Positions 1 through 61,909 of a stretch of 61,909 nucleotides of DNA are shown here, piece by piece. Origin of the DNA: Basidiobolus meristosporus CBS 931.73 (Eukaryota; Fungi; Basidiobolomycota); the NCBI GenBank assembly GCA_002104905.1, contig MCFE01000526.1, forward strand, positions 1-61,909, read 5' to 3'. The translations under genes were made by a program, and so were the position numbers. Position 1 is the first letter of the stretch. Every line of letters begins with the position of its first letter. The notes beneath the pieces are model-generated. The model had not been told where the DNA came from, searched no databases, and saw only the letters and a list, made by a program, of their open reading frames with translations.

Positions 1-348
1 CATTATATTCTGCAGTCAGAAAAACCCAAGCTGGCCTACCTGAAGTACTTGACAGACCTTTGGCAGCAATATCTGAAGTAGCAAACTCCCTTTATGATGA
101 ATATCAATCCTTATCATATTCCCCTCATTAATGTTGTTCACAAATCATTCTTACCCCTCTTGCTACCCCCCTTCCCATTGAACAGTGTCTTGAGCACTGA
201 AGAACTATCATCACTTCTTGTAAACTTACCTACAAATTCCCCTCAGCTACACACTCTTGTATCAAAGCTACAACAGTAATGCTGGCTTCTTTGTTTTAAC
301 TGAAATAAAGATTTCACCTGTTGGTGACTGTTTCCCCCCCTAACCCTA

Positions 349-909
349 AAATCCAACTTTTCATGCTAGTACCAAGCACATGGATATTAGACATCATTTC
401 ATATGTGAAGCTATTGAGAATAACTTAGTTAGCTTAGTTTCCTGCCCTTCAGATGAAATCATTGCAGACATATTTACCAAACCATTAGCAAGAGACAAGT
501 TTGAATATCTTAGGTCAAAATTAGGACTGGTCAGTATAAACATTTAGCTGAGTGGGAGTGTTGTAAAAAATTTGTAATTCCACCCAAATATTCACCTAGC
601 TTAGTCACTTAGATCCTTACCTTCAAATCTTAGGGAATACTGGCCAAATATCTTGTTGGGATTTACTTGGAACATTTTCACCAAAATATCAGATACCCAC
701 AATATGAAAATTAGATAAGTTGTCCAAACAGCCCCAACCTTTGCACACATGTTCTTGGGACCTTCCTAAACCTATTCTACGTGTTTGTAATGCCAAGACC
801 ATGTAAAAGTATAAATACTACTTTTACATTCAATAAATCATTATGTGAAAGCCACATAATTCACTTGTCCTTTCAAATCACTTCCAATATCTCCAAGACT
901 CTTACAACA
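349..909 (+). mobile_element. 5'-truncated Ty1/copia remnant: RNase H C-terminus, polypurine tract (PPT) and complete 3' LTR (559-909)
   Basis: 349-558 matches the end of the intact element at about 57186-57395 (tcatgctag...agacatcatttcata...gtgggag). The LTR runs TGTTGTAA...TTACAACA and is 351 bp. Confidence 0.93.
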
Positions 910-946
910 ATTTCTTCAAGTTATCCAATTACCCCTAAGCCTTGAT

Positions 947-1107
947 TGCATGCTCTTTGGACCTTTCTAAACATATTCTGTGTGCTTGTTTTGTCAAAAG
1001 CATGTAAAAGTATTACTACTAATTCCTACATTCAGTTAATCATCAAGTGAAACCAAAAATCATTTGTTCTCCTAATCACTTCAAATGTCTCCAAGATTAG
1101 CACAACA
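947..1107 (+). repeat. Diverged 3' half of a copia LTR
   Basis: Aligns to the 3' half of the 53058-53408 LTR (ggacctt..taaacatattc...catgtaaaagtat...ctccaaga..acaaca). Confidence 0.85.
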
Positions 1108-1109
1108 AA

Positions 1110-1612
1110 ACCCACTTTATTCTTTCTTCTAATACTTTGTGGCTTCTTCTCCTACAGCCTCAGGAGAGCTTTCTCCTCCCATAATAATGTCCCAAAGGTC
1201 TTACTCCTGTAGCCATATCTTCATCTTCACCATTCAGACTTATTAGTTAGATACATTCAACTTTTTAGCAGAGGGAAAAGCTCCAGTAGTAGCAGTAATA
1301 CACATTCCAGAGAGTGACAGCTTGGAGCTCATAACCTGTTGTAAAAGCCTTGGAAATATTGGAAGTAATGAGAGAACAAGTAGATTACATAGTTTACACT
1401 TGAAGATTTATTATATGTCAAAGTAGATTTTATTCTTTGACATGATCTTAGCAAAACTTGAATATAAAATATGTTTAGGAAGGTCCCAAGAGCATGTGTG
1501 CAAAGTTTGGGGCTGTTTGAACAACTGCTCATAATTTCATTTTCTGGGCACCTATGTATTGGTGAAAATATTTCAAGTAATTGTTAACAAGGAACTTGTC
1601 AGAAATCTAAAA
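1110..1612 (-). mobile_element. Decayed copia 5' end: partial 5' LTR (1337-~1612), primer-binding site (PBS, 1325-1336) and degenerate gag start
   Basis: The minus strand reads ...acaaca|GGTTATGAGCTC-caagctgtcactctctggaatg..., collinear with 53409-~53635 of the intact element, with stops and indels. Confidence 0.88.
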
Positions 1613-1845
1613 AAGCTACCAGTAGTGAAAGTGGACTAAATAAGTTGACCCTACTATGGAGTTTTGCAAGGTATACTGCTAGAGATCCAATACAATTGAT
1701 ATGCATGAGTTTATAATTTTGCGGTTTAGACTTCACTGTGGAAGTATTATTATTCACAATGCAGATAAAAACCAGATAATCCATCCAGGAATATTGCCAA
1801 CGATTCACAAAAAACAAAGGGGTATTGAACCTGCTCACATGATAA

Positions 1846-3312
1846 CTAAATTTGTTTCATCAACCAGGACAATAAGTCAACTTTCGTAACTACATGCTGC
1901 ACAGTAAGCTCAGCAGTGGAAAGGTCTTTGCTGTGGTCACCTTCACGTTTGGTCACAATGGCTGAGGAGTTGGTTTCGAAGAAGCGTGACATATCTGCCA
2001 GTGGGGTATCTTCGGTGATTTCCACAAAATCCTTCCTGTTGGTACTAAACTTAAACATAACCTTGTTTACCAACGACTCACCTGTGATCTTGCCCGAGCT
2101 GACTTTAGACAGGATATTGCCCATTGTGACTAGACCAATAACTCTATGGGTCTCAGAGACAACAGGTAATTGATCGAAATGATGCTTCTCCATAATACTC
2201 AAGGCTTCACGGCAGCTAGTTTTAGGCTCCACGGTGATAGCTGCAGGTAGATTTAGATCCTTAATGGTAGCCCCACGCCACTGTTCAGTCTGCTGCTGTT
2301 CTTCTCTCTGACTGGCATTGTCGGTAAAGTGGTTTTCCTTCATCCAGTCGTCATTTAGGAATTTTGTCATGTAATTTCTCACAGAATCGGGTAAAATGAC
2401 GACACAGCGTTGGCCAGCCTTGAGCTTTTTGGCTGCTTTAATAGCAGCTGCCATTGCAGTTCCTGATGAGCCACCACACAGAAGACCTTCCTCTTTGATC
2501 AAGCGCCGCGCCATAATAAACGATTCCTTGTCGTCGCTTTTTATCCATGAATCGATATACTGGCGCTCAAGTACCTCTGGAATGAAGTCGTACCCAATTC
2601 CTTCAACTTTATAGCTGGTGATATTAGTTTCGTTAAGAGATTCTGGTTGAGCCAGAATTGAGCCAAATGGGTCCACGCCAACTATCTCGACATTTGGGCA
2701 TTGCTCCTTGATCTTTTTGGCAATCCCAGTAATAGTTCCACCTGTTCCGGCACCGGCAACAATCATATCTAATCGACCTTCACAGGCTCGAAGAATCTCC
2801 TCAGCAGTACCTTCATAGTGAGCCATGGGGTTGTTTGGATTGGAATATTGGTCCAGGATGACGCTGTTTGGGATTTCCTTGTTTAACCGTCTAGCCACCC
2901 CTATATGAGATTCAGGTGAATCCCAAGCAGCCTCAGTGGGTGTACGAATAATTTCTGCGCCTAAAGCCTTAAGCACATCAACCTTTTCTTGAGACATTTT
3001 TTCAGGCAGGGTAATGATTACTCTGTAACCTTTAACAGCGCCTGCAAGAGCCAAGCCGATTCCAGTATTACCGGAAGTTGGTTCAATAATTGTGTACCCA
3101 GGCTTAAGAATACCGGCTTTTTCGGCCTCTTCGACCATTCGTCTTCCAATACGATCCTTGACTGAGCCTCCAGCATTGAAGAATTCACATTTTGCCAACA
3201 GTTCGCATTCAAGACCTTCAGCTTTCGCGATCTTGTTGATCCGGACGAGTGGGGTGTTCCCGATATTCTCAAGAATGGTGTCTAATACACGAAGCTCATT
3301 AGAAACAGTCAT
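1846..3312 (-). CDS. CYS4: Cystathionine beta-synthase: PLP catalytic domain plus C-terminal CBS pair, with no N-terminal heme domain (yeast-type); single coding exon
   Basis: Motifs [17 protein letters not shown] (PLP Lys), TSGNTG and GAGTGGT, followed by a CBS-type C-terminus. The first ATG is at 3312; the ORF-track start at 3351 is a TTG. Confidence 0.96.
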
Positions 3313-4160
3313 TCTGTAAAAATTGGAATAGGTAGCAGTAGGAGTGAACAATAGAAAGGTGGGATAAGAGCGATTGCCGATGGCGAAAGTGAGGACTTTT
3401 TATTGAGATTTTAGCACCACATTCAACGAATATTATAATGACTGAGGCTTACAAATATACTGTGGAAGTGTGGGAGATGTCATGTGTGTAACATGGCTAG
3501 ATGATGTCTCAGTATCCACAGGACTACGTAAGGTAACAGTCCAACCATGGATCCAACTAAATTGATTATATTATAAATGTACAAATAAAGTATCAGATAT
3601 GCATTACTAAACAAAACAGGCTCTTGCAACGCTCATGATTTAATAACCCGGTTGTCTTCAACAAAATCAAGCAGTATGTGTATGCATTTGATTAGTGATC
3701 CAAACTTCTCAGGCTTTGACCATTGCCTATTTGACGAACAATTCGGATTTTCACACAGTCATAATATGTGGGAGCCAACCCCAAATTCTCACATACTAGT
3801 AGGAACTATCTAGAAGGCAGGTTGGAGCCGAGACTTGGGGATGACGACAGTAGGCCGACTATTATCCAGCTGATGCGCTACTGAAGCATTATGAGCGGTT
3901 CATTCGCCCCTCACCACGCCCGTCTACATCAAGAATGCACCCATATGTTCTGGTAAGTGCATGAATAAATACCGACCCGCCTCATTTTCACTACTGTTAA
4001 GGATAAAGATCCATCAAGTGAATCTGCTTTTGACGGCAGTTCAATTTATGGCGAATGGTACGCCTACCACAGATATCCGTAAGAGTATGGAACTCAGGCT
4101 GGTGGTTATATAGTTTATCGATGCATATATACTAGTAGCAATAATACCGCATACGAGTAT

Positions 4161-6197
4161 CTAGAAGCGGCTTGTATCTCTGCCGAAAATCCATGTCAAG
4201 AACCAATACATTGGAATCAGTACCTTGTTCTTGTTTGAAACACTCATAGTAAAGTAGGCTGATCGCCAGAATAGCCATGACATCCATCCAGCATACTTCA
4301 TATCATGAGCCTTATCCGAGCCAACCTCGACAATTGCTTTGAACAGTAAGGTTAGCAGCTTGCACGAAGATACTAGGCAGTTAAAAGCAGACATTTTACC
4401 AACCTTTCCAGCCACCTACATATGCCATGCTAGCGAAATGGCGGTAATCGAAAGGTTTGATCTCTTCTACAATATTGGGAGAACCTTCTCGAGCGATTTT
4501 GTTCAAGGCTATGACATTGACTGTTTGTAAACTATGGCACCAATTGTAGGCGATGGATTCTAGCACGCTACCTTTGACCAAATATTCTCCTTTTTGCTTC
4601 GCAACTTGAGCAGTAGCCGGTAAATCGTAGTCTTTAATTGTCGCGCAATCGCCTATAGCATAACTACATTGAGCATTAGCTTGCATTCGTCAGTGAGAGC
4701 AGATATTTTACATACACATTCTTGATAGGATCTTGAGTTAGGGGATCCAGAATGCGGAAATGGCGATCAGTAATCAAGCGCTTTCTACCGTCTTTTGCGA
4801 CTAGCCCCTCCATAGCCTTTATGAGTGGGTTTTCGGTCAACCCTGTCGCCCAAACAACCAAGCCTGTGTGTTCTAAGAAATCAATTAGCAAACCATTTAG
4901 GGCACACTGTGCATTGGCCTTGATATACTTTCGCCTTCGCCCTTGATTTTTATGGAATCGGGGCAGACCTCTTCGATTATCGCCCCCGTGCGTATTTTAA
5001 TCCCTCTTCTCATGAAGCGCTTAGTCACATACTGCTCTAGCGAAGAGTCAAAGTTCGAAAGGATCGTGGGCGCCACATCATAGATGGTCATTTGGACTTT
5101 GTCGATGAGATTGGGATAGAGTTTTGAGAGATCATCGGTGATGAAGTCGTGTAGTTCTCCAGAGAATTCGATCCCCTATTTGTAGGAATTACCTCTGCAA
5201 CTAACCATGAGTGTTACTTGGATATTGACTGCTTACTGTAGGGCCACCTCCAACAACTATTCCAAATAAGGTACACCCATGATTGAATTAGTCGTGATCG
5301 ATCATACAAATATTATGCACCTAGAATTACCTGCGAAATGTAACAATGCAAGCTGAGCTTTTTCAGATATCCCGGGCTGCGACGCTTGCTCAAAGCCTAC
5401 ATGTCGAGAAGTGACGCTTAGTGATGGGTGTATCAAAGCACAACGTTCCATCTTACGCTCAATTACACGGTGACGAATTCCTCTTGCATCGTTAATGTCT
5501 TTCAAAAAGAAGGCATTCTCCTGAACCCCAGGAACATTGAACGTATTGGAATATGCACCCACAGATATAACCAGAGTATCGTAATCAAGTACAAATTTTT
5601 CTGTCTTGTCGCCCAGGTTACTGGTGCATAGAATTTGTTTCTTTTTCAAATCTAGTGGTGGCATAGAAATCAATATAAGCACTATTTCAATTTTGGTAAT
5701 AAGCCTACTCAACTTACCAATACTATCACACCACGCCTCGTATACGTTCGCTTCCCTGGCATGTTGCTTTACGGGCTCCAAAATACAACGAGATTCCAGT
5801 GTTCCGACTGAAGTGCTAGCAAGCAGTGGAGTGAATACGAAGTAATTGCGTGGAGAGACCACTTGAACATCGTAGTTCTTTTTGTTAATTTTCTTGAGAA
5901 CTTGGAAGCCTATTACAATCGTGTGAGTGGCTTGATCATGAACATGTAGCAAACGATGCTTAAAGCTCATTACCAGCCCAACCAGATCCTAGGTGGATAG
6001 TGCCAGACATTAGCAACATAGCAACAAAGAGGCACTACGATGTGTCCTACCTAGAACAACCAATCGTCCTAGTTCACGTGATCCAGAATATTGCCCAGTT
6101 TTAGTGCAAAGGCTTAACCCTCGAGCAGTAAAAATGGCGTACCTTGGCTTTTTCCAACAGAAGTCACATATCTTCTTGGGGCCCCATACCCCAACAT
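4161..6197 (-). CDS. Type II (alternative, rotenone-insensitive) NADH dehydrogenase, multi-exon
   Basis: The spliced N-terminus reads MLGYGAPRRYVTSVGKSQG-RLVVLGSGWAG-FQVL. Other motifs are VSPRNYFVFTPLL, VVGGGPT, YAIGDCAT, LPATAQVAKQKG and a C-terminal WIFGRDTSRF. Confidence 0.93.
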
Positions 6198-7611
6198 CTG
6201 AAGAGTTTGACTACCTGCTGCAACCCATGTGGTAGAAGCTTGACGGTGCGAGGTAATGTTAGAGAGTGGCTTAGACATGCCCCTTATCAATCCTATGTGA
6301 GGGAAACTATCAGCAAACGGCAGTCAGCCAGTCCTTATGGTAGAGACGATTGAACCTGTTAAAGAGGCCATCAGTTTACTCCGAGATTTAGCTGCGAAAT
6401 GGCCGAGTATATCGAATTCAACGTTGATCACAACCGATTATATACTGTCGATTTTTCACGGAGCTTACATTTGAACATCGGCGCACCTACAAATGGAAAC
6501 CCTGTAAGAACCACATGTCTATTTGTCAAACAAGCCAGAAGCCATCTAATCCAAAGGGTTTTGTGTTGTGCATCAATACTCCGATCTGTATAAAGATTTT
6601 GACTCGTCGACGCTCGTAACGACAGCATGTCGTGTAATAGTTGTTCTCTTTGGAATAAATATTGATAAAATTTGACACTTGAGGCGTATTGGGGCCACCC
6701 GAATATCCGGTCAAGGGTGATCTCGTGATGGGCGCTGCCAGTAAAATAAATGTATACTATAGTGGAGAGGCCTGCGGTGGGTATATCCCTGACTCCTATT
6801 TTCGGCGACATCCTCCGTTGTTCTCCATAGAAGTCACTGAAAGTGCACATGGCTCATACACCATCCCCAACATCTCGCTCTATAGAGTATAGATGAGTCT
6901 ATTTAAGCAACATGGAATATGTGTGCTCTTTCAAGTTTCCGTTAAAGGATATGATGGATTACTACTGATCAGAATCAATCAAACGGCGTGGGGTAAATAG
7001 AAGGAGGTATGGAAATGTAAAATACGGTAATAGTACAATACAGTTGAAGCCCATGCAATCGTGGAAAATTGGGATACTTCATACTATTCTGGCTATAATG
7101 ATGGTGAATACATGAAGGCTCTAGTAGATTTGTATTGATTTTCTTGCACTAATATTTGAACCTTGCTGACTGCAGGCAGAAGGTTGACAGATCTGTCAGT
7201 ACGAAAGCTGGCTTTTCTATATTTCACCTTGGCTGCGGATTTCCAGCTTGTCTGACAATTCGACAGGCCACCGATTGGGATACACATTTACATGTATATT
7301 GTATAACCAGCGCATCTCCTCATTTTGTACCAATTGCATGCAAGATGTATCCTTGCGTATTTCCCTAACCCTAAGCTACTCGTTGGTCTGATAATCCCCA
7401 GCTAAATGGCCTTACACCAATTTGATACTAGGCTTGATTTTATACTTTATCTAATATTAGCGGTAATCGGCATGTTTGGCCCATTCATGAATAAAAACTG
7501 ACCCTCCCTTTTGGCATAAGATTGCGTGGATAAACCCTGGTTTATTCGGATGCTTCGATGATAATGCGTGGTGGATTGTATAAACTGCAGTAACCCTGTA
7601 CTTCTATTCTA

Positions 7612-8108
7612 TTACAAGTTGGGATTTTGCTCAAGGTACTCTTTCAGTTTGCCAGCTTCGTTGGCGTTTGTGAGTGCGTCGAAGCCACCTATATGGCGAC
7701 CATGGATAAATACATTTGGAACGGTACGTTGCCCAGTTAATGACTTCAATTCTTCTTGGATTTCAACCCCTTTGTCTAATATCAGGTTAATTCATTAAAA
7801 ATTCGCCTCTTGATTATTTTTGGGGTGCTTGTGGATTACCGTGATCGTTAAGTTCGACAGCTTTGTATGTTGTATTCAAGTCGTCAAATAAATCTTTGGT
7901 GCGCACGCAATAACTTGAAGAAAACTATTAGTAGGTCGTTTAGAAAAGACAATTATACTTGAAGTAGTTTACGGGCAGTAGCTCTTGCTGAAAACCTTGA
8001 AATAGAGAAAGTTTAGTTGAACCTCTGTTAGCCACCTTGGGGAGCTTTCCTTACCATCACCGGATTCTCGGCAATCAGACGTTTAACCAATTCACGTACA
8101 ACGGTCAT
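7612..8108 (-). CDS. Dithiol glutaredoxin (CPYC), 4 coding exons
   Basis: Spliced product: MTVVRELVKRLIAENPVM-VFSKSYCP-YCVRTKDLF...TGQRTVPNVFIHGRHIGGFD. It is not visible as one ORF in the track because introns split it. Confidence 0.92.
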
Positions 8109-8740
8109 ATTCTTCACGCTGAATATTTGAAGAATCGATTATTAGATATTCTTGAAAGCATACGTGCACCAGCATTACCTACTGTCAACGGAAATAACAA
8201 AGATGGAAGAAAGGAGTCGAGTTAACTGCAAAAATCGAAGCTAATCATAGAGAGACAATATTTATACATATATACGGAAGATGTCGCAATTTCCTAAACA
8301 ACTCGTACCATCGGGAATCCTCGCGGAGAGCTTTCCTTATATGAGTGGGTAGTGAGCTGATTAGATGAACGGTTTGAGCACCCATCCTGATATTTCCTAT
8401 TATGGGATATTGTGGTAGATTCAAAAGAAACAATCTACTGCTACATGCTGCCCTAACTATTAACTCATCATCTACTATGGGCAATTCTTATTTAATTGAA
8501 GATGATCATGCGAACGTTCATGAGCCATTGAATCATTTCAAGTAATGGATTGCCCCATCAATAGCTTCAAGAGCGTATTGGCTTTTCTTTAAACAAGGTT
8601 GCTAGCTAGCGCTGCAACTGCGGCTGTGTGAGAAAGGCTACTGTGAGTGTGTATAATGGCTGAAAGAGTGGGATACCCTTTGAACGCAAAGCTTTGCAGG
8701 TTGTATTTGATATTGTTAGAATAAATCAGCAGTGAAAAAA

Positions 8741-11700
8741 CTAGTACCCAAATAATCTATAATACTCCACTAGTAGTTCTAACTTGAGTAGGTATAAACA
8801 AAATATATACGGGCTTTGCCAAAGTCCTGGCTGGAACGTGCTAACACAAAGGTGTCTAACTGGATGTCCTATGGAGCGAAACCCCGATTTTACGCCTAGA
8901 CGAGTGTCACCAGAGGACTGGAAATTGAGGTTTGTATGCTTTACAGATCTACATTGCTTTACTACGAACAATGCGTGATGGGGGTATCCATGCACCTAGA
9001 CTGAGCTGGAGATTAGTTGGAGAGGTCTATTGGTGAGGGGATTGAGAAATTGATCACCTGACATCAGCTCTTAAGTATTGAACGTTGTAGTGCAATCCTT
9101 TGTGATGTACATCGTTCAGCACATCTACATCCTTGACAAGTGCTTTGAATGATTTTTTGGGGTCTTCTGGAGCGTTAACTTGAATTTCGTCGCCGATCAT
9201 GTATAGATATGTTTCAATAATCGCAATATCTGGATCTACTGGGAAGCGTTAGTGAGAGTAAAACTTTTTAGGCTACGAGGCTTACCTTCATCTTTTCTCA
9301 AGTTTAACTGGCTTGACGAGTGGTATTGAAAATTGAAAATAAGTACCTGTATCGTTATGAGGTGACGATTATGCATACCCTCCGGGAGTTGTTCTTCCAA
9401 CGAGCCCATCTAATTTCATTTGGGACTTGCTCGGTCTCTAAATATGCAAGAGCCCGACGAACCGCAATATGATGTAGGAAATTTGGAATCAGCTTCTTGA
9501 ATTGAGTAAACGGACTGGAAGTCGAGTCGAATATGACAAATTCGTAGGGCCAACATAACGAATATGTCCCATCCTCAAAATACCTGACTATATATTGGCC
9601 ACTCTTTGGCTTTCGCATGGATTTATCTGTCTCCGAGGTAGGAACCAGCAAGGCTGGCCACCAAAATGGCTCGTTCTCGTCCAAAGGATTAACAAAGATC
9701 GCCGTAGTTCTGCGGAATTCCGATACGGGAATTCCGAAACTCGCACGTGGATCAATAGTGTTGACATCGTCTTGTTTGGTATTTTGTGAATCGCTTCCCA
9801 AAGCAACATCCGTTCTGAGATCAAAAGTTGAAGTATCGTTGGCTGTTCTTCCGTAAATCCAAGCTAGATCCTCCGAATTGCAGTCTATGAGACTGTGAGA
9901 TTCCGACATATCGCTCACAGAATTCAATTCACTAGTAGGCGCCTCCGAGAGTTCACTACTGCTGTCATCATAGCCTTAAAAAGACATTAAGTATTCAGAG
10001 CCGATCATCATAAGAGAATTATTGTTACTTCTTTTCTCTTGTGTTAGTTGTGCGATTTGAGCCGTTGTTCCTTCGGTATTAATAATTGTTGCGGACGCAA
10101 CTTTCGACGAGAGTGGGCCGATATGGATAGAGGCTGATGGACTGGAAGAACCATCCATATTGTGAATTACTTTGTCACTGTTGCCGTGTTTTGCCAAGTC
10201 TTTGCTTCTCCTTAACGTCCCCTTGGGCAATCTACGACGCTTGGACTTGTAGCTGTGAGACATTCCTGTGGTAAATGGTTAATAACCAAGTATTGGAAAC
10301 CACGAGAAGGGCCTTACTGTATCTGCCTTTCTTTATAATTTGCCGAGTCTTCAAAACTTTCCCTTGAGACTTTGCATGACAAAAAGATCTTGCATTGGCC
10401 TCCATTAAACCTAGCAATAACTGAAGTCTCCAGGTTAAAGTTTAGTACTCTTGGGTCATACTTGAAAAGGCTATTACTGGCTGTGTCTCAAGGGAAGAAA
10501 TTGACTCAAGTCGATCTGGCCACTTGAGACCAAAAATTCTTTCGTGTCGTTCACATCGCGGACACACATCCTTTGCTTGGATCCCCTTGAGTTCTCGCAT
10601 ACAAACAACTGCTGGGTCTTCGGAGAAAAGGGCGTCATCAACCCAGATACATTTACAAACGGCGCAAATAATAGTGCATGACTTGATTATACTGATGACC
10701 TGCGACAGAGGCAGATTGCTAACGCTACTTGGATGTCTATTTGATATACTCCTGTCAAACTGATCAACCTTATCCTGGCTGGCTTTGAGATCTGCTGACT
10801 TTACTTGTCGAAGTAAATGCGAAATAGCTGAAAGAGCAGCAGAGTTATTTAAGTGGCTAGGTTTCGCAAAATCCAAGATGTTTCCACTGTGCGTATTATC
10901 GAAAGTATTCCTATCTTCTAGGAGATCAAAGAGCACTCCATATTTGTCCCTCATAGCCTGCTGCTCATTATTTCTCTGCTCGACTGCTGACTTCGTCGTT
11001 GCATCTGGATTGTAGGTGACTAGGAGAAATAAGAAAAATTACTGTTCAACAGCACTGGTCACAAATAACATCAGGTCAACTTGCTACCGTTGCTATTTCG
11101 CTTCCGTAAGCTTCTCCTACGGCTACGCACATGTTCGTGTTCTTGCAGAATATTCTGTATAGTTGGCTTAAACGCACCTTCACCCACCCTGTGAGATACG
11201 CCAGGATACATTTTAGCGTGAAGCAAGGTAACCCACAAGCTTGCGCATTTTACCTTTCACAAGTGGCGCATTGGCATTCGCAGTTTTTGTTGCCGAAATA
11301 ATTGCCTCCGTAGTACGTAGTGATTTCCTCACCTACTTCAATAGGCTTCACTACCTTGAGACAAATCCCATCCGGCCCGAACGGTTCGAACTTTAACAGG
11401 GCATGAAAAGCACCATATTAGACTTGGATGAAATTGTGGGTGATAAATCTGAACATACTTCACAATTAGAGTTGCAGTCGTGCTATAAACGGACCGTATT
11501 TCAAATCAAGAATGCATCAGTCGATAACCCACATAGCTTATAACGCATCAGTTGAGTTACAAAACATTGCCTACATTCACAAAACGTGCCGGTCCCAAGA
11601 AGAGACAATAACTATTTTTTCTGCTTGACCACATCACGCTGAAGTCCAATTTCTTTTGTTCCAGGTGAAGCAGCTCCTTTCGGCTTAATAAGGCTATCCC

Positions 11701-12285
11701 ACCACTACAGCATCTTATTTCCTCACCAGCCTCCCAATGCTTGGTTGCAACCACGGAAGCTTCAGTTTTGCGCGTCTTATAACGATGAGTCTGCCCGATT
11801 TCAAAGCCAGCTTCCGGGTGATATATTGATAGATACCGCTTGGAGTGACTTTGTTGTGAGCATAGAAGAATTTCACAAAGTACTCAAATTAGTGAAGCAG
11901 CAAAAGTTGGAAAGAAAAAACTCCGGCCATACTTAATAAAGCCCTGCGTGTCTTCCGAGCTTTTCTTTCGTAAGAAAGCCTTGATATAATCGAGACTGGA
12001 ATACCGAAATATCATTGGATTTCCGTGTCAAATAATGTAGGGCTATATATCCCAGGAATAACTCTGAGCTCCGTAAATGGAATACCTTAGCAATCTTTCC
12101 ATCGCCAAGTCGGTGGATCTTTTGGCAATGACTCCATCTTGAATGATGCTAACGATTTCTTCCACTTTAACGCGAGCGGAGCGCCGGTCGGGATTCATTT
12201 TATGGGTTTTAAACCAAAGGTACAACGAATCAACCAAAACATCACTTAATAAATCATCATATCTGGCCAACGTCTCTAACTTCAT
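8741..12285 (-). CDS. set9: Set9/SUV4-20 H4K20 methyltransferase with C-terminal PWWP-like and chromo-barrel-like domains; multi-exon, 3' end uncertain (~8741-8785)
   Basis: N-terminal LARYDDLLSDVLVD; YLSIYHPEAGFEIG; SET motifs LFLGPARFVN-HDC and GEEITTYYGGNYFGNKNCECQCATCE; fungal Set9 motif CPRCERH..FG..WP. Phase-compatible GT-AG introns link these to the 10442-10954, 9976-10263 and 9355-9927 ORFs. Confidence 0.85.
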
Positions 12286-13239
12286 TCCATTCGCTAGAAA
12301 CACACCCTAAAATACCACCAGCTAAGAGCACTGTTAAGGGAGAGTACAGGGTAAACGGAGGAAGGTCGTTCCCAAAAGTGGTGGTCTAGCTTAACTTGGA
12401 GCTACCTTTGGACAAATTAAACTAAAAACCAGTTCGTAATGGGGCTACAATACGATTCCTTGCAGCTGCAAATCGTGCAAGGTAGTGTCGTAAATCATCC
12501 AGTATCGATTGCAATCGGCATGATTGGGATATTAAGGGATGTGAAATTAACATTCGTTATGAAATCCGGATACCAAGATATGTATTGCAGTTTTACTAGC
12601 ACATGGACATCGTGATAATGGGTTATTTAGCAGCCTCTGTAGGATGCGAACAAGAGGGCATATCTATATATGCTTCTTGGACTGATAAAACGCTGTCTCC
12701 ATCTAGAACACCCAAGTTTGGTGCATGCTCACCTCAGCAGTCAAGAAGCTAGCGCATTGTAACACCTATGCTAAGGACCATCAGTAAGCTTGCATAGATT
12801 AGCAAACCATTCCGGAAAATGAAGAATAATGCTGATAAACATCCTATTTAATCAAGTCAATTTTTGTAAGATTGGCCAATACCGACAGCAGGTTAGTTTT
12901 GTCTGTTAGAATTGCGGTCTGACGTAATTTTCCAGAGTGGTATCATGTGATGTACTTTGTTTCGTGTATCACGATATGGCTGGCATTAATTTGAACTAAA
13001 TAGGATAGGGTTACAAGTCTCCTTTCGTCAACTCGAGCTTCTTGGTTCCAACCACAATCTCGGCTTATATAAAGACCAAGACTAACGGGCTATTGTTGAA
13101 AATATATAATATTTGGATATTTAAGGGTGTGTGGTAGACGAAGGGACGCCATAAGTACAATAGAGGCAAGGATGGTTGATGCGAAGTCGGATTACAATTG
13201 GAGTAGAGATACAATGATTTTCAGAGCAGGGTGGGGGAC

Positions 13240-14239
13240 TTACAATAAAGTTTCGCCAAGGGCACAGCGAGCCAATGAACAGCCGATGGTGACAGTTTGG
13301 TAGAGATTAACCTCATCACCCAGGGAAGGATTAACTTCCATGATATCAAGGGAAACCAAACACCCAGTTTCGCAGATCGCCTCACAAATGTAATGCCCTT
13401 CACGGAAGGTGAGGCCACCACGTACGGGAGTACCGGTACTAGGAGCGACAGTAGGATCAAGAGCATCAACATCGAAGCTTAAATGAATAGGACGATCAAG
13501 GTTGGGGTTGACATGCTTCAATGCATCCTCAACAACTTTACCAATTCCGTATCTATCAACTTCATGCATGGAATATGCCTTGATTCCATGCTCTTTCAGG
13601 ATACGTTTCTCGGCTGGATCAACATCACGGAGCCCAATATAAACCAGGCGTTCAGGCTTAAGGCATGGCTTGATCCAAGAAAATTCAGGAATCTCTCCAG
13701 CAATTCCCAGAAGGAAGGACAAAGGACAACCATGCAAGTTACCCGAGTCAGTGGATTCTGGTGTATTGATGTCCGCATGGGCATCAACCCAAATTAAGCA
13801 AGCATCGGGGTGGGCAGCAAAGGTACCACTTACGGTTGCCATAGCCATACTGTGATCACCACCAAGGGTCAACACCATCTTTCCCTCTGCCGCATGGCCT
13901 TGGATCACTTTGGAGACAGCCTCATTGACTCGTGAAACATAGCGTGGCTTCTTCAGCTTCCCGATATCAGGATCCTCTTGAGGGCGCAAGTGCTGAAAGT
14001 TGTTGATTTCCCCGGCAAAATCCACATCCCATCCCAATTCTTTCAACTGGTCTAGAAGCCCAAACTCAACCAAACGGATTGGACCCTCGTCAACACCATC
14101 CTTGGGCTGTAATAGAAGATAAGCGTTGGTAAATCAATATCGATCATCACAACAAATCGGAGGAACATACCTGGCCACCACTGAATGGTACAGGGACAAC
14201 GCCAACAGTCTTGTTCTTGAGGAATTTGAAATCAGTCAT
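13240..14239 (-). CDS. CAR1: Arginase, 2 exons (14239-14171, 14106-13240)
   Basis: Motifs [44 protein letters not shown] and EVNP. The intron is GT-AG. Confidence 0.97.
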
Positions 14240-16364
14240 AGTAAATAGAATGAACTTTGAAGTCAAAGAGAAGGGTAGGGAGTGCAGTGATACAGCTCAC
14301 AGCGACAGGTAGGGTTATTTTATAGTTTTCAATCAACCATATCGTAGCACATGACATACTTGTATTTAGCAAAAACCGTCAGATTCTTTAGAACCACATT
14401 GTATGTGAACAGAGTAGTTGATTTCATCGTGAGCCACCCTTTCTGTTCCTGAATTGGTTTTAATATCTGGATGTTATGAGAAATGTGAAATCCGAATGTT
14501 TAAAGTCGGCGAAAAGAACAATTTGGATGATTTTTTGGTAGAATGCGCTCTTTAAACTCCCCGAAATTGAGCGCAGATGATCTGAAATACGCATACATTC
14601 TTTCAGATCAAGCAGAGAATTCAGGCAAAATACGGTTGCCCGAGTCAAAATATCTAAATATCTGATCACTCGATGGGTCTGTGTAAGAAGCAGCTCCAGT
14701 GACTGCAGTGCCAATCACTGGCTACTCTTGGACCTTCTTCGGACCTTCATTTAGGGTGGTGTTCGAATTAGTTCCGAATAGGCTTTGGCAAATGATTCGC
14801 ACCAACTACGGTTTTTTGATTCAAAGACTTTCCTAATTTGATTGGACAAACCTATGACCCAATTCTGGTACATACTCTTTCAAATCCTATGATTCTGCAA
14901 TATTCGCAGTTGGGGACATCTCACCAAGAAAAGAAAGCTGAGATTAGGGATGAGTGATTGATTATTCATGGTACCACAGTCGAGAAGCATGAGACTTGGG
15001 TTGAAATAGGGCACATATCGGGTTGCATGGAAACGGAGTACACGATGTCGTACCTAATTCTACTTCTAAGAGAAGTAATATTTCAGGGGTAGTGTGAGAA
15101 AATTCAGCCATTGTGAATGGCATTCTGGGAAAATCCACCCAAGTTCTACTATACTTGCTCTCCTGGAAATCTATACAGAATGTCTGGATCAAGAAAATCT
15201 GACTTCCTGGGTATCTTCAGTCATGCACCCTGAAAACGTAACTATATCGAAGGTAAATATCGCGAGGGTCTGATGACGACGTGGTAAATTACATCTATAT
15301 TGGGCCACCTATGACGTGGAAGTGACTTACTACCCAAGCTTCTTACTGGACCAATGGCATCTAGGAGCTATATTAGCTATCACCAGGACAATAGCGCCCA
15401 AGTGTGATTTTACGGACTTCTGCCAATTGGATGCTATTATAATATACTCGAAACAAATACATGGGCGAGTATTCTGTGACAATAAACGGATGGCTCTCCC
15501 ACGGGGAATCCACATGGCGTGAGCCAATAGCCTATTTACTGTATCTCTACTAATGGCCCGAAACATTTCATCGAAATAAAATGGTGCACAAAGCCTGGGG
15601 GTGTCAAAGTGGACTCATAAGGTAGGATAGCATAATTGTAAGCATAATATCGGATGCCCCTATAGAAATCAATTTGCAGCATGATAAACTCATAATTACA
15701 CTGATAACCTGGAGGCCGACTTCGCCTGAATTTTGAGAATCTTGCGTAGTACCCTCAAGTTGATAATGATTGCCAACTGATTTTACATTTGATTACCGAC
15801 GTATCAAAACTAAGCATCACAAAGCACATGATATATACCTACTTCCATGTACTACAATAAATATATAGCTGTTGTGAAACTAGCTGTGTAGTTGTGTTTT
15901 CAAACATCAATAGAAGTAATGTAGAAAGATCCGAGGCGTGTGAACCCCTCTATATTTTAGCCCTACGTTGTTACTCCTCTGAAGGGTTGCCAACATATAC
16001 TGCAAAATTTCAAAACCAAAACAGTTGCGATAGGCGAAAAATTAAACAGAGGCTATTCAGCAATGCCCGCTGCATTTTATGTTCTTTAACGTATGGGTAG
16101 CATTTGGTACTTGGGTAGCCGATGCCTTCACACAAAATAGAGTATCATTTCCAAGCTTTTAAGAGCTTACTTCTGCTTTGAAGTCATCGACATTATGATA
16201 TTATGGATTTCCTCATGGCTCTATCAGCTGGTGGATTGTCTCAAATCTATTGATAATTGTGACCGCTTGGGGAAAGTATTTATTGACAAGCCATAAATGT
16301 AATGTTATGACTATGCTCTAATACTGGATGCTTGTATGCATAGTATGGAGGCTTCACTGACAGC

Positions 16365-17208
16365 TGTTGTAAATCTCGTAATTACACCTAAATATTCACC
16401 TAACTTAGTCACTTGGATCGTTACCTACAAATCTTTGAGAATTCTGGCCAAATTCCCTGTCGGGATTTAGTTTGAATATTTTCACCAATACATCAGGTAC
16501 CCAGAACATGAAAAATTGTCAAGTTGTCCAAACAGCCCAAACTTTGGGACCTTCCTAAACATATTATACGTGTCTGTTTTGCCAAGACCCTGTAAAAGTA
16601 TAAATATTACTTTTCTCGTAGTGTTCATGCATGATAGTATTTTCGAGCATTCGCTGGCAGTAGTGTTAGCCTTGTTACCTGCTTTCCATCATATCTATTA
16701 GGCTATTGTGGATGCTGGTATTACTACATGAAACATATATTATATCTTGGTGGGTAAGATCGAACCATTCGATTAAGGTTTCCCACGTTGACTACAATGT
16801 AATAGTGCCAGGCTCTAGGCCAATACTGAGCATTTAGAGCTGCTGAAGTATGTCCAGCCATATTGTAAATTTCGTAATTACACCCAGTTGTTCCATTAAC
16901 TTGGCCATTTAGATCATAGTCTATGAATCTTAGAATATCTTGCCCAAATTTTTTGTCGAGATTTACTTTGAAATTTTTCACCAAAACATCAGGTACCCAG
17001 AACATGAAAATTCTCAAAGTAGTCTAAGCAGCCCCAAGCTTTGCACGCATGTTCTTGGGATATTTAAAAACACAATGTACATGTTTGTTTTGCCAAGACC
17101 ATGTAAAAGTATAAATACTACTTTTTCATTCAATAAATCATTAAGTGAAAACCACATAATCTACTTGTTCTCCCAATCACTTCCAATATCTCCAAAACTC
17201 TGACAACA
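16365..17208 (+). mobile_element. Chimeric copia solo LTR: truncated LTR (16365-16614), 246 bp of non-LTR DNA (16615-16860) and a full LTR (16861-17208), bounded by a 5-bp TSD ACAGC
   Basis: ACAGC at 16360-16364 precedes TGTTGT. ACAACA ends at 17208 and is followed by ACAGC at 17209-17213. The middle segment is an inverted copy of 32751-32996. Confidence 0.9.
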
Positions 17209-19426
17209 ACAGCAAATATAGTATCATTTGTATCCCACTGAATCTTTGTTAAAGTAATGCATATGGCTTTCATACTCATCATATATTCTTTGAACAATCA
17301 TTTTGATAGCAAGAGGCTCTCTACTGAATTGTAAATTGAGTAGGTTATGAGAATGCTGCCTAGGTGTATGTATGTTAACCTCAATTTTCTGAAGCATGCT
17401 TGTTACTCATCAAAGGTGATTATCAAAAAGGTGCAATGTATATGGGAGGGTTGGCTAATGGCAAGAAACACCACGGCATGTTAATATTGTGCGACGAGTA
17501 CGCCATCATACTCAATTGGCTACATTCGATTCTTAAAGCAGAGTTGAGCTGTTCTGTCAATATGCAGATTACCATGATAGGCCCACAATCGCCCATGGGC
17601 TTCGATATTTATGAGGTAGTATATGAGATATATCGTTTCCCGAAATCGGGCTTATGGATGTATACAACCATAAAGTTAATAATCAAAGAGGCTCACAATT
17701 GGCGCTTTCCATTCCTTTGATGAGGCTGTGGTGACAAATGGCGTTGGTAGGGAAATAGGTATCATTCACACCAATATGCACTAGGCCTTCGAAATATGAT
17801 TTGAACAAGTCTTCTAATCCGGATTCACCTTAACCCAAGTCAATCATCATCCACGCAACACGTTGAAGTTATCGGTAACTTGTGAAACGCTGGGTTGTGA
17901 AGTTTATACAGCTTTCTGGGTTGTAATAGATGGTTATGTAAAGGTTTCGATTGCATTTTGTCATTTCCTTTTTAGAGCAGAGGTTTCATATCCAGCAGTT
18001 CCAGCAGACGATCATACTAAACCTCGGGTGCCAATCAAGCACATGGTCAACTAATCTATTGCAATGCAATGGCTCCTGAAATCATGATTAGAAGATACAG
18101 TGGGCTTGTGACTCATGGATTAAGGCCGTGCAAGAGCATGCATGTATGCAGGCTTCCTCCCATGTGACAATATTATTTCATCCGAAGACTCGTGGGTATG
18201 TTTATATGGAAACCTGACTCAACGCAGCAATCTCTGGAGGTGCACAAAATCGGCAGGAATCGACATAGAAGAACACAGTGATATGGATGATAAGTCGAGG
18301 GCAGATCTGGGGAATCCTAGGAAGAGGGCTCTTCACTTCTCCACAATATCCAGGCAGTATCCCTGAATCATGTCATGAAATTAGGTGATTCAATGATGGC
18401 TCCGTTTCTGCACTCAGCACCAACGACTTATTCAATGTTGCAACTTCAATCATACGGAGTGGAGATCTTCATGTGAAATTAGTTGGTGTGACTGCCTTGT
18501 CCGAATAATACACACCTAATCGAGCGGATAAATCAGTTCCATTGACCAATCCTGTGCAATAAAACATCATATCACTGTTGACGCTGCTCACATGAGAACG
18601 TACCAAATGACCACTCCTCAATCAATAGGGTTCGAAATGGTTATCAATGGAGATAGCGGATAATCTCGTAACAAAACCGCTATCGGATAATCATATGGGT
18701 CCAAACCATCCTCCCTGGAACATACCTGCTCTACACCATTGGCTAAGACCACGTACTGAATCAATGTCTACAACGCATTACCTATATAGCGCTCGTTTCT
18801 GACACCCAAATATGCTCAGGTTGGTGGAGTCCGTTATTTGACCCCGGGCTCGCTAATTTAGGAGTAGTATATCGATCTCTTGATATTTCAATGTTTCTTT
18901 GATAAGGTCTATATTGTGGCATATGAAAGCCCACGAGATCCCAGGGGCAAATATGTGTGCTACTATACCGGTCTTGCCTTCACAGTCCGGCCCAAGGCCT
19001 GGAGATTTGGTGAATGAATCGTCACCTAACAGAGGCTTACACCGCACCATGCAAATGGCTTGTATATTCGGAGACGTTCCCCATGGGAGTGCTGGGCTTT
19101 ATCTCTGGCTCATTTGACAAATATGTGTCTAGTCGCTCATGTATAATACGAATTGCAAACACAACGCGTGAATTTTAAGATAAAGTAAAATTCGATCATC
19201 CAATGGAAGCCGTTTGTGTATCTGGATTGAGCATTATTTTGCTTTCATTATCAGTTGTATCAGTTTGCAGATAAGTCTATCCGTCGCCTCACAGTCGAAC
19301 AATAGATATATTAAGGTGCACTGGACGGAGGTGGTTGATTTTCTGTCCTTCCAACTCTGGGATTTAATTTACATTGTATACTCGATATATCCCTCTATCC
19401 TACGCAAAGGCACCCTTGCTCACTCA

Positions 19427-21731
19427 ATGTCGAGGAGTCCAGAAGCATGTTCTCCTTCCGAGACCACTTCTCAACTTCGGTTGAGTCCTCCCCCAGTGTC
19501 CACCATTCAAGCTGCCATTCTCTCAACCACCCTATTCCCACCGAGAAAGCAGCCAGCAGAAAAAGAAGACCCCCGTGTAAAACAAGAGAAGGATCCCCTG
19601 GCCACTGAAGTTTGGCGTTTATACACCAGGGCAAAAGACAACTTGCCTAACGGGCAACGTCTAGAAAATCTAACATGGAGAATGATGGCTATGACCCTGA
19701 AAAGTGGAAAGGAAGAGACCTCCAGAGCTAAGCCCATCGTTTGTTATGAAGGAAATAGGGGTAGTGCAAGCGAGGGATTCACCCAAGCCTCTCAAAAGTC
19801 AGGTTCACGTTCGCTGTTTTCAGTCCATAGCACGTTTGAGGGGAACGATATGGCTGTGGATATCAAGAAGGAGGAACAGGCTTTATGTAGATCGAACCAA
19901 GCAAACTATTGTGGTAAAGATGGTCTGATGAACGGTTCAACGAAGATGCCCTCAGATTTGAGTGGCCCAGCGTTAAAGCACAAGTATTTGACTAGTAAGG
20001 GGATTTTGGTACTGTATCTATAACAATTTCTTTGGCAAGGCTGAGTATTTACCCTTTACATCTCGCAAGAATTTCACCAAACCCGAACCGACGGGCTACA
20101 ATGGATCCAATCTCAATATGGGTTGCCAGCGTGACTCTACAGCCAGGCCAAATGTTTTCAATATTTCGAGAAATGGTGCCGATCTCTCTATATCCAATGG
20201 AACCATCCCTTCAATGCAAGATACTTCGAATAGCTTCAGCTCACTCTCGATTGGTGGGACATTCGATTTCTCACCAGAAGTAACTCCTTCCCTACAGAGC
20301 ACAACGCAGTATTTTGACCTGAACGAGGGTGCGAACATGGGGTTCATGAGCTTCATGGACGCAGACACGTTTTCCCCAAATGAAAGCCAAGGCGATTATA
20401 GAAGTAGATTACCGATATCCCCTCATTCACAAAACCCATCCACTCCAAACGGCGCATTCACGACGGCAGCGAATCGTCGCTCATTGTCCACCCCTACCGT
20501 CAGAGCCTTCCCGGCTATCCAAATTGCTGAAGACCCACCCGAACCACCGAGAAGCCAGTCTTTTTTGCAGGAAAAAGATGACACCAGCATTGTAAATAGG
20601 ACGAGTACATTAGAGTCTAGTAATCACGCCACCCCAAAATCCAACAGCAAATCGAAACGTAGCACTGGGCTGTCGACGAGTAATGAAAATTTGAGCTGTT
20701 CGAACTGTAAAACAACTACCACCCCGTTATGGAGACGTAATCCTCAAGGTGGACAGCCGTTGTGTAACGCATGTGGCCTGTTTTTGAAACTTCACGGAGT
20801 TGTTCGCCCACTCAGCCTGAAAACGGACGTGATTAAGAAAAGGAACCGAAACCCTGTCAAAGACAGCAAAGGAAACCCAACAGCAGCACAAGCTAACGGA
20901 TTATCCAGGGACTCTGCCATGGCCAACCCGATACTATCTGACTCACTAGATATCAGTCTTGGTCAATCGACATTGGCTGATGCTCGAAGCTCTTATGCGG
21001 CTGATAACAAAAACAATCTTAGCCAGCCAGCAAGCAATGCTATTTCGCATAAGCGGCCTCGTCGCCTCTCTTCGGATGAGCCCCTCGAAAATGGGCATTC
21101 AGCCCAGGTTCCTTTACCCAACAACTCACTCCAATACAATCTTCAGGCACAGAGCATTCCTGGGCGACTGAATGACCTGAACAATATTGTAAGGGCCGCT
21201 GCCATATCCAGACAATCCTCCATTAGCCTTCAACAGTTCCAGCTCCAACAAATACAGGCTCAAGGAAAGTCCACGACTCACCAATCAACTGACTCCAGGT
21301 CAATCCCGGATCTAGTTCCTAATGGAAATGGGACTGACAAGCCCCCTGGGATCCAGCGCCCAGATCTTCTGAACCAAGCAACCTGCCAGAATGTCAGCAC
21401 ACCTTCCTCAGAAAATGCAGCCTCGTTTGCGGTTTCACCATTTCATACATCAGCTTCACTGTCACCGAATTCCAGCTTGGTTGGCATCAGCTCGGGGCCA
21501 AGTTCGTCAACCTTCAACGCCATCACTATATCGAACAATGACGAGCCAGAGTCCGTTGGTGCCGACAGCCTGGGGAGCCTAGGGGATAGGACGAGCGATT
21601 ATTTCGGTGCTGGCGCATGGTGGGCGGGGACAACTGAACGAGAAGCGCCTAATAATGAAGTGTTTACGTATCGCTACGACTATGACGAGGATGTGAACCT
21701 ATTCGCCTCTGGGTCTATTTGGTTCAAGTGA
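19427..21731 (+). CDS. areA: AreA/Gat1-like nitrogen-regulatory GATA factor, with a probable single intron at ~20009-20069
   Basis: The N-terminal AreA-family motif [33 protein letters not shown] (DUF1752-type) is followed by the finger CSNC...TPLWRR...[29 protein letters not shown]. Orthology to areA is inferred from this architecture. Confidence 0.88.
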
Positions 21732-23098
21732 GTGATTTAAGCACGCTCATGAATGGCCTCGAGTTGCCCTGTTGCGAGCGATCGATGGGATGTATAGATC
21801 TTAAATCCCCACCTTGGCTTGGGGCTTTTTGGAGAGAGAGGAGGTGGTGCGGTGCCATGAATCTCCTATAAGTAGGTTTCTGTGGAAATCACCTGATGAA
21901 ATGAATGTCACCTCCATTCCATGAATCTTCAATCCGCTTTGATAGGATTAGCGGGGGCTTTTCAAGTATATTTTGTAGGGATCCACTTAATGTAATTTCC
22001 ATGTACTGTTATGCATATCGAAATGGAATTAGGAATAAATGTTCACTTGCTGTTGGTACAATCATCCAAGTGGTGGAGACCGAGCTGGCTTTCCGCGTCA
22101 GGAACCCAATCGGACACGTCTCATAAACCCACAAGGTTTGTTTGTATCGATAGAGTTCATGATGGATTGGTAATGTGTCTTTTGTAGAGCAGCGAATCCG
22201 ATGCCTTTTGTGATGCTAGTATTTGAAGCTAATCCGTTACTAAACCGAGCCAGTCCAGGAATCGTCTTGTAAATGCAGTGGCAAATCAGTATGATTTCAC
22301 CTTTTTTAATCACCTGTCGTTACTAACTGCTGATCCCCATAAACTTCAGGGTTGCACCTGATTCTTCATAAAACTTGATTTTACTCATTGCCCAAATGTA
22401 AAATATCAAATTGATTTTGAACTATGCTATACTTTTATGTAGGCCTTTGCAAATCATTCCCAAATCACAGCCCAACTTCTCTATAGTTGTTGCGCTTTAG
22501 TTGGTAGTCCTAGAGATGTCTAGTACCATTGGGATCTTAAACTGTATCTCCATTTCTATAATCCCTGGGGAAATTTAAGTATTGTAAGATTGTGGGCAGT
22601 GTTAGAAGAGATTTGAGGAAGGTCGTAGCATGCAATATGTAAAGTCTGGTGCTAATTGAATGAGTGTGTTGATTTTGAAAACCTCCAGAACTTTAACAAA
22701 AACCTTCGCAAACATCTTGGCCTTCAGTCCAGTGCAATTATATAGCCGAACATCTGAAACATTTATTTATTACGATCTCCCGATTGGCTCATTTGTAGCA
22801 TATTAAAAACAAAAGTAAGACCAACCCTGTGAAGTCCTGATGTCAGATATCTAATATATGAAGAATTGCCAAGTTATCCATAAGACCCAAACTTTGCATA
22901 AATGCTTTCGAGGCCTTCCTGAGCATACCCTTTGAAAATCTCAAACTTGGAATTCATCTGATATTCCGCTGGTATTCTAACGGTATTTTGCGAGCATGCA
23001 GCTGGTGCTTCACCTTCAAATTTTTGGTTGCAATTTTTGTTGGAAGTAGTGAGTAGCAGATTACCAAATTTGGTATGAATGCTAGTTGGCCTAGTCTC

Positions 23099-23447
23099 TG
23101 TTGTTAAAATTCGTAATTGCACCTAAATATTCACCTAACGTAGTCACTTAGATCATTACCGACAAATCTTCGAGAATTCTGAGCAAATTCCTTGTCAGGA
23201 TTTACTTGGAATATTTTCACCAAAACATCAGGTACCCTGAACATGAAATTTGAATAAGCTGTCCAAACAGCCTCATACTTTGCACACATATACTTGGGAC
23301 CTTTTTGAGAATATTCTTTATGCTTGTTTTGCCAAGACCCTGTAAAAGTATAAATACTACTTTTTCATTCAATAAATCATTAAGTGAAAACCACATAATC
23401 TACTTGTTCTCCCAATCACTTCCAATATCTCCAAGACTCTTACAACA
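23099..23447 (+). mobile_element. Copia solo LTR with TSD GTCTC
   Basis: TGTTG...TACAACA, same family as 53058-53408. GTCTC occurs at 23094-23098 and at 23448-23452. Confidence 0.95.
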
Positions 23448-25958
23448 GTCTCCACCTGGAAAATATGACTGTTTGTCTGCCAAATAGCCAGTACCTGAGA
23501 TATTAGGAGCTGTAAGTTTAGAGAAACTTGAATTCAGCCAGTATCTTGATGGTATTCTACTGGCCTTTTCTTAATTTTTTTTCTTAGGGATAGTCTACCA
23601 GTTTTTCTGCAGGACTATGCAAAATTAAAAGTACCACTTTATATTTTCAAAACTCACACAACACCTAGTACATATTCCAAACAATCTAGTAACAAGTCAC
23701 CCAAAATTTTCCAAGTCTATAATTAGCTATTCCTACTCGTCAAATGTGGAGCCACGATATATTTCTACTTCAGGTGCCTGACTAATTGATTTTTAGGTAT
23801 GATACTAATATGGATATTTGACAGTATGCACTGCTTTGTACAATTATTGGGACTGAGGTTTAAGTATCGAGAATATGAATACTGAATATTGCTATGATGT
23901 ATGGGGAGCTACTGACTATAGCAAAACCGCCATGATTGCAAAAATACTGAATAAATAGGCGGATTACTTATAATCTTCAACAGATACTAGGGTTATTAAA
24001 TGCAAAACAGCAAGGGTTACATCTGAAAGATGTACAGACCGGGACTAGTCTTTGTTTGTCACTAATGTGCATACCTTTTGCACGTAGTGTCCTGTTAATA
24101 TGTCACTCAGTAACCAAATATTTTTCATTGCCCATGGCCTACAAATCGGTGGCTAGTTCTCATAGTCTACAGATGAGCATATTCCATATAGTCTCTAACA
24201 CAGTCCCAAACCCTGATTTCGAAAGTTTTGAGGTATTTTTATGTGGATGTTGGTGATACACTTGGGCAATACCAATGCTAATGTAATAATATCTAAATCC
24301 AGGGTAATTCAAATATTTTCATTTATTGTGGTGCCAATATATATGCTACCTGACCCACCTAGAAATCGGCATACATACTGCTAGAGCTGATGCTCAGGGT
24401 TCTTGAGTGATTACTGCTGCAACACAAGATGATGCATTTTTTCGATATAGCCAAGAGTTCTCCCTATTCGGCGTCCGCTAAATACATATTATACCTGCCG
24501 CATCCATTGTACAACAGAGGTCCACGATGGTAATAGAATCATCACAAGGAACCAATATATCGGAACACTATTTCCAACTGAGTACTAATTCACATCACGC
24601 CAGCTGTATCCAATAACTGAAATAATATTACTCTTCACATATTTGCAATGATAGTCATTGTGCCGCTTCCGACTGATCTGAAATTAGCTACCAGCTACCG
24701 CATGAAGCAAAAGCAGGCTTGTTTTTCTCTTTACCTCATTATCAAGTGTTGGCCACCAATCCTGATTGGCGACCTAGGGTTAAAGCACCGCACCATGAAT
24801 TCCAGGATTACATCAGCACTAACGAATTGGCTACTCAAGGAGTACATACAGGAAACGCCATGTTACCTACCGCTGTAGCCGTATGAGGTAACCTTCGTGT
24901 GGGTGGAGGGTCTAATTGGGTTCCACAAGATAACGATAGCAATGCTTTAGCCTTATGTATGGCCGAGTATTTATTGGGCCGGTCATGTGAGGAATAAAGG
25001 TGGGCGGGCACTGAGTATCCGGTAACCTACCAATAATTCAACTTGTATCATACCTGTAACCCATTGCTCATTTCCAAGGCTTGGACATTCAGGTTCGAAC
25101 CATCACCATTCGGGAAAGGCTTTGAGGAGAATGGTACACACAGCAACCGAGAGTTCACTATCAGAATCACAAACTGGATGAACGATGCAAATGGGTTGAA
25201 AATCGAAACCGATAAACCAGTAAGGCACCGGCAGAACCGGTTTTTCCCCAAGAGAGACTGCTGGCTGAGGCATATTGGGGCCAGCGGGTGGATGGATCCA
25301 ATGAAGCCTCCCGCTGGTGTTTGGCTAAACACTCCCACAATACGCCAGTCGATTTGCCAATCTAATGCATCCTTGTCCATCGACCGAATTTCGAGTGTTT
25401 CAGCAGAATCCCGCCAGTCAATCCGGAATGTCAACCACCGATATAACATCGATATAAATGTTCATATTTAGATCAGTGGCAATGTCTCTGAATGAAGGTG
25501 GGATTGGTTTGAAGGCCCACATGATCCCCACTTGATTGATTGTTGCGTTTGATCGAGCACCATGAATCTATTTATCCATTTGGAGGGCATCTCTTCCGAA
25601 CAGGACACATGATGCGGTTACGTAACTTCGCTGGTAACGATCAGAACCAAACTAGAAGCATACCAAGGTTAACGAGAGTTTCGTGAGGTCAACAAATTTA
25701 TTTATGGAGCTCGATTAAATTGTTAGTGCTAGGATATTGATGCATTAGAGAATTCCAGAATTAGGTGCGTCCCAAGAATCCATGGGCCGGGGGTGAAAAT
25801 ATTCACTTACAATACACTTGAGATTCCGCCAGGAAGAGCGGTGGATTATTCGCATAAGGCAAGGTCAGAGATTCTTGAGGTGGTATCTATCGTACGGAGT
25901 GGTGGTGAAGATGAATGCTATGTACAACGTGTCATCAGGGTGTGGCTTGTGAGCAACA

Positions 25959-27000
25959 TTATAGAGCCTGCTGCTTTCGGGCCAAGTGGTTTTCAATTTG
26001 AATTTTACAGTCTTTGTCGAGATGTGTCAGCAGTCCAGTAAGCCCGTCGAAGCGGCATCGGTACCCATTCTTGGCCATGAGATACGTAAAGGCTGCCTGG
26101 TCTTGACGATGGTTTGCCCTGCTGGAGCCGACCGGGGCAATGCAGTCCTTCAGAAGGCCGCATTGAGCCCAGGGCTTGATAACGTCATTCATGATGGTTG
26201 TGTTTCTTGCGTCGAACGCGATGAATGCCCCGTTGCAGTTGACAAATTTCGCATACCTATCCATGGAGTCGTCAAAGTGCTTCATCATACCAGGATGGGT
26301 GAAATCCGGGATCGTGCCCTTACTTGGTGGGCTGAAGATACCGTACTTCTCCACATAGTTCACCACGTCAACCAGGAAGTGGGGGAAGGCGCGATCACCA
26401 GAATCCATCCAGAGAATAACCCCAGGGTAACGCTGAGCCACTTCGTAGATTATACCGGTCTTCCAGCCGTATTCGCCGCGGTTGATATGGACACTCCAAA
26501 AGGAGGGGTATTGGGAGTAGTCGAAAGTTACCAGCTCATGGAAGTATCCCTGTGCTTTGAAATCCTCAAGTGTAGCCCGCTGAAACTCACCAATTCCCAA
26601 GTCGTACACAACTATTCTTGGGCGGAGCGAGGGAGGCATATAGCGAATCGTGTCTTGTAGGGTATATAGATAGCTTTGAAGTGGGCAGAAGTGGTTTGCG
26701 CTGGCTGCCGTAACAATAGTGTACTTGAACTCCTCTATATTTTCAGCTACGAAAGAACATGAATAAATGTGGCGGTGGAAGGCTTGCGCTCGGATACATA
26801 CCTGGGGCGTGCGGTAAGGCGGTGTCGCCCCGGTGCACAAAGCCCATACCGAAGAATAACAATCCGCAAACGAATAACACCGCTATTAGCACAAACAGAT
26901 TCTTGAAGGATCTCAGGTACTTCTGGTTATAGGGTTTGTGTATTTTGGACGAGTATTCCTCCGTAGTAAGGAGGGGCTCATTAAAATACTTTACCATCAT
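25959..27000 (-). CDS. Type II membrane protein with a DUF1647-like (GT-A-like glycosyltransferase) domain, 2 exons (intron 26747-26801)
   Basis: N-terminal TM helix LFVLIAVLFVCGLLFFGMGF. Motifs IVTAASANHF, IVVYDLG, FDYSQYP, YGWKTGII, LWMDSG and NHRQDQAA. The family call is from motif memory. Confidence 0.75.
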
Positions 27001-29135
27001 ATATCAATGGGGGGCAGGTGACTGAACGAAGTAGAGAGAATCAGGAGATGATAAGTACCAAGAGGCCAATTTGTACACTCGTAGCAACAGATGTGTATTT
27101 TGAGGAATAGCGGTCTAAGACAGCTCCATGAGAGGCGCACAGTTATATATCCGTAACGAACACCGAGTAAACCAGCTTTTGTTAATATACACCAGGGTGA
27201 AGTGATTGGTATTTCCGCCAAAGCCCCTCCCTATTGGATGTGCGCCCAGCCAACTCCATATTGATTTTAATTACAATCAATAATCATCGATCCGAATCGA
27301 TTTTCCCTCTTGAAAGCTTATTTTTACCATATGAGGAAGAAGCAATCCAAAAGCGTAGAGATAAAGGTTTATATACATATTAACGGATGAACTAGCGAGG
27401 GAGCATGGAACGCTGCCAAAGGCGTTGAGCAAAGTTTCATCAAATTGGATGTAGAGTAATATCGCTGTTACACTCTCTGCGCCGAGTCCTAAAACAAGCA
27501 ACCCCGTATCCTAGAATTCAGAGAGCACTGTCTTACTGAGATCTTGAGGCACTCGTTGGTTGATCACTACATCATAGGTGCCTTAAAATTTTTCCTCCGC
27601 TCCCTTTGCCGCGGTGCCAGCAAGTCCATCGAAGCAAGAACAGCACCCGTAGCGGCACTGATCGCGGCCAACTCCACTGGACAATTGGCACCGTGGTGGG
27701 TTCGAATGGAACGCATGACTGTGTCACCATTTCCTAATCTAAAATTATCTGATGTCATGATTCGTCCATTGGATTTAGATTGCGTTTTTTTAGCTCTCCA
27801 TGGTGCGGCTTGGTTTGGCTGTTTGTATTAATGGGTATTCTGGTCCAACATCCCACCCCCATTGAGGAGTGGCGACCAGCTCGGTCAACGTGAAAATCCA
27901 CGCAGCAAGCCTTTGCAAACTCCAATCATCTTCCCCTTGTCACCTTGTACCTCCCACTCTGCAGAGAAAACCGGAAGATCCCTGTTTATTCCCGTTTCAC
28001 GTCATGTGTGTGCCGACACCAAGATCTAGATTTCCATTGCTGCAAGGATGTGTTCACCACCTGAGCAATGATCTCAATGGTAGCGAAATCAAGAAGCAGG
28101 GCTTCCGGGCAATGTGTAAGCCATCCGTCATCAATTCAATTTCAGCCCAACGCAGTAGAAATATGCCGTGCCAGGTTACCTGGACGGGATGTATCCAGTA
28201 GCACGCAAGAGGACGCTGGTGATGAATCCCGTGGAACCAGGCAGCTCGGTTGAAGTCATAGATTGTCATTGCCTGAAGAGTCTTGCCCGAATTTGCGTTG
28301 TTGAATGCATGGCCATGCTTAGGGTAGCACTGATATATGAGGGATGCCGATTTTCCCGGATACTGAAATTTAGTCGGGCTTCGACGCGGAGTAATGATAC
28401 TCCACGTGCATACGTAATTCCATGGCCATCCCGTCGCGTGTGGGTGGCCACAGTCAGCGAGTAGGTGAGCACAATCGACGTTTGGAAGGCGAGCGTTGCA
28501 GCCATGACGCACGATCCTGTTGTGCATCACCAGTGCTGTACAAACACTGGTTATTTTTAGGTGCGGTGTTTCATTTTCCATGCATGATGCAGTAGTGGAG
28601 CGGACCAATGGTGCCCTTATTGTCTTGCGAGGGGATGGCCAGTACGCATCCCATTTGAGCTGATTAAACTCCATCGAAGTGAGAAACGTCGTTAAAACAA
28701 CCTGCATGCTAACAGGATGATGGCAGGATCAGTATTCAGGCATGAATTTCCCGGAGACGAGTTGAGGTGTGGGGTCGGATGCCCTAATAAGGATAGCAGG
28801 CGAAATTCGACGAGGTTACATATCATTGCTTTCTTAGCATGTTTCCGACCAGTTATGCATTCAGAGTAACCCGCGACAAAGGCTGATATTCCCTTCTATT
28901 ATTCCTTGAACAATGGGCCGCCCGCGCTTGAAAATACCCGAGAGGAAAGGTGATGCCATAGGTCTCTGCCTTCCTCTGAACAGTCTCCAGCACTCTAGCC
29001 CGCTTGCCTATATATTACTGCTGTGTCTGGGGATTCGTTCAAAGCTTTCCCCCTCCTTACTGACCGAAACTCCCTGAATTGGTGGGCGAAGTGTTCCGAA
29101 ATCCTCATTTGAATCCCCCTAATACTGAGTTAGAA

Positions 29136-30584
29136 ATGCCGTTGATTTTGTTACTGCTATGGTTTGGTGTATCCATGTTCAATGGACTCTTTGCGAGAGG
29201 CATAGACCACCTTGACAATCCCCTCGTCTGCTACGATCACCCAAGGCCCTGGCAGAAGACCTACAAGATCCGAGTGGAGTGCGAGATGGAGGATGTTGGC
29301 AAGTTGAAAGGAGCACGAGTAATGTCCCCCGGGGAGCCAGCATTAAAACTGCAGCTTCAATGTAACGCAGAGCCAGAGAGATGCGACAAAGTCAGAGCAA
29401 CATTCGACACGGCATTCCGGCTGATCACGAATGTGGTGGTCTTCCGCGAACCGCTTGTTGTCAACGCCTCCTTCGTTTCTTTCTGCCAAGAGTTCAACGA
29501 GTGTAACCGAGATTTTCGAATATTGGGTAAGGTTTCTCCGTAGTCTCGTTTCGTTCGTATCCCAACATTGATCCCTCAAGGAAAGGAAGCGCAGGCCCCT
29601 CCAGAACGATTGTTTTGGTGGACGATGATGGACGAAAGCGGGCATTCCCTCAGGCTTTACTAAAGCAGAAGGGCTACGCCAAACACCCCAAATTCAGCCC
29701 TTCAGATATCATGGCCTCGTTCAACTCGGACGTGGATTTCTGGTTTCAAGTAAGTCGATCAGACAGTTTGGGCCCCCTTCCTGGCTGCCCTTAACTGAGA
29801 TTATCTGATGTAGGATGAAGGCGCCATGCAGAAAAGTCAAAGCGATTTTCTGTTCGTAATAATCCACGAATTGGTCCATGGACTAGGTGTTTCCTCGTCG
29901 TGGATGGATTATCTTCAAGACACGACCAAGGCGCTCACACCAAACATTTTAGTGGCCGCCACAGCAGAGCTATACATATTCGGTGGGTTTGTAGAGAATA
30001 TGTTTGATAAGTACATAGTCGAGTATCCATCGCTGAAGCCGCTGACAGATATGGTGGACCAGCTGGATGAATTCGCAGGTGGGCCGGGATCGATCTTCAG
30101 CAGTGTGGAGGAATTCAACCAGACATTCCACAACTCCCCACAATACATACATGCGGCCAGAATGGTGAACCTGACCACCACCCCACACACTCTGGCGTTT
30201 GTTCCACGAAACGCGTCCATGAACGAGCCGATTATTCTAGAGACTAGCCTTAATCCGTTTATTCCTGGCAGCTCTATATCTCATTTTGATTTTGCATCAT
30301 TCAGCGATTCCCCGGATTTCTTGATGAGATTCATGGAGGATAGGGGTGTCTCAATAGACGAAAACGTCGGCCGTGGTGGCCATTACATAGGGGGGGCGAT
30401 TGGCCCCCAGCTAATCAGTATTCTGGAAACGCTAGGTTACGAAATCAATCCGGCGCCAAGACCCCTGTCCGATTTCATATCGAAGGTTGAATCCGGCGCC
30501 GATGGCCAGAGAAGGCTGTGCGGCACGCTCTGGATCATCTCAACCATCGTCTTATACTTCCTATGTACATACTTGCTAGTGTGA
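29136..30584 (+). CDS. Secreted, possibly GPI-anchored zincin-like metallopeptidase (HEXXH), 3 exons
   Basis: Hydrophobic signal MPLILLLLWFGVSMF; PQALLKQ...DIMASFNSDVDFWF; IIHELVHGLG; SSISHFD; hydrophobic C-terminal tail. Introns lie at ~29528-29585 and ~29750-29814. Confidence 0.8.
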
Positions 30585-31711
30585 TTTTTTGCTCGACATT
30601 ATATGGATATTTATATCTGGAGTGTAGTGCGACAGCTCCCGGGTCGTATATTCCAACCAGCCGCAGCCAGAAAATGCAGGTAGGAATTGATCATTCTTTG
30701 GCGATATTCATCATGTAAATAGGAGCCGGCATCGACTTCCCAATAAAGGGCCCTCGTCTGAAGACACTTGCGAAACCATTGAGCCTCGATTGTTGGCGAT
30801 AGTGGCACCAATCCTCTGTTTCGTTATAAGTCGCCCTTGATCCAGCACAATGGGCCGATAGGATGTAACTCGAATTGTAATCTCCGATCATAATGCATCA
30901 TCAATTTTCTGGATTAGGATCTGGCCAGGTGGCAATCTGTTCAGTTGGCGTGCTCTGGCATTCAACAAAGATGATGCGACACCCAAAAAACACCCACCGA
31001 ATAGGCGACCGGTTGGCACTGAAGATGTGGCATATGCATGGCAATCCACTTAATTGGGAGAAGCAGTTCGTCGTCGGGATTCACGCCAGGTTGCATGGTG
31101 GGTTGATACTGCATGTTTCTAGACCAATCTGTGCTGTAAGGGTATTAGATATGGTTGATTTGTGGCATGAGGATATCTAAAAAATGAGATTGCGGCAACA
31201 GGAGCAACTCAGAAACCAACACTGGGGAGGAACGGTTGTGGTAGCCTCTGTCACACATAATGTATTCTCTAAATCACTCTGGATTCAATCTATTCACAGT
31301 CCAATAGCTCCGAAACCTGGTCACGAGTAGAGCAATCCTGACCCCTCATCAGGTTGTGCAAGGTCTAGGGTGATGATGATGATATTTGGCAAGATTCACA
31401 TGATTCCCCTTCGATATGTTCTACGCCAAGTTCATGCTTCCAAAATTTTTTGCCACTTGTAACCAATGCCTACTGCCAATAGCAGAATCCAACAAATGGA
31501 TGCAGGCATCAAGACCACCATCTCCCAAGTATGCAACAGCGGTTGTACATTGTATATCCAGCGATGAAGCATAACCAACGATGGGGTTCTACCTAGCAAT
31601 TGGCTCTGCGTAGTTTAACATTCATTGGGCACACTTTTGCTCAGATCCCCGGTGAAATGGAGGCTTCGGAACGTCTGACATGTTCCAAAATCCTGGAGTT
31701 GTCTAAAAATA

Positions 31712-31781
31712 AGGTATGAAAGAAACTCCACCTGTAGAGCAGGTATGAAAGAAATTCTACCCGTAGACCAGGTATGAAACC
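31712..31781. repeat. Short imperfect tandem repeat, 29-bp unit x ~2.4
   Basis: aggtatgaaagaaactccacctgtagagc / aggtatgaaagaaattctacccgtagacc / aggtatgaaacc. Confidence 0.7.
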
Positions 31782-32027
31782 AGATCGTATGAAGAGGTGG
31801 GTGCGACACTAATCAGTGCAGTTCTTCCACTCAACTGGTTTTTCATCTATTCAAATCTTATTCCAAGAACCAGAGCTCAAAAAAATATCTGCGGCTTTGA
31901 CAGCAAAGGAGAGGCGTGTTCAAGCTCCACCGTTTCTCTAACAATCGTCAAGGTTGCATTAAGGTGGAGAATCCAATTCCTCATGCCAGAAATTGGCCTA
32001 TACTGAGCATCATTCAATGATTGTTGT

Positions 32028-32040
32028 GGGGGGGGGGGGG
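32028..32040. repeat. G13 homopolymer
   Basis: A run of 13 G, read directly. Confidence 0.9.
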
Positions 32041-32281
32041 TGCTACAATAATTAGTATTGCACCTGATTGTTCATTGACCTGATCTGACAGACCATTTCT
32101 TGGAATTCATTTTGCAAGATCGTTTCAGTTCTTCAGAAGTGTGGGAACATTGCAAAGATAGACAGGCCCCCACGCTATGTACGTTTCTTTCCAAGGGCCT
32201 TCCGCCATACATTCTGTTATTTGGTTTTGCAAACTTCTACAAATAGCAGATATCTAATTCTGTGGAATTTAGTGGGTGGCT

Positions 32282-32750
32282 TGTTGCAAGGGTCTTGAAG
32301 ATATTGGAAGTGATTAGGAGAACACGTAGGTTATGTGATTTTAACTTAATGATTTATTGAATGTAATAGTGGCATTTATACTTTTTCATGGTCTTAGCAT
32401 AGTAAGCATGTAGATTAGGTTTAAGAAGGTCCCAAGAACATGTGTGCAAAGTTTGGGGCTGTTTGGACAACTTTGAGAATTTTCATGTTCTGGGTACCTG
32501 ATATTTAAATGGTCTTGGCAAAACAAACACGTACATTATGTTTTGAAAGGTCCCAAGAATATGTGTGCAAAGCTCGAGGGCTTTTGGACAACTTTGAAAT
32601 TTTTCACCAGAATATCAGGTACCAAGGACATGGGGATTATCAAAGTAAATCTCGACAAAAAATTTGGGCAAGATATTCCAAGATTCATAGACTATGATCT
32701 AAATGGCCAAGTTAATGGAACAATTGGGTGTAATTACGAAATTTACAATA
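32282..32750 (-). mobile_element. Copia solo LTR (469 bp) with an internal duplication and a micro-inversion; TSD TGGCT
   Basis: TGGCT occurs at 32277-32281 and 32751-32755. The minus strand reads TATTGT...GCAACA, and the central LTR block is present twice. Confidence 0.92.
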
Positions 32751-33186
32751 TGGCTGGACATACTTCAGCAGCTCTAAATGCTCAGTGTTGGCCTAAAGCC
32801 TGGCACTATTACATTGTAGTCAACATGGGAAACCTTAATCGAATGGTTCGATCTTACCCACCAAGATATAATATATGTTTCATGTAGTAATACCAGCATC
32901 CACAATAGCCTAATAGATGTGATGGAAAGCAGGTAACAAGGCTAACACTACTGTCAGCAAATGCTCGAAAATACTATCATGCATGAACATTACGAGTTAT
33001 CTGTAGTGTCTACACAAGTATTGGTCAGATAAAGCTTGGTGAGCAAGGTTTACTGAGCATCTAACAAAACCTCTATACAACAGTGGTCCACTTCATGAAG
33101 ATGGGGTAATGCTACTGGCAATATCGAGGTTCTCTAAAAAACAGAGGTTGGGAATGGGTAGAGACGGGAAACGTTAAACGCAGCAA

Positions 33187-33466
33187 TCAGTTGATAGAGC
33201 GGAAGCGTTTTCTCATGTCCAACTATTCGTGCATGGGACGAACGATTAGTATCAGTGAGGCCAAGTATACTTTTCAAACCAAAAGAGCTTACCAAGCTAC
33301 GTTTGCAAGCCGAGAAACTTTTACGCAACTGCTGGCACTCCTCAGGAACCTTATCAGCGTGTTGGGGTTTGAAGCATTCTTTGATGGGATTGCGTTCTAC
33401 CAGGACACAATCCGATTTCAACATACAATTTACCAGTTCTTGGCGGATATTATCGCAGGAGGGCAT
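33187..33466 (-). CDS. PET191: Cytochrome c oxidase assembly factor Pet191/COA5 (twin-Cys protein), 2 exons (intron 33223-33292)
   Basis: MPSCDNIRQELVNCMLKSDCVLVERNPIKECF...VPEECQQLRKSFSACKRSL-LDMRKRFR. Confidence 0.92.
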
Positions 33467-33685
33467 TGTTTAAAAAGGCAAAAAGCAACTGCTTCCGAGC
33501 TGAACCGTCTCGTCCATTAATCAAATTATTTCACAATCTCGTTTGCATATGTTTGGTTAATTGTGTATAAACCCTGATCCATAATGCGTTTACGATAAAC
33601 GCATAATCCGGTTTCTATAAAATCGCCTCGATTACGGCCGCGTTACTTTGTGGGTTGTATTGTTTTCAGCTAGAAGGAAAGCGAC

Positions 33686-36068
33686 ATGACAGTTGAAGGT
33701 TTGTTTCCAGACCGAGTGAGTTCGCCTATGCGATGAGTTGATTGATCCAATTCCGCTGGTTTCTAGTCAGTACAAAGCGAAAAATATTACTGAGTGTCTG
33801 GGCGGTAGTCTTGATAGGGCTTCCGTTTTGGTGGAAGACTACTGAGGTGTATCGCGCCAAGCTACCTTTCGACGAAATAGACCACTGGCAAGATTTGGAG
33901 GTAGGAATTCTATCGTATACGTTCATGTGATGGAGCGTGATACCCCGCATCGGCCACATCTACTTACCCTGATGGTCGCAACAAATCCCATATTCAAGAA
34001 TAACGTAATTGATGTTCGATGTGCTATAGGAATGTTTGACTTTTCCTGTTCAAGTCAAACTTCATCTTCCTTCGACTCCGGAATCCCGCAACTTGGATTT
34101 GTCTGATATTACAAGAAATGTCCAGCATAATGTAGACTCCCAATCTCAAGCCAACGCAAGAAAAAACGTGATCATCAACTCCCACGGACAGGTTCGGGTC
34201 CCTGTCCAGATTACTAGTCAGTTGGACTCCTCTGAGAAAGGTTGGCTTTCAGTGTGACGCTCTCTTTATTGCTGACCAAGTTCGCTTAGTCTTCAAAAAC
34301 AGTTGAGGAATCGGAGGTGAACGGAGAATACCACATCTATATCCGACCGGTAGAAGATAGTGCTGTCAAGGAGCCGAAGGTGCTCCTCCAAGATTCTCGT
34401 AGCATTATTGTTGAAACTCAATCATTGGCCCAAGGTGGGTTATCGTCCATGCCTGCTCAGTAATGAGAAAAGACTAACCCTGTCCGTGGCAGATACTATT
34501 GTCGAGACAACATCGGCCATCATTTCAGAACTTTTCACTGAAGAAGAATCAAAGATTGCCAACACCCTGAACGATGATCAGAACTCCTCCAAGGTGGTTT
34601 CACCACATACAACTGTGTTACGAACTCGATTCTTATGCAGATTTATCAGGTCGATGCTGAATTGCGCAGAGTCATGAAATATGCATCCTCGTACCAGCTC
34701 ACTTTCTCCATGATGAACGAAGATCCATCGACCCTTTTGGTTTCCTGGGAGATCGATGCTGCACTGAAAGGTATCACCGAAAGCACATTTTCTTCCGCTC
34801 CACGAACTAAACCTCTCTTCTGCAGAGTATCTGTACCCATTCCTATCTGAGCTCACCAAGATCTCTAACTTCACAGTAGAGTCACAGGTATCCGTCGATG
34901 ACCATTGGCTGCTACTCTAGCGTGTATCTAAGATTCGTTTCTAGATTCAGAATTATGCTACTCTGACCGTGCAACCACAGCGACAAAATACCAAGAAATC
35001 GCACTACTACTACTTGAACCCGGAGTCCCTTCCTCATTTCATCAACTCCGCCGAGTGGAATTTGGGTCAGATACATGTCCGACTGCCATTGCATGTCTAG
35101 CTATTAATCGTGGGATATGATCAACAGCATCCGCAGTTTCCACCAGCCCTAGTATTAATTTTCTGATATACGTTCCATCCGAAAGCCATCGACCACTTCG
35201 CATCCATAGCGCCAAAGGTAAATGGTGTTTGAAGCCGCCAGCATAACTGCCTCCATCCACTAACACCGCCCAAGGTCAAAGGATCTCCAATAGTGCCTTC
35301 CTGATTCCTAGATATGGTGGTGTAGCTATTAGCAACCCCAAAGTGACCGAATCGACTGCAGCGCAGAAATCACACCATTTTACCGCTGCAGAGTTGCGAC
35401 CCTTCATGCAGACATTCACCGTGCAGCTACGTGAACTGTTGGGCATCGACGAGGTCAAAACCATCTTCAACGTAAGATATGGTAATCTAGGCATTGTTAA
35501 ATCGACCCGAACTAAATGGAGATCTCTTTCAAACAACAGAGAGCGGGAATCCAGGTGAGTCACGTATCAACCTCTGGTGTGGGGGTGACCCAATTGGAAT
35601 TGGATAGACTAGCACACAAACGCACCGCACAAAACATGGTTTCTGCTGCCGCGACCCTTAGCTCGCTGTCTAGATTGATCAATCAGATCCCCAATATGGT
35701 TGTATTAGACCATATACAGACCGAGGTACGCTATGATCCGCTTGTCGAGATTGAGTAAACTGCTTCTGATGCGCTTCCATCAACCCCGTCCCACTTAGGT
35801 TACCGAAGCCCTGGGGAGTTTGCAAAAAGCTTGCCATCATGTGAAGCAGATGGACTACCAAGCAGCGCTGCATTCCAGCAAGGAGGCTTTGGAGCGTTCG
35901 GAGTTGGCCTTCTTCGATCCGACCATGGTGTCCATGCTTTATTTCCCGGATGAGCACAAATACGCCATCTACATGCCACTGTTCTTCCCCATATCCGTAC
36001 CTTTAGTACTAACGGCCATCAAAGAATTGCAGGAGATGAGAAAGCGTAAAAAGCAGAAGACCGAGTAA
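33686..36068 (+). CDS. GPI17: GPI transamidase component PIG-S/Gpi17, multi-exon
   Basis: N-terminal IGLPFWWKTTEVYRAKLP and C-terminal AFFDPTMVSMLYFPDEHKYAIYMPLFFPISVPL. The ATG at 33686 lies in a short first exon. Confidence 0.92.
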
Positions 36069-36782
36069 CTCGTATGGAACATGGGATGCGAAACAACGGT
36101 TCAGCTGGAGCAGACTCTACATTATGGCTCAGACGGGTCCGCTTTGCTTTTCATTTCATTTCATTTCTCTTTGCTCGCAAGATTTTCATTGCTGATTTTA
36201 CGTCAGTTTCTTGGATGTATTGACTTGGTAACCGTTTATATATCTTATTAAATCAAAAGCTTTTGGGATTTCCCATTTGGCTTCCGAAACGAGGTCCATT
36301 GCTTGGGATGTGTTTATATACAACATCGATGTGACGTTTACTCCGGCTTGTCAGTGCAAATCTCCATACATTCTCAATAGTATACCCGGGGCTTCATTCT
36401 AAAAAAGCTTCACTCCAAAAGAAGGGAGTTGACTGCGGATCTCCTCGCACCCTGTGGCCAGGAATTGAACCAAAGAACCAAATGGAGTGATCCAGAGATT
36501 GGACCGGTTTTTGAATAAATTGAACTTCTTGTGAAGGGAATAAGAATGAAGGATTGGTTTATGATTGATATATTAAAATCCAAGCTTGGAGGATCTCCAG
36601 GGACCAACCACGAAGGTTTGGTTAAAAATGAACTAGATACCACCAGAAAACGAACCAAGGATAGGAAAGTATACGTTAACAAGCTTTTACTAAGGTTAGG
36701 AAAGCCAAAAGGTGAAATATATGGATCAAAAGCATAATGTAACATATTGAACAGACCATTTGGTTGGATTTCGATGATGTTT

Positions 36783-37806
36783 TTAAATATTGGCTTGGAT
36801 AGCAGGTGTGAGCTCCGAAGAAGATTCAACACAATGCTTAGGGAACACTCCCTTAATACGTCCTCGGCTCTCGTTGATTCCCTGCACCCATCCATCATCG
36901 TATTCGACAAGAATGGTTACCTGATCTCCTGGGTATACTTCAAGTTCGTCACCTAATGTTGGCGTATATGTGCTAACTACAGTATATGTCTTGTGCATAT
37001 TAGGTGGAGGTAGTTTGGTGTCTTCAAAAATGGCGCTTTCGAATCCTCGGCCACCAGCATCTGCCATCTGAGAACTCATGTTCTTCTTGGATTGATGTCG
37101 ACGATACATAAACATGGCAAGGCCAGCCATTCCAACCACGGCCACTCCTACAACGCCTCCAATCACACCAGTAGACACTCCAGTGGAATGAGATCCACTA
37201 TTCCCAGCATTTTGATCCTTCGAGACTTCGTTAGGAACTTGCGAGGTGTTCGATGTGTCAGTGGGGTTGGCGGAAAGAGGCTTCTTAGGAGGAGTCGGAT
37301 CTGGGGAACATTCATGCTGGTTAATTTACACAGGACGAAAAGGGGGTTTCGGATGATCGGGTCCGTCGAGTATTGAACTTACCGGCAGCCGGGCTTGGTT
37401 TAATTGCAAGGCAGCTAATCAAGGATTTAACTTTAGACGAGTAGCACTTCATGTTCTTATCAGAGCCAGCTGATGTGGAAAAACAGCCATGAACCATGGT
37501 GCCATTTCCGACATCGGAAGTAGCATCGCAGTCCACCTGTCGTTCATTGAAGGTACCTACTCGGAGGGGAATGGTGGTTCCTTTGCAGTAACCCCAGTTA
37601 TCCTCGGGAGTAGGTCGACGTAAAAAGCACCAAGGCTTTCCTTGATTATCAGCCTCTGTGCATCCTTGGTACTGAATCCCTTTGTACTGGAAACTGGAAA
37701 CGCATTCAGTATAACGAACTGTAGGATTTGCCAAGCAAACCGCACTGAGTGTGAGGATGCATAGAAGCAGAACTGCAATCGGGGTGGTTTGTAAAGGGGC
37801 CTTCAT
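36783..37806 (-). CDS. Single-pass membrane protein (~313 aa): signal peptide, FN2-like module, second 4-Cys module, S/T/P stalk, TM helix and C-terminal SH3; exons 37806-37383 and 37300-36783
   Basis: A phase-1 intron GTAAGT...TTCCCCAG joins ORFs 37321-37887 and 36783-37178 in frame. TM: VIGGVVGVAVVGMAGLAMFMY-RR. SH3: YTVVSTYTPTLGDELEVYPGDQVTILVEYDDGWVQG...GVFPKHCV. Confidence 0.88.
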
Positions 37807-40631
37807 CTGGTAATCTGCGACTTGGGCGCTATAGAACCTATTTGGGGTTGGTACAAAGGCTTGAATCGATTTGCCCCAAACGAACACTTACACGAGCGTC
37901 AAGTGTGATGAGCACGAATAATTTAATGGGTATAATTTCAACTCAGCAATCAAGCCTCAGATGAAATGTATACGGTTGAATGGACTATCCGAGTTCCAGT
38001 TGGTTGAGAATAAATAGGAGGGGAGGCTAACCAACGAACAAGGGAAGCACTTGCAAAACGGAGGATTGGGAAGTATCAAAGATCGATTATCCAGCACTGA
38101 TCTTTGATTCAAGTGAAAACGAGCGTTTTCCGATAGTGGAGGGAGACTCAAAATCGGGTGGGACCAATGCGCGCTATTGTTATAAAGGTCGATGGTGAGT
38201 CTTCTATAACAGCGCGAGAGATGCAATCCGAGAAGATGGGGAAGAGCCTCAAGGATTGGTGAAGAAATAAGGATGAAAAACGAGGTGAGAGAAGGATTAA
38301 AGCAAATGGACAGTGAGAGATCCGTTCGTTAAAATACCGCCACTCGATTGAGATTGGGAGAAAATCAACTCAATATATGATTGCATGAAACCCTGCTTAT
38401 ATGCATGTAACAAAACACAAATGAATTTTACCTATTTGGTCTGGTTGTATGCTCCAGTTGGATGAAATATTTCCAAAAACCATGACATTAACATAGAGTT
38501 TAAATGAGCCAGTTCCTAATCAGGGTAGACTCATAACATCAAAAGCAACTTAATATCTATTTCTTGATGTATCCAGGCCTCTGATAGCAGCTAGCAACCA
38601 CCTCGTTAATCCCATACTCATTCGGATAACGGGGCCCTCCATTGGCTAGGTCTCACTCTAATACACACATTAGTACCACAATATATGTTTGGCAACGGAT
38701 TACCATATGAAATACTGGTCTGAGAATGATTAAGATATTCTTGATTCTCGGAAAAAATGTCGTTGCTGCTTATTCTGAGACAGCACGTTGATGGCTGCTC
38801 TTAATGCTTGATGGCCCTGGCCAGTATTCGTTGCAGGTGAAGTAACAAACATGCTGTGTGTGATAGAAGCTTACAGCGACCGAGAGGCTTTAGCCTGGCA
38901 AGCCCGGACCACTCCATAAGCCTTAGTAGTACCAGGATCAGCCGATGCACATTTATTCCCGGGTACTCCAAGAAGCCTTGGTTATAGCAACAACCACAGA
39001 CAAGAATGGCTGCTCCATTCCCAGAGCCTAGTCACAAATGGGAAGCTAGGCCTGTTTCCGGCACTCGGCGTCGTCGTTGGTGGATGGTTAATCCTGTGCC
39101 ACGCCTCATACCTGGGTACCGGTTGTCAGACCTGAAAACACTCGAACTGAAAAGGTCCCGATTTTTGTAAGATCTTCAAATGCGCATAAATCAAACAGTG
39201 TGCCAATCACAATATTCGGTGGAATGGAATGCATATTTGGCTTGAATTGGCTTGTTAAACAACGATGTGATGTGCTCGTTGGATGTGGGACTAAATAAGT
39301 GCGTGTTAGGTCACTGGGGAACTCCCACTTGAATATATCAAATCACTAGAGTCACGGAGGATTAAGAGTGATAATCTGAGATTAAGGTGCCTATGATGAA
39401 AGGCAATTAGCCCCACCAGCCAATCACCGCTGACCACCACAATGCATCATTATAGCAAAGCAATTGAAACTTTATTAATCTTCAATTAAGACTCATTCCA
39501 GGTGGGGTCGAAGTGAATGTTTACATAAAGTGGATCTTGATAAGAACAATTCAAGGGGTTGAGAGGGTGTAGCCCAGTGTAGCCTAGCCGTAGTGTAGCT
39601 AAGTTTGGGTCTTATGGCGACAGTGAATATTGGGTGTTGCTTGTACTCAGCATATTGCATGATCGGTGAACCTCATAGCATAAATGGCGCTCCGTCGATG
39701 CTTCTAGCTAAGCGCTGCAGGTTAAAGAAGACCCTCAGCTGTTTTAAACGACCATGACCACATATATTATAGCGACATACTTGGCCATCTTTTTCCATGG
39801 AGGATCGGAGAGAACCGAGGCTTCACGACATGTGTGAGTGAAAGGGATGGCTGCTATGTATCAGAGAATCCCGATGGTATATTACTTCTTTTGTTCTCTC
39901 AAAATAGAGTACTCGCAACGATGACACTTATAAGAAATCCGTGTAACATGTTTACATAAATGCGTATTTTAGTAATATTCGTCAATGGAAATGCGCTCTT
40001 TGTATCACTTCCTTTCTACGCTCTACGGCTGCAAATCTCGCGTAATCTAAAGTGCTCTGATTTTTCCCAGCCTATTCTATAGGCCCAAGCATCATCCTTT
40101 GCTCAATGTGTTATTCTGTTCTGTTGTGATTCGCCAATATGGTATGAGACGGGAAAAATATAAATTTGGAGTAACAAGGGCATAGCCAACCTAATCGAAA
40201 GTTGAAGTTGTTGGGATGTGGTGTTGTGGCTGTATATGGTTACGCCCACAATGGGGAGTCTCGACAACCTCACAATACATATGTATATCAATAGAACGCA
40301 TTCCTTTGTTTGAACAGATTTAATGAGCTTCAATAGAATTCCATAAACTAAAACGGAAAAAGATACAACGAATTATTGATATCCTGTGGTAAACTGGGCG
40401 TGCTAGGGCAGAGGTGCAAGGTATATAAACGACAGAAGGAATAGAGGCGGTGTAGAAGTTCAAATATTGTATTACAAAACGTGAGAGTGAGAAAGTAACA
40501 ACTATGGCTTTTTAAAATTATGACTATGAGGGATTGGAAGAGTATTAAACTAGAGGTACAATGGATACGAGGCATCGAACACCAGACAACCAGCAACGGC
40601 CGACATAATGCTTTCGTACGTTGATTGTCTT

Positions 40632-41954
40632 TCATTTAAATGCTTGTGCCTTTTCACAGTAAGGTAGGCGCATGTTTTGCGCCTTTTCAAGCTTCTTCTT
40701 ATCAGTCGGAAATATCCAACTCTTGGCTTGCCTAATAGCTTCGTCCTTTCTTTGCCTCTCTTGGTTGCATTCATACACCAGGTAGCGATAGTACTGGCTT
40801 TCCACATTTTCCTCAAACTGTCTCAGCTTTGAATTGTAAGCGGTATTAGAAAATACGCTGTGAAATTCCCGTGGTTCGACAAAATACTCCACATGGCGTT
40901 TCCGAGTCTCCCGTCTGTGGTTGAAGTGACCAGTCAGATCAAAAGAGAAGTCAGGATCAGGTGTACCGCTGAACAGAGAGGAGAGAATGGAGAAGAGGAA
41001 AAGAAGGAAAAACGGTAGAAGCTTAAGGTAAGTAAATGTATCCGAATCAGAGGCAGCTCCCCGGTGCGCATATTGAGGTCTTTGGTATTGGCGATGATAG
41101 CGGACGCCATCGTGGCCCATAAAGGTAGATGCTGGGAACCCTATTATTCATCGCAATTGAGTATCTCTCAATACTTAATCGTCAATAGTTTGAATTACCT
41201 CCTCCAAAAAACATGTTGAATAATTGCTCCGGGTTAATCTCATCTTCAAATTGATATCCACGGGTATTGCTTGAGAAACCTCTTGCTCCTGAGCTCCGAG
41301 ATTCAGGATCACAACCTGATTGATCGAACACCCTTCTCTTGTCGCTGTCACTCAGAATGGTAAAAGCTTTGCTGATAACTGGATAACAACTCATTAGCCC
41401 ACCAATAGTGCAGACAGGGAGCTGCAGTGTACTTACGCTTGAATGCCTCATCTGCTCCGGGAGCCGAGTTTTTGTCTGGGTGGAACTGTAGTGCAAGCTA
41501 AACATAAAAGAATAATTGTTATTGCAGGCAACACGCGCTTTCAAGGCCAACATGGGCGTACCTTTCTATAAGCCTTTTTAATCTGTGCTTCAGTGGCTGA
41601 TTTTTCTATTCCAAGAATGGCGTAGAAATCGTTAGGATTGCAGGCCTTTATCTTCTTCACTGCCTCCACCTGCTCCTTTGTGTATGCCTTTGTCTGACGA
41701 CCAGAGGTAGACTCGGCTTTTGGATTGTTGGGAATAGAGGTTTTTGGTCCCGCGGCAGCTTCGTATGCAGGAGGAGGGCTGGAAGGCTCATCTGAGGATT
41801 GCTCCACTTTCAGGAGGAATTTCTCCGCCTCTGTGGTTGGGTAAAGAGCGATCGACTTTCTGGCAAATTTCAATGCGCTTGCTCGATTGCCACCGTCGAA
41901 ATGTTTCTTTGCGATGTCCAAGCAACGCGACGCCTCGTCTTTGTTGACCTCCAT
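40632..41954 (-). CDS. HLJ1: ER membrane J-domain protein (Hlj1/DNAJB12-like), 4 exons
   Basis: MEVNKDEASRCLDIAK N-terminus; J domain with LALQFHPDKNSAPGADEAFK; EDEINPEQLFNMFFG; TM helix; DUF1977-like C-terminus. Confidence 0.93.
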
Positions 41955-42708
41955 AGTATTTTAAGATAAGTAATGTCAAAGATAACGATTTGAGCACCCA
42001 AGTTCCTGAAATAATATAAATCCAAACTTGTGAGGGATATTGAGGGGTATTGGCCAATTAAAAAGTAACAACCAAGTCATCATTTCGATCATTCTTATCA
42101 ATATTTTTTTCTATTCCACCACTAAACGCAAACCATTGCGGAATACGAAGGGGAGAAACGAACGTAGCTGAGTTATTCCAGAAGTTCCTAGAAATCCTGA
42201 ATGTTGATTATTCAGATCTTGATGGTTTGCAATACCACATGATTCCAATCAGAAAAAGCCCCTCTCCAATCAACAACCATCTGCCACTTAAATGGTTTAA
42301 GCGTCTCATTATTCTCCCAGTCCAGTAAAGTTGGACACGTTGAACAGCGCTGAATAGTCCATCTAATTCCAATGCCTCCCTTGTGACCTTCGGAACATAA
42401 GCTCACCAATAATGGAACTCTAGGCCTGGCTCCTCACAACTTGAGTACCCATCCTGATTAAATGTCACGGTGAAAAACGCTTTATCCCAGGGCTTGCCCG
42501 CACAACAATTGGTTAAACACTGGTGCATGAAGCCGATATTATGGTGGGATGCGTACTTTGAAATGGATGCATCTGCCTCGAGAGAATCCATTCCATACTC
42601 ACAACAAATCTATACAATTCCCCAACTCGAATCATGCCAAAAGTTACATGTAGCAGGCTATCGTTTTATTACTTGTTGATAACTATGGTTATAAGTCGAA
42701 TCAACGAA

Positions 42709-43235
42709 TTAGGCAGAGGCAGCCTTGGGGGTTTGCTTTTGAGCTTGAGTGCCTTCACGGAAGCCATTCTTGAAGCGACGAGAGACCTCCTTGAGGTATC
42801 TCATGCGACCAGTACCAGTGGTCTTTCTGCGCTTGGCCTTTTGACCCCAGTTGAAGCTTCTGATCTTAGCAGCAGGGTATCCGCAGCTGGCGCAGGTCTT
42901 CTTTTGGTTGTGGAAGGAGCGCTTACCACAGCGGCGGCAGAGAGTGTGGGATTTGGTGTGACGCTTACCGAAACTTTGAGTACCCTTAGTCTATAGGGTT
43001 GCAAATAGTGTTGGTTATTATGTTAACGTGATTTTAACAGAAGAACGACCCCGATAAAGTAGAGTGGTCGAGGTTGGTGCGCCAACAGTGGCTCTATCTA
43101 TTCTCAGAGATTATTCCATCCATTTCACTCGAGGTTGATGCCTTTTTCAAGGCCACTCTGTAGCATACAGTGACTCTTGGCATAGAATATTTCTCACTTT
43201 AGGGCACTGACTGAACGAAAAGAGATACATACCAT
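42709..43235 (-). CDS. RPL37: 60S ribosomal protein L37 (eL37); exon 1 is ATG only (43235-43233), intron 43232-42991
   Basis: [68 protein letters not shown]. The ORF track misses this frame. Confidence 0.97.
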
Positions 43236-45515
43236 GATGAACGAATGTAACTATCAAACGACTGCAAAGGGAGCGAGGGAGAGGGAGCTTTAATGATGAT
43301 GCTATTGATAGTTTTAAGATTTAACCCATGTTGACTGAATGGTGATGGAAAAATTTACTATCTTGTGATTGGATGGGCCTTTGCCAGATAGATCTGCCAA
43401 ACGGCACTTGATTGATTTGACAAATGTTTTTTAGTAACCCGAACATCATTAGACTTGCTTATTGACTTCATTATCCCAAACTTGACTAGTGTACCAATGC
43501 TAGATAGTTCGGGGCATTATTGCTGTTGGGACAAATATGTCCACTTATTTGAGGAATGCCTACAAGCCAACTACACGTAGACACCATTTCTTCAAGAGGC
43601 ATGTTGGCCATCACCAATAACTATTTGAGGAGGAGGTTGGTCATTCACACCAGTTGCATTTCATCATCATCTATTTCTTATTTGTGATATATGTTGGCTA
43701 AAGTTCAGGCCAAGCTTCGCAGACAACCAGTATATGCAGTGCCCCAATCACCGCTATATTTTCTTGCCTTTTAAGGGCATTCTCTTCAGAGTTGCCGGGT
43801 ATTCAAGCGAATCCTCGAAATGTTTGAGCCATGTCTGGCCCACTGGGTTGAAATGACTTAAAATACCCAGTTAATGGATACTAGTTAATAGAAGCCACTG
43901 TTATTTCTTGAAATCTCAGGGCGTAGTAAGTTCCGACATTTGGGGACTATCAATATTCGGCCGGGAAACTAGTAAGTTGTATTTATCCGGATTTGTCATC
44001 TAGTTATAGGAAAATGCTAAATCTCCGAGGTTTGGGAGGGATGGCGGGTTTCTAAGGCATGGGAAACTTGTAATCAAGGATAGCTTACCAAAAGGGTGCA
44101 CAATGGCATCTCTCGTGATGCTATTCGGGTGAAAGCACAGAGTTAGAGCTACTAAGCAGAAAGCGTAACATGAAGATTCAATCTTGGCCAAGACTCATGG
44201 CTACACGACCTATCATGATGCTTTATTCCTCAATAGGTGGAGGTTGGCCCCAATGCGAGTTAACCGCTGCCATACTTGGCATTGGAAAGGGCAAAGTAAT
44301 TCGTCAGTTCGAAGTCAACCTGAATGTGATGAGATTAATGCAGGCCCGATATAGCAGAAATATTCCGATTGCTCAGTTCGTGGGCGAATCAAGATTGGTA
44401 TCCATATCATGAGACGAGCACCCTGCTCCTTCATTGGAAGAGTGATCGTGTAACTTGATTAGGGAATCGTCATTCATAGATAAGAGGGCTATACCACATA
44501 TCCACTGGACACCCCGATCCTCTTGGATAGAAGGTACTGAAATCCACACCAATGTTGGCTCTCTGAAACTAGGTGTTGCAGGGAATGGTCAGAATCAATC
44601 AGTTAGACACAAGGTTCCATATTGGATATGGGGTTCGGCCAAGGAAATCGACAGTCCTACCACTGTTAGATATTCCCATTCACGTCATAAATCTGCAAAT
44701 TCATTCATTCTCCAGAGGAGATACCGTAAATCCTCAACATGGTGAGAAAGCTCTTAGAGCCCAGAGGCTTGATGTACTCGGGCTAGCCTTCGTGATAGCT
44801 TGGATGTTGAATGCTTATAAATATAGATCATGGCCGATCAGATATGATCCTAGGTTTCCTGGTTTGAGAACAAATGTATTACAACGCAGCAACAATTAAT
44901 GAAGTGGCCGCATTCCAGGCTGGTATAGCTACTGGCCCCGGTGAGTAGCTCTTCGCTTGCAATCGACTCTGCTGTTGTACCAGGAGGGAGGGTGATAACA
45001 AGGGGCTGTGGAACCCCGGGGAACACCCAGGTTTCTAATCATCCGGTTGTGGATAATTTGGGCGTTTGGCACTAAAGCGCCAAATCCGTGGTTTCTCCTG
45101 ACTGAACCACCCAGTTTTAACTCATGAAATCCCACCGGATTCTCCCAGCTGGGATCTGGTGACATTCACCATCTCTCGAAATCAACTCTTTCCTATTGTT
45201 TCGTTACGTGAAAAGCTTTTATGTACACAGAAATAGTGCAGGATTGGAACAGACGATGATGGATTAAGAAGCAAGTCTGATGCGGTTATATGTACGTATA
45301 TATAGCCACCAATCTTTGTGTTGATAGCCAATGGTCTCCCTTGAACCATGTAGATATGCGGCTCTCCAAAATCTCAACCGCTGTTTTAAGGCATTCATGA
45401 ATGAGACAGGAAGGGCCCATATTACACAAATCTAAGCATAGGTACTGGGGATTGCAAGGTGTATTTGTACTGCTCCAAGCAGCAGATCGTTCGGACTTGC
45501 AGAACGGTCGGGTGG

Positions 45516-46856
45516 CTATGGGCATCCCGTATCGGTATCCCACGGCTGCCAAAGCTTGTTTGACGAACATGTATAGTTGATTGGTGGTGTGGATTCCGGA
45601 GCAATCAGGTGTTGGGTAATGAAATTTCCAGGGCAGGTTTGATGGGTGGAACCAAAATCAAAAGTGGAGTTGATAGCCTGGGAAGAGGAATTGCTTACTA
45701 ACTGTGCCTGTGCTGAATCCACTGACCCGGTGGGGAGTAGTGCATCAAAAGTGGCAGAGTATGGTGCATGGGAGGTTGTGTGGGGGTAGCCTGGCATTAG
45801 CTCTGTTTGACAGTGTGTAAGATCTGGCTCGCTGTATAGTGATCTGTCAGCTGAAATCGACGAGGGTAACCATCCACCAAAGTCGACAAGGCTGTGATGT
45901 GTGATGGAGAGGGTAGACCCATGAGGTAAGTTGGTGTAGTTATGTATCACTTCCGCTTGAATGAATGATGGTGGAGTAGGATATGTGCTTTGATGCATCA
46001 ATCCTGTGTCCTTGGTCACCATTGAGTTGCCATGAAATATGGTTGGGTGTACTTCAATAATCGGTGAGAGTTCGTTGACGTCTGCTGAGCGAGTCTGTGT
46101 CGAAAATACTGAATCACCAATACTGCCATCCAAAAAATAGCCTTCATCGACTGGACTCATCGAGTGTGCGTCGGATATAAACCGGAGAGGAGGTGTAGCA
46201 GCTAATTCAGGTGAAGTGATGTATTTTTCTCTTTCCGGAGGGAGCTCAGCGGACTTCTCCGCATGCTCAAATAGCAGCAGGCCTTCACGGCCCGCGCCTC
46301 GGTTGCTGGCTACTGTCCCTGTAACCAGCCCTGTATGACGACCAAACTTGGCCATTGTTCCGATGGGGTTTCGGTTCCTCTTTTTTATCACATCCTTTTT
46401 CAAGCTAAGCGGCCGAACGATACCATGGAGTTTTAAAAATAAGCCACAGGCATTGCAAAGTGGCTCACCATCATGCGGATTGCGACGCCAAAGTGGAGTC
46501 GTTGTTGTTTGGCAATTGGAACATCGTGAGCCATCCGATGCATCAGATCCCGGCGTAATTGATTTCCGACGTCGGTTGCTTTTCTTAGTTGAGTGTGGGG
46601 AACAGCGATGCTTTTTCTCATTACCGCTTGACCATTCATCGGTGCCATCGGAGAGGTTTAACTGCTCGAAGCTATCACCGCAACCCATCTCCGACGGGCC
46701 TTCGACGCCGAGAATTTCCATATTTTTTGTAAATCCACTACCAGATGGGGTGAGGTTTCCGATCGCACTGGTAAGGCTAGCAGAGAGTTTGGTAATGTTG
46801 TAACAATGGTTTTGGTGGAGAGGGTGTGATGTGGAATGGATACTATCACGTTTCAT
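45516..46856 (-). CDS. Second GATA zinc-finger factor with an AreA-type finger, intronless, lacking the N-terminal DUF1752-type motif
   Basis: 446-aa ORF containing [51 protein letters not shown]. Confidence 0.88.
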
Positions 46857-49369
46857 AAGAGAATGGGGGCGGGTTGTAAGAGTGGGTTGATCATCTACGA
46901 TGGAGGTACTCTGGTGCTATTTAAATGAAAGGGGCAATCATTGCACCATTGATCAGTTGGATCACTGATCCACAGGCTTTTGTGCCTGCTATGACGCTTT
47001 TCAAATCTCTTCAATCCTAATATTGCATATAGATATCCCTTGATAAATTTGAATCTGTCAAGGTGGTAGGTATATAGACCGTCGACTTCGGACTTACGGG
47101 TTAACAAATGAGCCACAGTTCGCTTAGCCCTGATGCCAGGCCAATGGAATCTCAGGTATCATACACTGGATAGGGGTGGCCTCAGGCTCGCCTTCAAACA
47201 ACGCCGGGTAGAGTGCGCTAACTGGCGTCGACTTGTCGCAAGTAGTAGCGACTGGACGGCTCTTCAATACACCGAAAAGTCGCTGCGCACATACGGTCAC
47301 GCCCACGAACCCCTGTTGGGTCCAGATAACAAGCTAGAATATATTTCGTTTCCAAATAATTAATTGCTTGCGTTTATCATCACACCATCTACTAGCGTGT
47401 AATATGACCATTGCTAACTCGAAGTCGAGATGAGGTTGCTATAGAGAGATTATCTAAAGCCAGCTGGTATGACAGCTATCGCATGGAAATAAAACCTAAA
47501 GCTGCTTTTATCCAAAACTGATCCAGTTATCAACCGCGTGCATGGACTATAAAGCAATGGTACTGTATTCTTGGGAGTTGGGATGATTCAAAATTTAGAT
47601 CGTAGCGAATTAGCATTTCTACGCATTGAATCACTATCTACCACTCAAACTCGAGGCCGTTTCACCAATTCATAAGTCGAGGGGCTCATGCTTGTGCTAT
47701 CAGTAACAAGATCGCCAGGCCTTGCTGTTTCATTCTTGCTTGGTTGTAGCTCCCCATTTCTATGCAAAGATGCTATTGTAGGCAGTCTACGAGTAGCGCC
47801 CAGCGGTGAAACTCATGTGATCTCATACTGAGTTATGCCAGCATCTGTAGGACGACCACCGGTTATGTTTAGTTCCGTATGTCTGCTGGTGAGGATCTTT
47901 CCAATGGCTCTGTGGAGGTAGAGGGATATGGTGTTCCCAGGTTGGGATCCATCATCATATCTTATCAGCAGTAGAGACTTGGCAGCGAAGGAATATCGAT
48001 GAAACGGGAAACACGATCTGTGGGAGCACCAGGTTTTGTATTGGATTGTTAGGATCAACAAAGATTGACCCTTTAGGAAGTATAAAACCGAAACTTTCAT
48101 CACTTCAGGAAAGCTATTCCTTTTGGTGCCGCTCGTGGTGCTTCTGGGACTACCCAAAGCATCATATGAGTGTAGATCTATCGTGCTACGTTCCAAACAC
48201 CTTTTCAATTTAGTTACAGGAACCTGGCATTAATCGGGTTGAGTGAAACCTCGTCATGGAGAAGTACAATTTCCGTGTGTTATGGAGCAGCGGCGTCCGA
48301 TTGGAAGGGAAGTTTGACAGTAGCAATTGTAGTAGCGGCGGATATAATTTGCTGATTCTCACGAAATACTCTGCTACTAATTGGCATTGATTGTACCCTT
48401 GGGATTACCAGATCTGAGTGTAAATGCAGAATGATGATTCGCCGATATGAGCCATCGCTGCTAGATTAGGTTTCAAGCAAGAACACACCAAGGCGCTCTT
48501 GGGCAGTCCATATGGTGGGTACTCTAGCATATGGCTGAGGGTGAGGAGTCTCCATTGTTCAGCCAGAATGGCCTTGTCATTTTTAAGGGATTTCAGACGA
48601 GTGAGCATCTAATTCCCCATCTTACCGATATATACAGTTTAGTGTGGTTCTTTGTGGGTGAAGTAATGCTACTATTCTGGACATTGCCACACGTTCCCGA
48701 TTCGTCTTATAGTACCGCTATATGTAGATGGGGTACTGGTCGGGGATCAAGGCTTCCAAGTTTGCTCAGGTATTCCGCAATTGGATCCCACCTGAGTAAT
48801 CTACTGAAGGGTGAATGCTACTGATGCCTTACCAGAGTGGTACATCACCTCTGTGAGTAATCAGAACACCAAGTGTAGTGGTCCTGACAGAACTGTCCAG
48901 AGGAGAATTATTCCAAGATCTACATAAACTCAGTGGCGTAAGCCTAAAATAGAAGTTGACCGTACAGTCATTATTTGGGTACCCTTTTGGCCCACATGGT
49001 ACGTAAGCATCCTGCAACATATTAGCAGCCGTCTAGAGAAACCACAGCATCACCAATGAAAGGAACACAAGGGTTGGTGCTCACAGACTAATGTGAGCAT
49101 ATTGATAGCCCCTGTCTGGATACTTCAAAATCTCTACTACCAAATAGATCAGCATAATACACAGCATTTGGTCAATACTGCTTCACATCAAAGAGCCTCC
49201 AGTATAAATGATACGTTGTATAACCAGGGAGTGTCAATAGAGAAGGTTAATCAAGGGTCAGATGGTAGTATAATATACATAGAGGATACTGCCAACTTGC
49301 CAATAAAAAATATTTATATATATGATACTTGTGAATATAGATTGCCGCAATTTGCATGGAGTTAGCAAC

Positions 49370-51103
49370 TCAGCACGGGCGGGAGAAAGTGATTTGGTTG
49401 GCCGGAGTATCTGGATTTTCTTCACTAGAATCAGGTTCGGCGCCAATTTCTTCGGCGTAAGCTTCAGATTCAACGCGTGAGCTAGACTCCAGCGTTTGCA
49501 TTGCATGCATGATATCATTGACCAAGCGATCGACCATCTCCTCTGTTAAACTCTCCCTCACAACCACTCGAATGATTTCTTGGTCATCACAGCTAACAGG
49601 AAGCTTATATGATGGCAACATCCAGTAGCGCATTTGTAGCAACCCAGACACAGCTTTCTGGCGCACATGTGGGTTCGCCTCTTTGAAGCTCTTAGATAGC
49701 TTGAAGGCTACAAGTGGAAGCCCCTCATGGAAATCCTCGGCTTTCTTGACCTCCTTTTGTTCATCCTTTTTGATATGAATACCGGAGACCAGCTCAAAAT
49801 AGCCCGATTTCTCCAATGAAACGGAGAGCAATCTAGCGTTCTGCAGACAGGTTTCCATAATCTCGGTATATCCCTCGATACCAAGACGAAGGAAGTTGTA
49901 GTATTGAGAAATCACAAAGCAGGCAGGTCTAGAGAAATTCAAGGTGAAGGTTTTTTCTGTGCCACCAAGGTAATCCATCTCGAATATCAAATCCTTGGGA
50001 AGATACTCTTCGCCTCGCCAGAGAACCCAGCCAACACCCTAGCAACAAGAGTTAGCCTAGGAATAATTAAGAGCATACGCCACTTCTTACCGGATACGAA
50101 AGACCGAACTTGTGCCCGCTAGCATTGATACTAACTACACGTGGAATGTCAAATGACCATTTGAGGTTTGGAAAGGTAAAGGGCGCAATAAAGGCGCCCG
50201 ATGCTCCATCCACGTGGATTGGCACGTAATTGCCGGACTTCTTTTCGTACTCGTCTAGTAGTCCTGCCAAGCGCTCAATAGGCTCGAAGTGGCCCGTGAA
50301 GGTTGAACCTAGAATGGCCTACAGAAAAGCAATTCAGATACTGCAACAATATACGTGGTTTTATGCGAGTCGATCCTACATATACACCAATAGTATTCTC
50401 ATCGCAGAGCTTGACCACCTCCTCTGGATCTGAGACGTAGTTGGATTTCTCGGTGATTTTGACGACCCGAGGCTCCACATCAAAATATCTGGCAAACTTC
50501 TCCAGCGCAACCTGGGCGTTGGCACCAAAAACGATATTGGGCTTTGATGTATCTTTGCCAGCTTTTTCCCGGCGTTCCTTCCATTTCCATTTCATCGCCA
50601 GTCCTCCTAACATCACGCCTTCGGAAGACCCGACAGTAGCAGTTCCAATCGCTTGCTGACCTTCAGGTACGTTCCAAAGATGGGAAAGAATTGAAATACA
50701 CCTTTCGTGGATCAGCTGGGTCCCAGTTAGCTCCTCTTGATTAACAAAGTTTTTTGGGAGAGATTCCATGATGAGCTTCTCTGCCTCGGGCTCCATCCAA
50801 GTGGTTAAAAAGGTCGCACAATTCATCAGAGCCCTGCCGTCAAGTTCCATATCATCCTTGCAGATGCGATATACAACGCTAGCTGGCGTAGATTTGGCCG
50901 GCATTTTGAACTAGAGTGGTGGTATATTGGTCAAACAGACGCTTGGAACAGTGTACACGTATATCGCTTACCTTGGGGATTCCTTCGGAGGCGTACCTTG
51001 TCCCGTACGCAAAAGAATGCATATGCGGCTCTTCACGAGCGACGATACCCGCTCTCGATTCTTCCACTAATCGCTCTGGGTTAATGTGCTTCTTCAACGA
51101 CAT
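49370..51103 (-). CDS. GAD1: Glutamate decarboxylase (PLP-dependent, group II), multi-exon
   Basis: [50 protein letters not shown] (PLP Lys) and TFTLNFSRP. Confidence 0.95.
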
Positions 51104-52220
51104 TGTATTTCCTAGTGAATAGGTAAGGTATGTAGGTTGAAGTGCTCTTATAATCAACAGAAGGTTCGAAATCGGGCTACGTCACTGGATGCTCAAATTG
51201 GATGGCTTATTACGAAGACATCTACGTAACTGTAGCTCCACTACTAGTAATGGGCTTTGGAAGGATCAGCAAATCGTAGTTTCGCCAACTGACGTACGCC
51301 CATATAGTTAGGATTGAGTGACTACATGTGGATGTTTGAAAGTCAGCATTACGAATGCAACTTTATATTATAATGCCCATGATTCACGATCCTCGCAAAT
51401 CATGTATTTCGTCAATCTAGTGTCAGGTTTCATGTCAACCCCATCCTAGCTTCGTTGCCTTGGAATATCGGAGCCCTATCGGTGTTGATAGTATCCTTGA
51501 TGGATCTTTGGATGATTCTCTTGTGTTCTTGTCAAGTCTGAATGCATAGTCATCCGATTCCCAATTCAGAAGGGGCCTTCTCCCGTCCGGTGTTTCTTTT
51601 GAGCCATACCGAATATCCTATTTGTTTCGCGGTAGGACCCTACGGATGCCCACATCTCCACTCCAGAGCCATTACCGGACGCTATAAATAACGCTCTGCA
51701 AGTACTGGCGCGGAAAGTCCGTCGAGCCATTCCCAGTGGACACGTCAAGAGCTTGGCAGTGGTACAGCCGTTCGCGGCCCATATGGTAGTCATCCCTTCA
51801 TGTTCCAATCCCTCATCAGTTGCACTTTTCACTCTGTGTCATGACAATATCTACTATTTTGGAAATTTCTGTCACACGCCTAGTTTCCATATCCAAGTCG
51901 TTGATCTGGTCAGGTCAGGTAAAGTTCACTCATACAACCTAGGCAATAAATTCAATGTCTATCAGCCGGATCATGAATATGACTCGTAGCAAATTACCAT
52001 TGCATAGAACCACATACTTCCTGACCATTCATGTGCTGGCCTAATAGATGATAATCTTGTTGATAGCAGATTCATCAAAGGTCCTCCCAGACTACATATT
52101 TTGGGATCAGCATCTAGAGTATTAGATTACTTGAAATCCTTCTATTTGGCAATTGATGTGCAGGTATGAGATTAAGTACTTTTTACTGCAAGTTTTTGGG
52201 GGAGCATTAGGGGTGATTTG

Positions 52221-52618
52221 TGTTGTAAGGGTTTTGGAGATGTGGGAAGTGACTGAGAGTACAAGTAGAGAATATGGTTCTCATTTGATAATTCACTGAA
52301 TGTATTAGTGATATTTATACTTTCACATGGACTTAGAGATAAACACATACAAAATGCTCAGAAAGGTCCCAAGAACATGTGTCCAAATCATGGGGGACTT
52401 TGGGCAACATTGACATTTTGCAAGTCCTAGGTACCAGATATTTGTTGTAATAGTTTTGGATATATTGGAAGTGATTGGGAGAGCAAGTAGACTATGTGAC
52501 ATTCACTTAAGGATATATTGAATGTAAAAGTAGTACTGATACTCTTACATGGTCTTGCCAAGATAAACATGTAGAATATCGTTAGGATGGTCCCAAGAAT
52601 ATGTATGCAAAGCTTGCA
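52221..52618 (-). repeat. Two adjacent, decayed partial copia LTRs (52221-~52441 and 52443-~52618)
   Basis: Each begins with tgttgtaa (the LTR 3' end on the minus strand) and contains the family motifs ggtcccaagaa and catggtcttg. Confidence 0.8.
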
Positions 52619-53408
52619 ACTGAGTTCCTGACATTGCTACTTGGTCTGTCCATGGGATCTCCACTCTGTCAACAATGGAGGACATGGAGACTGTGGTAGA
52701 TGAATTGCCTTTCTCTGCAAACTTATCTACTTCACTGGAGTGTAGCTCAACTGTCTGCACTTCCAACTCTTGTGAAAACAGCTATTTTCTTGTTGGTAAT
52801 TCTTCTTGATTATGATGGGACTCAGTCAGCTCTGGGCTTAGAGCATTTATTGGCAAGTACTGCAGCTTTTTTTTCATGCTTCCCAGTCTTTGGCTTGGGT
52901 AGACTTTTTCCCCTTTACCTTTTCCTTTATCACTGCCAGATCTTTCACTGCTACTTTGTCTCAGTGCTTCTTGTATTGAACTATGTTTTCTCCATAATAA
53001 ATGCTGCTCTGATGCATCTGTTTTGGCATGCTTGTCCCTTGCTGGAACTCTGCAGGCTGTTGTAAAAAATTCGTATTTTCCACCTAAATATTCACCTAAC
53101 TTAGTTACTTAGATCACCACCTTCAAATCCTAGAGAATACTGACCAAATTCCTTGTCGGGATTTACTTAGAATATTTTCACCAAAATACCAGGTACCCAG
53201 AACATGAAAATTCTCAAAGTTGTCCAAACAGCCCCAAACTTTGCACACATGTTCTTGGGACCTTCCTTAACCTATTCTACGTGTTTGTAATGCCAAGACC
53301 ATGTAAAAGTATAAATACTACTTTTACATTCAATAAATCATTAAGTGAAAACCACATAATCTACTTGTTCTCCAAATCACTTCCAATATCTCCAAGACTC
53401 TTACAACA

Positions 53409-53420
53409 GGTTATGAGCCC
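53409..53420 (+). promoter_or_regulatory. Primer-binding site GGTTATGAGCCC (initiator tRNA-Met anticodon arm, half-tRNA type)
   Basis: It immediately follows the 5' LTR. It is the reverse complement of GGGCTCATAACC, the tRNAiMet anticodon stem-loop used by Ty5 and Drosophila copia. Confidence 0.9.
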
Positions 53421-53439
53421 CGGGCTGTCACTCTCTGCA

Positions 53440-56400
53440 ATGTCTACTACTGCTATTACTGGAATTTTTCCCTCTGCTGAAAAGTTGGATGGATCTAACT
53501 ACCAAGTGTGGAAGGTGAAGATGAAGTTGCTGCTGCAAGAAAGAGGCCTTTGGGATATTGTCATGGGAGAAGAATGCCCTCCTAAAAACGTGGGAGAGGA
53601 AGCCTTAAAGTACCAGAAGAAAGAACAAAGTGCCTTTAACTGCATTTGCCTTAATGTCAAGGACAAATTGCTAATTCAATGCTCAAGAGCAAAAACGGCA
53701 AAGAATGCCTGGAAGGCATTAGAAGACACCTACCAGTCATGTTCAGCTGCCAAGAAAATGTATCTGAGAAGAAAATTCTTTACTACAAAGATGCTGCCAG
53801 GAGAAGAAATGAAAAATCTAATTAACAGAATTACCCTGCTGGTAGATGAGATGGAATCTGTGGGCGTACCAACTACTGATGAGGATGTGATAGTTACCAT
53901 CCTGAATAGCCTGACAGACGAGTTTCAGGGCCTTGTATCAGCCCTAGAGTCCAGAACTGAAGATTTGACCTTAAATTACGTATATGGAAGGCTCCTGGAT
54001 GAAGAATTAAGAAAATCAAGCGCCAATAAGAAGGAAGAAGAAAATGCTTTAATAAGCAATGATAACCAACAAAGGAGGTACCCAAGACCCTACAAAGGCA
54101 ACAGCAACCTATTTTGCAACTACTGCAAAAGGAAAGGACATACATCAGACCGGTGTTTCAAAAAGCGAGATTATCAGCAAAAGAAGCCTGAATATGGAAA
54201 TGCTGCAACAACTGAAGATAGACTATTCATATCTGCACTAAATATGACCACAAACAAGGATTCTCAGACGTGGTATATTGACTCTGGAGCTTCTCAACAC
54301 TTTACACACCAAAAAGAACTTTTTACCCAATATCAAGAAATTCCAATTAAGAAGGTTTTCATGGGTGATGATAGAACACTTGATGCAGTGGGAGAAGGAA
54401 CTATCCAAGTAAACCTTAGAAGCAGTGAAGGAAGCCATACACTGACCTTTAAAGAAGTACTCTATGTACCAGAAATAGCCAAGAACCTACTCTCTGTAAG
54501 CAAGGCCACAGCAGAAGGACTCAGTTTCAGTTTTGACAATTCTGGATGCAGGATCACTGATCAAAATGGTGCTCATATTGCTTCGGGCATCAGAGATCAG
54601 AACCTATACAAGTTGACTTATATTCCATCATATTTGGAAGCCAATATAAGTAACTTAAATGAAGAAACACCAATGCTTTGGCACAGGAGATTTGGACACA
54701 TCAATTTTGATTATTTGCGTAAAATGATCAAAGATCAGCTAATTTCTGGAGTGAAAATTGATCCCCCAGCTATTTTGGAGCACTGTGAAGCTTGCATATA
54801 TGGGAAACAAGCCAGACAACCGTTCAAGAGCTCTGGGTTAATCAAAACTAAGAAAAAATTAGATCTAATTCACTCAGATCTGTGTGGACCTATGCAAAAT
54901 TTATCCTTAGGCGGGATGAAGTATTTAATCACTTTTATTGATGATTATACAAGATACACATGGGTCTACTTCATGGAGAGAAAGGAAGAAGCTCTGTCTA
55001 AGCTCAGGGAGTTTAAAGCCATGGTGGAGAGAGAAACTGGTGAAAAAATCAAGAAAATACGCTCTGACAATGGTGGAGAATATACCTCAAAACTCTTCAT
55101 CCACTTCTGCAAAATTCATGGGATAAAGCAAGAGACTACTGTACCATACTCCCCACAGCAAAATGGAGTAGCAGAACGAGCTAACAGATCAATAATTGAT
55201 ATGGCAAGATCTATGATCCATGATCAAAAATTATCCTATGATTTTTGGGCGGAATCAGTTGCCACTGCTGTATATCTTAAAAATAGGAGTTATAACAGAA
55301 TACTTCGTGATTCTACTCCATTTGAAGCATGGTATGGATACAGACCAAGTGCAGAACATCTAAGAATATTTGGGTGTACAGCATATGCCAAAAAACTGGC
55401 CGGAAATCAGTCAAAATTTGAGCCAAGAAGTGTAAAATGCATATTTTTGGGCTACTGCAATGAGAGTAAGGCATACAGACTCTACAATACCGAAGCAAAG
55501 AAGCTGATCAAGTCCAGGGATGTGTTGTTTGATGAAAATTCAAAATTTTCACAAAAAATGACATCAGATGATGACGAAAATTTGATCTCAAGTCCACCAA
55601 TTGTCAGGATTGAATCAGAGCAAAACAATGAAAATTTTTTCACTCCAGAGGACTCTACAACCATGGTTCAGCCAGAATCAGTGCCCAGGAATATCCCAGA
55701 AGTGATCATTCCAGTATCAAATGCCCGGAGATCCAATTGGACAAGAAATAGCCCAAATTACTATATCAATGAGGGTACAAACTTAGCCTATGCCTATTCA
55801 GTCCATGTTGATGAACCCCAGACTGTAAAAGAGGCCCTAAATAGCCCTCAGACAAAGTTTTGGAGATCTGCAATGACTGAGGAATATCAGGCACTGATGG
55901 AAAATCAAACTTGGGACTTAGTCAAATTACCAATCAACCAAAAATCAATTGGATGCAGATGGGTCTTCAAGACAAAATACAAGGCTGATGGTACAATTGA
56001 AAGATACAAAGCAAGACTTGTAGCCAAAGGATACTCTCAAACAAAAGGACTTGACTATACTGAGACCTTTGCACCGGTAGCCAAGTTTAATTCCATCAGA
56101 TTAATATTGGCTATTGCAGCCAAATATAAGTTTTTTATTCATCAAATGGATGTAAAAACTGCATTTTTGAATGGAGAACTTGATGAGGACGTGTATATGG
56201 ACCAGCCTGATGGGTTTGTTGACCAAGATAACCCCCATTTGGTCTGCAAGCTTAAAAAGTCACTATATGGTCTCAAACAATCACCGAGAGCCTGGAATTG
56301 CAAGATAGATTCTTATTTGGAATCTTTGAGTTTCAAAAGGAGTAATGCTGACTATAGTATATACTATAAGCCAGATAGATCAAATCCAGTCCTATTAGCT

Positions 56401-57384
56401 CTATATGTGGATGATCTTATTATAGCCGCCAATAACCTAGACACATTGGAAGAGACTAAATCCAGCCTATCTAAGGAGTTCAAGATGTCCAATCTAGGAG
56501 AACTCAGTTACTACTTAGGGATTAAGTTCTCCATAGACAGAAGTACCCAGACTATTACCCTAAGCCAATCCAAGTATATTCAAGATATACTAAAGAAGTA
56601 CAAAATGGAAGACTGTAAACCGGCAGCTACCCCAATGGAGACAAACCTTAACTTGGTCAAAACTCAACCAAATCAAGAGAGCTTGGTGCCATCTGAAAGC
56701 CCTGACTTTCCTTATCAATCTATGGTCGGCAGTCTGATGTATATCATGCTTGGAACACGTCCAGATATCTCATATTCAGTGGGAGTTGTCAGCCAACATA
56801 ATCAGAATTATGGATCTGATCATATTGCAGCAGTTAAGCGGATTTTTAGATACCTAAAAGGAACTGCTGATATGTGCTTAAGATACACTTATAAGGATTC
56901 AGAACAGGATCTTGTGGGATACTCTGATGCTGATTGGGGACTAAATTTAGAAGACAGAAGATCCACCACAGGATACACCTTTCTTTACTGTAAAGGAGCC
57001 ATTTCATGGAATTCAAGAAAGCAACCAACCGTAGCACTTTCTACTACAGAGGCAGAGTATATGGCAGCCTGTGAAGCTACAAAAGAAGCAATGTGGTTAA
57101 GAAAGCTCTTTACAGATTTAGGCCTATGTCAAAAAACGCCTATTACTTTATTTCAAGATAATCAAGGATGTATACAATTAGGTAGAAATCCAACTTTTCA
57201 TGCTAGAACCAAGCACATAGATATTAGACATCATTTCATACGTGAAGCTATAGAGAATAACTTAGTTAGCTTAGTTTACTGTCCTACAGATGAAATGATT
57301 GCAGACATATTTACCAAACCATTAGCTAGAGACAAGTTTGAATATCTTAGGTCAAAATTAGGACTAGTCAGTATGAACATTTAG
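53440..57384 (+). CDS. Copia Gag-Pol polyprotein (gag-PR-INT-RT-RH order)
   Basis: Zn knuckle CNYCKRKGHTSDRC; protease WYIDSGAS; integrase WHRRFGH..CEAC, HSDLCG, RSDNGGEY, NGVAER; RT QMDVKTAFLNG and LYVDDL; RNase H GYSDADW, EAEY, DNQG and ADIFTK. Confidence 0.97.
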   Translation: MSTTAITGIFPSAEKLDGSNYQVWKVKMKLLLQERGLWDIVMGEECPPKNVGEEALKYQKKEQSAFNCICLNVKDKLLIQCSRAKTAKNAWKALEDTYQSCSAAKKMYLRRKFFTTKMLPGEEMKNLINRITLLVDEMESVGVPTTDEDVIVTILNSLTDEFQGLVSALESRTEDLTLNYVYGRLLDEELRKSSANKKEEENALISNDNQQRRYPRPYKGNSNLFCNYCKRKGHTSDRCFKKRDYQQKKPEYGNAATTEDRLFISALNMTTNKDSQTWYIDSGASQHFTHQKELFTQYQEIPIKKVFMGDDRTLDAVGEGTIQVNLRSSEGSHTLTFKEVLYVPEIAKNLLSVSKATAEGLSFSFDNSGCRITDQNGAHIASGIRDQNLYKLTYIPSYLEANISNLNEETPMLWHRRFGHINFDYLRKMIKDQLISGVKIDPPAILEHCEACIYGKQARQPFKSSGLIKTKKKLDLIHSDLCGPMQNLSLGGMKYLITFIDDYTRYTWVYFMERKEEALSKLREFKAMVERETGEKIKKIRSDNGGEYTSKLFIHFCKIHGIKQETTVPYSPQQNGVAERANRSIIDMARSMIHDQKLSYDFWAESVATAVYLKNRSYNRILRDSTPFEAWYGYRPSAEHLRIFGCTAYAKKLAGNQSKFEPRSVKCIFLGYCNESKAYRLYNTEAKKLIKSRDVLFDENSKFSQKMTSDDDENLISSPPIVRIESEQNNENFFTPEDSTTMVQPESVPRNIPEVIIPVSNARRSNWTRNSPNYYINEGTNLAYAYSVHVDEPQTVKEALNSPQTKFWRSAMTEEYQALMENQTWDLVKLPINQKSIGCRWVFKTKYKADGTIERYKARLVAKGYSQTKGLDYTETFAPVAKFNSIRLILAIAAKYKFFIHQMDVKTAFLNGELDEDVYMDQPDGFVDQDNPHLVCKLKKSLYGLKQSPRAWNCKIDSYLESLSFKRSNADYSIYYKPDRSNPVLLALYVDDLIIAANNLDTLEETKSSLSKEFKMSNLGELSYYLGIKFSIDRSTQTITLSQSKYIQDILKKYKMEDCKPAATPMETNLNLVKTQPNQESLVPSESPDFPYQSMVGSLMYIMLGTRPDISYSVGVVSQHNQNYGSDHIAAVKRIFRYLKGTADMCLRYTYKDSEQDLVGYSDADWGLNLEDRRSTTGYTFLYCKGAISWNSRKQPTVALSTTEAEYMAACEATKEAMWLRKLFTDLGLCQKTPITLFQDNQGCIQLGRNPTFHARTKHIDIRHHFIREAIENNLVSLVYCPTDEMIADIFTKPLARDKFEYLRSKLGLVSMNI

Positions 57385-57387
57385 CTT

Positions 57388-57395
57388 AGTGGGAG
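57388..57395 (+). promoter_or_regulatory. Short polypurine tract (AGTGGGAG) abutting the 3' LTR
   Basis: Located directly upstream of TGTTG at 57396, with the same arrangement at 551-558. Confidence 0.75.
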
Positions 57396-59225
57396 TGTTG
57401 TAAAAAATTCGTATTTTCCACCTAAATATTCACCTAACTTAGTTACTTAGATCACCACCTTCAAATCCTAGAGAATACAGACCAAATTCCTTGTTGGGAT
57501 TTACTTAGAATATTTTCACCAAAATACCAGGTACCCAGAACATGAAAATTCTCAAAGTTGTCCAAACAGCCCCAAACTTTGCACACATGTTCTTGGGACC
57601 TTCCTTAACCTATTCTACGTGTTTGTAATGCCAAGACCATGTAAAAGTATAAATACTACTTTTACATTCAATAAATCATTAAGTGAAAACCACATAATCT
57701 ACTTGTTCTCCAAATCACTTCCAATATCTCCAAGACTCTTACAACACAGGCAACCTGATGCTTCTTTTCCACTTGCTTCAAGTTCTCAGCCCACACTGTG
57801 ATGGGCACCTGAGGTAGTTGCTTGTTTTTATCACTGCCAGGTCCTTCACTGATACTATGACTGAGTGCTCCTTGAATAGAACCACACTTTTCCTTGGTAA
57901 ATGCTGTGCTGGTGCACCTATGTCTGCCTGCTTTCCCCTTATCAGCACTCTTCAAGCTACCTGATGCCTCTTTGACAATTGTTTGGAGCTTTTGGCCCTA
58001 TTTGTAATGGGTTCTTGAGGAAGCTGCTGGTTTTTAGCCATTGAACCCTTGTTCTTGTGCCTTTGATAGCTTATGCTATTCTTGAGATACTTTCTTAGCG
58101 TACCAATGCTGGCCCAATAACCATTTGCTTGTTTGAATCCAGGATAATGCTCATGGAGCAGTTCAAGTGCATTCTGCTTGGCCTTGAGTTCCTGATGGTC
58201 CCATGGAATGCCAGCCTTAAGGTGTTGGCGTGCTAGACTTCTAATGGCTTGTTGAATATTAGCCCACTCTTTATCATTGCACTCAATGGCTTCATGGATA
58301 TTCAGTGTCTTTTGATTTTTAGGCTCTGGTATAAATACTACATTTTCTCCCTCCCATGTTGCAAAAGGTTTTCTGTGGGCTTTATCTTTGGGCACTGTTG
58401 TTGTGCTTCAAAGACTGCATGGTGTTCCTTTGCTGTTACATCCAGAAATGGCTCAATTCTTGGCTGCAATATTGAGCTACTTGAGTTTCTTCTTTGCAGC
58501 AAAGATACTGCTTTCTCTACCTGGGATATTGATTGCTGTACACCTTTTATCTGCTCATCCTGTTTCTGGACTATTTCCTGATTTCTCTGGGCCATTGCAT
58601 CTATCCTATCAGCCACTGCACCTAATTGCCTTGTTAATGCTTTGGTATGAGCTGACAACATACTTGCTAATACAGGTGGTGGTGATGTTATGATGGCCAC
58701 TTGCTGGTCTTCAACTGAGGGAACTGCTTTTGCTACATTATTGTCTGCCTCAGCAATATGGTCAGCTTGCAGCTCCGCAGAGAATCCCAATTGCCTACTT
58801 GACTGAGAGCCTGAGGAGTCTGCATTATTCCCTTCAGTGGGCACACTATCCACAGGGCCTTTTTTGGTTGTAGCCCTGCTTGTTGCACTGAATGTCAAAG
58901 CAAGCTGTTATCCAACTGTTCTTCTGCTGCTGTCTGTGGTGTAGTTTGGTTGGGAACCGGGTGACTTTGCTTTATTTTTTAGCAGCTTATATATGGAAGT
59001 GAGTCAAATCAAAGGGGAAATGGTGTTACATATATATGTATAAGTAGTGCCACAACTTTGTTTATAATGCTTACTATGGCAGGTTATCATTGAATCTTAC
59101 ATTCATGTAGGTACAATGTCTCAAGTACAAGACTGCCTTAAGTTCAAGTGAGTACTGACAAAAAAGTGATATAATAGCATTACATTGTTGAAGGTTAAAC
59201 TTATTGCCCCATAGAAAAGACTACT

Positions 59226-61880
59226 TTGACTCAACACTCCAAGAGAAGAGAAAAAAGACCATGTGGTTATTGTAGCAATCCTCTCAACCATGAAGCACAC
59301 AGACAGCATAGGAAGTTTTACAAGGATCATGGCCAGTTTTTGCCACACAGTTCATATTGGACCATCCACCAGTCACCACTGTATCAACAATATCTTGCTG
59401 ACCACTTGATACTTCTATAACAGCAGCTGGCTGTACTTGTCACCTTGAGCAAACTGAGTCAGGGGAGTTTATGATGCCTTTAGGCTTGCCTCCATCTTCT
59501 GAATATAGCACTTAGAGTGATAGCTCTGAAGAAGCAGGCTCACTGATGGATTGTGAGCCTATCTTCCCTAACAACAGTACCACATATGAGCCTGGCCAAA
59601 TCCCTATATGCTTTGAGACAGCACCAGTTGAAACAAATGCCAAGGATACTTTATGGAGCCAAGTCAGCCCAGTAATCTATGTGCTGGCAAAAGATGTGAT
59701 GTTGTGGCCAGAGAAGCGGTGCATTTTCACTAATATCAGTAATGGGGGCTTTGAGGATTTACTGCTAGTTCTTGCCAAAATCATCACAGGATGCAACTTA
59801 CCATGTACATGGTATAAATGGAAAGCTATCATGTGGCTGGCAACATATGACCCAGAGACCATCCTGATACCAGAATGTGGTAACAGTTGCATGGTGCTCA
59901 CATCAGAAAATGCCACCATTGCAAGGTGTCCAACTTGTTAGGAATCCACCACCATTGGGGAAAAACATTGTTCACACTCAAGGTATATTCTGGTAATACC
60001 CCATCTAAAGTGGCTCATGCAGTCCAACAAATATTGTGAAGCTATAAAGTACTGCACTCAGTATCAATCCAGCACAAGCACATCAGATATAATTGATGGC
60101 AAACATTACAAAGAGCTAAGAGGCAAGGGCTACTTTGAAGGTATGTATGACCATGCCTTTGCCTTGACACTTGATGGATTCTCATAAACAAGTACTCTAC
60201 CAGCAAATCCAGCTGGCCATTGACTCTCAACCACCTGAATCTGCTGCCTATCTTATGGTATCAGAGCTAAAATCTGATGGTAGTCTCACTGGTATATGGG
60301 CCTAAATCACTGTCCAACCTGGAAAGCTACCTATATCCATTGCTGGCTGAATTTTGTGTGCTTTCCAGCAGGATAATAGTAAATGGTTGTTGTATAAAAG
60401 TACCTATTATTATCAGCATTGGAGATACTCCAGCCATCAGCAAGATAGCTGGCTTTTCTGGGCACCATGGATGGTATTACTGTCAAATGTGTGAAATTCA
60501 GGGGACATACTCCATAACTCACACACAATATTACTCACCAAACACCAACACTAAGAACATCATCTTTCCACACAGAGAATGTACAGAAGTCAGCATGCAA
60601 TTGCAGCAAAGTTGGCAAGCTATAAGCCATTTGCCAGAATATGGGATTAACTAGAGACTGGAGATACTTAAAATTGAGGGTATTTGTTGGAGCAAAAGCT
60701 TTCCACTGGGAGCAATGCATTTGCTTTTCAACAATATCCCTATGCAGATGACCAAGTTGTACATGGGGCATTTCAAGAAAAATGAGCCCTTTCAGATACC
60801 AGAGAAGTTTGAAAGAATTGGCAAGATATTACAGAGTATCTGCTACCCTAAGTACTTCTCATGGGCTCCAATCAATATTCATATGCTTATGCAACAATAC
60901 AAGCTCATAGACTGGATGAACTAGATATGTATTTATTCAAGTGACCTTCTGAAGCCATTTCTACCAAGAGCACATTGGAAGCAATGGGTGTCATATGTGG
61001 ACATTGTAGGAATATATATCCAGAAGCGGATTACCAAAGCCAACTTGATACATCTACAGCTTATGTGCATAGAGTTTGTGATGGGATTTGAGCAACTATA
61101 CTACAAACATAAAGTTGAACATGTGGATCTCTGCCGCTACTGTGTCCATTTGCTACTCCATCTTGCAGGTTGTGTTGAGAATATTGGACCTTGCTTCACC
61201 TTTTTGGAATTTCCTGTAGTGAGGGTGTGTGGGGAGAAAGGAAGACAAGTCAAGTTGCAGGTACTTCCATATGCTAATCTCATCCACAATATTACCTTCA
61301 AGTGTATCATGGATGTGATGAGTTAGCACATGGAGGACAGCCAGGAAGAGTTGGAAAATACTGAGGACAGATATGGATGTGAAGACACCTATGCCTATGG
61401 CATTAAAAGGCTAAGCAGCCCCAATGCATAGGTAATCAGTTAAGTAATGCAAGGTTGAGTTAGGTGCAACAAGCAACTAATTTTTATCAAGAAACCTTTA
61501 CCAAGGTATACTGAATTTCTCTTGGTCACAGGCCAATTTCTACACCATTCAATACAGAATTCACATAAACAAGAGCCAGAATTCACCTATAAGGGGGACT
61601 AGAATCCAGCATGGAGAAGGAATATATTGGCTAAATACCAAGAAGTCCTTTGCAGATATTCAGGAGGTATTCATGGCAGAAGTGGCAACAACCAAGCATA
61701 TGTTTGCAAGATATATATGTTACCAGCAATACAAGGTATATGGCAACTTTGCAAGTATCACACTAAAAAGTCGTAAAGTTGGGGTGATAGAAGTATGTCA
61801 ATTGCAGCAGGTGTGTGCGTTATCAAGGCTAGTAAGCAGGAGGTCATAATATTTTTTGATTCAAACTATATGAGTTAAGT
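59226..61880 (+). pseudogene. Degenerate CACTA/EnSpm-like (Transposase_21/Tnp2 plus DUF4218-type) transposase
   Basis: Fragments: CPTC; DHAFALTLDGF; SSWPLTLNHLNL; SLVYGPKSLSNLESYLYPL; GDTPAISKIAGFSGHHGWYYCQMC; VHLLLHLAGCVENIGP..EFP. There are many stops and frameshifts. Confidence 0.85.
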
Positions 61881-61909
61881 AATACAAAGTTGGGTTGGGT
61901 GCAACAAGC

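Follow-up and report, generated by a model that had tools for sequence, protein, structure and literature searches.

What does a small two-exon gene of the fungus Basidiobolus meristosporus CBS 931.73 encode, and how does its product come to combine cysteine modules resembling fibronectin type II (FN2) domains with a transmembrane (TM) helix and an SH3 domain? The gene lies at positions 36783-37806 on the minus strand of contig MCFE01000526.1 (assembly GCA_002104905.1), whose 61,909 nucleotides form the window analyzed here, and its start ATG at 37806 is taken from the open reading frame list and translations. A preliminary description, made from the DNA letters, had singled it out as an undescribed fungal protein with a domain otherwise regarded as an animal module; an older domain survey scored fn2 as deuterostome-specific (PMC2394772). 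From the N-terminus, the protein comprises a signal peptide, an FN2 module, another module with four cysteines, a Ser/Thr/Pro stalk, one TM helix, and a C-terminal SH3 domain, at the following positions:

37383..37806, minus strand: exon 1, codons 1-141 plus the first base of the Asp142 codon, encoding the signal peptide and two-module ectodomain.
37301..37382, minus strand: intron of 82 nt, phase 1, within the Asp142 codon, bounded by GTAAGT at the donor site and CAG at the acceptor site.
36783..37300, minus strand: exon 2, encoding the stalk, TM helix, juxtamembrane segment, SH3 domain, short tail, and stop codon.
37729..37806, minus strand: predicted signal peptide, residues 1-26, a hydrophobic N-terminus ending in CLA and followed, after the presumed cleavage site, by NPTV.
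37579..37728, minus strand: FN2 module 1, residues 27-76, with Cys 35, 49, 60, and 74.
37402..37578, minus strand: module 2, residues 77-135, with Cys 93, 108, 121, and 132, degenerate in sequence and with a predicted FN2 fold.
37170..37298, minus strand: the exon 2 part (residues 143-185) of the Ser/Thr/Pro-rich stalk, recognized by composition.
37104..37169, minus strand: predicted TM helix, residues 186-207, rich in Gly, Ala, and Val, from a hydropathy scan.
36990..37103, minus strand: putative cytosolic juxtamembrane segment, residues 208-245, with an LPPP motif immediately N-terminal to the SH3 domain.
36819..36989, minus strand: SH3 domain, residues 246-302 (Pfam SH3_9 and SH3_1).

The spliced translation is 100% identical to the 313-amino acid protein K493DRAFT_319437 (P0001) of the same strain, the exon 1 product corresponding to residues 1-141 and the exon 2 product to residues 143-313. 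P0001 was recovered by a word-indexed protein search in which the query was a 188-amino acid open reading frame limited to its exon 1 residues. For searches the exons were taken separately, and full-length queries used the public P0001 record; the exons were joined for the identity check against P0001 and for computation of dN/dS. A closer alternative acceptor at 37317/37318 was rejected because it results in an in-frame stop, and unspliced read-through of the intron was rejected because it also runs into a stop; the 37301-37382 splice is therefore the sole link between the ectodomain and the TM-SH3 half. Judged from its sequence, the locus is a functional gene whose exons are predicted to be spliced together. 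An Rfam scan of positions 36000-39500 gave no match. The public label of K493DRAFT_319437 is merely hypothetical or SH3-containing, a name that reflects the precomputed public annotation of P0001, in which the SH3 domain alone is recorded.

A check of the translation reproduced both sets of four cysteines, 35/49/60/74 and 93/108/121/132, with the spacings first described. Module 1 has the spacing C35-x13-C49-x10-C60-x13-C74, with FQY, PWC, and WGYC motifs, and its cysteines and aromatic signature are kept across an 18-sequence alignment. The Pfam fn2 family (PF00040) matches exon 1 at residues 39-74 with 25.7 bits against a cutoff of 22.2; on the full-length protein the match is marginal, with 22.4 bits against the same 22.2. 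All five Basidiobolus sequences narrowly exceed the cutoff (22.4-27.0 bits; four relatives, 23.5-27.0). Searched as a single sequence against the PDB, the module finds the neurotrypsin kringle, MMP-2, PDC-109, MMP-9, and factor XII at E about 1e-4. A family profile of 18 ectodomains finds MMP-9 at E 1.4e-13 and MMP-2 at 4e-13; every one of its 15 PDB matches is an FN2 protein, and the alignment runs on through the inter-module linker. Kringle identity was rejected because its scores reach just 13-15 bits against a Pfam cutoff of 34, and a WSC domain (PF01822) was rejected because Pfam scans of exon 1 and of the whole protein found no WSC match. Module 1 is a true FN2 homolog, canonical in sequence, as had been proposed at the outset.

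The aromatic signature is kept in part. Module 1 retains F/Y-x-Y before the second cysteine (C2), W before C3, and W-G-Y before C4, and an FN2-like pocket is plausible on this pattern. In the fungal family, non-aromatic residues stand opposite the aromatic position of the N-[YF]-D motif that animal modules have between C3 and C4. In Piptocephalis and in approximately 37 bacterial sequences, C2 and C4 of module 1 are jointly absent and C1 and C3 remain, a joint loss that would fit a C2-C4 disulfide, as in the FN2 pattern of C1-C3 and C2-C4 bonds, by which the pairs expected here are 35-60, 49-74, 93-121, and 108-132.

Module 2 was suspected of being a degenerate tandem copy of module 1, and its sequence says little by itself. 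The spacing is C93-x14-C108-x12-C121-x10-C132, an NGT sequon lies at residue 101, and no Pfam family matches residues 76-141 at E values up to 1. Profile-profile comparison of the two modules gives a weak match (E 2.4e-4, probability 44%) with C1-C3 in register. The case for module 2 is made from predicted structure. For residues 27-141, AlphaFold with the 18-sequence alignment as input gives a confident model, with a pLDDT of 92 and a pTM of 0.81. When this model was scanned exhaustively against 48,161 chains, 20 chains reached Z≥2, all 20 from FN2-containing entries, and both halves of the model were covered: model residues 7-53 (module 1) match PDC-109 (Z 3.6, rmsd 2.5, 42 amino acids, 33% identity), and model residues 54-109 match the FN2 modules of PLA2R, MMP-2, IGF2R, factor XII, DEC205, and the mannose receptor (Z 2.4-2.9). 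A comparison with MMP-2 and PDC-109 had been suggested, and in Foldseek, run on the same predicted model, the top rows are MMP-9, fibronectin, MMP-2, and PDC-109, with 104-112 aligned columns spanning both modules (probability 0.97, E 7e-3).

Modeled alone, module 2 has a pLDDT of 84, and the top 19 of the 48,161 chains that it was compared with are FN2 modules (Z 3.3-5.0, 44-58 of 61 residues aligned), followed by kringles at Z 2.1-2.9. The fold-match Z scores of 2.4-5.0 come from predicted models and are not high in themselves, which is usual for domains of only 45-60 residues; the argument for an FN2 fold is made because the match lists consist exclusively of FN2 modules, not because of the height of Z. 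According to the models, module 2 is a tandem FN2 domain recognizable by fold, its sequence signature gone, which upholds the first suspicion.

In module 1 four-Cys spacing, aromatic signature, and predicted fold, the fungal ectodomain resembles the tandem FN2 modules of MMP-2, MMP-9, fibronectin (1FnII-2FnII), and PDC-109, and its inter-module linker aligns with those of the MMPs and fibronectin. Unlike the animal tandem modules, it has lost the module 2 signature and lacks the N-[YF]-D aromatic. The carriers also differ: a small TM-SH3 protein in fungi, as against a secreted protease, a matrix protein, or an endocytic lectin in animals.

The remaining parts are those of a receptor-like protein. 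The NPTV at the start of the mature domain is kept among relatives. The complete stalk comprises residues 136-185, starts in exon 1, and carries sequons; it is probably glycosylated. The TM helix has a weak match to TM_ErbB1, under the Pfam cutoff, and is followed directly on its C-terminal side by the basic stretch RRHQSKK, which would place the tail in the cytosol and points to a type I topology. The LPPP motif ahead of the SH3 domain is kept among the Basidiobolus copies. Pfam identifies the SH3 domain on the full protein as SH3_9 (PF14604; 38.5 bits, cutoff 30) and SH3_1 (PF00018; 24.7 bits, cutoff 22.9), the SH3_9 match having E 1e-9 on the full protein and E 3e-9 on exon 2 alone. The PDB matches of the tail are SH3 domains, with p47phox at E 3e-8; the alignment to p47phox retains the Tyr of the ALYDY region, the Trp, and the Pro. 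An invariant Cys (C298) replaces the usual Tyr of the SNY motif, and the type of ligand bound by this SH3 domain is uncertain for that reason. Stalk, single TM helix, and C-terminal SH3 domain, all part of the initial reading, are thus present by composition, hydropathy, and Pfam match.

An exhaustive profile search of 1.84 billion representative sequences returned 253 proteins at E≤0.001. Two FN2 modules, stalk, TM helix, and SH3 domain occur together in Basidiobolus, with at least three full paralogs and one truncated model per species, in Conidiobolus coronatus, Neoconidiobolus thromboides, and Entomophthora muscae, in two species of Piptocephalis and Olpidium bornovanus, and on short metagenome contigs that are sister to Piptocephalis in the two-module tree (support 95/96). 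Proteins that match both modules in one stretch have the full architecture. In the chytrids Cladochytrium replicatum and Nowakowskiella sp. the two-module unit is present three times, with a TM helix and without an SH3 domain. Proteins of Mucorales, Umbelopsis, Endogonales, Calcarisporiella, and Glomeromycotina have a Cys-free, Ser/Thr-rich ectodomain, TM helix, and SH3 domain, without FN2; the SH3 core is almost invariant in this Mucoromycota group, and the domain as a whole is near-invariant from Olpidium to Mucor. Orthologs from Entomophthorales and Mucor carry a basic, Ser-rich motif at the C-terminus.

The family with two FN2 modules, TM helix, and SH3 domain is conserved across Entomophthoromycotina, Zoopagomycotina, and Olpidium. 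The protein had been put forward as undescribed, and literature searches (FN2 in fungi; PF00040 with fungi; Basidiobolus with SH3; PhoD with FN2) found nothing relevant, so that this part of the claim stands; it is not a one-off, the same architecture being found in five further genera. The family is previously undescribed, a new arrangement of familiar parts with several members rather than a singleton. Some paralogs already carry automatic tags in public databases as FN2- or SH3-containing.

Among Dikarya, a word-indexed search with the family profile, which has limited sensitivity, returned weak SH3 matches, with no Saccharomycetes protein and no Fus1; the best Dikarya match to the family profile is a 622-amino acid Exophiala SH3 protein (E 3e-14) that looks unrelated. 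A language-model feature search with the tail gave sub-threshold leads, including an Ascomycota SH3 cluster of 510 amino acids at 0.78. With the usual fungal phylogeny as the frame for gain and loss, the simplest reading of these sequences is that the full architecture was already in place when Olpidium and the terrestrial fungi diverged. The same simplest reading would have the head lost in Mucoromycota, and the protein either lost in Dikarya or diverged there past the reach of this search.

We consider it probable, at roughly 0.6, that P0001 is a functional single-pass type I plasma-membrane protein belonging to a family of early-diverging fungi and acting as a surface sensor or anchor, with the FN2 head outside the cell and the SH3 domain inside. 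A compact pair of FN2 folds would be held outside the cell on the probably glycosylated Ser/Thr/Pro stalk, the head would engage an extracellular ligand, and the SH3 domain would gather partner proteins under the membrane at the site of the ligand. A host protein is the less probable ligand; the head would more likely recognize something in the wall or matrix of the fungus itself, or something general in the environment. Carriers of the head include insect pathogens, a mycoparasite (Piptocephalis), a plant-root parasite (Olpidium), and saprobes; because they have no common host type, a self-wall, matrix, or environmental ligand is rated above host collagen.

Yeast wall sensors offer a familiar counterpart. 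Mid2 is a head-less wall sensor of yeast. Wsc1 consists of a Cys-rich head with eight cysteines, a Ser/Thr-rich stalk, one TM helix, and a signaling tail (PMC9024836). The fungal FN2 family is like Wsc1-3 and Mid2 in its Cys-rich head, stalk, single TM helix, and putative signaling tail, and in having headed and head-less relatives. Unlike in Wsc proteins, the head is FN2, a kringle-like fold, without PF01822, and signaling would pass through an SH3 domain in place of a short Rom2-binding tail. The mechanism would accordingly not be new, both domain types and the sensor-like layout being familiar. The interest lies in a surface protein in fungi for which almost no surface signaling proteins are known, several of them insect or occasional human pathogens.

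It is also conceivable, and in our estimation unlikely, that the core of the protein is the stalk, TM helix, and SH3 domain, working as a scaffold in gametangial or hyphal fusion or in polarized growth, with the FN2 head as a lineage-specific accessory. In Fus1 of Saccharomyces cerevisiae the part outside the cell is S/T-rich and has no folded domain, a single TM helix follows, and an SH3 domain forms the C-terminus; Sho1 has four TM helices and a cytosolic C-terminal SH3 domain. The O-glycosylated-looking stalk, TM helix, and C-terminal SH3 domain match the Fus1 layout, the Mucoromycota orthologs, which have no folded head, resemble it more completely, and the Ascomycota cluster from the language-model search is a lead in the same direction. 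The head is dispensable in Mucoromycota, which leaves its share in the core function uncertain, a point against the preferred reading of a sensor or anchor. Selection is also strongest on the SH3 domain: overall dN/dS between B. meristosporus and Basidiobolus ranarum is 0.16, and the SH3 domain, with a between-species pN/pS of 0.05/0.68, is the most constrained part of the protein. Module 1 stands at 0.12/0.51 and module 2 at 0.15/0.54; purifying selection acts on the gene as a whole, FN2 modules included. Because of this selection, and because they are kept from Olpidium to Entomophthorales, the modules are not neutral decoration, which counts against an accessory role. Moreover, no sequence homology of the family to Fus1 or such Dikarya proteins was detected in the word-indexed profile search of limited sensitivity, where the Exophiala protein was the best that Dikarya offered.

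A receptor for host or matrix, the idea of the preliminary description, is quite unlikely but has some points to commend it. In this reading the FN2 head would do what FN2 modules do in animals, binding collagen, gelatin, or choline phospholipids, here those of an animal host or substrate, with the SH3 domain passing on the signal. Module 1 has retained most aromatic positions of the FN2 signature, Basidiobolus inhabits the guts of amphibians and reptiles, and insects are infected by Entomophthorales. Among the bacterial relatives described below, the unit is joined to a PhoD phosphatase/phosphodiesterase, which would be compatible with a phospho-ester or headgroup ligand. However, the N-[YF]-D aromatic is replaced in the fungal family, the module 2 signature is wholly lost, and Olpidium, Piptocephalis, and saprobic chytrids carry the FN2 unit yet meet no collagen.

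To place the two-module unit itself, we looked at FN2 beyond fungi. The domain is not confined to animals, as had been assumed: it also occurs in chytrids, a dinoflagellate transcript, Paulinella, and marine bacteria. In the ESM Atlas, the best structural match to the whole two-module unit is a cluster of bacterial PhoD alkaline phosphatases with fn2 (TM score 0.78, 101 amino acids, rmsd 2.0, all between predicted structures). The bacterial representative P0051 has an ordinary bacterial gene neighborhood, and a 134-amino acid alignment of its N-terminus to P0001 shows 33.6% identity. With the whole bacterial PhoD protein as query, approximately 45 species were found, mostly pigmented Pseudoalteromonas, and other carriers are Thalassomonas, Microbulbifer, Bermanella, and an Alteromonadaceae metagenome-assembled genome; the bacterial two-module unit alone as query found no related loci. 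The N-terminal region of the Pseudoalteromonas-type proteins is homologous to the whole fungal two-module unit; unlike in the fungal protein, it is fused to a phosphatase and a further C-terminal FN2 module, without TM helix or SH3 domain. The PhoD phosphatases of marine Gammaproteobacteria are the closest non-fungal relatives of the whole unit. The bacterial proteins lack C2 and C4 in module 1 and have retained an FN2-like signature in module 2, which gives independent support to fungal module 2 as a derived FN2 module.

In the two-module tree the bacteria form a single clade (100/100) on a long branch that joins a poorly resolved region near Basidiobolus and Olpidium, and the tree does not resolve the direction of transfer. 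Transfer from a eukaryote to a bacterium seems likelier than the reverse because the bacterial range is narrow and the fungal and eukaryotic range broad. The presence of the unit on bacterial phosphatases is a concrete case of module exchange between kingdoms, and with FN2 heading a receptor-like family of early-diverging fungi, the origin of this classic extracellular-matrix module becomes either older or more complicated to explain. We tentatively suggest, as a possibility that we would still bet against, that the fixed FN2 pair is an ancient extracellular binding cassette that predates animals or lies outside them. Early fungi, chytrids through Zoopagomycota, would already have possessed it, and one or more exchanges with marine bacteria would have taken place. 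The cassette would head the fungal FN2x2-TM-SH3 receptor, the head having been lost in Mucoromycota and the protein lost or diverged beyond recognition in Dikarya. If true, this would amount to an unrecognized fungal route from extracellular ligand to SH3-based signaling.

Recent horizontal transfer of an animal FN2 exon from a vertebrate host into Basidiobolus is very improbable. Basidiobolus is reported to have acquired foreign genes, which are bacterial and concern secondary metabolism (PMC7466969), and the highest total profile score belongs to a frog protein. However, that score sums 10 FN2 repeats, and the scores of the top animal proteins, from frog, sardine, and amphioxus, are owed to 10-18 repeats. 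In a single-module tree of 52 columns, poorly resolved and including P0051 and JGI metagenome sequences classed as fungal by architecture, the animal clade, where the frog and sardine repeats group together with support of 97/95, does not include the Basidiobolus modules; the horizontal acquisition raised in the preliminary description finds no favor there. The two-module unit with its odd module 2 is common to five other fungal genera and the chytrids. The neighbors are also ordinary, a PIG-S-like gene and a DnaJ gene, and are syntenic between species: the B. ranarum locus (ortholog P0002) is collinear with the window and likewise adjoins the PIG-S-like gene.

That the locus is an annotation artifact or a decaying pseudogene, with two unrelated reading frames joined by a false intron, is the least credible reading and extremely unlikely: the splice is supported by conservation rather than by reads, but intron position and phase are common to P0001, P0002, and the B. 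meristosporus paralog P0003, whose introns of 82, 100, and 68 nt are unrelated in sequence to one another, the dN/dS is low, the sequence spanning the exon junction is conserved, and the Conidiobolus ortholog has the same architecture in an intron-free gene.

A homologue of the entire fungal two-FN2 unit is found at the N-terminus of PhoD-family alkaline phosphatases from approximately 45 marine Gammaproteobacteria, and the same phosphatases possess an additional FN2 module at the C-terminal end. The carriers are mainly pigmented Pseudoalteromonas, together with Thalassomonas, Microbulbifer, Bermanella and one Alteromonadaceae MAG, and were located as follows:

L004, 8001-9719: PhoD protein with the two-FN2 unit (P0051)
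L006-L050, match start near 1001: PhoD proteins with the two-FN2 unit, further carriers

The presence of the fungal unit on gammaproteobacterial PhoD proteins implies that the two-FN2 cassette was exchanged between kingdoms, in one direction or the other. PhoD proteins of Acidobacteriota MAGs have the C-terminal FN2 only.

In the chytrids Cladochytrium replicatum (P0025) and Nowakowskiella sp. (P0041), the two-FN2 unit is present three times in tandem, and the proteins also have a TM helix and a short tail that lacks an SH3 domain. Repeats 1, 2, and 3 each pair with their counterpart in the other species, and the triplication therefore predates the split between the two. FN2 modules are also found in the protists Paulinella micropora (P0046) and Gymnodinium smaydae (P0010); the latter protein, of 4529 aa, contains at least 25 FN2 modules and a C-terminal TM helix, and is a transcriptome-derived sequence that may be a contaminant.

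The sole intron of the B. meristosporus gene (window 37301-37382) is in phase 1 and lies where the folded modules give way to the stalk. In animals, shuffled extracellular modules typically have introns of this phase; here it could be a coincidence, since the gene has a single intron. In an alignment of family orthologues (A3, columns about 600-622), the Entomophthorales and Mucoromycota members share a basic, Ser-rich C-terminal end beyond the SH3 domain, with the conserved motif K-R-x-S-S. The motif is missing from all Basidiobolus copies, including the protein encoded in the window. It might be phosphorylated by a kinase or serve as a ligand of the SH3 domain of the same protein.

The neighbouring genes, considered together with loci L001 and L002, are ordinary, and the region upstream of the gene contains a conserved block:

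29802-30512, about 33800-36070 and 40632-41954: neighbouring genes
38296-38563: non-coding block containing a TATAAG box, ~490-760 bp 5' of the start codon (ATG at 37806)

Among the neighbours are a DnaJ/DUF1977 gene and a PIG-S-like gene that is syntenic in B. ranarum. A 252-aa ORF (29826-30584) is a neighbour common to the window and the locus of the B. meristosporus paralogue P0003, which suggests a segmental or whole-genome duplication as the origin of the paralogues. The non-coding block, for which there was no Rfam match, is strongly conserved at the orthologous B. ranarum locus, and its core is also retained at the B. meristosporus paralogue despite saturation of synonymous sites between the two genes. 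This block probably represents the core promoter together with the beginning of a long 5' UTR.
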